Shown piece after piece: positions 1 to 64,000 of a stretch of DNA of 64,000 nt. The notes beneath the pieces were generated by a model. It had not been told where the DNA came from, ran no database searches, and worked only from the letters and a program-made list of their open reading frames with translations. This DNA is from an uncultured Tenacibaculum sp. (GTDB lineage Bacteria > Bacteroidota > Bacteroidia > Flavobacteriales > Flavobacteriaceae). The stretch is from NCBI GenBank assembly GCA_947496185.1, contig CANMCD010000009.1:88115-152114 (forward strand), in the 5' to 3' direction. Within the stretch, counting starts at the first letter, position 1. Every line of letters begins with the position of its first letter. Both the position numbers and the translations under genes were made by a program.

Positions 1-3000
1 CCTATGACATTATCAATTTGTGGGTGTACATTGTCTCGTTCAAAAACCGTTAATACAATACCAAAGTGATTTTCACCTCCCCAAGCGGACAACACTTCAG
101 AGAAAAGGGTTAGCAATGCTGCTGAAGGCGTTAATTGTTGTTGGGTTGCCTCCTTAACAAACGCTGACCAAATTTCTTGAGTAAGCAGTTGTTCTTTTCT
201 CCCAAACCCACTAAAAACATGATTTCTACTAATATCAACAGGTAACTTGGGTGCTTCAGGAAGTGTTTCTATTCGAGCTGTCCAATAGGTTTTATCTATT
301 TGATACCTATTCCCCTCTTTTCTTCTTTCTAGGTAACTTACATAGTCTCTAAAAGAAACTGTTATCGGAGCTAAGCTTTGGCCTTGGTATATTTTGTATA
401 AATCTTTCCAAAAAATATTAATACTTAAAGCATCTGAACTGATAAAATCCAATCCAAAATGAATCATCCAATTATTGGGTGCCATTTCCGTTAACCTCAA
501 CTCAAATGATGGTGTACCGTATGCTGGAGTTCTCACCGCCATGACATTTTTTATATCAGCTATATGCTTCGTTATATTTTTAATTTGAGAATAGGTATAA
601 ACTTCTGGGGTGTATTTTAAGACGGGGAGAATTTGCTGTTTTCCGTCTCTATGATTGACGGAGCGAAGCATTTCGTGTCGTATTATTAGTTGATTCAATG
701 CGGCTGTAAATTTTGCTACATCTAGGTTTCCTGCTAAAATTTCCATATAACCATAACAGGTAAATCCTCCCCAAGCTATTTCAGGATTTTTACCTACGAA
801 ATAGGCATTTTGTACTTCTGTAAAATTGAATTTTTCGTGTCTGTTTTTTTCATCTATCACAAATGCAATCGCATCTTCTACCTCATCTCTTTCATTGCTT
901 TTTATTTTTTCAAGAATAATTTCTGCCCAAGCAGCAATCGTTGGTTTTTTAAAAAATAAGACTGGTTTTAATGAAAGGCTAAGTGCTGCTCTCCATTTCT
1001 TCAATAGTCTGGTGACTGCAATAGAATCTATTCCTAAGACCAACAAACTTTCGTCATTACGTAACTCTTCTTCTTCAAACCCGAATCTCCTCAAAAGCGT
1101 CTGTCTTATAAAAATAATAACCTCTTCTTTGGTTTTCAGTTGGTGAATTGAGGATACTAGGTTGTTTTCTTGTGCTTCAAAAGATGTTTCTTGCTCTCTA
1201 ATGGCGTTTTGAATAACCGCCATTATTCGGGGCAAATGTTTTCTTTCTGCTGCTGATAGACTGTTTTGATCTATAAAACGTTCTAGGTTTTGAAAATCTA
1301 TACCTGTTAACGTACTAGTGCTCTCTTTATCTTCTTTAACACGTATATTCTTTTCATTAAACTTATAATTTGGAACAAATACTTTGGTAAAATTTGCTTT
1401 GTTATAGTACTGCTTCCAATCGATATCGACTCCAAAACCGTCCAAATAAAATACACTTTTTTCGATTTGTTTCGAAGTTGTTTCTTCTTTACTATTAATA
1501 AACTGAACGTCTATTTTTTCTCCTAAAATGTTTTCTATCTTTTCCGTAAGTGCTCCTGTTGATCCCATTTCAAGAAATATGTAATCTTGAGGATTTTTGA
1601 TCGATTGTATGATTTTCATAAATCGAGTTTGTCCTAAATTTAACACCTCCCAATAACGAGCGGAAGCAACTTCTGTTCTCCCTATTGCTCCCGTGACGTT
1701 GGATATAAACCGTCCTTTTGGTGCCGAATATGTAAATGCTTTTGATATCGCTTCAAATGTTCTTCCTTGGCTACTTATTAGTCTTATCGCATGTTCTAAA
1801 CTCATTACATTATCCAAACATCCAGCAACATATTCTCCTATACCATGCCCCATAAAGTAAGTGGGTTCTATACCGTAATGCATCGATGTTTTTGCTAATG
1901 CGTATGCTACTGCAAAAGATGCCACTTGTATGGATTGGGTTTCGTGTAATTGATCGTTATTGGAAAATATATAGGGAATGAAGTCCTCTCCTGTAATTTT
2001 TTGATAATGCGTATTACACAGGATTATATTCTTTTTAAATATTTCATTTTCTTTATAAAACGTCTTACACACATAAGGGCACTTCGACCCCTCATTACCA
2101 AATAAAAATATTATTTTTTTATGCTTTGAAATAATCGTGTCATCAATGTTTGTATTTTCTTTCAAAGCAAGTGCTAAGTTTCTCAAAAGCTCTTTACGGT
2201 CCTTTGCCCAAATAACAACTCTTGACTTTTGCTGTACTCTGGATATGTTTTGGCTATAGGATAGGTCTTTCATAGAGACCGTTGCTTGTTGTTCAATATA
2301 AATCTTAAAACAAGCTATTTGATTTTTTAATGCCGATGAGTTGACTGCCGAGAATCTGAATGGCCATTTTTTTTCAACATCGGTCGTTACTTCTTTTGCT
2401 GTTTCTTTTATAAGGCTTTTGTATTCTTGTAAAACAATATGGGCATTGGTTCCTGATAAACCAAATGAACTTACTGCTGCAATTCTATTTCCTTTTTCTT
2501 TCTGCCATGTTATATTTTTTTGAGCGACTTTTATAGGAATATTTTGCCAGTTAATATGCGTAGATGGTTTTTCAAAATTTACATTGCCTGGGATGGTTTT
2601 ATTCGTTAGTGCTAATACTGTTTTTATCACTCCCGCAACCCCTGACGCTGCTTCTAGATTTCCTATAGCAGATTTTATGGCACCTAAATATAATGGAGCC
2701 TTTCTCTGTTTGCCTACAACATTGGTCAAGGCGCTAACTTCTATCGGATCGCCAATTTGGGTTCCTGTTCCATTTGTTTCCATAAAATCGATATCTGTCG
2801 ATTTTATTTTACTACGTTCCCATACTTGATGTATCAGTTTTTCCTGTGAAGGACCATGTGGTGCTGTAAGCCCTGCACTTAATCCGTCTTGATTTACACC
2901 ACTTGCACTAATTATTGCATGAATCTTATCTCCGTCTTTTTCTGCCGCTGATAATCTTTTTAAAATTACCACACCACATCCTTCCCCTCTTACAGTTCCG

Positions 3001-3794
3001 TTTGAAGCTGCATCAAAACTTCGTAGCTCACAATTTGGTGACAAGATATCTAAGGAAGCCATTAGCTCAGTGGTCTTTGGTGATAACATTAGATTTACCC
3101 CTCCTGCCAAAGCCATGTCACAGTCTCCTATTAGCAAGCCCTTACATGCCTGATCAATGGCTACGAGTGACGAAGAACAAGCAGTGTCTAGGGTAATACC
3201 TGGGCCTTGAAATCCAAAAAAATAAGATACTCTCCCCGATAAAAACGAAGCACTTCCTCCCATCAGGTCATTTGGATTCTTTGATTTGTGCTCTTTGCCT
3301 GAAAAAAGTTTTAGTGTGTGATCAAAAGATGATATCCCCGCATATACTCCCGTTTTAGAACCTTTTAGTGCGTCAGGAGCATATCCTGCATTTTCAATCG
3401 CCTCCCATGACACCTTTAAAAACAACCTTTGTTGTGGATCAATTCGTGCTGCTTCCGATGGTGTCAATCTAAAAAGCTGATGGTCAAAAGCCTCTATATC
3501 TTCTTTTAAAAAACCTGCCTTTTGTAAATATGGATTATTTTCAATTTTTTCTCTAGGGTAGTCTGTCCAACGATCTTCAGGAACAGAAGAAATCATATTT
3601 TTTTGATCAACAATTGCTTGCCAGTATTCTTCCGGACTTGTAATACCTCCTGGTAAATGACATGCCATCCCAACTATAGCAATAGGCTCTAAATCTACGT
3701 GGGTATGTTTTTTGCTTACTTCCTTTTTAAGCTTTCTTATTTCAAGAAGTGCCTCTTTAAGAATTAATTCTTTACTTGTAATATTGGATGTCAT
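1..3794 (-). CDS. Hybrid PKS/NRPS, 3' part outside window: KS(non-canonical)-AT(degenerate)-ACP-heterocyclization (Cy) domain
   Basis: Hand translation from ATG at 3794 (MTSNITSKELILKEALLEIRKLK...EPIAIVGMACHLPG); spot-checked frame is open and absent from the ORF track because it leaves the window. KS motifs DPQQRL, GPGITLDTACSSS, ETNGTGT, GNLEAASG, SSFGLSGTNAH; AT remnant GHGIGE; ACP LGIDS (Ser 1023-1025); Cy motifs FTEVQNAYFVGK, RHEML, DFISSDALS (423-449), LPEAPKLP, TPSAALLTLFSEVLSAW. Confidence 0.93.
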   Translation of the reverse strand, partial: MTSNITSKELILKEALLEIRKLKKEVSKKHTHVDLEPIAIVGMACHLPGGITSPEEYWQAIVDQKNMISSVPEDRWTDYPREKIENNPYLQKAGFLKEDIEAFDHQLFRLTPSEAARIDPQQRLFLKVSWEAIENAGYAPDALKGSKTGVYAGISSFDHTLKLFSGKEHKSKNPNDLMGGSASFLSGRVSYFFGFQGPGITLDTACSSSLVAIDQACKGLLIGDCDMALAGGVNLMLSPKTTELMASLDILSPNCELRSFDAASNGTVRGEGCGVVILKRLSAAEKDGDKIHAIISASGVNQDGLSAGLTAPHGPSQEKLIHQVWERSKIKSTDIDFMETNGTGTQIGDPIEVSALTNVVGKQRKAPLYLGAIKSAIGNLEAASGVAGVIKTVLALTNKTIPGNVNFEKPSTHINWQNIPIKVAQKNITWQKEKGNRIAAVSSFGLSGTNAHIVLQEYKSLIKETAKEVTTDVEKKWPFRFSAVNSSALKNQIACFKIYIEQQATVSMKDLSYSQNISRVQQKSRVVIWAKDRKELLRNLALALKENTNIDDTIISKHKKIIFLFGNEGSKCPYVCKTFYKENEIFKKNIILCNTHYQKITGEDFIPYIFSNNDQLHETQSIQVASFAVAYALAKTSMHYGIEPTYFMGHGIGEYVAGCLDNVMSLEHAIRLISSQGRTFEAISKAFTYSAPKGRFISNVTGAIGRTEVASARYWEVLNLGQTRFMKIIQSIKNPQDYIFLEMGSTGALTEKIENILGEKIDVQFINSKEETTSKQIEKSVFYLDGFGVDIDWKQYYNKANFTKVFVPNYKFNEKNIRVKEDKESTSTLTGIDFQNLERFIDQNSLSAAERKHLPRIMAVIQNAIREQETSFEAQENNLVSSIHQLKTKEEVIIFIRQTLLRRFGFEEEELRNDESLLVLGIDSIAVTRLLKKWRAALSLSLKPVLFFKKPTIAAWAEIILEKIKSNERDEVEDAIAFVIDEKNRHEKFNFTEVQNAYFVGKNPEIAWGGFTCYGYMEILAGNLDVAKFTAALNQLIIRHEMLRSVNHRDGKQQILPVLKYTPEVYTYSQIKNITKHIADIKNVMAVRTPAYGTPSFELRLTEMAPNNWMIHFGLDFISSDALSINIFWKDLYKIYQGQSLAPITVSFRDYVSYLERRKEGNRYQIDKTYWTARIETLPEAPKLPVDISRNHVFSGFGRKEQLLTQEIWSAFVKEATQQQLTPSAALLTLFSEVLSAWGGENHFGIVLTVFERDNVHPQIDNVI

Positions 3795-3797
3795 TTT

Positions 3798-5966
3798 TTA
3801 ATTCTTTAGTTCATTGTACAAGAGTGATAATAATTCATCTTCTGATAAGTGGTCTATATTTTCTTCTTCCCTATCAGTACTTCCTTCCTCTGAAAAAATT
3901 GTCGTTGCCGCTATTTCTTCATTTTCTTTTTTCCACAAATAGTTTGTTAGATTCGTGATCGTATTATAATTGTATATATCCGTTGTCTGAACGGGTTGGG
4001 TTAATACCTCATCTAGTCCATCTCTTATATATAATGACATCATAGAATTAATTCCCATTTCTATAAAAGGTCTATTTATAGCTATACTTTCTTCTGAAAT
4101 CCCTAACTGATTTGCAAATAATGCTAGGATATATGCTCTTAAATCATTTTTGGATTTTATATTCTCAACTATATTCTCGAGGTTATTTTTTCGCTGATAA
4201 ATTGAAAGTACTTTGCGCAATTGGTCTTGTTCATACAGTAACCGAGCTTTCGTCCGTTGTATCTTTCCACTGGTTGTTCGTGGCACATGCATCGGTGGTA
4301 CAAAAACTATTGTATCTACAATTATTTCATGATTTTTAATGACCGCTTCGATTATGTCCTCCTTCCATTTTTCAAATTGAGGTGTACGAAGTGCCGCTCG
4401 TGTTAGCTCTTGAATGATTACTAATTTCTCTTGGTTGTTTTTTGTGACAGAAAATGCAGCAGTACCGTCTGTTCTCAGCTCATTTGAACTGGTAAAAACA
4501 GTTCTTTCAATGTCTTGGGGATAATGATTTAACCCTTTAATTATTATAACATCTTTGATACGTCCCGTTACGTATATATTCCCTTCTTCATCTAAAAAAC
4601 CTATGTCTCCTGTTTTAAGATGTATACTATTGTTTTGAGGTTCTTTAATGTAATATGTATTGGTTATTTTTTCTTTTCGATAATATCCTTTGGTTAAGGA
4701 AGGACCACTAAACCATAATTCTCCTATTTGGAATGGTGAAAGGATATTACTGTCTTTATCTCGAATACTAAGATTATGTTCTTCAATAAGGGTTCCATTA
4801 CTCACAAAAAATATAGCTGACGGGTCATTTTCAAAAATCTTAGTAGAGAATGGATCTATGACTCCCTGATCTTTTATTGCTATTTTATTATTTTGTAGTT
4901 GTTCTTTATCTAGTTTTACCCATTTTACATTATTACCATCATTATTCGAACTAACTACCAAAGTTGCCTCTGCAAGCCCATAACCGGGACACACAACGCC
5001 CTTTTTCATGTCAAAATCTTTGGCTACTCCGTTAAAACGTTGAATGGTTTTTATATGTACTGGTTCTGCCCCACAAATAAGCATTTTTAACGATGTAAGT
5101 GAAATTTGACTTTTCGCTTCTTTCGTTTTAAGTGCCGTTAATTTGGAAGCAACAAGTTCAATAGAAAAATTTGGCCCACCTGTATGGGTTCCTTTATAAA
5201 TTGTAATTGCTTTTAACCAAAGTAACGGCTCATTCATAAAGTCTGCTGGACTGATCAACACCGTGGTATACCCCGAAAATATTCCCTGAAGAATACCTAA
5301 AATCAACCCCATATCGTGGTAAAATGGAAGCCAAGAAACCATAACACTTTGCTCATTAAATTCAAATTTTTGTTTAAATGCTTTTAAATTATGATATAGT
5401 GAATCTTGAGCGACTATTACTCCTTTAGGGTTTCCCGTTGAACCAGAAGTATATTGTAAAAAAGAAATTTCATGAGGTGTATGTATTGGGATCTCCGTTG
5501 GTGCAAGGTTTTCTCCTACACCAACGAATAACTTTCTTGATACTTTTGGGGAATTGGAAAATATTCTTGCTAAATTTTCTAAAAAATCACTATTCGTTAT
5601 TATGGCTTTTACCTCAGCATCTTCGGCTATTTTTTCCCATTTATCAATTGGCTTATTTCTTGCTGGTTTGTTTAGTGGAACTGGTACGGCTCCAATCCAA
5701 TTACAGGCAAGAAATGAGACTAAAAACTCTAATCCTTGTGAAAAAATGAGCATACAGACGTCTCCGTGCTTTATCCCTGATTTAGACAATTGACCTGCAC
5801 ATCTTTTTACATTTTGCAACAGTTCATGAAACGTCAATTCTTTAGTTGATAAATCTGAGCTAAGCATACGAAAAGCTACTGCATTTGGGACTATTTCTGA
5901 TTTCTGAATCAACGATATAACCATCGTACTCGATTCAATGTCAAGCCTATCTGTCATAATGTTCAT
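3798..5966 (-). CDS. Fatty acyl-AMP ligase (FAAL) fused to an ACP
   Basis: FLQYTSGSTGNPKG, SWLPFYHDMGLI, PGYGLAEATL, FAAL-type insertion before VSNG, LKTGDIGF, GRIKDVII, PRTTSGKIQR; C-terminal carrier domain MGINSM; stop 3 bp before PKS start. Confidence 0.92.
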   Translation of the reverse strand: MNIMTDRLDIESSTMVISLIQKSEIVPNAVAFRMLSSDLSTKELTFHELLQNVKRCAGQLSKSGIKHGDVCMLIFSQGLEFLVSFLACNWIGAVPVPLNKPARNKPIDKWEKIAEDAEVKAIITNSDFLENLARIFSNSPKVSRKLFVGVGENLAPTEIPIHTPHEISFLQYTSGSTGNPKGVIVAQDSLYHNLKAFKQKFEFNEQSVMVSWLPFYHDMGLILGILQGIFSGYTTVLISPADFMNEPLLWLKAITIYKGTHTGGPNFSIELVASKLTALKTKEAKSQISLTSLKMLICGAEPVHIKTIQRFNGVAKDFDMKKGVVCPGYGLAEATLVVSSNNDGNNVKWVKLDKEQLQNNKIAIKDQGVIDPFSTKIFENDPSAIFFVSNGTLIEEHNLSIRDKDSNILSPFQIGELWFSGPSLTKGYYRKEKITNTYYIKEPQNNSIHLKTGDIGFLDEEGNIYVTGRIKDVIIIKGLNHYPQDIERTVFTSSNELRTDGTAAFSVTKNNQEKLVIIQELTRAALRTPQFEKWKEDIIEAVIKNHEIIVDTIVFVPPMHVPRTTSGKIQRTKARLLYEQDQLRKVLSIYQRKNNLENIVENIKSKNDLRAYILALFANQLGISEESIAINRPFIEMGINSMMSLYIRDGLDEVLTQPVQTTDIYNYNTITNLTNYLWKKENEEIAATTIFSEEGSTDREEENIDHLSEDELLSLLYNELKN

Positions 5967-6235
5967 TTTTACTCTTTTTATTTCCTCTTAAAACAAACAA
6001 TACAAACCACAATTATTGAAGGGGTCAATATCAAATCAATATTTACGTAAAGGATAAAACCCCTTTATTTGTAAATACAAATTCGTCTAGGTTAAAAAAT
6101 TCGATACACAATTAATATTTGTGTAAAGCTGAAAGTTAATTATGCTCTCTTCTATATTGAAAACATTGTTTTAACACACATTCTTAGTTTTTTTATTCTT
6201 GGGGTTTATTGTTTTCTAATTGTTATACAACCTAT

Positions 6236-7123
6236 TTAAACTACTTCTACCAAACCTTTACCAGTAAGTAAATGAAAATAAACGTCTTCTAATGAAGGTT
6301 TTTTAGCTACAAACCCTCCGCTAGGTTCGTATTCCGCATATACTGTAGCGATCATTTTTCCTAAATGAAATCTGCTGGAAATAAGGTTATGTGTTTGTTT
6401 ATAGGTTTTCAAATCGTTCTTATCAATTTCTTTTTCCCATAACTTCCCATCTAGCGATGCTTCTAATACAGATGGATTCCCTTCTAAAAGGACTTTTCCT
6501 CCTCCTATGATAGCCATTTGATTACACAGCGTACTTACATCTTCCACAATATGAGTAGATAGTATCACAACTCTATTTTCTCCTATTTCAGACAGTAAAT
6601 TATAAAACCTATTTCTTTCTGCAGGGTCTAATCCTGCTGTAGGTTCATCCACAATTATTAATTGCGGTTGCCCTAATAAAGCCTGCGCAATTCCGAAACG
6701 TTGTTTCATTCCTCCTGAATAGCTATCCAACCTCTTTTTACGAACATCATACAAATTGACCATATGTAATAATCCTTCAATTTGTTCTTTTCGTTCTCTT
6801 TTGTTGATGATCCCTTTTAAATCAGCAATATGATCTAACAATTCAACTGCAGAAACATTCGGGTATACCCCAAATTCTTGTGGCAAGTACCCTAAAACTT
6901 TTCGTAACTCTTCTGGTTTTTCAGATATGTTAATTCCATTAAAGTGAACGGTTCCATTATCTGCATCTTGTAATGTTGCAATGGTTCTCATTAAAGAACT
7001 TTTACCTGCACCGTTCTGCCCTAAAAGTCCAAACATTCCTTTACCAATGGTTAGGTCTATTCCTTGCAGTGCTTTCACACCGTTTTTATAGGTTTTAGAG
7101 AGGTTTTTTATTTCGAGTTTCAT
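6236..7123 (-). CDS. ABC transporter ATP-binding protein
   Basis: Walker A GQNGAGKS, signature YSGGMKQR, Walker B IIVDEPT. Confidence 0.95.
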   Translation of the reverse strand: MKLEIKNLSKTYKNGVKALQGIDLTIGKGMFGLLGQNGAGKSSLMRTIATLQDADNGTVHFNGINISEKPEELRKVLGYLPQEFGVYPNVSAVELLDHIADLKGIINKRERKEQIEGLLHMVNLYDVRKKRLDSYSGGMKQRFGIAQALLGQPQLIIVDEPTAGLDPAERNRFYNLLSEIGENRVVILSTHIVEDVSTLCNQMAIIGGGKVLLEGNPSVLEASLDGKLWEKEIDKNDLKTYKQTHNLISSRFHLGKMIATVYAEYEPSGGFVAKKPSLEDVYFHLLTGKGLVEVV

Positions 7124-7158
7124 TGTTTGGTTCTTACGTGTGTTATTAATTGTTATGT

Positions 7159-10100
7159 TTATCTGACTACTTTTTCAAAACCATTTTTTATCGCTATAAT
7201 ATCTTTTTGTTTTAGTTTCTTGAAAGCTGGGGTATTTTTGATAGTATTATAGAGGTCTACAAAACAGGCTTGCTTGTATTCTCTATTTTTCACCCAGTTC
7301 AAAACGATCGCATTAAACGTTTTGAACCCTAACTTTTTACTTAGATTATATAATTGAGCTACTCCTTTATTTTTCTCTAAGTAGTCCATACCATCTGCTG
7401 CAATCAAAGCAGGTTCTATATTTGGCTCATTACCACTATCTCTATGATAAACTCCTTGCTTTTTTATGAGTAGGTTCTCTACAACTTGCTCTCCGTGTAA
7501 TTTATCTACCACTTGTAATGACAAACATGCAGGAAGTGCATATCGTAGCATATCTGCTCCTTGAACATTGGCAATATTTAGCTCTTCTACCACCCAATGT
7601 GTCATCATTTGTGAAGCAGCACAAAAAGATATGTATCCTTTATTATTTTCTGATTTTGTATCTGCAAACCATCCTTCTTTTTCGGATATAGCAATCGTAT
7701 TAGGAAAAGAATAAAGCGGTTTTTGATAATGTGGAATCTCAACAATTCTCATTTCAGTGTAAGGGTACTGCTCAAACGCGTCAAGTACAAAGTCGTATGT
7801 TTTTTTGATGGTTTCCTTATAGAGTTCTATATTGAACTTATGTTTCTCATGATGCAAGACATTAATGTCTATCCCTTTATAACGCTCACTATTTTTACCA
7901 TAAATAGCAGAACCGAAATACCAATTAAAAGGGGAATCATTCTCAAGCTGGTATTGATAAAAGTTTCTATTGCCTTCTTTCCATACTTTCATTTGTTTTC
8001 CTGGACCAAAAGCAAATTGGTTTTCTGAAGTACTAATCGTAATATTTCCTTTAAATCTTTCTGCATCTGGAGCAAAAATGTCTTGACTTACGGCATTTTT
8101 ATCATCAACTTTCTCCATTCTAGAAACCAATTTCAAAAGTTCCCAATCTCCACGATAGCGATTTTCTTTTAGCTCTCTATCTTTCTGATAACCTACGGTT
8201 GGTAGTAGATCTCTAACAAATAAAAACGATCCATTATAGGTTATCTGAGGCTGTTGTGTAAACTTATCTTGTGTAAATCCTTTATGAGCTCTTGCGCCTA
8301 TGATTTCTAACACACCTTGTTCACAAGTTTTTATTGACAATGGTATCGCCAAAATATCCAATTCTAAATCATGCCATACTGGTTTTATTTCTTTACCCTC
8401 CCATTTAATAGATGAGTAAGTTGTAAAATCAGGAAGATTTAGATACACCTCTTCTATATTTTTATCTTTAGATACGTTTTGTAAAGCTAAGTTTGCTTTA
8501 AATTTTACGGTTCTTTCTTCTGGATAAAAATCTACACCCACCCCTGCATTGGTAATCTTTGGTTGTAGTACTTTACTTAACTCTTTGTATTTTTTTTCGT
8601 AGGCTGCACACTTCTTTTGTCCTTCTAAATTACTTTCAAAATTGTCAAGATTATTTACATTGGATACAATAAATGATTGTAGCAATAAAAAAACAATGGC
8701 CAACCCTGCAACTATTCCTCTACCTGTCCAGTTGAGCTGTACTCCTTTACACGTTAATTTTTCTTTTAGTTTAAAATCAGCACCTCTTTTCCAGAAATAA
8801 ACCCCTATAAAAACAAAGATTATTGCCAAAATCGTCCATAACAACCAAAACCAAGGGATTGAAGTCTCCCAAATACCGTAGCCATTCATTTCTGAATAGT
8901 CATCTACTCCTGGTACATACATATATATAAAACGTAACTGTTCTATAATCTCAAGCTCGTAACTTATCATGTTAAAAAAGAAGAACCATATTGATAAAAT
9001 ATGCGTTGCAAATCTGTTTGCTGTAATACCTGCAAATAAGACCACGATAGCAATCATTTGAAGATAGTTTAACCAGCCCCATTTATATCCAAATACATCG
9101 GAAATATAAAGTGATAAATTGATCTCATTAGCTGCCCCTAGTAGCATTTGTGCTACGATTCCAAAAACCATAAACATGGCTGACAAAACAAAAGCTACCA
9201 TGCCCATTGCAAAAACTTTGGGCAATACTACCAACCAAGCAGGTATCGGTAAAGCATCTTTTACCTGCCAAATCTTAAATAACCGATCTTTGAATAACAA
9301 TTCTGCAGTCCATATCATTAAAATAATCGTCAACCAAGTACCTGCAGTTATTCGGGTATTGGTCATAATAGATGTTAGGGCGTGACTTGATCCAATGTAA
9401 AAGGATTCATTCCATAATAAATTTCTAAGTATAAAAACAATACTCAGTATTAATATTAAAATTTTAAATCCACGGGTTCTCACAACATTTTTGAACTCCA
9501 ATAAAGTTAATCGGAATAACTTATTGCAATAATCTACAAACCGTGTACTAATTCTTGGTGAACTAATTCGAATTTCTTTACCCTTTGTAAGCCCCGATGG
9601 TATTGCTATTTCATTGTCTTTCTTTTTACCAGAAACTGGTACTATAAATTGTTTAAAGGTAAACCGTCTAAATGCTACTAATAAATAGACAAATGATACC
9701 CCAATCCATATCGCTCTATTTATCCAAAAGGGCATATCTAAAGGGATGTATGTATAATTTTTGGCTGCAGCTGGTAATGCATCTAAAGCAATCACTGTAT
9801 AAACAAAAGATGAGGGGTCTAATAATTGAAGGATTTCAAGGTTGGAAGAAGTAGGGCGAACCGTCTCGCAAACAAAGAAAATAAGTGTAATAAAAAACGT
9901 ACTCAGATAGCTTGCTCCTATTCTTTTAAACATCACCAAAGATGCTATTGCAAATGCCGTATAAATAAAAAGGTTGGTCGCTGTAAAAACAAAAAAACCG
10001 TGAAACATTTGTCCCCAAGGCATCACCCCAAACTTATCTGCTGCCCCTATTCCTACGTAAGGAGTTACCATTAAGCCGACAAATATTCCGAATCCTAAAA

Positions 10101-10437
10101 GTAGGTTAACAACATAGGCTGCTAAAAACTTCCCTACGAAGAATTTTTTATCATTCTTTGCTGCAGGGTATATGATACTTCCCATTTTATATTGTATATC
10201 TCTATACAAGGAAGTTCCTGTCACCAAAGCTATTACAATAGTCAATACAATACCGCCTCCTGCAAAGCTTCTGTAAAACAATGCTGCTCCATTCATTTGG
10301 GTAGCATCATTAATATACACTTCATATGCCCCTTGTATAAACCATACCGCCTGAAACATCATTAAGGCAAAAAAGAAATAAAACAGCGGTTGTTTTAATC
10401 TATTGAGTATCTCAAATTTTACGATCCTTCCTATCAT
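7159..10437 (-). CDS. ABC-2 type permease fused to an M1-aminopeptidase-like domain (metal ligands degenerate)
   Basis: Two multi-TM blocks followed by a soluble domain with family-like segments YPYTEMRIVEIPHY, SFPNTIAISE, QGADML, YLEKNKG; HExxH region reads SQMMTHW. Confidence 0.8.
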   Translation of the reverse strand: MIGRIVKFEILNRLKQPLFYFFFALMMFQAVWFIQGAYEVYINDATQMNGAALFYRSFAGGGIVLTIVIALVTGTSLYRDIQYKMGSIIYPAAKNDKKFFVGKFLAAYVVNLLLGFGIFVGLMVTPYVGIGAADKFGVMPWGQMFHGFFVFTATNLFIYTAFAIASLVMFKRIGASYLSTFFITLIFFVCETVRPTSSNLEILQLLDPSSFVYTVIALDALPAAAKNYTYIPLDMPFWINRAIWIGVSFVYLLVAFRRFTFKQFIVPVSGKKKDNEIAIPSGLTKGKEIRISSPRISTRFVDYCNKLFRLTLLEFKNVVRTRGFKILILILSIVFILRNLLWNESFYIGSSHALTSIMTNTRITAGTWLTIILMIWTAELLFKDRLFKIWQVKDALPIPAWLVVLPKVFAMGMVAFVLSAMFMVFGIVAQMLLGAANEINLSLYISDVFGYKWGWLNYLQMIAIVVLFAGITANRFATHILSIWFFFFNMISYELEIIEQLRFIYMYVPGVDDYSEMNGYGIWETSIPWFWLLWTILAIIFVFIGVYFWKRGADFKLKEKLTCKGVQLNWTGRGIVAGLAIVFLLLQSFIVSNVNNLDNFESNLEGQKKCAAYEKKYKELSKVLQPKITNAGVGVDFYPEERTVKFKANLALQNVSKDKNIEEVYLNLPDFTTYSSIKWEGKEIKPVWHDLELDILAIPLSIKTCEQGVLEIIGARAHKGFTQDKFTQQPQITYNGSFLFVRDLLPTVGYQKDRELKENRYRGDWELLKLVSRMEKVDDKNAVSQDIFAPDAERFKGNITISTSENQFAFGPGKQMKVWKEGNRNFYQYQLENDSPFNWYFGSAIYGKNSERYKGIDINVLHHEKHKFNIELYKETIKKTYDFVLDAFEQYPYTEMRIVEIPHYQKPLYSFPNTIAISEKEGWFADTKSENNKGYISFCAASQMMTHWVVEELNIANVQGADMLRYALPACLSLQVVDKLHGEQVVENLLIKKQGVYHRDSGNEPNIEPALIAADGMDYLEKNKGVAQLYNLSKKLGFKTFNAIVLNWVKNREYKQACFVDLYNTIKNTPAFKKLKQKDIIAIKNGFEKVVR

Positions 10438-10439
10438 TT

Positions 10440-19661: not shown

Positions 19662-19929
19662 GTCTATAGAGCTTCCTATTTCTTTTAGAATAATAAAAGA
19701 ATTGGATGTGTATTATCTCGCTAATCTACAGGTTAAAAAATTAACCTATAATGCCCCTTCTAACGGAGCATATGCTGTTGATTGCTCACTTAGTAGCGGA
19801 ACAACGACGACGACTTGTTATGATAGGGCTTGTGTTAGTGATGCTGTTATAGACTGTACCAATGCTGGAGGCTGTTCTACTGTATGTAATGTAGATGCTT
19901 ACTATGTACCAAAATCTTTGTCTTTATAA
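19642..19929 (+). CDS. Second 6-Cys domain ORF, possibly the frameshifted 3' half of the previous gene
   Basis: Frame open 19642-19929 (track calls TTG 19702); YAVDCS...TTC...AC...DC...GGC...VC...YVP aligns with the upstream domain. Confidence 0.6.
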   Translation: MRFAQCESIELPISFRIIKELDVYYLANLQVKKLTYNAPSNGAYAVDCSLSSGTTTTTCYDRACVSDAVIDCTNAGGCSTVCNVDAYYVPKSLSL

Positions 19930-19938
19930 TAATTTATG

Positions 19939-19974
19939 GTTGCTGTTCTTTAAAAAACGTTAAAGAGCAGCAAC
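19939..19974. terminator. Hairpin between convergent genes
   Basis: GTTGCTGTTCTTTA / TAAAGAGCAGCAAC. Confidence 0.6.
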
Positions 19975-19976
19975 TC

Positions 19977-20924
19977 CTATAAAAACATCTCCAGCACACT
20001 AAAAATAGAAAGGCTTATTAAGAAAAAGACGCAATTAAATAAGTTAAAAATAATAAATTTAAAAATTGTTTTTCCCCATCCTTGGCCATAAAATTGCTTA
20101 ACAGCAATTAACGAATAAATCAATAAAACGATTAAATCAAAAAGAAAATAGTCGTTTTCATCCATCAAGTTCAAATACTCAAAACACGATAAAATGATAT
20201 ACAAAATAAACAAGCCTGCTTGTGTATGTACTACAAAAATAACATGATGAACGTAGCTATACCCTCTCCTTATATAAAGGAACTTTAAAATCAAAGAAGA
20301 AAGCAGTAGTGTAATCAGCAATATAAATGCAAATTTAGACTGAAGCCCTTCCATATACTTATGTGGATCTTCCTCTAATAAACGAACCTTTTCTTCAAAA
20401 ACATATTGAAAGGCTCCCTTGCTATCTTTACGATTCTGGACGAACCATTCTTTCTTGGGATTTGTTTTCTTTTTTTTTCCAAAATTTAAAGTATCCCCTA
20501 GTATAACCATGCTAAAATCATCATCTATGGTATCCTTCTTTTTAACCCAATCCTTCTCGTTAAATGTTCCAGAAAATAGGCCGTCAAACTTCTCGACATT
20601 CCCCTCTACCCACATCATGAAGACCGTGACTAAGAACAAAAAAAAGTAAGCCCTAAGAGGATTCATATACCGATTTCGCCTCCCCGCTATATACTCCTTG
20701 GTTACTTTTCCCGGCTTAAATAATAACTGAGTAATTGTATTCCAAAATTTAGAATCCCATGACAAATTTTCTTTAAAAATATCTTTGATAAACCCTCCAA
20801 AAGTAAGTGATGAACCTTTGTTTTTTTGCCCACAATTTGGACAATATTTTTCATTTTTAGTAAAAGGATAGGTGCAATTTAGACATGCAAGCGTTTGCAG
20901 CTTGTCTGAACTTTTTATTTTCAT
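19977..20924 (-). CDS. DUF3667-like membrane protein
   Basis: N-terminal CLNC...YCPNCGQ zinc knuckle, LLFKPGKVTKEYIAGRR..Y..PLR, multi-TM C-terminus with HVIFVVH. Confidence 0.8.
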   Translation of the reverse strand: MKIKSSDKLQTLACLNCTYPFTKNEKYCPNCGQKNKGSSLTFGGFIKDIFKENLSWDSKFWNTITQLLFKPGKVTKEYIAGRRNRYMNPLRAYFFLFLVTVFMMWVEGNVEKFDGLFSGTFNEKDWVKKKDTIDDDFSMVILGDTLNFGKKKKTNPKKEWFVQNRKDSKGAFQYVFEEKVRLLEEDPHKYMEGLQSKFAFILLITLLLSSLILKFLYIRRGYSYVHHVIFVVHTQAGLFILYIILSCFEYLNLMDENDYFLFDLIVLLIYSLIAVKQFYGQGWGKTIFKFIIFNLFNCVFFLISLSIFSVLEMFL

Positions 20925-20928
20925 GTAT

Positions 20929-21315
20929 TTAATTTAATGTAGGTAGTGTTACCAACTGAAAAGTAGGTATGGTAACTGAAAAGCTTTCAAAAGAATGAGT
21001 ATTAACCATTTTGTATTTTCCTGACATAGCACCAATGGGAGAGATTAACAAGCAGTTAGACTTATAGCTATATACCCCATTAGGTTTAATTACAGGGGTT
21101 TGCCCAACTACTCCTTTACCATTTACATATTCAGGATTATTCAATGCATCGTGAATCACCCAAAAACGTTCTAAAAGTTGTACGGTACTTTCCGATTTAT
21201 TTTCAATGGTAATGAAGTAACTAAAAGTGTAAAACGTATCTGCTCCCCGAAACACATTTCCGTTATATTTCGTCTTAACCGAAATTTTTATTCCTTTTGT
21301 TACTTGCTGAAACAT
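20929..21315 (-). CDS. apaG: ApaG (Co2+/Mg2+ efflux-associated) protein
   Basis: YFITIEN, QLLERFWVI, GKGVVGQTP, YSYKS, GAMSGKY. Confidence 0.92.
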   Translation of the reverse strand: MFQQVTKGIKISVKTKYNGNVFRGADTFYTFSYFITIENKSESTVQLLERFWVIHDALNNPEYVNGKGVVGQTPVIKPNGVYSYKSNCLLISPIGAMSGKYKMVNTHSFESFSVTIPTFQLVTLPTLN

Positions 21316-21366
21316 GCAGTAAAAATACTATAAAATATACCCTTTTGCAACTTTTTACAAGCGTCA

Positions 21367-22590
21367 TTACCTATTTTGGTTAAAATAGCCATTCCCTACT
21401 CCTATGACGCGATCATAGACCCCACCAAATGGACGGTAATAAATAATCGCCGTATACTCATTTTCAGTTTCAAAGAAGGAGCCGTTTATTTGAGATAAAC
21501 TTACCCTATCCGTATTTAAATTTTTTAATGCATAATTATAATTATAAAAACCTTGTTTGAGTAAAATGGTCGCTTCATAATTCCTTGTTTCTCTATTATA
21601 GACCATCTTGTTCCCTTCATCTAAAGCAAAATTATTAAAAGCCCCATAGACGTAAACTTCTTTATTGGCATAGGGTTCTTCAATATAAAGTGAAAAATGT
21701 ACTAATGTATAATCTGCCTCTGTTCTTGAATCTTCTCCTTCAAGTGTATTAATAACAAAATGTCCATTGATATCAGGAGCATACGTGTACAATCTATTCG
21801 CTCTTGACTCATCTGTGAATAAATGCGTATAAAAGATATCGTTTCTTTCTACTCTTGCAATATTTAAACTCGTATTCCTCGCATATTTTGTATCAAAATT
21901 TAAGAACTCATTATTTCCCGAAAAATTGGTAAGCTGTGTATGATTATACAGTAGTTTTTGGGATTGCACAAAAACGGGAGGTATATTTCTAATTGCGGTA
22001 TTCCAATCCATATTCTGTAACAATACTGCGTTTATTTCTTGGTTGGGTGTATTGATAAATAAGTTTGGATGATGTACTGAAAACTGAACTGTCTGCTCCG
22101 TATTATTATTTGAGGTGTTTCTACTTCTAAAAACGGCTACTCCGACATTAGTTCTATCCTCATAGAAAACACATCTCCTACTAAAAACTACTTCATAATC
22201 TTCATCTAAAACAGAAATTAAATAGTTGCCACTTTTGGTAATAATTGTATTATCATTGGGTAATTGCACCGAATAATGTGTGTAAGGTTGAAGTGTATTA
22301 AATGAATTTGTTACCTCTATAATTGTATTTTCATCAAACCCATTTATATACTGATTACTAGTTAAATTACTCCGCTCCCAATCATGTGTCATGTGCTCAA
22401 TCTTATAAGAGTATTCTTTATTATCTGCGTCCAAATCATCAAAGGATAATTCCAAAATTTTTCCTAACTTTACTATAGGAGTAAAATTTTTTGGTTCCTG
22501 CAATGGTCGTAATTGAATTGTTTGTATATTCTGACTAATCAAAGCCTTACAGACAACCATTAGTAATAGTACCAGTTTATTTTTCTTCAT
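21367..22590 (-). CDS. DUF5103 / probable type IX secretion plug protein
   Basis: Signal peptide from MKKNK (22590); LSFDDL, YTHY, FSGNNEFLNFDTK, LKQGFYNYNY, ETENEY motifs; family assignment from recall. Confidence 0.6.
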   Translation of the reverse strand: MKKNKLVLLLMVVCKALISQNIQTIQLRPLQEPKNFTPIVKLGKILELSFDDLDADNKEYSYKIEHMTHDWERSNLTSNQYINGFDENTIIEVTNSFNTLQPYTHYSVQLPNDNTIITKSGNYLISVLDEDYEVVFSRRCVFYEDRTNVGVAVFRSRNTSNNNTEQTVQFSVHHPNLFINTPNQEINAVLLQNMDWNTAIRNIPPVFVQSQKLLYNHTQLTNFSGNNEFLNFDTKYARNTSLNIARVERNDIFYTHLFTDESRANRLYTYAPDINGHFVINTLEGEDSRTEADYTLVHFSLYIEEPYANKEVYVYGAFNNFALDEGNKMVYNRETRNYEATILLKQGFYNYNYALKNLNTDRVSLSQINGSFFETENEYTAIIYYRPFGGVYDRVIGVGNGYFNQNR

Positions 22591-22708
22591 AGTTGGTAAA
22601 TATATCAATTTATGCGCCAAAAACGTTTATTTTATTTAGAATTGATATAAATAAACGGGTTTATATAAGATAAAAAAGTTTTTGCCTGATTGTGGTTTTC
22701 AAAATTTA

Positions 22709-22716
22709 TAAATTTG
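22709..22716 (+). promoter_or_regulatory. Bacteroidota -7 promoter element for the nqr operon
   Basis: TAAATTTG matches TAnnTTTG, 36 bp before nqrA ATG. Confidence 0.6.
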
Positions 22717-22752
22717 CGTGTTTTTTAAGAAAATCAATTCAATTCATTTACT

Positions 22753-24105
22753 ATGTCAAAGGACATCCGTATTAAAAAAGGCTTGAACATCAAGCTTGTT
22801 GGTGAGGCAGAGCAAATGACTACCGATCTTCCTTTAGGTAGCCTCTTTGCAGTAAAACCAGATGATTTTCACGGCGTAATTCCCAAAATTTTAGCAAAAG
22901 AAGGTACTGAAGTAAAAGCTGGAGAAGCACTTTTCTATGACAAGAGTGACGAGCGTATTTTATTTCCAAGCCCTGTTAGCGGGAAAGTTACAGAAATCGT
23001 TCGTGGAGCTAGAAGAAAAGTTTTAGCAATTAAAGTAACTGCTAATGGAAAGCAGGAATACAAAGATTTTGGCAGTAAAAATGTTGATTCTTTATCTGAA
23101 CAAGAGGTAAAAGATCATCTTTTTGCTTCGGGGTGTTGGCCTTTTATAAAGCAACGTCCTTATGATGTGGTAGCAAACCCTAATCAAAAGCCAAAAGCTA
23201 TTTTTGTATCTGCTTATGCAAGTGCACCGTTAGCTACTGATGTTGACTATGCACTAAAAGGTAAAGAACAAGCTATACAAACAGCTTTAACTGCCTTGAC
23301 AAAACTTACTGATGGTAAGGTGCATGTTTCCATAGCTAAAAACGCAACATTATCACCTTTCAAAGAGCTAAAAGGGGTTGAAACTCACAAAATTTCAGGA
23401 CCTCATCCTATTGGAAATGTAAGTACGCAGATAGCACACATCGACCCTATTAACAAAGGAGAGGTGGTATGGGTAGTTACTCCTCAGGATTTAGTAGTTA
23501 TTGGAGAATTGTTCTTAACGGGTAAGCTTAACCTTACAAGAACTATTGCTTTAACAGGTTCTAAGTTTACAAAACCTCAGTATGTAACCGTAGTTGCAGG
23601 CGCACAAATAGGAGCGATAACAAAAGACTATTTAGATGCAGACAATGCTCGTATCATCAGTGGAAATATTTTAAGTGGTAAGCAGGTTACTGAAGAAGGT
23701 TTCTTAGGCTATTATGATAATCAAATTACGTCGATCCCCGAAGGAGATGACTATGAGTTTTTTGGTTGGAACAAACCTGTTTTCAATAAAATATCACCAT
23801 CGAGAGCTTTGACCTTTTCTTGGTTGAGCCCAAATAAAAAATACGATCTGAATACCAATACTAATGGAGAACACAGAGCTTTTGTAGTTACTGGTTCTTA
23901 TGAAGAGGTATTCCCTTTAGATATTTATCCTTTACAACTGTTAAAAGCTTGTATGTATAAGGATCTTGATGAAATGGAAGGATTAGGAGCTTATGAAATT
24001 GCTCCAGAGGATTTTGCCTTGACTGAATTTATTTGTGTTTCTAAACAACCGCATCAAAAAATCATTCGTGAAGGATTGGATTTAATGAGAGCAGAATTAG
24101 GATAA
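22753..24105 (+). CDS. nqrA: Na+-translocating NADH:quinone reductase subunit A
   Basis: IRIKKGLNI, GPHPIGNV, LEIAPEDF-like EIAPEDFAL, FICVSK. Confidence 0.96.
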   Translation: MSKDIRIKKGLNIKLVGEAEQMTTDLPLGSLFAVKPDDFHGVIPKILAKEGTEVKAGEALFYDKSDERILFPSPVSGKVTEIVRGARRKVLAIKVTANGKQEYKDFGSKNVDSLSEQEVKDHLFASGCWPFIKQRPYDVVANPNQKPKAIFVSAYASAPLATDVDYALKGKEQAIQTALTALTKLTDGKVHVSIAKNATLSPFKELKGVETHKISGPHPIGNVSTQIAHIDPINKGEVVWVVTPQDLVVIGELFLTGKLNLTRTIALTGSKFTKPQYVTVVAGAQIGAITKDYLDADNARIISGNILSGKQVTEEGFLGYYDNQITSIPEGDDYEFFGWNKPVFNKISPSRALTFSWLSPNKKYDLNTNTNGEHRAFVVTGSYEEVFPLDIYPLQLLKACMYKDLDEMEGLGAYEIAPEDFALTEFICVSKQPHQKIIREGLDLMRAELG

Positions 24106-24108
24106 GAT

Positions 24109-25314
24109 ATGAGCTTAAAACAAAAACTACATAATTTAAAGAAAAAATATGAAGGCACTAAAATGGCTCCGCTATTTAATGGTTTTCATACATTTTTATA
24201 TTTGCCTAATGAGACAACTCACGGAGGAACTCATATAAAGGCAGCAGATGACCTTAAACGTACTATGAACACTGTTATTTTGGCTTTAGTGCCTTGCTTG
24301 ATATTTGGTATGTTTAATGCAGGTTATCAACACCATGCAGCCATCAACGGATTCACCGAAGGGATGTCTTTTTTTAGCAGTGAATTTTGGAACTTAGACA
24401 ACTTATTGGTAGGTGCTGTTAAGGTACTTCCTTTAGTGATTGTTTCTTACGTTGTTGGTCTAGCGATTGAATTTATTTTCTGTATCATCAAAGGTCATGA
24501 AATAGAGGAAGGATATTTAGTTACAGGGATGTTAGTTCCTTTAATCGTACCTATAGATTTACCTTTATGGATGTTGGCTGTAGCCGTAGCTTTTGGTGTT
24601 GTTATCGGAAAAGAGGTATTCGGAGGTACTGGAATGAACATTTTGAACCCAGCTTTAACCATACGTGCTTTTTTATTCTTTGCTTACCCTACTTGGATGT
24701 CGGGTGATAAGGTATGGGTACATGAAGCAGTAGAAAGAGCAGGTAATGCTGATGCTATTTCTGGAGAAACGATTTTAGGTAGTTTAGCACAAAATGCAGC
24801 ACCTAACTTCACTACTTCTGACATGTTCTTTGGTTTTATACCAGGTTCCGTTGGTGAAACTTCTACTTTCTTGATTCTTTTAGGTGCATTGTTTTTAATC
24901 TTTACTAAAATCGGAAGTTGGAGAATTATGTTATCTTCTGTTATCGGTGCTTTGGTAATGGGCTTCATCTTTAATCAAGTAGCAAGTGCTGGTATCATTA
25001 CGGAAACAAGCAAATTTTATGGATTAATGAGCTTAGACTTTTGGAAACATTTACTTATTGGTGGATTTGCTTTTGGAGCTGTATATATGGCGACAGACCC
25101 TGTGACTGCTTCACAAACAAATAAAGGAAAATGGATTTACGGATTTTTAATCGGATTTATCTCGATTATGATACGTGTATTCAACCCTGCATACCCTGAA
25201 GGTGTAATGTTAGCAATTCTGTTAATGAATGTTTTTGCACCGACTATTGATCATTATGTGGTTCAAGGAAATGTAAAGAAGAGATTGAAACGTTTAAAAG
25301 CTAAAACTGCCTAA
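24109..25314 (+). CDS. nqrB: Na+-NQR subunit B
   Basis: DDLKRTM, KEVFGGTG, DAISGET (FMN site), AYPEGVM. Confidence 0.96.
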   Translation: MSLKQKLHNLKKKYEGTKMAPLFNGFHTFLYLPNETTHGGTHIKAADDLKRTMNTVILALVPCLIFGMFNAGYQHHAAINGFTEGMSFFSSEFWNLDNLLVGAVKVLPLVIVSYVVGLAIEFIFCIIKGHEIEEGYLVTGMLVPLIVPIDLPLWMLAVAVAFGVVIGKEVFGGTGMNILNPALTIRAFLFFAYPTWMSGDKVWVHEAVERAGNADAISGETILGSLAQNAAPNFTTSDMFFGFIPGSVGETSTFLILLGALFLIFTKIGSWRIMLSSVIGALVMGFIFNQVASAGIITETSKFYGLMSLDFWKHLLIGGFAFGAVYMATDPVTASQTNKGKWIYGFLIGFISIMIRVFNPAYPEGVMLAILLMNVFAPTIDHYVVQGNVKKRLKRLKAKTA

Positions 25315-25316
25315 TC

Positions 25317-26057
25317 ATGAGTAAGAAAACAGACAGTAATTTATATACAGTACTTTTTGCCATAGGAATGGTATTAGTGGTGGGGGCTTTACTAGCCTTT
25401 ACAGCTTCTTCACTTCGCCCAATGATTGACGGGAATAAGCGTATTGAAAAGCAACAAAATATTTTATATGCGATGGGCGTTAATGAAAATGACGAGACGA
25501 GCATAACTTTTGTTTCTAAAGATAAAGTAGCCGATATTTTTACAAAATATATCAAAAAACAAATTATCATCGAGGGAACTAATGTTACTGAAAATGATAA
25601 AGCCTATTTAATAGATGTTAAAAAGCAACAAACTTTAGCCAAAGAAGGTCAAACTAGAAAACTACCTCTTTTTATTGGTGAAAAAGAAGGAAAAACCTTC
25701 TATATCGCTCCAATTAGAGGTAAAGGACTATGGGACGCCATCTGGGGATATATTGCAATGGATAAAAACATGGTTGTTCAAGGAGTATTCTTCGATCACA
25801 AAGGAGAGACACCTGGTTTAGGTGCTAACATAAAGCAACGTTATTTTATGGATGATTTTGCAGGAGAGGACTTAATGAAAGATGGAGTTTTTACTGGAAT
25901 TAAAGTAGCAAAAGGAAATAATGACCCAAAAAATCAAGATAAAAATGATAATGAGGTTGATGCTATTGCTGGTGCTACAATTACAGGTGATGGAGTATCT
26001 GCCATGATTAAATCTGAATTAGTACAATACGTACCTTACTTTAAAACATTAAAATAA
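25317..26057 (+). CDS. nqrC: Na+-NQR subunit C
   Basis: GKGLW, HKGETPGLGA, DAIAGATITG. Confidence 0.96.
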   Translation: MSKKTDSNLYTVLFAIGMVLVVGALLAFTASSLRPMIDGNKRIEKQQNILYAMGVNENDETSITFVSKDKVADIFTKYIKKQIIIEGTNVTENDKAYLIDVKKQQTLAKEGQTRKLPLFIGEKEGKTFYIAPIRGKGLWDAIWGYIAMDKNMVVQGVFFDHKGETPGLGANIKQRYFMDDFAGEDLMKDGVFTGIKVAKGNNDPKNQDKNDNEVDAIAGATITGDGVSAMIKSELVQYVPYFKTLK

Positions 26058-26059
26058 CT

Positions 26060-26704
26060 ATGGGACTATTATCAAAAAAAGATGCGGCTTTAATAAAAGA
26101 TCCATTAGCAGATAACAACCCTATTACCATTCAAGTATTAGGTATTTGTTCTGCGTTAGCGATTACAGCCGAATTAAAAGCATCAATAGTGATGTCTATT
26201 TCAGTACTATTTGTATTGGGTGTTGGAAATGTTGTTATCTCTTTAATAAGAAATATTATTCCTTCAAAGATTCGAATTATAGTACAATTAATTGTTGTTG
26301 CAGCACTTGTAATTATTGTTGATCAGGTACTAAAAGCTTTTGCCTACGAGCTAAGTAAAACGTTATCTGTTTTTGTTGGATTAATCATTACAAACTGTAT
26401 TATCATGGGGCGTTTTGAAGCCTTTGCTTTAGGTAATGGCCCATGGAGATCATTCTTAGATGGTATTGGAAATGCATTAGGATACGCTGTAATCTTGATT
26501 ATGGTTGGTTTTTTCAGAGAATTATTAGGTTCTGGTACCTTATTAGGATTTAAAGTACTAGGAGATCCTATTGAAAAGACAGGTCTTTATGCTCTTGGAT
26601 ATGAGAACAATGGTTTTATGTTATTATCACCAATGGCATTGATTGTAGTGGGTATTATTATCTGGGTTCAACGTAGTAGAAACAAAGCATTAATCGAAGA
26701 CTAA
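26060..26704 (+). CDS. nqrD: Na+-NQR subunit D
   Basis: NNPITIQVLGICSALA, LIITNCIIMGR. Confidence 0.96.
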   Translation: MGLLSKKDAALIKDPLADNNPITIQVLGICSALAITAELKASIVMSISVLFVLGVGNVVISLIRNIIPSKIRIIVQLIVVAALVIIVDQVLKAFAYELSKTLSVFVGLIITNCIIMGRFEAFALGNGPWRSFLDGIGNALGYAVILIMVGFFRELLGSGTLLGFKVLGDPIEKTGLYALGYENNGFMLLSPMALIVVGIIIWVQRSRNKALIED

Positions 26705-26743
26705 AAAACGAATGTTTTAAAGTTTCTTTAAAAGAAATAAGAG

Positions 26744-27487
26744 ATGGAATTATTAGAATTATTTTTCAAATCGATATTTATAGACAACATGGTATTTGCT
26801 ACGTTCTTAGGAATGTGTTCATACCTTGCGATCTCCAAAAAAGTATCTACTTCCGTAGGTATGGGAGCAGCTGTAATTTTTGTACTTGCTGTAACTGTAC
26901 CTGTAAACTGGTTGTTAGATCAATATATATTAAGAGCAGGTGCTTTATCTTGGTTGGGTGCTGAATATGCTGATTATGATTTAAGCTTCTTGTCTTTTAT
27001 CATGTTTATTGCAACGATTGCAACCATGGTACAATTAGTAGAAATCATTGTAGAAAAATTTGCGCCAGCATTGTATAACTCATTGGGTATTTTCTTACCA
27101 CTTATCGCAGTAAACTGTGCGATATTGGGAGGCTCATTATTTATGCAGTCTCGTGAAATCCCAACCTTTAGTCAATCTTTTGTTTACGGTATCGGATCAG
27201 GAATCGGTTGGTTTTTAGCCATTCTTTCTATTGCTGCTATTCGTGAAAAGATTCGCTATTCTGCAGTTCCTCCTGCATTAAGAGGTTTAGGAATTACGTT
27301 TATTATCACTGGACTAATGGCTATTGGTTTTATGAGTTTTGGTGGAATGTTAACTGGAGGTGATGATGCTAGTAAAAAAGAGGAAACTCAAAAAGCCGAA
27401 ACTGAAGTTAAGGTTGAAGATCAGAAAGACTTAACCAAAAAAGAGGTAAAAGAATTAGCTACTAACACTAAAGAAATTACAGAATAA
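26744..27487 (+). CDS. nqrE: Na+-NQR subunit E (charged C-terminal extension)
   Basis: [26 protein letters not shown]. Confidence 0.96.
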
Positions 27488-28797
27488 TGATAGTATTACA
27501 AGCAAGTACAGGAGGAACGGTTCTAATCACAGTATTAGCCTTCCTAGCAGTAATTTTATTATTGGTGGCTTTATTATTATTTGTAAAGCAAAAATTAGCA
27601 CCATCTGGTCCTGTTAAAATTACTATTAATAATGATAAAACCATTGAAGTTCCTTCTGGTGGTACATTATTATCTACTTTAGGTAATGAAAAAATATTTT
27701 TACCCTCTGCATGTGGAGGTGGTGGTTCTTGTGTACAATGTGAGTGTCATGTAAACTCTGGGGGTGGTGAAGCACTTCCTACAGAAACACCTCACTTTAC
27801 ACGTAAAGAATTACAACACGGTATTCGTTTAGCATGTCAGGTAAAAGTAAAGCAAGATATGGATATCTCGATTCCAGAAGAAATCTTTGGAATTAAGAAA
27901 TGGGAAGCAACCGTAGTTAGAAACTATAATGTAGCTTCTTTTATCAAAGAATTTGTAGTAGAGATTCCAGAAGACATGAATTATAAAGCAGGAGGATATA
28001 TTCAGATTGAAATCCCTCGTTGTGAGGTTAAGTTTTCTGATATGGATATCACTGCACACCCTGAAGAGCATGAAACACCTGATAAGTTTCAATTGGAATG
28101 GGATAAATTTGGTTTATGGCCTTTAGTAATGAAAAACGACGAATTGGTTGAAAGAGCTTACTCAATGGCTTCTTACCCTGCCGAAGGTCGTGAAATCATG
28201 TTAAACGTTCGTATTGCAACCCCACCATGGGATAGAGCTAAAAATGGATGGATGGATGTAAATCCTGGGATTGCTTCATCGTATGTTTTCTCTCGTAAAA
28301 AAGGAGATAAAGTAACTATTTCTGGGCCTTACGGTGAGTTCTTCATTAATGAATCAGAAGCTGAAATGTTATATGTAGGTGGAGGAGCTGGAATGGCACC
28401 AATGCGTTCTCATTTATATCACCTATTCAAAACATTAAGAACAGGAAGAAAAGTTTCTTATTGGTACGGAGGGCGTTCTAAACGTGAGTTGTTCTATTTA
28501 GAACATTTCTGGGCATTAGAAAAAGAATTCCCTAACTTCCGTTTCCATATTGCCTTATCTGAACCTTTAGAGGAAGATAATTGGAAAGTTAAAGATAGTT
28601 TAGATGCTGAAGGTGACGGGTTCGTTGGATTTGTTCATAATTGTGTTATTGACAACTACTTGAGTAAACACGATTCGCCTGAAGATATTGAATTGTACTT
28701 CTGTGGCCCACCACTGATGAACAAAGCGGTACAAAAAATGGGAGAAGATTTTGGACTCCCTGATGAAAATATTCGTTTTGACGATTTTGGAGGTTAA
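27487..28797 (+). CDS. nqrF: Na+-NQR subunit F
   Basis: 2Fe-2S SACGGGGSCVQC, RLACQ, RAYSMA, GGGAGMAP, CGPP, RFDDFGG. Confidence 0.97.
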   Translation: MIVLQASTGGTVLITVLAFLAVILLLVALLLFVKQKLAPSGPVKITINNDKTIEVPSGGTLLSTLGNEKIFLPSACGGGGSCVQCECHVNSGGGEALPTETPHFTRKELQHGIRLACQVKVKQDMDISIPEEIFGIKKWEATVVRNYNVASFIKEFVVEIPEDMNYKAGGYIQIEIPRCEVKFSDMDITAHPEEHETPDKFQLEWDKFGLWPLVMKNDELVERAYSMASYPAEGREIMLNVRIATPPWDRAKNGWMDVNPGIASSYVFSRKKGDKVTISGPYGEFFINESEAEMLYVGGGAGMAPMRSHLYHLFKTLRTGRKVSYWYGGRSKRELFYLEHFWALEKEFPNFRFHIALSEPLEEDNWKVKDSLDAEGDGFVGFVHNCVIDNYLSKHDSPEDIELYFCGPPLMNKAVQKMGEDFGLPDENIRFDDFGG

Positions 28798-28800
28798 AAC

Positions 28801-28843
28801 AAATAAAAAAAACCGAAGCAATTGCTTCGGTTTTTTTTATTTG
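28801..28843 (+). terminator. Intrinsic terminator of nqr operon
   Basis: AAAAAAAACCGAAGC-AATT-GCTTCGGTTTTTTTT. Confidence 0.9.
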
Positions 28844-28945
28844 TTTTAAATCCTTACACCTCTATACAACCACTACATATTTGCCTGTATTTCATATAAT
28901 TACTATATTTATAAAACCTATTACTTTATAAATTGAAATAACTAT

Positions 28946-29095
28946 ATGAACTGTCCGACATGTCATTCAAGATGCTATAAAAGAATCAGAAGAAATTTTA
29001 TTGAAAGATTTTTCTTTATGCCCAAAAAATATAAGTGTGGAAAATGTAAAACAAAATTTTACAAAAGCTTCTATAAACAACAGGTTAAAGCATAA
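28946..29095 (+). CDS. 49-aa zinc-ribbon-like small protein
   Basis: MNCPTCHSRCYKRIRRNFIERFFFMPKKYKCGKCKTKFYKSFYKQQVKA; two CxxC pairs; below ORF-track cutoff. Confidence 0.6.
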   Translation: MNCPTCHSRCYKRIRRNFIERFFFMPKKYKCGKCKTKFYKSFYKQQVKA

Positions 29096-29340
29096 ATACT
29101 TTCAATCAGTATAATTAAACCCAACTTACATACTAAAAAAGATTATGGCTTGATATGATTTCAAAGTCTATTTTTTGGTGCTATCTAGAATCAAAAAACA
29201 CTTGGCAATATTACACTATCAAAGCTATAATAGATGGTGTGTGTTAAAAAAGCACCACTTAATCTTTTTGTTTGAGAAGATCTTACATAATTCGGAAAAC
29301 CTATTTCAGAAAGTGTACCTTTGTCAAAATTTACTATAAG

Positions 29341-30699
29341 ATGGTCTCTTTTCAAGATTTAGATTTATCCAATCAATTACGAAATTCAATCGATGATTTA
29401 GGGTTTGTAAATGCAACACCTATTCAGGAAAAAGCTTTCCCCATAATTCGATCAGGTAAAGATATGGTAGGTATAGCACAAACGGGTACTGGAAAAACGT
29501 TTGCGTATATATTACCTATACTTAGAGACCTAAAATTTTCTAAACAAGCAACCCCTAGAATACTTATACTTGTACCCACTAGAGAACTGGTAGTACAGGT
29601 TGTGGAGGAAATAGAAAAATTAGCAAAATATATAAGCTTACGAGTACTTGGTGTTTATGGTGGTGTCAATCTAAATCGACATAAAGAAGCTGTAGCTCAA
29701 GGCTGTGATATAATTGTTGCTACGCCTGGTCGCTTATACGATTTGGCCTTGAGTAAAGTTTTAAAATTAAAATCTATTCATAAACTTGTCATAGATGAAG
29801 TAGATGTAATGTTAGACCTAGGTTTTCGATTTCAACTATTAAATATTTTTGATCTACTACCACAGCGAAGACAAAACATCATGTTTTCAGCAACTATGAC
29901 CACTGATGTTGACGCTTTAATTGATGATTACTTTATAGGACCACAAAAAATAGCTATAGCCGTTAGTGGTACACCGTTAGAAAACATTGAACAAACCTCC
30001 TATGACATACCTAACTTCAAAACTAAAATTAATTTATTAAGTGAATTATTAACTGATAAAACTACCTTTAATAAAGTATTAATATTTGCTCAAAACAAAA
30101 GAAACGCTGATAAAATATTCACAGATCTTCAGGAATACTACCCAAGTCAAATATGTATTATTCATTCAAATAAAACGCAAAATTACCGTTTGCGATCTAT
30201 TGAAGGATTCAACAACGGAGAACACAGAATCTTAATTGCAACAGATGTTATCGCTAGGGGATTGGATTTGGAAGAAATAAGTCATGTCATCAATTTTAAC
30301 CCAACCCACTACCCTGAAAACTACATGCACCGAATAGGAAGAACTGGTAGGGCTAAACATAAAGGTGCTAGTATTTTACTCTGTACAGAAAAAGAACAAG
30401 CCGCTAAAAAGCGTATTGAATCGTTGATGGATTATAATATTCCAATTATACCTATACCTGAAACCGTAAAAATATCCAATGAACTAATTGAAGAAGAAAG
30501 ACCTAAAGAAGAAAGGCAGCAATCAAAAAATAGGACTTCACAAGAATATATAGCTGGCCCTGCATTTCATGAAAAAAAAGAAAAAAACAAAAAAGTAAAT
30601 CTAGGGGGATCATATCGGAGAGAATTGACTAAAAAATATAAGAAACCTAAAACTAGAGGTAGTAAAACGGTAAGTAAAAAAAATAAGAAAAAAAGGTAA
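29341..30699 (+). CDS. DEAD/DEAH box RNA helicase
   Basis: Q motif TPIQ, AQTGTGKT, PTRELV, TPGRL, DEVD, SAT, ARGLD, HRIGRTGRA; start at ATG 29341 with TACCTTTG at 29316-29323. Confidence 0.95.
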   Translation: MVSFQDLDLSNQLRNSIDDLGFVNATPIQEKAFPIIRSGKDMVGIAQTGTGKTFAYILPILRDLKFSKQATPRILILVPTRELVVQVVEEIEKLAKYISLRVLGVYGGVNLNRHKEAVAQGCDIIVATPGRLYDLALSKVLKLKSIHKLVIDEVDVMLDLGFRFQLLNIFDLLPQRRQNIMFSATMTTDVDALIDDYFIGPQKIAIAVSGTPLENIEQTSYDIPNFKTKINLLSELLTDKTTFNKVLIFAQNKRNADKIFTDLQEYYPSQICIIHSNKTQNYRLRSIEGFNNGEHRILIATDVIARGLDLEEISHVINFNPTHYPENYMHRIGRTGRAKHKGASILLCTEKEQAAKKRIESLMDYNIPIIPIPETVKISNELIEEERPKEERQQSKNRTSQEYIAGPAFHEKKEKNKKVNLGGSYRRELTKKYKKPKTRGSKTVSKKNKKKR

Positions 30700-31061
30700 T
30701 GGAAGTTTTAACGCCACAAGAACTCCACAATTTGGGAATGAACATTGTTGGAAAAAAACTGCAAGAAATGGGTTACGAATTTGTTGCGATAAACAGTCAA
30801 CTGAAAAAACATCCACAATTTGTTTTATTTAAAAAAGGAGAACCTACAATATTCGTTCTTGTAAAAGTTTCGAACAATATCCAAACTCCAGAAGAATATG
30901 ATGTTGTTTGGATGGAAACATTTAAAGAGCATGCCAGAAAACAAAATGCAAAAGTTTGGTTTGCAGGTGTTGGTATTGCCAATACTGAAAGTATTGACTT
31001 ACCCGTATTAAAAAACAAACCTTACTATCTATCTTTCAAAGATTTTGTGAAAATATTGTGA
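30699..31061 (+). CDS. Hypothetical protein
   Basis: 120-aa ORF overlapping the helicase stop (TAATG), plausible composition. Confidence 0.7.
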   Translation: MEVLTPQELHNLGMNIVGKKLQEMGYEFVAINSQLKKHPQFVLFKKGEPTIFVLVKVSNNIQTPEEYDVVWMETFKEHARKQNAKVWFAGVGIANTESIDLPVLKNKPYYLSFKDFVKIL

Positions 31062-31208
31062 TTTACACCATTTATCACTAATTATAGCATATTTATCATC
31101 AATTCCTTACCATTCACATAAAAAAACAAAGAAAACTGACCAAAAGTAGTGTTTATCAGATAGTTATGTGATAAATTTGTAGTAGGGAAATCGATAAATT
31201 AACTAAAA

Positions 31209-31310
31209 ATGAAAAGAAAATTACTTAAGGGAATTCAAAGTTTTTTCAAATCTTTGAGATTTATTTTAGCAGAATTTGGCAAAGGAGCTGGATACGCTAT
31301 AAATCACTAA
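31209..31310 (+). CDS. 33-aa small protein in its own transcription unit
   Basis: MKRKLLKGIQSFFKSLRFILAEFGKGAGYAINH; TAAATTTG at 31172-31179 and terminator at 31341-31365. Confidence 0.55.
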   Translation: MKRKLLKGIQSFFKSLRFILAEFGKGAGYAINH

Positions 31311-31340
31311 GAGAGAAAAGAAACTTTGAAGCAAGAATCA

Positions 31341-31365
31341 CCCGTCTGGAAAGACGGGTTTTTTT
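31341..31365 (+). terminator. Intrinsic terminator
   Basis: CCCGTCT-GGAA-AGACGGG-TTTTTTT. Confidence 0.85.
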
Positions 31366-31425
31366 GTATTTTATTTTAAAGAATGAAATAAATTATAAAT
31401 TTCACATCTAAACAGTAAAACACCA

Positions 31426-34236
31426 TTAATGTGCTTCTAACCAATGATTACCAATACCAATTTCAACATCTAAAGGAACCGTTAATTGAAAAGCCTTTTC
31501 CATTTCTTCTTTGATAATTGGTTGAATTGTTGTTAACTCATCTTTATGTGCATCAAAAACTAATTCATCATGTACCTGTAATAACATTTTTGACTGGAAT
31601 TTTTCCTCTAAAAAACGTTTATGAATACGAATCATAGCTAATTTAATAATATCCGCTGCACTACCTTGTATCGGGGCATTCACTGCATTTCTTTCTGCTG
31701 CTCCTCTAACTATAGCATTTCTCGAATTAATATCTTTTAAATAACGTCTTCGCTGTAATACAGTTTCTACATATCCATGTTCCCGAGCAAAATCGACTTG
31801 ACTTGCCATATAGCTACGTAATTTCGGGTAGGTTTCATAATAAGCATCAATAAGCGCTTTGGCTTCTTTTCTAGTTAAAGAAGTTTGATTACTTAATCCG
31901 AAAGCAGAAACCCCATATATAATTCCAAAATTAACTGTTTTCGCATGACTACGTTGCTCCCTTGTCACCTCTTCAATGGGCACATTAAATACTTTAGAAG
32001 CTGTAGAAGCATGAATATCTGCTCCTTCTTTAAATGCATTCACCATGGTTTCTTCTTCACTCAAAGCAGCTATAATTCGCAATTCTATCTGACTATAATC
32101 TGCTGCAAGTAACACATAGTCTTCACTTCGTGGAATGAATGCTTTCCTTACCTCCTGTCCTCGTTTTGTTCTAATAGGTATGTTTTGTAAATTCGGATTA
32201 TTAGAACTCAACCTTCCCGTAGCTGCAACTGCTTGTGCATATACCGTATGTACCCTATTTGTTTTAGGATTAATGTCTAAAGGCAAACTATCAACATAAG
32301 TGCTCTGTAATTTTTTATACTGACGATACAACAAAATATCCGATACAATCTTATGCTCTTTTAACGAGGTCAAAACATCTTCTGCAGTTGAATATTGTCC
32401 TGTTTTAGTCTTCTTAGGCTTATCTACCAATTTTAACCTTTCAAATAAAATTGGTCCTAATTGCTTAGGTGAAGCGATATTAAATTCTTCACCAGCTAAT
32501 TCATATATATCTTTTTCTAACGATTCGATATCTTTAGATAATTCAACAGATAGCGACTTTAAATAGTCCGTATTTAGATTTATTCCTTCGATTTCCATAG
32601 CTGTTAATACGGATACCAATGGAATTTCAACTTCCTTAAACAACTGAAGTACGTTACCACTCTCTAACTCTTTAGAGAAATGCTCTTTTAACTGATAAGT
32701 TATATCGGCATCCTCTACTGCATATTCCGTTTGCTTAGAAAGTTCAACATCTCTCATGGACAATTGATTTTTTCCTTTTTTACCAATCAATTCTGTAATC
32801 GAAATAGGCTGGTAATTTAAATAAGTTTCGGATAAAACATCCATGTTATGGCGCATATCTGGATTAATTAAGTAATGCGCTATCATCGTATCAAAAAGAA
32901 AACCTCGAACAGATATATTGTAATTCGACAATACTTTGATATCGTATTTTAAATTATGCCCAATCTTTTCAATAGCCTCATTTTCAAAGAACACTTTAAA
33001 TTCTTCCAAAATTTGAACTACCTCTTCCCTATTATCTGGCAGCGCAAGGTAATATCCTTTTCCTCTTTCCCACGAGAAAGCAATACCAATAAGCTCAACC
33101 TCTAACGCTTTTAACCCTGTTGTCTCTGTATCAAAACATACAGAGGTTTGTTTCGCTAACTTATCCAACAATAACTTCCTACTTATAGGCGTATTTATCA
33201 ACTGATAAAAATGAGGTGTATTGTCAACGGTCTTAAACCCACTAAGGATGTTATCTTCCTGAGTAACACCGCCACCAGGCACACTAAACAAATCAAATTG
33301 TTGTGTAGTATTTTTATTGGAACTGGCTGTAGTATCTTGAACCTGCTCTTTAGGAAGGTAGGTTTTTTTTAAATTCTCTACGAGCCTTCTAAACTCTAAT
33401 TCATTGAAAATTTCTATGGTTTCTTCCATGTTAGGCTCCCCAAATATCATGGCTTCTTTATTCAATTCAACGGGTACATCTAACATAATGGTGGCCAACT
33501 TTTTTGAAAGTAATCCCAATTCTTTATTAGCCTCCACTTTTTCTTTCATTTTCCCTTTTAGCTGATCCGTATTTTCAAACAAGCCTTCCATGCTACCATA
33601 GGCTGCTAAGAATTTTTTAGCTGTTTTTTCTCCGACCCCTGGTAACCCTGGAATATTATCAACAGAATCCCCCATCATTCCTAAAAAATCAATCACCTGT
33701 TCTGGACGTTCTACTTCAAACTTTGCTTTCACCTCTTCTATTCCCCATTTTTCGTATCCATTTCCCATTCTTGGCGGACGATACATAAAAATATGTTCTG
33801 AAACTAATTGGGCATAGTCTTTATCTGGAGTAACCATATACGTATCCAATCCTGCTTTTTCTGCCTTTTTAGCCAAAGTTCCAATGATATCATCTGCTTC
33901 ATAACCTTCCTTTACTACTGCTGGAATGTTCATGGCTTGTAGTATTTTCTCTATATAAGGTACCGATATTTTTATCGCCTCGGGTGTTTCAAGTCTATTT
34001 GCTTTGTATTCTGGAAAAACCTCTGTTCGATCTACACTTCCTCCTTTATCAAAACATACTGCCAAATAATCTGGCTTCTCTCTCTTAATTACATCCAACA
34101 AAGAATTTGTAAATCCTAATATCGCAGAGGTATCCAATCCTTTTGAATTGATTCGCGGGTTTTTAATAAACGCATAATATCCTCTGAATATTAACGCATA
34201 AGCATCAAGTAAAAAAAGTCGTTTTCTATCGGTCAT
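31426..34236 (-). CDS. polA: DNA polymerase I
   Basis: LLDAYALIFRGYYA, YEADDIIGT, CFDTETTG, TGRLSSNNPNLQNIP, ADYSQIELR, AKTVNFGIIYG, LQVHDEL. Confidence 0.98.
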   Translation of the reverse strand: MTDRKRLFLLDAYALIFRGYYAFIKNPRINSKGLDTSAILGFTNSLLDVIKREKPDYLAVCFDKGGSVDRTEVFPEYKANRLETPEAIKISVPYIEKILQAMNIPAVVKEGYEADDIIGTLAKKAEKAGLDTYMVTPDKDYAQLVSEHIFMYRPPRMGNGYEKWGIEEVKAKFEVERPEQVIDFLGMMGDSVDNIPGLPGVGEKTAKKFLAAYGSMEGLFENTDQLKGKMKEKVEANKELGLLSKKLATIMLDVPVELNKEAMIFGEPNMEETIEIFNELEFRRLVENLKKTYLPKEQVQDTTASSNKNTTQQFDLFSVPGGGVTQEDNILSGFKTVDNTPHFYQLINTPISRKLLLDKLAKQTSVCFDTETTGLKALEVELIGIAFSWERGKGYYLALPDNREEVVQILEEFKVFFENEAIEKIGHNLKYDIKVLSNYNISVRGFLFDTMIAHYLINPDMRHNMDVLSETYLNYQPISITELIGKKGKNQLSMRDVELSKQTEYAVEDADITYQLKEHFSKELESGNVLQLFKEVEIPLVSVLTAMEIEGINLNTDYLKSLSVELSKDIESLEKDIYELAGEEFNIASPKQLGPILFERLKLVDKPKKTKTGQYSTAEDVLTSLKEHKIVSDILLYRQYKKLQSTYVDSLPLDINPKTNRVHTVYAQAVAATGRLSSNNPNLQNIPIRTKRGQEVRKAFIPRSEDYVLLAADYSQIELRIIAALSEEETMVNAFKEGADIHASTASKVFNVPIEEVTREQRSHAKTVNFGIIYGVSAFGLSNQTSLTRKEAKALIDAYYETYPKLRSYMASQVDFAREHGYVETVLQRRRYLKDINSRNAIVRGAAERNAVNAPIQGSAADIIKLAMIRIHKRFLEEKFQSKMLLQVHDELVFDAHKDELTTIQPIIKEEMEKAFQLTVPLDVEIGIGNHWLEAH

Positions 34237-34473
34237 ATCGTTTCCTATAATCTATTCAAAATAGTTTTGTTTATCAAAATATTGACAAATAATACTTCTT
34301 AAAATCAAAACTACAACTAACTAAAAATAATCGGTTTACCAAAAGGCAATTCACAAACTGTTTTAAGGATTGTTTAGCATATCTATTGGTATAAAACTAC
34401 AAAACTTTAACAACAAGCTAAAGTTTGATTGCAAATATACTAGTATATTTACCTAATTGTAAAAAGCAAAACA

Positions 34474-35697
34474 ATGCCACGTTGGTTATTTCCACTCATT
34501 ATTACCTCAACCCTTATTATTGTTTTTGAATTATACGCATTTCAAGCAATTAAAACCCTCACCAAGAACAAGATAATAAGGTACGGTTGGTTATTTATAG
34601 GAGGTATTATTTACCTAAATTTTTTTTATGTAATTTTTTCTGGTGATAGAAGTGCTGGACAAACAAGACAGTTCCAGTGGGCTTTAGGTTTATTGTTACT
34701 TGTACTAATTCCTAAGCTATTCATTACCCTAACCTTAATAGGTGAAGATTTCTTTCGCTGGATTAAAAAAGGAATTTCTTTTTTTACTACTAAAAAAAAT
34801 ATTCCTATTGAGGAAAGACGTAAATTTATTGCTCAAATTGCCTTAGGACTTGCTTCAATTCCTTTTTTGAGTTTATTACACGGTATTTTTAAAGGTAAGT
34901 ATAATTACAAGGTAGTAAAGTATCAAATACCTTTTAAAGACCTCCCAGAGGCTTTTGACGGTTTTAAGATCACACAAATTAGCGACATACATTCTGGAAG
35001 TTTAGACAATCCAGAAAAAATTGCATACGGAGTAGATTTAATTAACCAACAACAATCGGATATAATTCTATTTACAGGAGATATCGTTAATAATTTTGCT
35101 AAAGAAATGGACCAATGGGTGACTAGTTTTGCTAAACTAAATGCGCCCATGGGAAAATTTTCTATTTTGGGCAATCATGATTACGGTGATTATTCTCGCT
35201 GGGATAAAAAAGAAGATAAAGAAGCTAACTTTCAAGCTATAAAAAACATTCATCCTAATATTGGATTTGACCTGCTACTTAATGAGCATCGTTATCTCGA
35301 AAAGGATGGGCAAAAAATAGCATTGGTAGGTGTTGAAAATTGGGGAAAAGGATTTAATACGGCAGGTGATTTAGAAAAAGCTTCTAAAGGAATCCAACAA
35401 GAAGATTTTAAAATTCTATTAAGCCACGATCCCAGTCATTGGGAACATAAGGTAAAGCAAAACGATTTTAACTATCATCTAACACTAAGTGGCCATACAC
35501 ACGGACTTCAGTTTGGCATAGAAATCCCAGGTGTTTTCAGATGGAGTCCTTCACAATATGTTTACAAACAATGGGCAGGCTTGTATAAAGAGTTTGGCAG
35601 GTATATTAATGTAAATAGAGGCTTTGGATACCACGCTTTTCCAGGTCGCGTAGGAATCTGGCCCGAAATTAGCGTCATTGAGCTAAAAAAAGCATAA
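34474..35697 (+). CDS. Membrane-anchored metallophosphoesterase
   Basis: N-terminal TMs; SDIHSG, TGDIVN, GNHDY, LSHDP, GHTHG. Confidence 0.92.
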   Translation: MPRWLFPLIITSTLIIVFELYAFQAIKTLTKNKIIRYGWLFIGGIIYLNFFYVIFSGDRSAGQTRQFQWALGLLLLVLIPKLFITLTLIGEDFFRWIKKGISFFTTKKNIPIEERRKFIAQIALGLASIPFLSLLHGIFKGKYNYKVVKYQIPFKDLPEAFDGFKITQISDIHSGSLDNPEKIAYGVDLINQQQSDIILFTGDIVNNFAKEMDQWVTSFAKLNAPMGKFSILGNHDYGDYSRWDKKEDKEANFQAIKNIHPNIGFDLLLNEHRYLEKDGQKIALVGVENWGKGFNTAGDLEKASKGIQQEDFKILLSHDPSHWEHKVKQNDFNYHLTLSGHTHGLQFGIEIPGVFRWSPSQYVYKQWAGLYKEFGRYINVNRGFGYHAFPGRVGIWPEISVIELKKA

Positions 35698-35782
35698 AAT
35701 TTGTGAGTTTTTCGTAGTAATGATACGGTTTATAACAAAAAATTAGTACATTTAAGCATTGGATAGAAAAAAATTATGTTAA

Positions 35783-36076
35783 ATGACAAAATTTGGTGAA
35801 ATCATAAGTATCAACAAGCCTGTTTTGATTGACTTTTATACAGATTGGTCTGAAACAGAACCTAGCTTGGATACTCTACGTGATGTAGCAGCTGCTCTCG
35901 GAGATAAAGCTAAAGTTATTAAAATTGATATTAAAAAAAATGAAGTACTAGCGGAGGCTTTAAAGGTAAAAGGCAACCCTACATTTATGATTTATAAAAA
36001 TGGAGAGATGAAATGGAGACAAACTGGTGAACAAGATGCAAATACACTTATTGGACTGGTTCAACAGTACTTCTGA
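35783..36076 (+). CDS. Thioredoxin-fold protein lacking CxxC
   Basis: KPVLIDFYTDW, KIDIKKN, VKGNPTFMIYKNGE; no cysteines. Confidence 0.8.
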   Translation: MTKFGEIISINKPVLIDFYTDWSETEPSLDTLRDVAAALGDKAKVIKIDIKKNEVLAEALKVKGNPTFMIYKNGEMKWRQTGEQDANTLIGLVQQYF

Positions 36077-36640
36077 ACTAAAAACCCCTCTTGATTATTA
36101 TCTAAAATCTTCTTACGAGTAAAATAGTTTTTCTTTTTTGTTTATTATATTCTTTGAAAACGGTCTGTAACTTTTTTCATAACTTAACTGGTAAAGCCTG
36201 TATGATTACTATTATTACAAAAGTTTATAAAAGCTTTTCCTAATTCGTTTACTGAGTATACTTACATTGAAATTCCTTATGAAGAAATTGGATTAAAAAC
36301 TAGGGCAATATACCCGAGTATTAAACATCGTTTTACAATTAATTTTTCGGCTATAGGTGAACTTCCCTTGCGTATACAAAGTGTTGAAAAATTCAACTAA
36401 AAACAAGAAGCTTTTTAACACTTTGGTTTCAAAGAACAGAATACTCAAATAGCTAAATGATTGAAAATATTTAAGATGGTTATTTTTCGCATTTGCGTAC
36501 AAAATAAGGATATTTCTAATACCTTTTTTTAGGTCTTTTTCTAAACAAAAAAGCACTACTCATCTCTTTTTCATATTTTTTACCCCCTTGTATCATTGGA
36601 GATAAAAGCGATCAACTTTCTCTGAATTTTAACAAAAAAA

Positions 36641-36725
36641 CGTTACGCATAGTTTCTCACTATACGTAACGTGATAGTTGAACTCATCTTGACTTTTTTT
36701 ACCCCCTAAAAAAGTCAAGATGAGT
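36641..36725. repeat. Double hairpin, REP-like element
   Basis: Hairpin 36641-36671 (11/12 bp) and perfect 18-bp stem 36682-36699/36708-36725; left arm shared with 18957-18977. Confidence 0.8.
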
Positions 36726-36760
36726 CCATTATATAGAATATGACTATCTAAAAATTTTAA

Positions 36761-39700
36761 CTACGGTTTGATTGAATCAAACGTTTCTTGTCCTTCTACT
36801 GGTAAATCTTCATCAGACATTAGATGCCTAAACAGCCTACCATGATTGACATATTCTTTGAAAATTTCGTTAGCAAATACTTCCTCATCATATTCTGCTA
36901 TTTGCTTTACTAAGGTTTGATACATATATAAATTGGTATCAATATTGTCTATCACCAATGCTATATCTCCATCACTGAAAGTACTATAATATTTTAAATT
37001 TTGTTGAAAGATTTCTATTAACGTACCAGCTGTTTTTCTTGCTGAATCTCTATCTCCGATACGATAATACAATTCTGGATACCCTAAAGACAAACTAAAA
37101 TGTCCAAAATCTTTGATTGGCATTTTATATAAAGACAAATCCAACACTTCTTTTGCTCTTATAGAATCTTTAGCCTCTAAAAAAGTTTCCGACAATCGTA
37201 TCAAATTATTTCGCAAGGAGATAACATTTCTTTTACTTTGCTCATCCAAATAAATTTCACCACTATTAATCGTCTTCCAATCCCATTTTTTAATATTCTC
37301 GTACATTTTATCCGGGTCAATACGCCCCATATCTAAGATGGATTGCCTCTTATTTGGTGTCTTTATCGGTACTAATTTGTATGACATTCCGTCTAATTGC
37401 AAATAGTCTTTTAACCATATATATTCTTCATCTGCGCTGGCTCCTCCCGTAAAATATATAGGACGTTTCCACTCAAAATTATTGAGTATATCCAACATTA
37501 ATATTCTATTTTTCTGAATCCCTTGTGGGTCAACCGTAATATCTATATAGTCTACAATTTTATCCGCATCTTTTTGAGCTACCAACCCTGTAGCTAATAC
37601 ATTCTTTTTATTTACAGGAATTCGAATTTTATTGGTTGGGTAAAACTTTTCTTTCATTCCATCTCCAACTTCCAAATAAGTAGCATCATTATCACTAGCA
37701 ATCCATCGCATAAAATCATTTAATCCCAAAATAGAATCCTTAAGTTGCGGGATTGGATAATGATAAGCAATATCCAACGTACCATGTTTATAGTGTTCAT
37801 GGGTTAACTTTGAAGGAATTGGATCTGCCTCGTAGGTCTTCTTTTTCATTTGATCAATATACCAATCGGTTTGAAAAAGACTTGTATTTACTATTTTTAT
37901 ATCTCTACGTATTCCTTCTACTTGCTGCATATACCATAAAGGAAACGTATCATTATCTCCTATTGTAAAAATAATTGCATTCGGATCACAACTTTCTAGA
38001 TACGATTGTGCATTAAGCTGAGTAATGTACCTATCAGCTCTGTCATGATCGTCCCAGTTTTGGAATCCCATTAAAACAGGCACCGCAAGTAAAGAAACAA
38101 AAGTTACTACATGCGGAAGTAATTTGTGTGAAATATGTTTTTTGAAATAATCGTATAGCGCCAATACCCCAATACCAATCCATATAGCAAAAACGTAAAA
38201 TGAACCTACCACCGCATAATCTCGTTCTCTTGGTTCAAATGGTTTAGGGTTTGTGTAAAATATAATGGCAAAACCTGTAAAGGCGAAGAACAACACCAAG
38301 GTAAATAAGTTTTTCTTATCGTTATTAACTTGATATAACAATCCAATAATACCCAAAAGTAATGGTAAAAAGAAATACGTATTTCTTCCTTTATTATTTT
38401 TAATATGGTCAGGAAGTTCTTGTTGTGACCCTAATCGTATTTCATCAATAAAATCGATACCGCTCAACCAGTTTCCGTTTTCTGCATCTAAATGTCCTTG
38501 TGTATCGTTCTGACGACCCACAAAGTTCCACATAAAATAACGTCCATACATATAACCAAATTGAAAATCTATCATAAACTTCATATTCTCAAGAAATGTT
38601 GGACGCCTTTTACTTCGCAAAGGAATACCAGCAATTCTTTTATAATGTTCCTCTGCACCAGGATCAACCATTCTAGGCATAAATCCTTTGTGCTTACCTG
38701 ACCAATTTGGCAAAACATTTTTATATTTATTTACAATCACATATTTACCATCTTTCTTTTCATACTTAGGTTTATCATCCTTATATGGTTGTGCCTCATC
38801 TTGCTCTCTTTCGTAAGCAAAAGAATAATATTTATCGTAAAAAACATTCGCATCTCCGTACTGTTCACGATTATAATATGCTAATAGCTCTCTGGCACTT
38901 GAAGGATTGTTTTCATTGATAATTGTATCTGCATTTGCTCGAATTGGAAGCATTAACCATGATGAAAAACCAATCATAATAAACAAAATAGATAATACTA
39001 AAGTATTCGCTGTAACTAATTGTTTCTTCTTTGTATAACTCAATCCAACATAAAAAAGAACGACAAGTATTATCCCAGCAATCACTGTTCCTGAATTGTA
39101 AGGCAATCCTACTTGATTAATAAAAAACAATTCTGAAACACTAAAAAACTTTAACGTAAAAGGGAATAATAACTTAAAAACAAATGCTAGTACCAATACA
39201 GACACAAATGTTGCAATGGCTGTAGTTTTTACAGTAATATCTCTATATGTTTTAAAGAAATACAACATTACAATCGAAGGAATCACCAACAAGGATAAAA
39301 TATGTACCCCAAAAGACAAACCAACTACAAAACTGATAATAACGAGCCACTTATTTCCTCTAGGAGTATGTAATTCAGCCTCCCACCTTAGCCCTAACCA
39401 AAACAACAATGCCATCAAAAAAGAAGACATTGCATACACTTCTCCTTCTACAGCACTAAACCAAAAACTATCAGAAAATGTATAGGCTAATGCACCTACC
39501 AAACCACTTCCCAATACTACTATGGCCATAGTATCTGTAAACTTACTATTTTTCTCGACCATTTTTTTAGCAAGGTTCGTTATCGTCCAGAACATAAATA
39601 AAATTGTAAATGCACTGGCTAAACCAGACATAAAATTCACCATGTATGCCCAATTACTTGGATCTCCGCCAAACATTGCGAAAAAAGCCCCTAACATCTG

Positions 39701-39877
39701 AAAAAGTGGAGCTCCTGGTGGATGCCCTACTTCTAATTTTACAGCAGTTGAAATGTATTCTCCACAATCCCAAGCACTCACTGTTGGTTCGAGCGTAAGT
39801 GTATACGTTATCAAGGCTACAGCAAACGAAACCCATCCTAAAATAACATTCCATTTTTGGTAGTTAAAGTTATTCAT
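36761..39877 (-). CDS. DUF2723 family membrane glycosyltransferase-like (GT-C fold) protein
   Basis: WDCGEYI, HPPGAPL, FWFSAVEGEVYA, YYNREQYG, RERDYA, IGDNDTFPLWY. Confidence 0.88.
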   Translation of the reverse strand: MNNFNYQKWNVILGWVSFAVALITYTLTLEPTVSAWDCGEYISTAVKLEVGHPPGAPLFQMLGAFFAMFGGDPSNWAYMVNFMSGLASAFTILFMFWTITNLAKKMVEKNSKFTDTMAIVVLGSGLVGALAYTFSDSFWFSAVEGEVYAMSSFLMALLFWLGLRWEAELHTPRGNKWLVIISFVVGLSFGVHILSLLVIPSIVMLYFFKTYRDITVKTTAIATFVSVLVLAFVFKLLFPFTLKFFSVSELFFINQVGLPYNSGTVIAGIILVVLFYVGLSYTKKKQLVTANTLVLSILFIMIGFSSWLMLPIRANADTIINENNPSSARELLAYYNREQYGDANVFYDKYYSFAYEREQDEAQPYKDDKPKYEKKDGKYVIVNKYKNVLPNWSGKHKGFMPRMVDPGAEEHYKRIAGIPLRSKRRPTFLENMKFMIDFQFGYMYGRYFMWNFVGRQNDTQGHLDAENGNWLSGIDFIDEIRLGSQQELPDHIKNNKGRNTYFFLPLLLGIIGLLYQVNNDKKNLFTLVLFFAFTGFAIIFYTNPKPFEPRERDYAVVGSFYVFAIWIGIGVLALYDYFKKHISHKLLPHVVTFVSLLAVPVLMGFQNWDDHDRADRYITQLNAQSYLESCDPNAIIFTIGDNDTFPLWYMQQVEGIRRDIKIVNTSLFQTDWYIDQMKKKTYEADPIPSKLTHEHYKHGTLDIAYHYPIPQLKDSILGLNDFMRWIASDNDATYLEVGDGMKEKFYPTNKIRIPVNKKNVLATGLVAQKDADKIVDYIDITVDPQGIQKNRILMLDILNNFEWKRPIYFTGGASADEEYIWLKDYLQLDGMSYKLVPIKTPNKRQSILDMGRIDPDKMYENIKKWDWKTINSGEIYLDEQSKRNVISLRNNLIRLSETFLEAKDSIRAKEVLDLSLYKMPIKDFGHFSLSLGYPELYYRIGDRDSARKTAGTLIEIFQQNLKYYSTFSDGDIALVIDNIDTNLYMYQTLVKQIAEYDEEVFANEIFKEYVNHGRLFRHLMSDEDLPVEGQETFDSIKP

Positions 39878-40100
39878 ATTTGTTTTTAAATAAGTTCTTG
39901 CGAAGGTACTAATAACCTTTTTAACTTAAAAAGTACTAGTTAAGAAATAGTTTCTTTCTCTCACAATCAATTGATATTACCTCTATATAAAACTAATGAT
40001 AGTTTATTTTATAGCTAGCTTTTTTATTTCCTAAACTTCACAAAAGTTTGTTAAACTATAATTATGTAATAAAAAAATTTGTCATTACCATTTTCTGTAT

Positions 40101-40108
40101 TATATTTG
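40101..40108 (+). promoter_or_regulatory. Promoter of tRNA-Gln pair
   Basis: TATATTTG (-7) with TTTG at 40078-40081, 19-bp spacing. Confidence 0.75.
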
Positions 40109-40124
40109 CACCCGCATTGATCAC

Positions 40125-40195
40125 TGGCCTATGGTGTAATGGTAACACACCGGTTTTTGGTGCCGTTATTCTAGGTTCGAGTCCTAGTAGGCCAA
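40125..40195 (+). tRNA. tRNA-Gln (anticodon TTG)
   Basis: Cloverleaf: acceptor TGGCCTA/TAGGCCA, D arm GTGT/ACAC, anticodon TTG 40157-40159, T arm CTAGG-TTCGAGT-CCTAG; CCA not encoded. Confidence 0.96.
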
Positions 40196-40258
40196 CTAAG
40201 TTCTTTGCTCTTTATTATGAGCAATCATATAAAAAAATATTGTACAGTCCGTACTCTT

Positions 40259-40329
40259 TGGCCTATGGTGTAATGGTAACACACCGGTTTTTGGTGCCGT
40301 TATTCTAGGTTCGAGTCCTAGTAGGCCAA
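40259..40329 (+). tRNA. tRNA-Gln (anticodon TTG), identical second copy
   Basis: Same 71-nt sequence as 40125-40195. Confidence 0.96.
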
Positions 40330-40330
40330 C

Positions 40331-40376
40331 AAAACTCTCAACAAAATTATTGTTGGGAGTTTTTTTATGCCTATCT
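40331..40376 (+). terminator. Terminator after tRNA pair
   Basis: AAAACTCTCAACAA...TTGTTGGGAGTTTTTTT. Confidence 0.75.
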
Positions 40377-40537
40377 CCAAATTAACACCAATACTTTAAG
40401 CTACATTTTTTTATTTCTTTAACAAATAACCCCTTTTATATGTTAATTTAATCCTAAAACCCCCTATCCAAGTGCCTAAAAAAAAAACACAAACCACTAA
40501 TAAACATATATTTATATCAAATAAAAAATCTAACATT

Positions 40538-41026
40538 ATGAATAAAACTTTTATTTTTCTATTAGTTTTCTTTTCCAGTTTTTTAATTGTGAATTGCTCT
40601 TCTTCCGAAACAGACACAAGTTTAGAAGCTGAAACAGCAACACTAAAAAACACTATAATACAAGAACTAACAGATATTATTAACAATCCTGCAACCTCAG
40701 AGTTCAACGATAAATATCCTGTAGTTTGTGAAGGACCTCCAGGACAAGATCCTTTTGGAATATGCTCTAGAAACAACCTCATCAAAGACAAAGTATTATT
40801 TAATTATAAAATTGATGAAACATTTTACGCTAGAGAAGTTCCTTATTCGCTAGGTACTTTAATTAAAGAAGGGGTATTACTTAATAAAGATAAGATTCTT
40901 TGTGAAGGCCCTCCGGGAGAATTCCCTTTCGGCAAATGCGTAAGAGACAACTTATCAAACGAAAAAAAAGTAATCGTGTTTAAACTAAGTAAGAAGGAGT
41001 TTTTTGCAGAAGAGATAATTCCTTAG
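40538..41026 (+). CDS. Lipoprotein with two internal CEGPPG-x-x-PFG-x-C repeats
   Basis: Start MNKTF at 40538, lipobox VNC; repeats begin at Cys codons 40727 and 40901 (58 aa apart). Confidence 0.75.
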   Translation: MNKTFIFLLVFFSSFLIVNCSSSETDTSLEAETATLKNTIIQELTDIINNPATSEFNDKYPVVCEGPPGQDPFGICSRNNLIKDKVLFNYKIDETFYAREVPYSLGTLIKEGVLLNKDKILCEGPPGEFPFGKCVRDNLSNEKKVIVFKLSKKEFFAEEIIP

Positions 41027-41158
41027 CAACAGTTTAAAACATATTAAGTCTTTATAGACAATCTTTCAAAACTCCCTTTTACCTTTAAACATTAACTTTT
41101 ATATTTTAATAATCACTAAAAATTAATCCCTCAATAAATTACAACAAGTATATAAAAA

Positions 41159-42832
41159 CTACTTCTTTTCAAACTCACATCTAACTACTGGACTAATCCT
41201 AACTGGAATTATTTCATGATGTAACTTCCCTATTAATTGAATCGTTTCAGGAATAAAACCTTCGTTAAATTCTGGTACTGAAAACACAATTTTATCTTCC
41301 TCTTTTTTCGCTAAAAAAATCTTTTCTTTTACACCAGCTCGTAATACCACCTCTATTATTAAGTCTTTTATATATTTTTTGGAATCTATCAAACTAGTAA
41401 TTTCTAGCTTATTTTTTTTATTTTCATAAATAACAGGAGGGATAAACTCTAAAAAAGTATGGCACTTCGATAGTTTTTCAAACGGAGTTGAAAGTTCTTT
41501 TATATATAATTTTTCTTCATTTTTTTTTACAATAGCACTTGTCGGCTTATCATTTTTTCCAACACCAACAACAACTGGGACTTTCACCCTGCCACTTGTA
41601 TTATATGAGTATAAATCAAATTGATTTTTTCGACTATTCCAAGCATTGTATTGATAGGGCCTCCTTCCTGAATAAAACCAATAGGTAGCCGTATTTTGAT
41701 ACGAATTTAAAAAGACAGCTTCTTTCCCTTCTAACTTTGCCTCCAATGCCGCTACCCATTTTTTATTACCATGCATTTCTAATTGCTTAGGCAGAATATC
41801 ATTTGCCATAGCAAACCTTAAAAACACAGAAACACCTATCGTAATGTATGCTAAAGTTTTAAATAGCTTTATTTTTTGCGTATTCTCAATTAAATAATGA
41901 AAAGGAATCACAATTAACGGAATTGAAATCGGGACAATCCATTGCGCTTGAACATGCCCTTTAAAAGAAGCAATGAAAAAGAAAACAAAAAAACCTAGCA
42001 CTATAAAGTTCATCCCTCTAAAAAACAAACTCTTTGTTTTTAGTTTTTTTAAAAAAGCACTATAAACAACTGGAAATGTAAACCCTATAATTGCAATAGC
42101 ATTAAGAAAATGATTGGTTGTATAATCAAACCTGTAACTAGCTTGCCCACTTCTTTCCATTAAATGATATTTAAAGGAAGGAAAATCATTGGTTATTTGC
42201 CAATATAAATGTGGTAAAAACAATAAAATAATCACCAGTATTACTCCCCAAACCTTCCCATCTTTTAATACCTTAAAATTGGACAACACCACAAAAAAGA
42301 CCACCAAAACACTTTGATATTTACTGTACAACATTCCTGTGATTGAAATAGCCAGTATTACGTAACTCAACAAAGACTTATCTTCTAAATATCTTTTATA
42401 ACCCCATAAAAACAAAGCTATGAACAGCATCAACGGTGTATCAGGCACAGTAATAAACCCATATACATTGAAAAGTGATGTACTTAACAAAAGTAAAACA
42501 AACACTCCAACATATTTTTGTTTTTGAGGATGGGTAATTAATAACCAAACAATGTAAAAAGTAACCGATAATGTTATAGCAGAAAAAAAACGTACACTTA
42601 ATTCTCCTGTTGAGAAAAACAGTTTAGAAATAGCAATCCAAACAGCTACCATCGGAGGATGATCAAAGTACCCCCAATCTAAGTAATTACTGTACCCCCA
42701 ATAATAGGCTTCATCTGACAGCAATTCTGTGTAATACCCTTGAAATACGTTTACTAAAAAAAGTAGTATTAAAAAAACCGGGAATATAAATTTGGTATTT
42801 ATGACTTTTTCCATGACCGCAAAACTAATCAT
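41159..42832 (-). CDS. ArnT/GT39-like membrane glycosyltransferase
   Basis: DEAYYW, GYFDHPPMVA, ELSVR, PDTPL, LYSKY. Confidence 0.88.
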   Translation of the reverse strand: MISFAVMEKVINTKFIFPVFLILLFLVNVFQGYYTELLSDEAYYWGYSNYLDWGYFDHPPMVAVWIAISKLFFSTGELSVRFFSAITLSVTFYIVWLLITHPQKQKYVGVFVLLLLSTSLFNVYGFITVPDTPLMLFIALFLWGYKRYLEDKSLLSYVILAISITGMLYSKYQSVLVVFFVVLSNFKVLKDGKVWGVILVIILLFLPHLYWQITNDFPSFKYHLMERSGQASYRFDYTTNHFLNAIAIIGFTFPVVYSAFLKKLKTKSLFFRGMNFIVLGFFVFFFIASFKGHVQAQWIVPISIPLIVIPFHYLIENTQKIKLFKTLAYITIGVSVFLRFAMANDILPKQLEMHGNKKWVAALEAKLEGKEAVFLNSYQNTATYWFYSGRRPYQYNAWNSRKNQFDLYSYNTSGRVKVPVVVGVGKNDKPTSAIVKKNEEKLYIKELSTPFEKLSKCHTFLEFIPPVIYENKKNKLEITSLIDSKKYIKDLIIEVVLRAGVKEKIFLAKKEEDKIVFSVPEFNEGFIPETIQLIGKLHHEIIPVRISPVVRCEFEKK

Positions 42833-42902
42833 TATTTTACTCTAACAATTAAAATACTAAAAAACACAAAACTTATTCTATAATAAATGAAAACAAAAAA
42901 AA

Positions 42903-43592
42903 TCAGTATGCATTTTCCGAAACAGTAAAGTATTCCATAAATACATTGTCTCCAGTCTTTTCTACACAAGTAGTACTTATAGTCTGTATATAAGATCTTT
43001 TCATTTGTATTGAAAACTCAGAAGCGCCTTTCGTTTTATCTTGATGAAAAGCAATAATAGCAGTCTTATTCATAACTTTATTCTCTTGTAACCACTCATC
43101 AAACCATTTTTTTCGCGTTTCTTTCATTTCTGGTGTGTATAAAGTAGCAGAAGACCAAATTCTAGGCGTTATAGCTATCTTACTAATATTTTTATTCTTG
43201 CCGTCCCAAATTAATTCCTTTGCAATTAAGGAAGTCTCCCACTCAATCATTATCAAAGTAAAAGGTTCAATATCTAAAAGATCAATTAACTCAAGTGCTT
43301 CAAATCCGTTTTTTTCTTTTAAAAGCTCTTTTACTATGAGCCCTCTACTCTTTCTGTAGGTAGCCTTCTTTTGGTGCTTTTGATAGGCGCCGTTTAACAA
43401 ACATATCAACCTTTTCTTGTCACTTGTTCCTATCCATGTACCTCCTGCTAATGCATCTTTTGGAAAAACCATTGTTACTCCATCTTCTTGATAAGACTTC
43501 GGTGCTATGGTTTTTCTCTTGCTTTGTTCGTCTCTATTTGAAGTGAGAATAAAATCATTATTACCTAAGGGAATAAATGTTACTGTACACAT
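42903..43592 (-). CDS. NRDE/TANGO2 family protein
   Basis: N-terminal MCT, SNRDE, GGTWIG, LLNG, SRGLIV. Confidence 0.92.
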   Translation of the reverse strand: MCTVTFIPLGNNDFILTSNRDEQSKRKTIAPKSYQEDGVTMVFPKDALAGGTWIGTSDKKRLICLLNGAYQKHQKKATYRKSRGLIVKELLKEKNGFEALELIDLLDIEPFTLIMIEWETSLIAKELIWDGKNKNISKIAITPRIWSSATLYTPEMKETRKKWFDEWLQENKVMNKTAIIAFHQDKTKGASEFSIQMKRSYIQTISTTCVEKTGDNVFMEYFTVSENAY

Positions 43593-43729
43593 ACAATCAT
43601 CGTTTTACATAAATAAGAAACGTAAACTACATTTCTATTACTAAAAATAAATGTAACTTTGTTCACCAAATGCTAAAGCTACGGTTTTTAGCTCAGAAAA
43701 TAAATTTAATAACAAACAACATACTAAAA

Positions 43730-45355
43730 ATGGGAAAAGGTTTTTTTCACGTGCCAACTGCCATTAACGAACCTGTAAAAGGGTATGCCCCAGGCTCGCC
43801 AGAAAGAGAAGCGGTTTCTAGACAATACAAAGAATATTTTAACGGTTCTGTTGACGTACCAATGTATATCGGTACAGAGGAAGTTAGAACTGGAAATACG
43901 CGTAATATGACACCTCCTCACGACCATCAACATGTAGTAGGTCAATACCACATTGGTGATAAAAGTCATGCGGAAAAAGCTATTGCCACTGCTTTAGAGG
44001 CTCGTAAAGAATGGTCTCAAATGCCTTGGGAACAAAGAGCTGCTATATTTTTACGTGCTGCGGAACTAATTGCAGGCCCTTATCGTGCAAAGATCAATGC
44101 AGCAACTATGATCGCACAATCAAAAACAGTACACCAAGCTGAAATTGATGCTGCTTGTGAATTAATTGATTTCCTTCGTTTTAATGTAGAGTATATGTCT
44201 GACATTTATAACGAACAACCAAATTCTGATGATGGTATTTGGAATAGAGTAGAATACAGACCTCTAGAAGGATTTGTATATGCGATTACTCCGTTCAATT
44301 TCACGGCAATTGCGGCAAATTTACCAGCTTCTGCAGCCATGATGGGAAATGTTGTTGTTTGGAAGCCTTCAGACAGTCAAGTATTTTCTGCTAAGGTAAT
44401 TGTAGATATTTTCAAAGAAGCAGGAGTACCTGATGGTGTAATTAATGTAATCTATGGGGATCCTGTAGAAATTACAGATACCGTATTGGCTTCACCTGAC
44501 TTTGCTGGAATTCATTTTACTGGATCTACGTTTGTATTCAAAGAGCTTTGGAAAAAAATCGGAGAAAATATTCATACGTATAAAACCTATCCAAAGATTG
44601 TAGGAGAAACAGGTGGTAAAGATTTTATCATTGCACACCCTTCTGCGAATCCAAAACAAGTAGCTACAGGAATTTCGCGTGGTGCTTTTGAATTCCAAGG
44701 ACAGAAGTGTTCTGCAGCTTCTAGAGTATATTTACCTAAATCTATTGCTAATGAGGTATTAAATTTTGTTAAAGAAGATATCGCTTCATTCAAAATGGGT
44801 TCTCCAGAAGATTTAAGCAACTTCATTACAGCTGTAATTCACGAAGGATCATTTGACAAACTTGCTTCGTATATCGATCAAGCTAAGAATGATTCAGATG
44901 CTGAAGTTATCGCTGGAGGAAATTATGACAAATCTAAAGGATACTTTGTAGAACCAACGGTTATCTTAACAACCAATCCAAAGTATACGACTATGGAAAC
45001 GGAATTATTCGGCCCTGTAGTTACGATTTACGTTTATGAAGATGCGGATTGGAAAGAAACATTAGCGTTGGTAGACGCTACTTCTGAATATGCATTAACA
45101 GGTGCTGTATTCTCTACGGATCGATATGCTGTAACGGAAGCTACTCAAGCATTAGAAAACTGTGCGGGTAACTTCTACATCAACGACAAGCCAACAGGAG
45201 CTGTTGTAGGACAACAACCTTTTGGAGGTGCTAGAGCTTCAGGGACAAATGACAAAGCAGGTTCTGCTCAAAACTTGTTAAGATGGGTATCTCCTCGTTT
45301 AATCAAAGAGACGTTTGTTTCTCCTTCTGATTATCGTTACCCTTTCTTAGGTTAA
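43730..45355 (+). CDS. pruA: L-glutamate gamma-semialdehyde (P5C) dehydrogenase
   Basis: EIDAACELIDF, PFNFTAI, FTGST, GETGGK, GQKCSA, ELFGP, GQQPFGGARASGTNDKAG; start MGKGF at 43730; TAACTTTG at 43654-43661. Confidence 0.95.
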   Translation: MGKGFFHVPTAINEPVKGYAPGSPEREAVSRQYKEYFNGSVDVPMYIGTEEVRTGNTRNMTPPHDHQHVVGQYHIGDKSHAEKAIATALEARKEWSQMPWEQRAAIFLRAAELIAGPYRAKINAATMIAQSKTVHQAEIDAACELIDFLRFNVEYMSDIYNEQPNSDDGIWNRVEYRPLEGFVYAITPFNFTAIAANLPASAAMMGNVVVWKPSDSQVFSAKVIVDIFKEAGVPDGVINVIYGDPVEITDTVLASPDFAGIHFTGSTFVFKELWKKIGENIHTYKTYPKIVGETGGKDFIIAHPSANPKQVATGISRGAFEFQGQKCSAASRVYLPKSIANEVLNFVKEDIASFKMGSPEDLSNFITAVIHEGSFDKLASYIDQAKNDSDAEVIAGGNYDKSKGYFVEPTVILTTNPKYTTMETELFGPVVTIYVYEDADWKETLALVDATSEYALTGAVFSTDRYAVTEATQALENCAGNFYINDKPTGAVVGQQPFGGARASGTNDKAGSAQNLLRWVSPRLIKETFVSPSDYRYPFLG

Positions 45356-45382
45356 GAAATTACTATATCTTTTATTATATAT

Positions 45383-45415
45383 AAATAGCTGCCCGATTGG
45401 GCAGCTATTTTTTTT
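45383..45415. terminator. Bidirectional-type terminator after pruA
   Basis: AAATAGCTGCCC-GATT-GGGCAGCTATTT plus T-run. Confidence 0.88.
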
Positions 45416-45429
45416 CATGCAATAAGAAA

Positions 45430-46311
45430 TTAATTATTTTTGATTTTTTCAAACTCATTACTTTGATTTGCTTTTACATACCTAGCATTTAAAACTTCGT
45501 TTGTTTCTCCGTCAGTAACCATTACAACGAACGCTAATTTTGATTTGTCTTTTACATTTTTAGGAATGCTAATTTTAAATTGCTTTTTAAAGATATTTCC
45601 TTTTTTAGTTGCTTTAGCATTAATAACATCACCTAAAGGATTCGTAAATGAATACCTTAACACATCGTTATGTTCATAACCTACGATAGGATTTTTTCCA
45701 AGATTTGGATTATTATTACTTTGATCAGCAACTATCCCATCTTCTAGGACAAAAGCCGATAGCTTTATCTTATTATCATAAGTTTTAGCAAACTGAATCT
45801 CTATATCTAAGGAAACATTACTCGCTACTTTTGAATTTAATTTCACCCCTAAATAACTCTCTTTACCAAATAATTCTAGAATCTTATCTTCTTTCACATA
45901 CTTATCTCTATTTTTATCATTTTCATCTATAGTACCACTCCAGTCCAACCATTTCTTCCTATCTACATCTACCGTAGGATAAAACGAAATTTCATTCCAT
46001 CCTAACAAGACTTGTGAATACTTATTCCACATAATATCCTTATAGTTTGACGGATGATGAGTAATCGAAAAAATATTTTTTTTCTGCTTTTTTATTTTCT
46101 TGACCTTATCCGCAGCAGAAGGACACCACGCACACCAAGTAGCTGTATAGTATTCTAAAACCACATTCCTTTTAAAAGAGTAATCAACCTCCACTTTGGG
46201 TTCATCTTTTGGATCTTTAATATCATCCGAATCATTGCTTGAACAAGAAATTTGTAGTACACATGTCAATGCCAAACATAAAACACTTGCTTTTTTTAAA
46301 ATTGTTTTCAT
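45430..46311 (-). CDS. Omp28-related thioredoxin-fold lipoprotein (CxxC intact)
   Basis: Lipobox QISC, VVLEYYTATWCAWCP, FYPT, LEDGI, YEHNDVLR. Confidence 0.8.
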   Translation of the reverse strand: MKTILKKASVLCLALTCVLQISCSSNDSDDIKDPKDEPKVEVDYSFKRNVVLEYYTATWCAWCPSAADKVKKIKKQKKNIFSITHHPSNYKDIMWNKYSQVLLGWNEISFYPTVDVDRKKWLDWSGTIDENDKNRDKYVKEDKILELFGKESYLGVKLNSKVASNVSLDIEIQFAKTYDNKIKLSAFVLEDGIVADQSNNNPNLGKNPIVGYEHNDVLRYSFTNPLGDVINAKATKKGNIFKKQFKISIPKNVKDKSKLAFVVMVTDGETNEVLNARYVKANQSNEFEKIKNN

Positions 46312-46667
46312 AATGTAATATTTTTAAGTTTTTATACCGCGTAATTAAAACAATTCATTTTTTATCTACCCTAATTATTTTTTGTTTAATTTTTAACATA
46401 AAACACTACACTATTGACTATCAAAAAACTAAACAAATACTCGTCTCCAAAAATATTTCCCATTTATATATTTAGTATTTATTTAACACTAGTCACTCCC
46501 AAAAACAGCTTAAAAATTTTTTTTTTTGAAAAAATTAAAAATTAAGTACTAAACTTAGTTTTCTAATGATATTTTAAGTTATCAACCGCAATTTTGAGTT
46601 TAATCTTTAAGTAGTAGACTTAGGGTCAATCCTCTATTAGAAATTATAACATAACAAATTAAATATC

Positions 46668-47156
46668 ATGATGAAACCTATTCTTTTTATTAGCCTTACG
46701 CTATTATTTATTTCAAATTCTTTTTCTCAGAAAAACATTCCTAACAAAAATCTTGAAAATTTACAGGGACAGACCGTTAACATTCATAATGAAATAACTA
46801 AAGACAAAATAACCGTCTTGAGTTTTTGGGCAACTTGGTGTATTCCTTGTCTTAATGAACTCGATGCTATAGACGAAGTTTATGAAGATTGGCAGGAAGA
46901 AACCAATGTTGAATTGATCGCTATCTCTACAGATGACGCACGATCACAAAAACGTGTAAAAGCACTCGTCAATGGGAAAGGATGGGAATACAAAGTACTT
47001 CTTGACAAAAATCAAGAACTTAAAAGAGCTCTAAATATAAATACAGTTCCTGAAGTTTTGGTTGTAAAAAATGGAAAGGTCATATACAGACACTCAGGAT
47101 ACGCTCCTGGTTTTGAAGACAAACTTTTCCAAATCCTTAAAGAAAACGCCCTTTAA
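46668..47156 (+). CDS. TlpA family thiol-disulfide oxidoreductase (exported)
   Basis: Signal peptide, SFWATWCIPCLNEL, VPEVLVV. Confidence 0.9.
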   Translation: MMKPILFISLTLLFISNSFSQKNIPNKNLENLQGQTVNIHNEITKDKITVLSFWATWCIPCLNELDAIDEVYEDWQEETNVELIAISTDDARSQKRVKALVNGKGWEYKVLLDKNQELKRALNINTVPEVLVVKNGKVIYRHSGYAPGFEDKLFQILKENAL

Positions 47157-47173
47157 CCCTCCTCTGATATATC

Positions 47174-48826
47174 ATGAAAAAACTGACTTATATTACATAT
47201 CTACTGTTATTTTTGCCATTAATTTTCTTTGGTCAGAAAAAAAGTAATGTTGTGCTTGGCTTAGAATCCAATTCTCAATATTACACCGATGATTCAAAAA
47301 CTGGAGAGTTCAAAGAATCGAATCGTTTTAGATCAAATAATTATATCTCTGCGCTTTATGAATACAAAAATTTTTATGCAGGACTTCAAATAGAAAGCTA
47401 TTCACCACAAAGCTTGTTAAACTATTATTCAGGTTTTGAAAAAACAAATTTAGGATTGTATTATGCAGGTTATAAGAACAATAAAATAGAAATTACGCTT
47501 GGCCATTTTTATGAACAATTTGGTAGCGGACTAGCCCTTAGGTCTTGGGAAGACAGACAACTAGGGATAAATAACGCTTTACGCGGTGGACGAATTAAAT
47601 ATACTCCTTTTGATTATTTAGAATTCAAAGCACTTTATGGTAAACATCGAGCCGGATTTGAACATTCAAAAGGAACTGTTTTTGGGTTTGATATCAATAT
47701 TTTAATATCTGATCTTATTAATTTAAAAAGTACGGATCTATCCCTTGGTTTTAGCTACGTAAGTAAAAACGAAAAAAATGATACTTCGAGTAATTTAGTC
47801 AGTGATATGACCAATGTTTTTGAAGGAAGAATTGATTTTTCTAAAAAAAACTTCTATTCGAGTATACATTATACACACAAAGGAAAAGAGCCTATTTTTT
47901 TCTTAAGAGATGTAAAAGCTGTAAAAACTGGATCAGCATATACCTTAAACCTTGGTTATACACAAAAAGGACTAGGTATAGATGCTACATTTAGAAGATT
48001 AGAAAACATGGATTTTTACGCTGAACGATCGAAAAAAGGGAACGACTTTAGTCAATATATCGTCAACTATGTTCCGGGTCTTACCAAACAACATGACTAT
48101 CTTTTATCAAATATATATGTATACCAAGCTCAGCCTCAAGTTTCCTTCTTTTTACCTCCAAGATTCGGTGAAATTGGAGGGCAATTAGATATTTTTTATA
48201 ACATAAAGAAGAAAACTTTTTTGGGCGGAAAATATGGAACTAAAATTGCCGCAAACGTTGCTTATTGGTATGGATTAAAAGGAGAGGCTGATCATTCAAA
48301 CCCCACATTATATGACTATACGGTTTCAACATTTGGCTTTGGAGACAAATACTTCTCCGACATGAGTATTGAAATTCGTAAAAAATGGTCTAAAAAATGG
48401 AATAGTATTTTCTATTATGTAAACCAATTTTATAACATGGAATATCTAGAGCAAAAACCAGGAGTGGTTAATGCTGATATTGCCGTTGCTGAGACTACCT
48501 ATAAAATAGGTGGGGGGGCTTCTATTCGATTTGAAGCGCAACATCTCTGGACCAAAGATGATAAAAAGAACTGGATCGGTGGTACATTGGAATACAATCT
48601 ATCTCCTTATATTTCTTTCTATGTAAATGATATTTACAACTACGGAAATGATGATCTTTCTAAAAGAATACATTACTATAATGTTGGAGGAAATTACACT
48701 TACAAATCTAATCGTATTGGTCTTAGCTATGGAAGACAACGTGGTGGTCTAATATGCATAGGAGGGGTATGTAGGTTTGTTCCTGAAAGCTCTGGCCTAA
48801 CCATTAATCTCAGCATCAATTTTTAG
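47174..48826 (+). CDS. DUF6029-like probable outer-membrane beta-barrel
   Basis: Signal peptide, YEQFGSGL, Tyr/Gly-rich alternating strands, RQRGGLICIGGVCR near C-terminus, terminal Phe; family from recall. Confidence 0.7.
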   Translation: MKKLTYITYLLLFLPLIFFGQKKSNVVLGLESNSQYYTDDSKTGEFKESNRFRSNNYISALYEYKNFYAGLQIESYSPQSLLNYYSGFEKTNLGLYYAGYKNNKIEITLGHFYEQFGSGLALRSWEDRQLGINNALRGGRIKYTPFDYLEFKALYGKHRAGFEHSKGTVFGFDINILISDLINLKSTDLSLGFSYVSKNEKNDTSSNLVSDMTNVFEGRIDFSKKNFYSSIHYTHKGKEPIFFLRDVKAVKTGSAYTLNLGYTQKGLGIDATFRRLENMDFYAERSKKGNDFSQYIVNYVPGLTKQHDYLLSNIYVYQAQPQVSFFLPPRFGEIGGQLDIFYNIKKKTFLGGKYGTKIAANVAYWYGLKGEADHSNPTLYDYTVSTFGFGDKYFSDMSIEIRKKWSKKWNSIFYYVNQFYNMEYLEQKPGVVNADIAVAETTYKIGGGASIRFEAQHLWTKDDKKNWIGGTLEYNLSPYISFYVNDIYNYGNDDLSKRIHYYNVGGNYTYKSNRIGLSYGRQRGGLICIGGVCRFVPESSGLTINLSINF

Positions 48827-48833
48827 GTTTCGA

Positions 48834-48876
48834 AAAGTCCTATTGATACAAAAAAATATCCAGATAGGACTTTTTG
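48834..48876 (+). terminator. Hairpin after DUF6029-like gene
   Basis: AAAAGTCCTAT ... ATAGGACTTTT. Confidence 0.6.
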
Positions 48877-48889
48877 TTTTTGCATTCAA

Positions 48890-48960
48890 TTACACCACAA
48901 AATTCAATATCATAAAATAATGGCTAATTTTACCTCCTGAAACAAAGAAATACTAAATAA
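48890..48960 (-). pseudogene. Decayed copy of the 3' end of the hemolysin III gene
   Basis: 36-nt exact match 48893-48928 = 50545-50580, flanked by diverged alignable sequence. Confidence 0.85.
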
Positions 48961-48972
48961 ATATCATTGCAT

Positions 48973-49271
48973 TACCCATAGATACGCTATAACGGAAGCT
49001 ACTCAAACATTAAAAAACTGTGTGGACAACCGCTACATCAACGATAAGCCAACAGGAACTGTTGTAGGGCAAAAACCTTTTGGAAGTATTAGAGCTTCAG
49101 GAACAAATGACAAAGCTGGTTCTAATCAAAACTTATTAAGATAGGGTTTTCCTCGTTTAATTTAAAAAAACCTTGTTTTTTTTCCATAAGATTATCGTTA
49201 TCCTTACTTACATTAAGAAATTACTATATATTTATTATATATAAATAGCTGCCCAATCGGGCAGCTATTTT
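48973..49271 (+). pseudogene. Decayed copy of pruA 3' end plus its terminator
   Basis: Aligns along its length to 45115-45411; pruA TGG is TAG in the copy; terminator AAATAGCTGCCC-AATC-GGGCAGCTATTT at 49243-49270. Confidence 0.92.
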
Positions 49272-49297
49272 AATTTTATAGGAATATCACTTATATT

Positions 49298-50365
49298 TTA
49301 ATAGTAATACGCATATTCACTACTTTGATTTGCTTTTACATACCTAGCATTTAAAACCGAATTAGTTTTAGCATTACATACCATAACCACAAATCCTAGA
49401 TTTGACTTATTGGTTACATTCGAGGGTATATTTGCCTTAAATTTCTTTTTGTATATATTATTCTTTATTTGCTTAGGGTCGATTTTATCCCCTAATACAT
49501 CTGTAAAAGAATGTCTCAATACATTATTATACTCATAATCCTTAATAACAGCTGTAGCACTATTATCCATCAAAAGGACTTTCTGATCAGCTTTTAAGCC
49601 ATCCTCTAAAAGAAAAACAACTAATTTCAAATTATTAAAATCTTCTTCTTTATAAAGTTTAAACTCTACATCTAAAAGTATTTCAGAATCTAATTTTGAT
49701 TTTAATTTTATTCCTATTAGACTCTTATCATGGCTAACACCTTTCTTAAAAAGCCTATTCCCTCTTTTCTTTAATGGATCAAATGACATAGATCTACTGT
49801 ATAAAAGACAAGGAGCGTCAAAAAGTTCATTTAGTTTGTTGGAAAACTCATTTTGCATAATATCGAAATCACCTTTAGGTGAGTTGACATGAAATTCAAC
49901 TGAAATAAGTCCATTTAATATCTTATAATTTGTATCGAGTATTATTGATCGCAAATGGTGAGAAGGGTCCCAAGTTCCTGTAAAATATTCTAACACTTCA
50001 TTCTGCTTAAAGAAATTCTTTTTGTCAATTACCGTAAGGTCTAGTTCATTTATACTTTTGTTTTCTTTGTACTCCGCTCTAACTTTGTAGTTATCTGCTT
50101 TAGAGAATATAAACTTACTACTGCTTATTTCTTTATCATTTATATAAATTTTTGATTTGCTGGTTATATCTTCTCCGCTGTCTTTTTTTACCGTAAATAC
50201 AATTTCTTCACCTGTAGCGATATAGTCATCTTTTATATCAACTGCTATTTTTACGTTTACTTTTTCCTCTACGGGATCTGGGCGATTAGCAGGTTCTTCG
50301 TCGGAGCAAGAAATTTGAAAAATACTTACTAAAATAAAAAGTACTGATTTACTTAGATTATTCAT
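49298..50365 (-). CDS. Omp28-related lipoprotein paralog with N-terminal Ig-like segment, CxxC lost
   Basis: Lipobox QISC; VLEYFTGTWDPSHH; LEDGL, YNNVLRHSFTDVLGD, VLNARYVKANQS shared with 45430-46311. Confidence 0.8.
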   Translation of the reverse strand: MNNLSKSVLFILVSIFQISCSDEEPANRPDPVEEKVNVKIAVDIKDDYIATGEEIVFTVKKDSGEDITSKSKIYINDKEISSSKFIFSKADNYKVRAEYKENKSINELDLTVIDKKNFFKQNEVLEYFTGTWDPSHHLRSIILDTNYKILNGLISVEFHVNSPKGDFDIMQNEFSNKLNELFDAPCLLYSRSMSFDPLKKRGNRLFKKGVSHDKSLIGIKLKSKLDSEILLDVEFKLYKEEDFNNLKLVVFLLEDGLKADQKVLLMDNSATAVIKDYEYNNVLRHSFTDVLGDKIDPKQIKNNIYKKKFKANIPSNVTNKSNLGFVVMVCNAKTNSVLNARYVKANQSSEYAYYY

Positions 50366-50541
50366 TATAGTTTTTAATTTTTATAGTTATATATATAACA
50401 TTTTAACTATAATTCCCCCTAACGACGACTACAACAATTAACATTTCTCACAATTAAAAAAAGCCATTACCCCCACCCAAAAAAACACTAAACCAACACC
50501 TTAACCTTTACTAAGCGTCTATAACTAATTTTCAAAATAAA

Positions 50542-51165
50542 TCACACCACAAAATTCAATATCATAAAATAATGGCTAATGGCACCTGCCAATACAAAGA
50601 AATGCCAGATAACATGATTATATTTCATTTTTTCTAAAACATAAAATACAATTCCCCCAGTATAAAACAGGCCTCCTAAAAATAATAAAAACAATCCATC
50701 AGAAGGCATAACACTAGTTAACCCCTTATAATCAAGCACAATTAACCATCCCATAACCACATACAATAGCGTAGAAACTTTCTCAAATCTCCCTGTAAAA
50801 AAAAGTTTTAAAAAAGCTCCAACAGCAGCGATTCCCCACATAACCCAAAACAACAACCACCCATTACCTTGCTGCATTAAAAGTAGTAATACAGGAGTAG
50901 AAGTTCCTGCTATCAGCAAATAAATACTTATGTGGTCTATAATTCTAAAATAATGCTTTCGCTTTGTATCACTTACCGCATGATATAAGGCAGAAGCTGT
51001 AAATAAAACAATAAGTGACACTCCATACACCCATATACTAAACAAACTCCAAGGCTTTATTGTACTTTGAGATAGTAAAACAACAAACCCGACAATTCCT
51101 AATAATGCACCTAGGGCATGTGAAACTGTATTTAAAAGTTCTTCTTGTTTGGATTGTATTCGCAT
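50542..51165 (-). CDS. Hemolysin III / PAQR family membrane protein
   Basis: EELLNTVSH, SALYH, IDHISIYLLIAGT, YVVMGW, HVIWHFFVL. Confidence 0.93.
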   Translation of the reverse strand: MRIQSKQEELLNTVSHALGALLGIVGFVVLLSQSTIKPWSLFSIWVYGVSLIVLFTASALYHAVSDTKRKHYFRIIDHISIYLLIAGTSTPVLLLLMQQGNGWLLFWVMWGIAAVGAFLKLFFTGRFEKVSTLLYVVMGWLIVLDYKGLTSVMPSDGLFLLFLGGLFYTGGIVFYVLEKMKYNHVIWHFFVLAGAISHYFMILNFVV

Positions 51166-51174
51166 AACAACTTC

Positions 51175-51804
51175 TTAACCTTTATATTTTATAGGTAAAT
51201 GCACTACTTTTTTCGTTTCAAAAAACACTTCTTCAAAATATTTCGACAAAGGATAAATAACTGCACTTGGAAACTTTTGTAGTTCCTCAGTTAAATCACC
51301 TCCTTTTAAATATAAAATTCCATTTCTTATATCATGATTTTGTTTTTTCTGCACCTTATTCTTTACCCAGCGATGAAAGGTTTCCATTTGAGCTACGGCC
51401 CTACTCACAATAAAATCATAGGTATCATCAACCTCTTCTACTCTACCATGCGTTGTTTTTACATTTTGTAATGCCAATCCTGCTACCACTTCGTTCACCA
51501 CTTTTATTTTCTTACCTATAGAATCTACCAAATGAAAACTTGTTTCTGGAAATAAAATAGCCAAAGGAATACCAGGAAATCCTCCTCCTGTACCCACATC
51601 CATTACCTTCGTATTTGGCTTAAACCGCATTACTTTTGCAATCCCTAAAGCGTGCAAGACATGTCGTAAATACAACTCGTCAATATCCTTTCTAGAAACC
51701 ACATTTATCTTTAAATTCCAGTCCTTATACAGCTCTTGTAACATTCCAAATTGTACTTTTTGTTCTGATGTCAAATCTGTAAAATACTTCTCTATGATTT
51801 CCAT
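51175..51804 (-). CDS. rsmG: 16S rRNA (guanine527-N7) methyltransferase
   Basis: WNLKINVVSR, HVLHAL, DVGTGGGFPGIPLAI, IVSRAV, YLKGG. Confidence 0.96.
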   Translation of the reverse strand: MEIIEKYFTDLTSEQKVQFGMLQELYKDWNLKINVVSRKDIDELYLRHVLHALGIAKVMRFKPNTKVMDVGTGGGFPGIPLAILFPETSFHLVDSIGKKIKVVNEVVAGLALQNVKTTHGRVEEVDDTYDFIVSRAVAQMETFHRWVKNKVQKKQNHDIRNGILYLKGGDLTEELQKFPSAVIYPLSKYFEEVFFETKKVVHLPIKYKG

Positions 51805-51949
51805 GTTATAAAATTTATGGGCACAAAAATAAGAAACTAATTGCTTTGTTATTTTTTATACATAAGGTATTAATATCGTTAAAAACTTATTTGAAACCCC
51901 TTACCATCTCGTAAAAACACGTATTTTTGCTACTCTTAACTTACAACAA

Positions 51950-53041
51950 ATGAAGACGATAAACTTTTCAAGAATTGATAACAAAAAGTTTTTCAGAACT
52001 TTAAATAAACGTGTAAACACTTATTTTAAAGAAAATGATATTAAGCGTACCGGAAATTGGAAGTTATATTCCAAGGCAGTAGTCATGTTTTCTTTGTTTA
52101 TCATCCCCTTTATTTTAATTTTAACCATCAACATGTCTCAATGGATAAATTTGGGACTTACGATTGTTATGGGAATAGGAATGGCGGGTGTTGGCATGAA
52201 TGTTATGCATGATGCCAACCATGAATCTTTTTCGAGTAACAACCTCGTAAATAAACTCATGGGAAGCAGTATTTATATTTTAGCGGGTAATGTGTATAAT
52301 TGGAAAGTACAACACAATGTTTTACACCATACATATACCAATATAAAGGACCATGATGAAGATATTGATGCGGGTAGAATTATTCGTTTTTCTGAACACT
52401 CAAAATGGCTTTGGATTCATAAATTCCAAAAATATTATTCTATTTTCTTATACGGTCTTTTGACTATTAACTGGGCAATTACCACTGATTTTAAACAAAT
52501 GCGCAGTTATTTAAAGAGAAAATTATCTTATGGAAAATTTCCAAATCCTAAAACAGAATGGACAAAATTAGTAATATCTAAACTTGTCTATTATTCACTT
52601 TGGGTTGTACTCCCTATGTTAGTTTTAAATGTTTCTTGGTGGAAAGTTTTAATCGGTTTTTTTGTCATGCATTATACGGCAGGGATGATATTAAGTGTCA
52701 TTTTTCAACTTGCTCATGTAGTACCAAAAACTGAAATGCCTTTGCCAGATGAAGAAGGAAATATGAAAAACACTTGGGCCATCCATCAGTTATACACCAC
52801 AGCAAATTTTGCTCCGAAGAATTGGTTGATAAACTTCTATACAGGAGGGCTAAACCATCAAGTTGAGCATCATATTTTCCCAAATATATCGCATATTCAT
52901 TATAAGAAGTTGGCTAAAATCGTAAAGGAAACTGCCTTAGAATTTAATTTACCTTATAACGAATATAAAACCACTCGAAGAGCCATTATTGAGCACTTCA
53001 AACATTTAGCAGAACTCGGAAAAAAACCACAACTAGTATAA
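51950..53041 (+). CDS. Fatty acid desaturase
   Basis: His boxes HDANH, HNVLHH, QVEHH. Confidence 0.93.
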   Translation: MKTINFSRIDNKKFFRTLNKRVNTYFKENDIKRTGNWKLYSKAVVMFSLFIIPFILILTINMSQWINLGLTIVMGIGMAGVGMNVMHDANHESFSSNNLVNKLMGSSIYILAGNVYNWKVQHNVLHHTYTNIKDHDEDIDAGRIIRFSEHSKWLWIHKFQKYYSIFLYGLLTINWAITTDFKQMRSYLKRKLSYGKFPNPKTEWTKLVISKLVYYSLWVVLPMLVLNVSWWKVLIGFFVMHYTAGMILSVIFQLAHVVPKTEMPLPDEEGNMKNTWAIHQLYTTANFAPKNWLINFYTGGLNHQVEHHIFPNISHIHYKKLAKIVKETALEFNLPYNEYKTTRRAIIEHFKHLAELGKKPQLV

Positions 53042-53064
53042 ATATAAAACATTAAGTTAATACA

Positions 53065-54270
53065 ATGTCAAACGCGTTATCAAACAGAATCAATAATTTA
53101 CCTGTTTCTCAAACTTTAGCCATGGCAGCTAAAGCCAGAGAATTAAAAGCAGAAGGAAAAGATATTATCAGTTTAAGTTTAGGAGAACCTGACTTTAATA
53201 CACCAGATTTTATCAAGGAATCAGCCGTTGAAGCTATCAATCAAGATTTTAATTCTTATACTCCCGTAGATGGTTATGGAGAATTAAAGGAAGCTATTTG
53301 TACAAAATTTAAACGAGATAATAATCTTAATTATTCACCAAATCAAATTGTAGTTTCTACAGGAGCAAAACAATCAATTGCTAATGTAGCTCAGGTACTG
53401 TTAAATCCTGGTGATGAAGTTATCTTACCTGCTCCTTACTGGGTAAGTTATTCCGCTATTGCCACATTATGTGAAGCAAATTTTGTTGAAATTCCTTCTT
53501 CTATTGAAAGTGATTTTAAAATTACTCCTGAGCAATTAGAACAAGCAATTACGCCTAAAACAAAAATGATCTTTTTTAACTCACCTAATAATCCTAGTGG
53601 ATCTATTTATAGTGAAGAAGAGTATAGGGCTTTGGCTAAAGTATTAGAAAAGCATCCTCAGATATATATTTTGTCGGATGAAATATACGAACATATTAAC
53701 TACGGAAAAGAGTTATTTAGTTTTGCTGCTATTGAAAGCATGTATGATCGAACTATCACGGTTAATGGTTTGGCAAAAGCGTTTGCGATGACGGGATGGA
53801 GAATTGGTTTTATTGGTGCTCCTGAATGGATCGCTAAGGCATGTACTAAAATGCAAGGACAAATCACTTCTGGTACCAATTGTATTGCACAAAGAGCAGC
53901 TATTACAGCTGTATCAGCTAGCCCCGAGAAGGTGCAGTATATGGTTGATGAGTTTAAAAATCGTAGAGATCTTGTTTTGGAATTGTTAGGAGAAATTGAT
54001 GGTTTTAAATTAAATGTCCCTGAAGGTGCTTTTTATATCTTCCCAGACATCTCTAATTTCTTTGGAAAAACAATTCGAAACAAAGAAATAAAAAATGCCA
54101 ATGATTTTTCTATGTTACTTTTAGAAGAAGCTAATGTAGCTACAGTAACAGGAGAGGCTTTTGGAGCTCCTAACTGTATTCGTTTGTCTTATGCTGCTTC
54201 AGAAACACAATTAAGAGAAGCAGTTAAAAGAATCAAGGAAGTATTAAGTTTAAACTTACAAGAAGCATAA
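53065..54270 (+). CDS. PLP-dependent aminotransferase class I/II (aspartate aminotransferase-like)
   Basis: LGEPDF, GAKQS, NSPNNPSG, SDEIY, GLAKAFAMTGWRIG. Confidence 0.94.
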   Translation: MSNALSNRINNLPVSQTLAMAAKARELKAEGKDIISLSLGEPDFNTPDFIKESAVEAINQDFNSYTPVDGYGELKEAICTKFKRDNNLNYSPNQIVVSTGAKQSIANVAQVLLNPGDEVILPAPYWVSYSAIATLCEANFVEIPSSIESDFKITPEQLEQAITPKTKMIFFNSPNNPSGSIYSEEEYRALAKVLEKHPQIYILSDEIYEHINYGKELFSFAAIESMYDRTITVNGLAKAFAMTGWRIGFIGAPEWIAKACTKMQGQITSGTNCIAQRAAITAVSASPEKVQYMVDEFKNRRDLVLELLGEIDGFKLNVPEGAFYIFPDISNFFGKTIRNKEIKNANDFSMLLLEEANVATVTGEAFGAPNCIRLSYAASETQLREAVKRIKEVLSLNLQEA

Positions 54271-54294
54271 TATTTATATAAATTCTTAGTATAT

Positions 54295-54329
54295 AAAAAA
54301 TGGAAGTTGAAAAACAACTTCCATTTTTT
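54295..54329. terminator. Bidirectional terminator
   Basis: AAAAAATGGAAGTTG-AAAAA-CAACTTCCATTTTTT. Confidence 0.85.
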
Positions 54330-54594
54330 ATGAATTCATTTTTCCAGTAGCACAACTCACAAAAGATTTTGCTTTGTGCAATAAGGTGTTCTTATCTCCA
54401 ACAACTGGATAACCTAATTTGGATAGTTTTTCTTTTATTTTTTCTTGATCGACTCCGTCTCCAACTACCGAGACAATTGAATTTTCAACGTCAATTTCTA
54501 TGTTTGTAATATTCTCTATTGACAGCAGTCCTTTTTTAATTGTAGCTGCACATCCGCCACATTTAAGATTTTCTATGTGAATATTGTAACTCAT
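54328..54594 (-). CDS. Heavy-metal-associated (HMA) domain protein
   Basis: Start MSYN at 54594; NLKCGGCAATI, LSKLGYP, KAKSFVSCATGK. Confidence 0.88.
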   Translation of the reverse strand: MSYNIHIENLKCGGCAATIKKGLLSIENITNIEIDVENSIVSVVGDGVDQEKIKEKLSKLGYPVVGDKNTLLHKAKSFVSCATGKMNS

Positions 54595-54595
54595 A

Positions 54596-54988
54596 TTATT
54601 CCTTTGTTTTTTTCCATGCTGTATATCCACCCTCTACGGAGTATACCTCAAATCCCTTTTCTTGTAATATTTTCGCCGCTCTACTACTTCTACCTCCTTT
54701 TCTACAATACAAATATACGGGTTTATCTTTCTGTAATATTCCCATTGCTTTGTTTGTAAAAGTTGAAGAGGTTACTTCAATCTTCTGTGCTCCTTTGATA
54801 ATTCCTGCTTCCCACTCTTCAGGAGTTCTAACATCTACCAATTGAATTTCTTTATCTTTTTTAAGAAGTCCTTTTAATGCTGTTGTAGTAATATGATTAA
54901 TTTGTCCCTTAGTTCTATCACAGCTTGTGATAACAACAAAGAGTGTAACAATGAAAATAAAATGGGTTATTTTAACGTTGATGGACAT
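54596..54988 (-). CDS. Rhodanese-like protein with lipoprotein signal
   Basis: Lipobox ITSC, LVDVRTPEEW, YCRKGGRS, VEGGYTAW. Confidence 0.88.
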   Translation of the reverse strand: MSINVKITHFIFIVTLFVVITSCDRTKGQINHITTTALKGLLKKDKEIQLVDVRTPEEWEAGIIKGAQKIEVTSSTFTNKAMGILQKDKPVYLYCRKGGRSSRAAKILQEKGFEVYSVEGGYTAWKKTKE

Positions 54989-56376
54989 ATATTTTTAGTT
55001 CTTGGAATCGTTGTTGTTTTAATATCTTTATAGCCTCCAGCTACATCAATTACCTTATGAAACCCACGGGACTTAAGTATCGAAGCAGCAATTACTGATC
55101 GATATCCCCCTGCACAATGCAAATAAAATTCTTTATTCTTTGGAAATACTTCTATATGTTCATTTAAATAATCTAAAGGTGTATTAGGTACATCGACAAT
55201 ATGTTCATTTGTATATTCTCCGGGTTTTCTTACGTCAAATATTGTAATGTTCTTATCAAATACTTTTTCTAAGGTCTTTGAAGAAATAGAGGGTAATATA
55301 TCTAACTCTTTACAAGCTGTTCTCCATGTTTGAATTCCTCCTTCCAAATACCCTAAAACATTATCAAATCCAACCCTAGAGAGTCGTGTAATCGTATTTT
55401 CTTCCTCTCCTTCTGGCGTCACTAACAAAATAGGTTGTTGTATATCTTTTATTAAAGCACCTACCCACGGTGCAAATGTTCCTTGTAAACCAATAAAAAT
55501 AGATTGGGGTATAAATCCTTTTACAAACTCAGTTTGATGCCTTACGTCCAAAATAATAGCGTTATAAGCACGATGCTTTTCTTCAAAATCATCTACTGAT
55601 AAAGATTTAGAACCGTTTTTAATCACATCATCTACTGATTGATACCCTTCTTTATTCATCTTAACATTTAATGGAAAATATGCAGGTGGAGGTAATAACC
55701 CTGTTGTAACCTCTTGTATAAATTCTTCCTTGGTCATGTCTTCACGCAAGGCATAATTGGTTTTTTTCTGCTCGCCAATAGTTCCTACTGTTTCTTTACT
55801 CAAATTTTTACCACAGGCAGATCCTGCTCCATGAGCTGGATAAACAATGACTTCATCAGCCAAGGTCATTATTTTTGTCCGAAGGCTATCAAAAAGCATT
55901 CCTGCCAAAGCTTCTTTTGTTGTATCTGCTGATTTTTGCGCCAAATCAGGCCTACCAACATCTCCCAAGAATAACGTATCTCCACTAAAAATAGCATGAT
56001 CTTTTCCTTCTTTATCTTTCAACAAATACGTTGTACTTTCGATAGTATGACCAGGTGTGTGCAGTGCCGTTATTGTTACATCACCTACTAAGAATTCTTC
56101 TTCATCTTTAGCAATATGTGCCGCATATGTTGTTTTAGCATTTGGTCCATAAACAATAGTAGCTTTTGTTTTTTCTGCCAAGGTTACATGACCGCTAACA
56201 AAATCAGCATGAAAATGTGTTTCAAAAATATATTTAATACGTGCGTTATTTTTTCTAGCCAAATCTATATAAGATTGTACTTCTCGTAAAGGGTCAATAA
56301 TTGCCGCTTCACCATTACTTTCAATATAATAGGCTCCTTGCGCTAAACAACCTGTATATAATTGTTTTATCTTCAT
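54967..56376 (-). CDS. MBL-fold persulfide dioxygenase-like protein with tandem rhodanese domains
   Basis: ETHFHADFVSG, HTPGHT, SGDTLF, PAHGAGSACG; second rhodanese HCAGGYRS. Confidence 0.9.
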   Translation of the reverse strand: MKIKQLYTGCLAQGAYYIESNGEAAIIDPLREVQSYIDLARKNNARIKYIFETHFHADFVSGHVTLAEKTKATIVYGPNAKTTYAAHIAKDEEEFLVGDVTITALHTPGHTIESTTYLLKDKEGKDHAIFSGDTLFLGDVGRPDLAQKSADTTKEALAGMLFDSLRTKIMTLADEVIVYPAHGAGSACGKNLSKETVGTIGEQKKTNYALREDMTKEEFIQEVTTGLLPPPAYFPLNVKMNKEGYQSVDDVIKNGSKSLSVDDFEEKHRAYNAIILDVRHQTEFVKGFIPQSIFIGLQGTFAPWVGALIKDIQQPILLVTPEGEEENTITRLSRVGFDNVLGYLEGGIQTWRTACKELDILPSISSKTLEKVFDKNITIFDVRKPGEYTNEHIVDVPNTPLDYLNEHIEVFPKNKEFYLHCAGGYRSVIAASILKSRGFHKVIDVAGGYKDIKTTTIPRTKNICPSTLK

Positions 56377-56390
56377 ACTATTTATTATGA

Positions 56391-58121
56391 TTATTTATAC
56401 GCTTGATGAATATATTGTGCGTACTTTTTCTGATTTAAGTTATCTCCTGTTTTAAAAAACTGAACAGCACCATTTACTCTCATAAAAAACTGATTAATGC
56501 CTACCTCCTCAAGTAGCCCTCCTCTAAAAAGTGCATCTCTTACAGGCCCTTTTATACCTGCGAAATAAAAGGTAATATTTCTTTTTTTATAATATCGGAT
56601 ACGTTCTTTCAACATTTCTACTCCTGTACTATCAACCCTATTTATACTTTCTCCATCCAATACAATGAGTTGTAACTTTTCTCCTTTTGCCTTTGTCATT
56701 TCTTCAAGTGTATCTCTAAAATAACTAGCATTTGCATAAAATAATTGTGCATCAAACCTAAAAACCAGTACTTCTTCCTCTATAAAAACTTCTTTAAATC
56801 GGTTTTTATTTCTATAAAAATTAGAATCAGGCACTTTTCCCAACTCCGTTACATAAGGTCTTGATGTCCTATATATTAACAATATTAACGACAACCCTAC
56901 TCCTATTAAAATTCCTTCTTGAATTCCAAAAAACAGGGTTGACAAAAATGTTGCTATTAATAACCAAAAGTCTAAATTATTTGCCTTCCATAACCTTGTT
57001 GCTTCCTTGACATTTACCAATCCTAAAACGGAAACTATAATAATCGCAGCCAAAATAGCTTTAGGTAAATAATAAAACAAGGGAGTTAAGTATAATAATG
57101 TTAGTACTACTAACACTATGGATACGATCGCTGATACTCCCGTTTTTGCTCCTGATTCTGCATTGATAGCAGAACGTGAAAAACTTGCTGTTGTCGGATA
57201 AGATTTAAAAAGTGATCCAACCATGTTACCAAGACCCAAGGCTATTAATTCTTGGTTTGGACGTATCTTGTATTCGTCTTGTTTTGCCTCTAATGTTTTT
57301 CCTATAGAAATCGTTTCAATATACCCTACCATAACCAAGGTTAGAGCAACTGGCATCAATTCATTAATCGTATCCATATCAAAAGTTGGCATACTAAAAA
57401 TTGGGAGTCCAGAGGGAATGTCTTTAACAATTGCTACTCCTACCCAACTTTGGTGAAAATATTTTATCAATACGATTCCAAGAATGACTACAATCAATGC
57501 ATTCGGTATATTTCTATTTATTTTTTTTAGGATAAAAATAATAAGACAAGCCACGATACCCACAATTGTCGTATCCTTATCGAACTCATTAATTCTAAGA
57601 AATACGTCTTCTAGTAAAATATGAACTTGATCACTTTGGACAAAGTCAACTCCTAAAAGGTTTTTTATTTGATTTAAGCCTATGACTAAGGCTACAGCTG
57701 ATGTAAATCCTATAATTACAGGTCGTGATAAGAAGTTAACAATAAACCCTAAACGTAGAACCCCCATAGCAAACTGAATGAACCCAACGACAAAGGCTAA
57801 TAATATCGCTATGGAAATATAACTTTCTGAACCTGCTAATGCCAATGTAGAAACCCCAGCAGCTACGATCAAAGAGTCCATCGCGACAGGGCCTACAGCA
57901 ACTTGTCTGGAAGTTCCGAAAATCACGTAAACTATTTGAGGAAATAAAGCAGCATACAAACCGTAAATTGGTGGTAGACCTGCTATCAAGGCATAGGCTA
58001 TTCCTTGTGGAATCAAAACTACAGCAACCGTTAAACCTGCAAAGATATCACCTTGCAAATACGATTTTTTATAAGTAGATACCCATTCAAAAATGGGTAG
58101 TAATTTAGCTAGTAGTTTCAT
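56391..58121 (-). CDS. SulP family anion transporter with STAS domain
   Basis: GDIFAGLTVA, PQGIAYA, GLPPIYGLY, NQELIALG, SFSRSA; C-terminal FDAQLFYAN...DSTG. Confidence 0.95.
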   Translation of the reverse strand: MKLLAKLLPIFEWVSTYKKSYLQGDIFAGLTVAVVLIPQGIAYALIAGLPPIYGLYAALFPQIVYVIFGTSRQVAVGPVAMDSLIVAAGVSTLALAGSESYISIAILLAFVVGFIQFAMGVLRLGFIVNFLSRPVIIGFTSAVALVIGLNQIKNLLGVDFVQSDQVHILLEDVFLRINEFDKDTTIVGIVACLIIFILKKINRNIPNALIVVILGIVLIKYFHQSWVGVAIVKDIPSGLPIFSMPTFDMDTINELMPVALTLVMVGYIETISIGKTLEAKQDEYKIRPNQELIALGLGNMVGSLFKSYPTTASFSRSAINAESGAKTGVSAIVSIVLVVLTLLYLTPLFYYLPKAILAAIIIVSVLGLVNVKEATRLWKANNLDFWLLIATFLSTLFFGIQEGILIGVGLSLILLIYRTSRPYVTELGKVPDSNFYRNKNRFKEVFIEEEVLVFRFDAQLFYANASYFRDTLEEMTKAKGEKLQLIVLDGESINRVDSTGVEMLKERIRYYKKRNITFYFAGIKGPVRDALFRGGLLEEVGINQFFMRVNGAVQFFKTGDNLNQKKYAQYIHQAYK

Positions 58122-58142
58122 TTTACATGCCTTTATCTATAA

Positions 58143-59171
58143 TTAAAACAGTTCTCCTTGTGCAGAACCTGCACCTCTAATTTTACCTAGGTGTTTATAG
58201 GCTAAATCTGTGACTTCTCGACCTCTTGGGGTTCTCATGATAAAACCTTGTTGTATTAAAAAAGGTTCGTATACTTCTTCAATAGTTTCTGCATTTTCTG
58301 CCACAGCGGTTGCCAATGTTGATAAACCAACAGGTCCTCCTTTAAATTTGTCTATTATAGTGCTTAATATTTTATTATCCATCTCATCCAAGCCATGTGC
58401 ATCCACATTCAAAGCCTTCAATGCAAACTTTGCAATCTCTATGGTTATTTTTCCATCTCCTTTTATTTGTGCAAAATCTCGTACTCTTCTCAAAAGCGCA
58501 TTGGCAATTCTCGGTGTCCCTCTACTTCTACCTGCAATCTCAATGGCAGCTTCCATAGAAATAGGTACTTTTAAAATTAATGCACTACGTTGTATAATGG
58601 TACTTAAAAGTTCCGTAGAATAATAATGTAACCTACTACTAATCCCAAAACGAGCACGCATTGGAGCTGTTAGTAACCCCGAACGGGTTGTCGCTCCTAC
58701 TAAAGTAAACGGTTCAAGATGTATTTGTACGGTTCGAGCATTGGGCCCTGACTCAATCATTATATCTATTTTGAAGTCTTCCATAGCGGAATATAAATAC
58801 TCCTCTACAATCGGACTTAATCGATGGATTTCGTCAATAAACAACACATCTCTTTCTTCTAAATTAGTAAGCAATCCTGCCAAGTCTCCAGGTTTATCCA
58901 AAACAGGGCCAGAGGTTACTTTAATGCCTGCATCTAATTCATTAGCCAAAATATGTGCTAAGGTTGTTTTTCCTAAACCAGGTGGCCCATGAAATAAACT
59001 ATGATCTAGTGCTTCACCTCTTTGATTGGCTGCTTCTACAAATATTTTTAAATTCTCTATCGCTTGATCTTGTCCCGTAAAATCATCAAATGATAAGGGA
59101 CGTAGTTTTTTTTCTACATCTAACTCCTCATTTGAGTAATTGTTTTTTTCTGGATTCAAGTGTTCATTCAT
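58143..59171 (-). CDS. ruvB: Holliday junction branch migration helicase RuvB
   Basis: [34 protein letters not shown]. Confidence 0.98.
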
Positions 59172-59472
59172 GGCATTAACAAATATACTTTAATTTGAAT
59201 AGGATATCTGTAATAAAAGTTACCAATACCCTTATATTATTACCACCTATCATTAAAAAACAACAAATTATAATGAATTTATTACTCTTTAACTTAAGGA
59301 CTATACTATCGTGATACCCAATTACCTTAATTATAAATATAACTTATACTATTTAAAACATAAAACTAGAATATCATTGAAATGTAAAAATACTGCAAAT
59401 GAAATTTAAAATACCATTCTCTTAAAAGTAAACTACATAATAATAGACAATGGATGCGTGTTGTAAAAAATA

Positions 59473-59506
59473 AAAACTGCCTAAAGTAGAAACTTTAGGC
59501 AGTTTT
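59473..59506 (-). terminator. Terminator downstream of ctaD
   Basis: AAAACTGCCTAAAGT-AGAA-ACTTTAGGCAGTTTT. Confidence 0.85.
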
Positions 59507-59527
59507 ATATATATATTTTAACGGATC

Positions 59528-61297
59528 TTATGAAGGTTCTTCTCCTTCTAATAATGGAGTCGTTTGTAATACAAAATCTTTACCATGTACATAATTTCCG
59601 TTGTCATCTGTTTTACTATAATCATAGGCCCATCTGTGTACTTCAGGGATCGCTCCTGGCCAGTTTCCATGAATATGCTCTACAGGTGTAGTCCATTCTA
59701 AAGTATTAGAATTCCATGGATTTTGAGATGCTTTCTCTCCTCTATAAATTGAGATAAAATAATTTGCTAAGAAAATCAACTGTGCAAATCCACCTATGAT
59801 AGCCATTACAGTCATGAATACATTAATATCCGCTAAATCGTCAAACATAGGGAAGTTTGTATTCGTATAATAACGACGTGGTAACCCTGCTAAACCGATA
59901 AAGTGCATTGGGAAGAACACTCCGTATGCAGAGATAATCGTAATCCAAAAATGCCAATACCCCATAGTTTTGTTCATCATTCTACCGTACATTTTTGGGA
60001 ACCAGTGGTAAATACCAGCAAACATACCGAATAAAGCAGATACCCCCATTACTAAGTGGAAGTGTGCTACTACGAAATAGGTATCATGTACATTAATATC
60101 TAACGCTGAATCTCCTAACACCAAACCAGTTAAACCACCAGTAACGAATGTAGAAACCAAACCTATTGAGAATAACATAGCTGGATTCATTTGTAAGTTA
60201 CCTTTCCATAAGGTTGTAATATAGTTAAAGGCTTTTACTGCAGAAGGAATTGCAATCAATACTGTTGTAAAAGTAAATACCGACCCTAAGAATGGATTCA
60301 TCCCTGAAACGAACATGTGGTGTCCCCATACAATCGTTGATAAAAAGGCTATTGCCATAATTGAACCAATCATCGCACGATAACCAAATATCGGTTTACG
60401 AGCATTGGTAGAAATTACTTCCGATGTTAATCCTAAAGCTGGTAAAAGAATAATATATACTTCTGGGTGTCCTAAGAACCAGAATAAATGTTCAAATAAT
60501 ACAGGCGACCCTCCTTGATAATGCAATACTTCTCCTGAAATAAAAATATCTGATAAGTAGAATGAAGTACCAAAACTTCTATCAAAGATTAATAATAATG
60601 CCGCTGATAATAATACTGGGAAAGAAATCACCCCAATAATTGCAGTGATAAAAAATGCCCACATAGTTAATGGCAATCTTGTCATCTTCATCCCTTTAGT
60701 TCTCAAGTTCAATACCGTAACGATATAGTTTAACGAACCAATTAATGAAGAAGCGATAAATATCGCCATTGAAACCAACCATAAAGTCATACCTGCACCT
60801 GAACCAGGTATTGCTTGTGGCAAAGCAGACAAAGGTGGATAAATAGTCCATCCTGCTGATGCTGGTCCTGCTTCTACAAACAATGAAATTACCATTATAA
60901 TAGAAGACAAAAAGAACAACCAGTAAGATACCATATTTAAGAATCCTGAAGCCATATCACGAGCTCCAATTTGTAATGGAATTAATAAGTTTGAAAACGT
61001 TCCACTCAATCCTGCGGTTAGTACGAAAAATACCATGATAGTACCGTGTATCGTAACCAATGCCAAGTACATATCTGGGTTCATAACTCCGTCCGTTTGA
61101 TGGCTACCTAAAAACGCCTCTACAATCGAGAACGAAGTTTCTGGCCATGCTATTTGTAAACGGAATAACATTGACATGAATACCCCGATGATTCCCATAA
61201 ACATCCCAGTTATTAAAAACTGTTTAGAAATCATCTTGTGGTCTGTACTAAAGATGTATTTCGTTACAAATGTTTCTTTGTGATGATGATCTGACAT
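59528..61297 (-). CDS. ctaD: Cytochrome c oxidase subunit I (aa3 type)
   Basis: HGTIM, GWTIYPPL, WFLGHPEVY, VWGHHM, HDTYFVVAHFH, PRRY. Confidence 0.96.
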   Translation of the reverse strand: MSDHHHKETFVTKYIFSTDHKMISKQFLITGMFMGIIGVFMSMLFRLQIAWPETSFSIVEAFLGSHQTDGVMNPDMYLALVTIHGTIMVFFVLTAGLSGTFSNLLIPLQIGARDMASGFLNMVSYWLFFLSSIIMVISLFVEAGPASAGWTIYPPLSALPQAIPGSGAGMTLWLVSMAIFIASSLIGSLNYIVTVLNLRTKGMKMTRLPLTMWAFFITAIIGVISFPVLLSAALLLIFDRSFGTSFYLSDIFISGEVLHYQGGSPVLFEHLFWFLGHPEVYIILLPALGLTSEVISTNARKPIFGYRAMIGSIMAIAFLSTIVWGHHMFVSGMNPFLGSVFTFTTVLIAIPSAVKAFNYITTLWKGNLQMNPAMLFSIGLVSTFVTGGLTGLVLGDSALDINVHDTYFVVAHFHLVMGVSALFGMFAGIYHWFPKMYGRMMNKTMGYWHFWITIISAYGVFFPMHFIGLAGLPRRYYTNTNFPMFDDLADINVFMTVMAIIGGFAQLIFLANYFISIYRGEKASQNPWNSNTLEWTTPVEHIHGNWPGAIPEVHRWAYDYSKTDDNGNYVHGKDFVLQTTPLLEGEEPS

Positions 61298-61328
61298 AAT
61301 CTATATCTTTATACTTTTTAAAAATATC

Positions 61329-64000: not shown

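What the first reader, a model, noticed from the sequence alone, without database searches (positions are those of the whole stretch)
1650..3700. PKS module with a Cys-Asn-Asn ketosynthase and a gutted acyltransferase: a non-elongating relay module
Seen: KS keeps its Cys (DTACSSS, 3177-3179) but both catalytic His positions are Asn (ETNGTGT 2772-2774; KSAIGNLEAASG 2658-2660). The AT has GHGIGE instead of GHSxG (1842-1844) and only ~63 codons between this motif and the YW motif, so most of the small subdomain appears deleted. The ACP Ser (GIDS) is intact and the frame is open. Established: elongating type I KSs use Cys-His-His; KS0 domains lacking the HGTGT His act as transacylases/gatekeepers. 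Inference: the module passes, and may length-select, the FAAL-loaded acyl chain to the Cy domain without extending it. Two parallel His->Asn changes with no stop codons argue for selection rather than decay.
Basis: partly seen in the sequence, partly recalled or inferred. Interest (0 to 1): 0.75.

Follow-up and report, generated by a model that had tools for sequence, protein, structure and literature searches.

The report
Switched-off PKS module kept as acyl relay
One polyketide-extending module in a Flavobacteriaceae lipopeptide (probably siderophore) gene cluster has lost every residue needed to add two carbons but is otherwise well preserved, so it most likely only passes the fatty acyl chain on; a cyanobacterial pathway already shows this arrangement, so it is a good example rather than a new mechanism.

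Summary
The KS reads Cys206-Asn341-Asn379. The AT has GHGIGE (Ser to Gly) and has also lost the malonyl-binding Arg (Gln676), the GQGSQ loop, and 84 residues covering the whole small subdomain and the catalytic His. The ACP Ser is intact, and the gene is one open 2558-aa frame: KS-AT-ACP-Cy-A-T-Cy.

This is not a family trait. All 33 KS-bearing homologues, including the syntenic closest orthologue (56% identity), keep C-H-H, and 32 of 33 keep GHSxG. No closer relative exists in 267 same-genus genomes, 400 same-family genomes or the metagenome collections.

The two domains have fared differently. The AT remnant is decayed: 19 of 55 retained conserved columns are changed. The KS is the best-conserved domain: 71% identity, and 10 of 157 conserved columns changed, two of them the His. 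That rate matches the working NRPS domains.

Relatives of the cluster show the module intact, AT-less, or deleted outright with the FAAL fused to the module's ACP.

Best reading: a non-elongating KS0-AT0-ACP module (about 0.9) that relays the FAAL-loaded acyl chain through Cys206 to the ACP feeding the Cy domain (about 0.6). The same logic is published for ClyE (PMC7923214). New member of a known kind; moderate interest.

The parts
3798..5966 (-). FAAL-ACP loading protein (722 aa). Carrier Ser641 is at 4044-4046. The C-terminal docking tail SEDELLSLLYNELKN is at 3801-3845.
   Evidence: Pfam AMP-binding 199.8 bits, AMP-dom_DIP2-like and PP-binding. 55% identical to the orthologue's FAAL-ACP, with the docking tail conserved (SEEDLLILLSNELKEQK).
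3..3794 (-). First 1264 codons of the 2558-aa hybrid PKS-NRPS gene (KS-AT-ACP-Cy-A-T-TubC_N dock-Cy). It continues beyond the window start to G000:C9:84232.
   Evidence: Single open frame. Pfam domain order.
3705..3794 (-). N-terminal coiled-coil docking helix of the KS (aa 1-30).
   Evidence: AF2 helix at residues 3-29. Sequence conserved with the orthologue and with AT-less relatives.
2385..3689 (-). KS domain (aa 36-470) with triad Cys206 (3177-3179), Asn341 (2772-2774) and Asn379 (2658-2660). Lys374, the GDPIE motif and the FGLSGTNAH motif are retained.
   Evidence: Pfam ketoacyl-synt 280 bits plus Ketoacyl-synt_C 116 bits, equal to the intact orthologue. 71% identity to the orthologue. 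10/157 conserved columns changed. C-N-N is unique among 438 KS domains.
2100..2384 (-). KS-AT linker (aa 471-565).
   Evidence: Pfam KAsynt_C_assoc and CurL-like_PKS_C. AF2 pLDDT mostly 76-90.
1485..2099 (-). AT remnant (aa 566-770). Changes: GQGSQ->GNEGSK, Ser->Gly651 (1842-1844), Arg->Gln676 (1767-1769), and an 84-residue in-frame deletion at the 1760/1761 junction (between aa 678 and 679) that removes the small subdomain and the catalytic His.
   Evidence: Pfam Acyl_transf_1 matches only profile 15-122/319. Alignment. 31/67 conserved columns deviate. Terminal branch 3.6 times that of the sister. AF2 still folds it as a compact domain, pLDDT about 78-93 across the junction.
1125..1484 (-). 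Post-AT linker (aa 771-890).
   Evidence: Alignment with the orthologue, conserved VPNYxF motif.
900..1124 (-). Module ACP (aa 891-965), with phosphopantetheine Ser924 at 1023-1025.
   Evidence: Pfam PP-binding. 1/9 conserved columns changed. Homologous to the only carrier kept in the module-less relative P0130.
3..842 (-). Start of heterocyclisation domain Cy1 (aa 985 onward). The DFISSDALS (DxxxxD) motif is at 423-449.
   Evidence: Pfam Condensation. Motif position.

Best explanation
The module is a lineage-specific, non-elongating KS0-AT0-ACP module inside an otherwise working assembly line that is primed by a FAAL and resembles the pyochelin/yersiniabactin type. The assembly line reads FAAL-ACP | KS-AT-ACP-Cy-A-T-Cy | TE II | A-MT-T | saccharopine-DH-like | Irp3-like thiazolinyl imine reductase | Glyoxalase_3 | Cy-A-MT-T-TE. 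ABC and MATE exporters and a TonB-dependent receptor lie next to it.

Shown from sequence: the AT cannot load malonate, because Ser, Arg, His and the small subdomain are gone. The KS lacks both histidines needed for decarboxylative condensation, so no C2 unit is added.

Inferred: the fatty acyl chain activated by the FAAL and held on its own ACP docks on the KS through the conserved docking pair. It is then taken onto Cys206 and passed by thioester exchange to the module ACP (Ser924). That ACP is the donor carrier for Cy1, which condenses the chain with cysteine to give a 2-alkyl-thiazoline. The AT remnant survives only as a structural part of the KS-AT scaffold.

The product should lack the C2 (beta-keto) unit that the orthologous cluster with the intact module would add. 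It should resemble the product of the related cluster in which the module has been deleted.
For: 1. Catalytic residues are as stated. All 33 homologues keep C-H-H and 32 of 33 keep GHSxG, so these are losses.

2. His of HGTGT to Ala leaves about 1% activity in DEBS KS1, and loss of that His defines KS0 domains (PMC7327777).

3. The AT is old wreckage and the KS is not. The AT remnant has 19/55 retained conserved columns changed, against 10/157 in the KS (Fisher p=1.3e-6). The KS rate equals that of the NRPS domains (28/387, p=0.85). Both His being among the 10 KS changes has chance probability 0.004. The KS has the highest identity (71%) and the lowest dN (0.217) of all domains. Its Pfam scores equal those of the intact orthologue.

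4. The rest of the line is intact. Cy1, A, T and Cy2 deviate from conserved columns no more than the orthologue does. All cluster genes are open and 45-66% identical to their syntenic counterparts.

5. Cys206, ACP Ser924, FAAL-ACP Ser641, the FAAL-ACP C-terminal tail and the KS N-terminal helix are all conserved.

6. The Bacteroidota MAG cluster around P0130 has the same gene order but no KS-AT. Its FAAL is fused to a carrier that is homologous to the module ACP (39/95 identical to ours, 49/97 to P0125) and not to the FAAL's own ACP (16/64). So the downstream NRPS accepts an unextended acyl chain, and the module ACP is the carrier that Cy1 needs.

7. Published precedent: ClyE is a KS0-AT0-(DH)-ACP between the FAAL/ACP pair ClyA/B and the NRPS ClyF. 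The products are dodecanoyl-lactates with no C2 extension (PMC7923214).
Against: No biochemical or expression evidence exists for this locus. No close relative carrying the same changes was found, so purifying selection on the KS after the His losses cannot be measured. dS against the only orthologue is saturated. The KS terminal branch is 2.3 times that of the sister, although Cy2 shows 2.6 times. This fits a mild relaxation or a general lineage effect. High KS conservation could also mean that the His losses are recent, or that the KS is kept only as a dimerisation scaffold. A double His replacement is not typical of known KS0 domains, which keep the second His. Whether a C-N-N site still supports efficient thioester exchange is untested. 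The cluster occurs in none of 267 other genomes of the genus, so its function in this organism is not backed by conservation.
Confidence: 0.6

Rival explanations
1. Bypass or skipped module. The KS-AT is catalytically irrelevant and is kept only as a structural or dimerisation scaffold, and to keep the reading frame for the downstream NRPS. The acyl chain reaches Cy1 because the FAAL loads the module ACP directly in trans, or because the FAAL's own ACP serves Cy1 directly.
For: In P0130 the FAAL loads the module-type ACP directly, in cis. KS0 domains are said to have structural roles (PMC7327777). Losing the second His as well is what one expects if the active site no longer matters. The KS branch is 2.3 times the sister's.
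Against: The FAAL keeps its own ACP with Ser641 and its docking tail, and the KS keeps its matching N-terminal helix and Cys206. Apart from the two His, 147 of the 157 conserved KS columns are unchanged, including the other KS active-site motifs (Lys374, GDPIE, FGLSGTNAH). That is more than a scaffold role is likely to need.
Confidence: 0.25
2. The whole cluster is a decaying, non-functional acquisition. The C-N-N triad and the gutted AT are simply the first visible lesions.
For: The cluster is unique in the genus (0 orthologues in 267 genomes) and appears laterally acquired. The lesions are strain- or lineage-specific.
Against: The AT has accumulated heavy change (35% of retained conserved columns plus an 84-aa deletion). 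Over the same time the 2558-aa, 1840-aa and 1131-aa ORFs stayed open in a 34% GC genome, and the NRPS domains stayed as conserved as in the orthologue. Damage is confined to the elongation-specific residues.
Confidence: 0.08
3. The module still elongates. Malonyl would be supplied to the ACP by a trans-acting AT (as must happen in the AT-less relatives), and the C-N-N site would retain condensation activity.
For: AT-less relatives with a stand-alone KS followed by ACP-Cy exist in the same family and must use a trans AT. FabH/CHS-type condensing enzymes use Cys-His-Asn (own knowledge).
Against: Those AT-less KSs all keep C-H-H. This site has no His at all. A single His to Ala change at the HGTGT position cuts DEBS KS1 to about 1% activity (PMC7327777).
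Confidence: 0.04

Closest known systems
ClyE of the chlorosphaerolactylate pathway (Sphaerospermopsis sp. LEGE 00249; PMC7923214)
   Same: It is a cis-AT-derived PKS module with a KS lacking an active-site His (KS0) and an AT lacking the active-site Ser (AT0) but with a working ACP. It sits between a FAAL-loaded ACP and an NRPS condensation step. The proposal is that it passes the fatty acyl chain on without extension. Its authors also read it as evolutionary degradation of a PKS.
   Different: ClyE is a separate protein that feeds a normal C domain of a depsipeptide synthetase. Here the module is fused to a Cy-A-T-Cy NRPS and feeds a heterocyclisation domain. Here both His are Asn, and the AT has also lost Arg, His and its whole small subdomain. 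The phylum differs (Bacteroidota against Cyanobacteria). ClyE was not fetched or aligned here, so the comparison rests on the paper's text.
KS0 (non-elongating ketosynthase) domains of trans-AT PKSs, including KS0-ACP pairs at PKS-to-NRPS junctions
   Same: The Cys is retained and the HGTGT His is replaced. These domains transfer acyl chains between carriers without condensation (PMC7327777; PMC5764310; references in PMC7923214).
   Different: Those domains form old, conserved clades in AT-less systems and normally keep the second His: 6 of 6 KS0-type domains seen here do. This one is a recent derivative of an elongating cis-AT KS, still carries an AT remnant, and has lost both His.
Its own orthologue P0020 (Logan SRR18245248 contig, L011) and 32 further FAAL / KS-AT-ACP-Cy-A-T-(Ox)-Cy synthetases (Aquimarina, Sporomusa, Pelosinus, Clostridium, Paenibacillus and others)
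   Same: Same domain order and the same flanking genes (FAAL-ACP, TE II, A-MT-T, saccharopine-DH-like, Irp3-like). Overall identity is 56%, and 71% in the KS.
   Different: All keep C-H-H, and 32 of 33 keep a full AT with GHSxG, so they should add one malonyl unit. P0020 also has an Ox domain that is absent here.
P0130 cluster (Bacteroidota MAG GCA_038746525.1, L014)
   Same: Same cluster gene order. Cy-A-T is 56% identical. The predicted chemistry is the same: an unextended fatty acyl chain handed to Cy1.
   Different: It reached this by deleting the FAAL's ACP together with the KS and AT, and fusing the FAAL to the module ACP. The window's gene reached it by point inactivation plus a partial AT deletion.

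Membership tests
Elongating cis-AT type I PKS module | KS catalytic triad Cys-His-His | tested here: not met
   The triad is Cys206-Asn341-Asn379. All 33 homologues have C-H-H.
Elongating cis-AT type I PKS module | AT with the GHSxG Ser, the malonyl-binding Arg, the HAxH His and the small subdomain | tested here: not met
   GHGIGE, Arg->Gln676, and an 84-aa deletion that removes the small subdomain and the His. Pfam matches profile 15-122/319 only.
KS0 (non-elongating ketosynthase) | KS (thiolase) fold with the active-site Cys retained | tested here: met
   Pfam 280 plus 116 bits. The AF2 model (pLDDT 80) matches KS-AT didomains such as CurL 4MZ0 with TM 0.71. DTACSSS is present.
KS0 (non-elongating ketosynthase) | His of the HGTGT motif replaced | tested here: met
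   ETNGTGT, Asn341. Definition taken from PMC7327777.
KS0 (non-elongating ketosynthase) | Transfers the acyl chain between carrier proteins without condensation | not testable with these tools
   Needs an in vitro acyl-transfer assay or a Cys206Ala mutant.
ClyE-type cryptic KS0-AT0-ACP relay between FAAL-ACP and NRPS | FAAL plus carrier protein directly upstream, with a docking pair to the KS | tested here: met
   The FAAL-ACP gene lies at 3798-5966 and ends 3 bases before the PKS start. The docking tail and the KS N-terminal helix are conserved with the orthologue.
ClyE-type cryptic KS0-AT0-ACP relay between FAAL-ACP and NRPS | KS lacks a catalytic His, AT lacks the catalytic Ser, and the ACP Ser is intact | tested here: met
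   N341 and N379; G651; Ser924 in LGIDS.
ClyE-type cryptic KS0-AT0-ACP relay between FAAL-ACP and NRPS | An NRPS condensation-type domain directly downstream | tested here: met
   Cy1 with DFISSDALS follows the ACP in the same ORF.
ClyE-type cryptic KS0-AT0-ACP relay between FAAL-ACP and NRPS | The product carries the fatty acyl chain without a C2 extension | not testable with these tools
   No metabolite data. Only indirect support comes from the module-less P0130 cluster.
ClyE-type cryptic KS0-AT0-ACP relay between FAAL-ACP and NRPS | Sequence relatedness to ClyE itself | not tested
   The ClyE sequence was not fetched. The resemblance is architectural and comes from the paper.
Pseudogene / decaying gene | Frame disruption, or loss of conservation across the whole gene | tested here: not met
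   2558 codons are open. The KS and NRPS domains are as conserved as in the orthologue, and only the AT is decayed.

The most novel reading that the evidence does not exclude
The Cys-Asn-Asn site is not merely dead but a selected, specialised transacylase site. In this reading the two Asn keep the hydrogen-bonding (oxyanion) geometry for thioester exchange while removing all decarboxylase activity. That would prevent stray extension with malonyl-ACP loaded in trans. The cluster family would then give a natural four-state series (intact module, AT-less KS, KS0-AT0, module deleted with the FAAL fused to the module ACP) showing how cis-AT modules are turned into relays and then lost.
Probability: 0.2. 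Interest if true: 0.5.

Novelty: new member of a known kind. Interest (0 to 1): 0.32.

Why it matters
The finding sharpens product prediction for this cluster. The expected product is a 2-alkyl-thiazoline lipopeptide without the extra C2/beta-keto unit that standard PKS rules, or the orthologue, would predict.

It also offers an unusually clean natural comparison for people who engineer or study the evolution of assembly lines. Within one syntenic cluster family the same FAAL-to-Cy junction exists with an intact KS-AT-ACP, with an AT-less KS, with an inactivated KS0-AT0-ACP, and with the module deleted. In the inactivated form the AT has decayed while the KS fold, the Cys and the docking elements are held. 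This is indirect evidence that the KS still does something useful after it stops condensing.

It is not a new mechanism.

Tried and rejected
Search for closer relatives that would date the changes or allow dN/dS:
- Same genus, 267 genomes: best hit 39% identity, unrelated PKSs.
- Same family, 400 genomes: only a 56% full-length relative and AT-less KSs.
- Genome contigs: nothing closer than 36%.
- Two metagenome-contig scans: nothing.
- The 5.8-billion-protein search: only P0020 lies above 45%.

Pairwise dN/dS against P0020: dS is saturated or undefined, so only dN is usable.

Literature searches for a characterised product of this cluster family, or for a described Cys-Asn-Asn KS, found nothing specific.

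Rejected readings:
- Sequencing or assembly artefact. There are three separate point changes plus a deletion, set in a heavily diverged AT, in one open frame.
- 'C-N-N is a conserved design of this family'.
- 'Chain-length gatekeeper'. No evidence bears on it either way.
Full report
**Anatomy**

The finding lies in the first 1264 codons of a 2558-aa gene on the - strand. The gene starts at window 3794 and continues past the window start, and was recovered from the genome as L004:232-7908:-. Pfam gives the order KS (36-408 plus extension), KS-AT linker, a truncated AT (576-681), ACP (896-959), Cy1 (1020-1404), A (1446-1921), T, an internal TubC_N docking element (2068-2115) and Cy2.

Directly upstream, ending three bases before this gene's start, is a 722-aa FAAL-ACP (window 3798-5966). 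Further upstream lie an ABC ATPase, a 1092-aa permease-like protein, a MATE exporter, DUF4374 and an ORF the size of a TonB-dependent receptor.

Downstream, outside the window, lie a type II thioesterase, an A-MT-T protein, a saccharopine-dehydrogenase-like protein, an Irp3-like thiazolinyl imine reductase, a Glyoxalase_3 protein and a TubC_N-Cy-A-MT-T-TE synthetase.

This is a pyochelin/yersiniabactin-like poly-thiazoline assembly line primed by a fatty acid instead of salicylate, in a 34% GC, 4.0-Mb genome. Relatives and earlier notes point to Flavobacteriaceae.

**Check of the observation**

- Cys206, TGT, 3177-3179
- Asn341, AAT, 2772-2774
- Asn379, AAT, 2658-2660
- Gly651, GGT, 1842-1844
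- ACP Ser924, TCT, 1023-1025

The orthologue reads CAT, CAT and AGC at the three changed codons. The two Asn therefore each arose by one C-to-A change, and Gly arose from Ser by A-to-G.

The AT is more damaged than reported:
- The GQGSQ loop reads GNEGSK.
- The malonyl-binding Arg is Gln676.
- An in-frame gap of 84 residues (orthologue residues 682-765) removes the entire small subdomain together with the HAxH catalytic His.

AlphaFold2 with a 26-row alignment folds residues 1-820 as a KS-AT didomain (mean pLDDT 80, pTM 0.75). Confidence across the deletion junction is 78-93, and the best PDB match is the CurL KS-AT (4MZ0, TM 0.71). The remnant therefore looks like the large AT subdomain with the inserted small subdomain cleanly excised. 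A caveat applies: the alignment consists of intact homologues, which may flatter the model.

**Is it a family trait?**

No. The closest relative, P0020, is 56% identical over 2127 aa. It sits on a Logan contig with the same neighbours: FAAL-ACP, TE II, A-MT-T, saccharopine-DH-like, Irp3-like. It reads ETHGTGT, KTAIGHLEAASG and GHSTGEY and has a full AT.

Of 33 homologues with this architecture, from Aquimarina, Sporomusa, Pelosinus, Clostridium, Paenibacillus, Cohnella and metagenomes, all have C-H-H and 32 have GHSxG.

In a wider sample of 438 KS domains from 162 proteins, C-N-N occurs only here. The six KS0-type domains (CSH, CNH, CQH, CAH) all keep the second His.

No closer relative exists in 267 genomes of the genus, 400 of the family, the GTDB species set or the metagenome collections. 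The state is therefore derived, and is known from this one genome.

**Decay or selection?**

The two domains behave in opposite ways. The table uses columns that are at least 90% conserved among 23 homologues.

| Region | Conserved columns changed | Comparison |
|---|---|---|
| AT, all columns | 31 of 67 | other sequences: median 2 |
| AT, columns it still has | 19 of 55 | against KS: Fisher p=1.3e-6 |
| KS | 10 of 157 | against NRPS: p=0.85 |
| Cy1 + A + T + Cy2 | 28 of 387 | |

Six of the ten KS changes are conservative: L/I, V/I and A/S. The others are G297A and F182A, plus the two catalytic His. Two specified columns both falling among ten hits in 157 has probability 0.004, a post-hoc figure.

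The KS is also the domain most similar to the orthologue (71% identity, dN 0.217, the lowest of all domains). Its Pfam scores equal the orthologue's.

On a fixed tree, the terminal branch of this sequence relative to its sister is 3.6 times for the AT, 2.3 for the KS, 2.6 for Cy2, 1.5 for Cy1 and 1.0 for A. The KS may be slightly relaxed, but no more than a domain that must still work.

The AT has clearly been useless for a long time. The rest of the protein, and all the other cluster genes, stayed intact over that time. The assembly line has therefore evidently gone on operating without elongation, and the KS fold has been kept during that period.

What cannot be shown is that the KS stayed under constraint after its own His losses.

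**What relatives say about mechanism**

A Cy1-A tree places this protein as sister to P0020. In that tree the PKS module is evolutionarily labile.

- P0130, from a Bacteroidota MAG, is sister to the KS-bearing P0125 with 100% bootstrap support. It has the same cluster gene order but no KS-AT at all. Its FAAL is fused to a carrier followed by Cy-A-T-Cy. That carrier is homologous to the module ACP (49/97 identical to P0125's, 39/95 to ours) and not to the FAAL's own ACP (16/64).
- A Flavobacterium/Chryseobacterium clade, and one further genome of the family, have a stand-alone KS with the AT fully excised but C-H-H intact, followed by ACP-Cy.

Two inferences follow. First, the downstream NRPS in this family can accept an unextended fatty acyl chain. 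Second, the module ACP is the carrier that Cy1 uses.

In the window's protein the FAAL still has its own ACP (Ser641) and its C-terminal docking tail (SEDELLSLLYNELKN, against SEEDLLILLSNELKEQK in the orthologue). The KS keeps the matching N-terminal helix and Cys206, and the module ACP keeps Ser924. The simplest route is FAAL, then the FAAL's ACP, then KS Cys206, then the module ACP, then Cy1. That is a KS0-type relay.

**Known biochemistry**

Loss of the HGTGT His defines non-elongating KS0 domains. H346A in DEBS KS1 leaves about 1% activity (PMC7327777). KS0 domains transfer acyl chains between carriers (references cited in PMC7923214).

The same arrangement has already been described. ClyE of the chlorosphaerolactylate pathway is a KS0-AT0-(DH)-ACP protein between the FAAL/ACP pair ClyA/B and the NRPS ClyF. 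Its authors read it as a degraded PKS that only passes the dodecanoyl chain on, and the products contain no C2 extension (PMC7923214). A KS0 is also drawn in the FAAL-primed, Cy-containing cyanochelin B synthetase (PMC12628792).

**Verdict**

'Non-elongating' is well supported, at about 0.9. 'Relay through the KS cysteine' is the best reading, at about 0.6. Rivals are bypass with the KS kept only as scaffold (about 0.25), a dead cluster (about 0.08) and continued elongation (about 0.04). Chain-length selection has no support.

The feature is a lineage-specific new member of a known kind, the KS0-AT0 relay module. Its unusual details are the replacement of both His by Asn and the clean excision of the AT small subdomain. 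A useful family-wide series of module states surrounds it.

Noticed in passing
L014 (GCA_038746525.1 contig JBCDKO010000051.1) 2153-9640: A natural FAAL-ACP-Cy-A-T-Cy fusion (P0130) in a syntenic cluster. Its carrier is homologous to the PKS-module ACP and not to the FAAL's own ACP. This implies one deletion that removed the FAAL's ACP together with the KS and AT.
   Followed up: partly
L016 8045-9952 (Flavobacterium sp. Fl-318, GCA_033845065.1) and L026 1273-3162: Stand-alone 629-635-aa KS proteins with C-H-H intact. The AT has been excised cleanly, so the KS-AT linker joins directly to the post-AT linker. They are followed by an ACP-Cy-A-Ox-T-Cy NRPS. This is a cis-AT module converted to trans-AT style. 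In L016 the upstream genes encode a FAAL-ACAD-ACP and a KS-DH-KR-ACP.
   Followed up: partly
P0193 (2972 aa, Logan): Another homologue whose AT reads GHGAGE (Ser to Gly) while its KS keeps C-H-H. This is a possible independent AT inactivation.
   Followed up: no
L004 (aa 2068-2115 of the 2558-aa protein; outside the window): A TubC_N-type docking domain lies inside the polypeptide, between the T domain and Cy2. It is conserved across the family. The closest orthologue P0020 has a nitroreductase-type Ox domain just before it, which is absent here, so thiazoline rather than thiazole is expected.
   Followed up: no
window 7159-10437 (-): A 1092-aa ORF between the ABC ATPase and the MATE exporter has no Pfam hit at E<=1e-4.
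   Followed up: no
G000:C8:17602-19560 and G000:C10:37908-39893: The same genome carries two further giant PKS reading frames, of 6584 aa and 6083 aa. The second has one in-frame TAA. Similar frames with one TAA occur in other genomes of the genus. The TAA may simply be a boundary between two in-frame genes.
   Followed up: no
window 1-16000 and G000:C9 about 71300-104000: The whole cluster (about 30 kb) has no orthologue in 267 other genomes of the genus, although its GC (about 34-35%) matches the host. It was probably acquired laterally from another low-GC Bacteroidota.
   Followed up: partly

What the first reader, a model, noticed from the sequence alone, without database searches (positions are those of the whole stretch)
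45115..50630. Fossil tandem duplication revealed by fused decayed tails of hemolysin III and pruA
Seen: order is pruA > terminator < Omp28-1, TlpA >, DUF6029 >, [hlyIII 3' fragment 48890-48960][pruA 3' fragment + terminator 48973-49271] < Omp28-2 < hlyIII. The two fragments abut at ~48960-48973, exactly the junction expected from a head-to-tail duplication of the segment running from the pruA tail to the hlyIII tail. The second copy lacks TlpA/DUF6029. Inference: illegitimate tandem duplication, then loss of the redundant genes and retention of a diverged second Omp28 paralog. Neither fragment appears in the ORF track.
Basis: partly seen in the sequence, partly recalled or inferred. Interest (0 to 1): 0.7.

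Follow-up and report, generated by a model that had tools for sequence, protein, structure and literature searches.

The report
Fossil duplication joint, older Omp28 paralogs
A dead end-piece of a hemolysin-III gene lies against a dead end-piece of pruA, marking a real, fairly recent head-to-tail duplication joint in a Tenacibaculum genome. The two Omp28 genes are much older than that joint, so this is ordinary locus reshuffling, not the birth of a new paralog.

Summary
Region 48973-49271 is a decayed copy (81-83%) of the pruA 3' end plus terminator (45115-45411). Region 48877-48960/72 is a decayed copy (78-81%) of the hlyIII 3' end (50529-50612/24). The two abut within about 12 nt, and the genome holds no other copies.

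Outgroups show that the pruA piece is a true pseudogene. It carries 34 private changes spread over all codon positions, against 5-10 on the live gene, nearly all at third positions. It also shares 10 substitutions specific to this lineage, and a terminator that differs in sequence from those aligned from 11 relatives.

Omp28-1 and Omp28-2 are saturated at synonymous sites: 16 of 25 fourfold sites differ, against 15 of 82 third positions in pruA/pruA'. The interiors of the two copies share no detectable recent homology.

No relative shows the predicted order. Relatives have pruA>&lt;hlyIII&lt;rsmG, or pruA>&lt;Omp28a&lt;hlyIII&lt;Omp28b TlpA> DUF6029>&lt;rsmG, or pruA>&lt;Omp28 TlpA> DUF6029>.

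My best reading is that two differently loaded versions of one cargo slot between the pruA terminator and hlyIII were joined head to tail. A within-genome duplication followed by two reciprocal deletions is the close rival. Interest is low to moderate.

The parts
43670..45355 (+). pruA (1-pyrroline-5-carboxylate dehydrogenase type aldehyde dehydrogenase), live gene. Relatives start at the MGKGFF methionine (43730).
   Evidence: Pfam Aldedh 342 bits; 88-94% identical to relatives
45115..45411 (+). Parent segment p+T: the last 80 codons of pruA, the 3' UTR and the terminator hairpin (stem 45383-45410). It is the left-hand shared flank of both copies.
   Evidence: Repeats D1, D4, D5; terminator scan; fold -19.8 kcal/mol, z -4.5
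45430..46311 (-). Omp28-1. A lipoprotein with an intact WCAWC motif that lacks the ~85-aa N-terminal segment seen in most relatives.
   Evidence: Pfam Omp28 76.6 bits; alignment
45459..45495 (-). 37-nt island identical to 49321-49357 (codes VLNARYVKANQS).
   Evidence: unique in the genome and absent from 12 relatives' loci
46668..47156 (+). TlpA-like thioredoxin-fold protein.
   Evidence: Pfam AhpC-TSA/Redoxin
47174..48826 (+). DUF6029 protein.
   Evidence: Pfam 687 bits, full length
48831..48876 (.). Hairpin t. A bidirectional terminator between DUF6029 and the dead hlyIII tail.
   Evidence: Folds on both strands at -18 and -16 kcal/mol, z -4.0 and -4.5
48877..48972 (-). h': the dead hlyIII 3' end. 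It holds 13 nt of 3' UTR, the stop codon and the last ~21-27 codons.
   Evidence: 78-81% to 50529-50624
48961..48972 (.). Novel joint J1 (hlyIII-internal point joined to pruA-internal point).
   Evidence: Three-way comparison
48973..49271 (+). p'+T': the dead pruA 3' end (in-frame stop, indels) plus a conserved terminator hairpin (49243-49270). The hairpin now lies just downstream of Omp28-2.
49298..50365 (-). Omp28-2. A lipoprotein with its CxxC motif lost (WDPSHH) that keeps the N-terminal segment.
   Evidence: Pfam Omp28 81.6 bits; alignment
50366..50528 (.). Spacer i between the Omp28-2 start and the hlyIII 3' UTR. It has no similarity to anything in copy 1.
   Evidence: z 0.3-0.7 against shuffles
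50542..51165 (-). hlyIII (PAQR/TrhA type), live gene. It lies 9 nt downstream of rsmG.
   Evidence: Pfam HlyIII 135 bits; 62-67% to the copies at this locus in 7 Tenacibaculum genomes; junction with rsmG
51175..51804 (-). rsmG, the conserved right-hand border of the variable locus.
   Evidence: Pfam GidB; 79-87% in relatives

Best explanation
The hlyIII'|pruA' joint (48961-48972) is the scar of one duplication-type event. It happened in this lineage after its separation from every sampled relative, about one third of the way back along its terminal branch. The dead pruA piece has since gained about 0.14 substitutions per site.

The event did not create Omp28-2. It joined, head to tail, two differently loaded versions of a single cargo slot. 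That slot lies between the pruA terminator T and the 3' UTR of hlyIII. The first version carries Omp28-1, TlpA, DUF6029 and terminator t (3465 nt). The second carries Omp28-2 plus a 163-nt spacer (1257 nt).

My preferred route uses DNA from a close strain that carried the alternative cargo. One end recombined by homology, in pruA or in hlyIII/rsmG. The other end was joined illegitimately inside the partner gene. This is homology-facilitated illegitimate recombination, or equivalently integration of a circularised fragment. The product has only about 300 and about 97 nt of repeated DNA, so it is stable against RecA-mediated collapse from the start.

Today T' serves as the terminator of Omp28-2, and h'+p' is dead spacer.

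Shown: the joint, the direction of decay, the origin of the fragments in this lineage, the age gap between fragments and Omp28 genes, and the non-homology of the interiors. Inferred: the second haplotype and the recombination route.
For: Direction of decay and origin:
- Polarised decay: 34 changes on the fragment branch spread 14/15/5 over codon positions, against 10 on the live branch with 9 at third positions.
- There are 10 shared sites specific to this lineage, 5 private to the live tail and 34 private to the fragment.
- The terminator sequence differs from those aligned downstream of pruA in 11 relatives.
- h' and p' are equally diverged: 16/84 and 46/246.

Age of the Omp28 pair:
- At fourfold sites 16 of 25 differ, equal to the between-species level. 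dS is about 1.7.
- The N-terminal 270 alignment columns give no sister relation, with branches of 1.5 and 2.2.

Interiors and slot:
- The interiors are unalignable.
- Homology stops exactly at the end of T (45411/49271) and resumes 13 nt before the hlyIII stop.
- Put together, these two flanks rebuild a pruA>T<hlyIII spacer of about 70 nt. G188 has 75 nt there and G076 has 52 nt. Both cargos therefore sit at one insertion point.
- The slot is variable across species.
- Both adjacencies look native. Hairpin t is a proper bidirectional terminator 13 nt from the h' stop. The Omp28-2 to hlyIII spacing is 176 nt, against 172-181 nt for Omp28a to hlyIII in G197, G282 and G224.
- Taken alone, Omp28-2 joins the Omp28a clade (86/90).
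- No remnants of other genes are left, which fits joining better than deletion.

Precedent: gene 3' fragments left by displacement of cassettes are described for Vibrio cholerae T6SS arrays (PMC5361080, found; I read only the title and abstract).
Against: No strain with either single-cargo haplotype could be found. The best foreign hits to the locus proteins are 27% (Omp28-2), 69% (hlyIII) and 65% (DUF6029). The second haplotype is therefore hypothetical.

The full-length Omp28 tree makes Omp28-1 and Omp28-2 sisters (95/89). The AU test mildly disfavours placing Omp28-1 with the TlpA-side clade (p 0.036). This would fit an in-lineage origin of both, although long-branch attraction and the C-terminal part drive it.

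As far as I know, natural transformation is not documented for Tenacibaculum. Microhomology at the joint can no longer be read after the decay.
Confidence: 0.4

Rival explanations
1. Within-genome tandem duplication followed by reciprocal loss. The ancestor had pruA> T <Omp28-2 <Omp28-1 TlpA> DUF6029> t <hlyIII <rsmG, with two already old Omp28 paralogs. The unit of about 5.1 kb from the pruA tail to the hlyIII tail duplicated head to tail. Copy 1 then lost Omp28-2, and copy 2 lost Omp28-1, TlpA, DUF6029 and t. The net result is a change of gene order.
For: It has the same joint and the same ages as the best explanation, and it needs no donor strain. G205 has pruA> <Omp28 <Omp28 TlpA> DUF6029>, and G012 and G019 have the cluster next to pruA. 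G188, G076 and G000 share the tight rsmG-hlyIII pair. The adjacency D> t <h' looks native. The sisterhood of Omp28-1 and Omp28-2 in the full tree fits an older local duplication of Omp28.
Against: It needs two separate deletions. Their four end points must fall within a few nt of hairpin or gene borders, and they must leave no fragment of about 4.7 kb of lost genes, while 244 and about 90 nt of pruA and hlyIII fragments survived. By established knowledge, a perfect 5-kb tandem repeat is very unstable in RecA-proficient bacteria and would usually collapse before two deletions fixed it. The 176-nt Omp28-2 to hlyIII spacing would match relatives' 172-181 nt only by chance.
Confidence: 0.3
2. An old tandem duplication, as old as the Omp28 divergence, whose non-coding flanks (p'/T' and h') were kept similar to their parents by repeated gene conversion until fairly recently.
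For: The 37-nt perfect island between the two Omp28 genes shows that conversion-like exchange occurs between the copies. Omp28-1 and Omp28-2 are sisters in the full and C-terminal trees.
Against: Two separate donors 5 kb apart would have had to stop converting h' and p' at the same time (19% and 19%). There is no patchwork of identical tracts inside p'. TlpA and DUF6029 would still have to be deleted without trace.
Confidence: 0.1
3. A single duplication of pruA tail-Omp28-TlpA-DUF6029-hlyIII tail, then loss of TlpA/DUF6029 in copy 2, with Omp28-2 diverging from Omp28-1 afterwards.
For: The joint topology; Omp28-1 and Omp28-2 are each other's best match in the genus over the shared domain (43%).
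Against: Synonymous saturation of the Omp28 pair against 18% in the fragments (16/25 against 15/82). Amino-acid branches are 0.97 and 1.56 per site, where neutral decay allows about 0.3. The Omp28 upstream regions and the 47-49 nt next to the terminator are unalignable.
Confidence: 0.04
4. Chance similarity or an assembly artefact.
For: None.
Against: E-values of 1e-79 and 8e-17. The copies are 17-22% diverged, with the decay polarised as expected for a pseudogene. An assembler does not create that pattern.
Confidence: 0.01

Closest known systems
Tandem-duplication join points in bacterial chromosomes (RecA-independent, microhomology-mediated duplications; established knowledge from the Roth and Andersson laboratories)
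   Same: A novel joint made of the end of a unit followed by its start, both in the same orientation, cutting two genes whose intact copies remain at the outer borders.
   Different: Here the two units do not hold the same genes. The interiors share no recent homology, and the joint is old enough to be 17-22% decayed.
Tandem duplication-random loss (TDRL) model of gene-order change, mainly described for animal mitochondria (e.g. PMC3283314, PMC5975268)
   Same: A duplicated block, complementary retention of genes in the two copies, leftover pseudogene pieces, and a changed gene order.
   Different: This is a bacterial chromosome with homologous recombination. There are no remnants of the supposedly lost genes. 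TDRL is only the second-ranked route here.
Homology-facilitated illegitimate recombination and cassette displacement that leaves gene 3' fragments (PMC3240628; Vibrio cholerae T6SS effector/immunity arrays, PMC5361080)
   Same: One homologous anchor plus one illegitimate joint adds a new cassette beside the old one and leaves truncated 3' ends of the flanking genes as fossils.
   Different: No donor haplotype was observed, there is no effector/immunity logic, and the competence of the organism is unknown.
Omp28-TlpA-DUF6029 gene cluster of Flavobacteriaceae
   Same: The divergent pair Omp28 / TlpA-DUF6029 is conserved in 12 relatives.
   Different: Only this genome has the cluster between pruA and hlyIII together with a second Omp28 beyond a fossil joint.

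Membership tests
Tandem (head-to-tail) duplication joint | Two direct repeats in the same orientation, with the unit end abutting the unit start at a novel joint | tested here: met
   h' (the end of the unit) lies immediately left of p' (the start of the unit), with the same strands as the parents
Tandem (head-to-tail) duplication joint | Fragments derive from this lineage's own flanking genes | tested here: met
   10 shared derived sites; terminator sequence unlike those aligned from 11 relatives; closest match is the genome's own gene (83% against at most 78% to relatives)
Tandem (head-to-tail) duplication joint | The interiors of the two units are homologous and of the same age as the flanks | tested here: not met
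   Interiors are unalignable. The Omp28 pair is saturated at synonymous sites.
Tandem duplication-random loss | Gene order differs from the outgroup order by a block interchange, with the same gene content | tested here: inconclusive
   Gene content equals that of G197, G282 and G224 in a different order. However, the rsmG-hlyIII adjacency shows that G000 is not derived from that order. The required ancestor was not observed.
Tandem duplication-random loss | Remnants of the lost duplicate genes | tested here: not met
   Only the two border fragments remain. There is no trace of Omp28, TlpA or DUF6029 copies.
Homology-facilitated illegitimate recombination | A donor carrying the alternative cargo between the same flanks | not testable with these tools
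   No close relative exists in the genome or protein collections.
Homology-facilitated illegitimate recombination | Short microhomology at the illegitimate joint | tested here: inconclusive
   The joint region of 12-20 nt is too decayed to read
Omp28 (PF11551) | Score above the Pfam gathering threshold (34.9 bits) | tested here: met
   76.6 bits (Omp28-1) and 81.6 bits (Omp28-2)
HlyIII / PAQR (PF03006) | Score above the Pfam gathering threshold (26.2 bits), full length | tested here: met
   134.8 bits over residues 6-199. The fragment h' keeps only the last ~21 codons.

The most novel reading that the evidence does not exclude
This locus preserves a datable fossil of how a bacterial chromosome stacks two alternative cargo cassettes at one insertion point, or, on the rival route, changes gene order by tandem duplication and reciprocal loss. 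If the rival route is true, it would be one of the few bacterial cases of the mitochondrial-style TDRL mechanism caught with both border pseudogenes intact.
Probability: 0.3. Interest if true: 0.4.

Novelty: new member of a known kind. Interest (0 to 1): 0.28.

Why it matters
This is a clean, internally dated example of locus remodelling at a variable slot between two core genes in Tenacibaculum. It shows that border pseudogene fragments can date a rearrangement independently of the genes inside it.

It also corrects an attractive but wrong inference, namely that the second Omp28 arose by this duplication. That matters for any functional reading of the CxxC-less Omp28-2. Omp28-2 is an old paralog, apparently with positional counterparts next to hlyIII in other species, and not a freshly neofunctionalised copy.

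Beyond that, it is ordinary bacterial genome evolution.

Tried and rejected
- I looked for closer relatives that could show the ancestral or alternative haplotype. The genus-wide genome searches (267 species) and the 5.8-billion-protein searches found nothing closer than 27-69% identity for the locus proteins.
- I considered deriving G000 from the G197-type order (Omp28a-hlyIII-Omp28b-TlpA-DUF6029). I rejected this because G000 shares the tight rsmG-hlyIII adjacency with G188 and G076 and is not inside the G194/G197 clade.
- I considered Omp28-1 as a recent chimera of the two paralogs, formed by crossover at the 37-nt island. I rejected this because the 47-49 nt between the island and the terminator are unalignable.
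- I checked other genera (Pontimicrobium, Winogradskyella). There hlyIII sits after DUF4294, so they do not help polarise the locus.
- The composition profile shows no foreign-DNA signal.
- Rfam gives nothing above threshold; the sub-threshold hits fall on or next to the terminator hairpins.
- No fossil fragments of pruA or hlyIII exist in 13 relatives' loci.


Full report
**1. The observation**

The window region reads as follows:
- pruA (43670-45355, +)
- terminator T (stem 45383-45410)
- Omp28-1 (45430-46311, -)
- a TlpA-like protein (46668-47156, +)
- DUF6029 (47174-48826, +)
- a gene-free stretch (48827-49297)
- Omp28-2 (49298-50365, -)
- hlyIII (50542-51165, -)
- rsmG (51175-51804, -)

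The gene-free stretch holds two direct repeats.
- 48973-49286 matches 45115-45424 at 82.9% over 315 nt. This is the last 80 codons of pruA, the 3' UTR and the terminator.
- 48877-48973 matches 50529-50624 at 78% over 97 nt, or 81% over the ungapped 84 nt. This is 13 nt of 3' UTR plus the last ~21-27 codons of hlyIII.

Against shuffles, z is 105 and 24. The whole genome has no further copy. The hlyIII-derived and pruA-derived parts meet within about 12 nt, at 48961-48972.

**2. The fragments are real pseudogenes from this lineage and are fairly young**

I aligned the pruA tails of 11 relatives. Of the 46 differences between the live tail and the fragment:
- 34 fall on the fragment branch, spread 14/15/5 over codon positions;
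- 10 fall on the live branch, 9 of them at third positions.

With nine Tenacibaculum outgroups, 10 sites are derived and shared by both copies. These include the K-to-Q change in ATQ and a CGT-to-AGA arginine codon. Five sites are derived only in the live tail and 34 only in the fragment.

The terminator sequence is common to both copies, with the only two substitutions in the 28-nt hairpin falling in the loop. It is unlike the sequence downstream of pruA in the 11 aligned relatives.

So the fragment was copied from this lineage's own pruA in about the last third of its terminal branch. It has since decayed by about 0.14 substitutions per site. The hlyIII fragment is equally diverged: 16/84 against 46/246. 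This fits one event making both.

**3. The Omp28 genes are much older than the joint**

- Omp28-1 and Omp28-2 are 41% identical.
- Nei-Gojobori estimates give dS of about 1.7 and dN of 0.55.
- At fourfold sites of residues conserved in both, 16 of 25 differ (64%). G000-versus-G197 orthologs show 48-68%. Third positions of pruA/pruA' show 15 of 82 (18%).

Beyond the genes:
- The Omp28-2 upstream spacer (50366-50528) has no similarity to anything in copy 1 (z 0.3-0.7).
- The 47-49 nt between the terminator and the Omp28 C-termini are also unalignable.

Recent homology is therefore confined to three places: p+T (up to 45411/49271), the 13 nt plus hlyIII tail, and one 37-nt perfect island inside the Omp28 genes (45459-45495 = 49321-49357).

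**4. Relatives**

Names attached to database hits place the genome in Tenacibaculum. Mapping the window's proteins onto 30 loci from relatives gives these arrangements:
- G188, G076: pruA> T &lt;hlyIII &lt;rsmG. The pruA-hlyIII spacer is 75 and 52 nt, and hlyIII starts 15 and 6 nt after rsmG. G000 has 9 nt there.
- G194: pruA> &lt;hlyIII &lt;Omp28b TlpA> DUF6029> &lt;rsmG.
- G197, G282, G224: pruA> &lt;Omp28a &lt;hlyIII &lt;Omp28b TlpA> DUF6029> &lt;rsmG.
- G205: pruA> &lt;Omp28 &lt;Omp28 TlpA> DUF6029>.
- G012, G019: pruA> &lt;Omp28 TlpA> DUF6029>.
- G005, G004, G006, G114: other cargo, namely a DEAD-box helicase and DUF1800/DUF1501 proteins.

None shows the predicted single order pruA-Omp28-TlpA-DUF6029-hlyIII, and none carries fossil fragments.

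A tree of four flanking core proteins places G194 with G197, G282 and G224 in one clade. G000 falls in an unresolved polytomy with G005, G188, G076 and G114. Together with the shared tight rsmG-hlyIII pair, this argues that G000 is not a rearranged G197-type locus.

**5. Omp28 phylogeny**

- The full-length tree makes Omp28-1 and Omp28-2 sisters (95/89), with terminal branches of 0.97 and 1.56 changes per site.
- The signal comes from the C-terminal 82 columns. The first 270 columns leave the pair unresolved, with branches of 1.5 and 2.2 and a long-branch warning.
- Taken alone, Omp28-2 joins the Omp28a clade that also lies next to hlyIII in G197, G282 and G224 (86/90). Taken alone, Omp28-1 is unresolved.
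- AU tests are weak: p 0.036 against Omp28-1 grouping with the TlpA-side clade, and p 0.08 for Omp28-2 with Omp28a.

Whichever topology holds, the split is far older than the joint.

**6. What the flanks say**

Homology between the copies ends exactly at the right edge of hairpin T. It resumes 13 nt before the hlyIII stop. Joined together, these flanks give a pruA>T&lt;hlyIII spacer of about 70 nt, which is the empty configuration seen in G188 and G076. Both cargos therefore occupy the same insertion point.

Both adjacencies also look native.
- Hairpin t (48831-48876) folds on both strands (-18 and -16 kcal/mol, z -4.0 and -4.5). It lies 13 nt from the dead hlyIII stop, as a shared terminator of a convergent gene pair would.
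- The Omp28-2 to hlyIII spacing is 176 nt, against 172-181 nt for Omp28a to hlyIII in G197, G282 and G224.

**7. Explanation**

The core conclusion has my confidence at about 0.8. One duplication-type event in this lineage produced the joint, and the two Omp28 paralogs and the cargo difference predate it.

I see two routes to the present structure.

*H1, about 0.4.* Two haplotypes of the slot were joined by one homologous and one illegitimate exchange. This explains three things:
- why only the two border fragments exist;
- why both adjacencies look native;
- why the product, with only about 300 and about 97 nt of repeat, escaped recombinational collapse.

*H2, about 0.3.* A unit of about 5.1 kb holding both Omp28 genes duplicated within the genome. 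Two clean reciprocal deletions followed. This route needs no donor. It does need four neat end points, no remnants of the lost genes, and survival of a perfect 5-kb repeat.

Three further readings rank lower:
- An old duplication with converted flanks (about 0.1). It is disfavoured because h' and p' have equal ages despite separate donors.
It is contradicted by the synonymous-site data.
- An artefact (about 0.01).

**8. Limits**

No close relative exists in any collection searched, so neither route can be observed directly. Rfam and composition add nothing.

**9. Verdict**

This is a genuine and neatly datable fossil joint at a variable cargo slot. The paralog-birth story is wrong. Novelty is low: it is a new member of a known kind. 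Interest is about 0.28.

Noticed in passing
window 45459-45495 and 49321-49357: A 37-nt stretch is perfectly identical between the otherwise saturated Omp28 genes (it codes VLNARYVKANQS). It is flanked by unalignable DNA on the terminator side. It is unique in the genome and absent from 12 relatives' loci. It is either a short gene-conversion patch or a constraint at the nucleotide level.
   Followed up: partly
window 49298-50365 versus 45430-46311: Omp28-2 has lost the WCxxC motif (it reads WDPSHH) but keeps an ~85-aa segment after the lipobox. Omp28-1 keeps WCAWC but lacks that segment. Most relatives' copies have both features. G194's single copy (296 aa) also lacks the segment.
   Followed up: partly
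L036 9439-14234, L037 8931-11668, L038 5896-9951, L080 2038-9524: The pruA-rsmG interval is a cargo hot spot across Tenacibaculum. In G005, G004, G006 and G114 it holds a DEAD-box helicase, DUF1800 and DUF1501 (with a Por secretion tail) and other genes, instead of the Omp28 cluster.
   Followed up: partly
window 50542-51165; relatives' loci L044-L047: G000's only hlyIII is the type found at the pruA-rsmG locus (62-67% to 7 Tenacibaculum genomes; 65-69% to Pontimicrobium and Winogradskyella, where it follows DUF4294). Many other genomes in the genus set instead show a copy about 45% identical, which in the five where both genes lie on one contig is 145-250 kb from pruA. G000 lacks that copy.
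   Followed up: partly
L084 10979-11451 (G205): An internal 236-nt tandem repeat (83%) lies inside the pruA-side Omp28 gene (504 aa). It looks like duplication of the N-terminal segment.
   Followed up: no
L074 9369-9428 versus 11335-11394 (G197): The two Omp28 paralogs of G197 share a 60-nt stretch at 85% identity although the rest is saturated. This may be another conversion patch, or the conserved CxxC region.
   Followed up: no
L078 6728-7060 (G188): A tandem array of ~82-nt units (91-94% identical) lies just outside the TANGO2-like gene.
   Followed up: no
window 42903-43592: The TANGO2-family gene next to pruA is only 44-57% identical to its positional orthologs, whereas pruA is 72-94% identical. 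It is evolving unusually fast for a syntenic neighbour.
   Followed up: no
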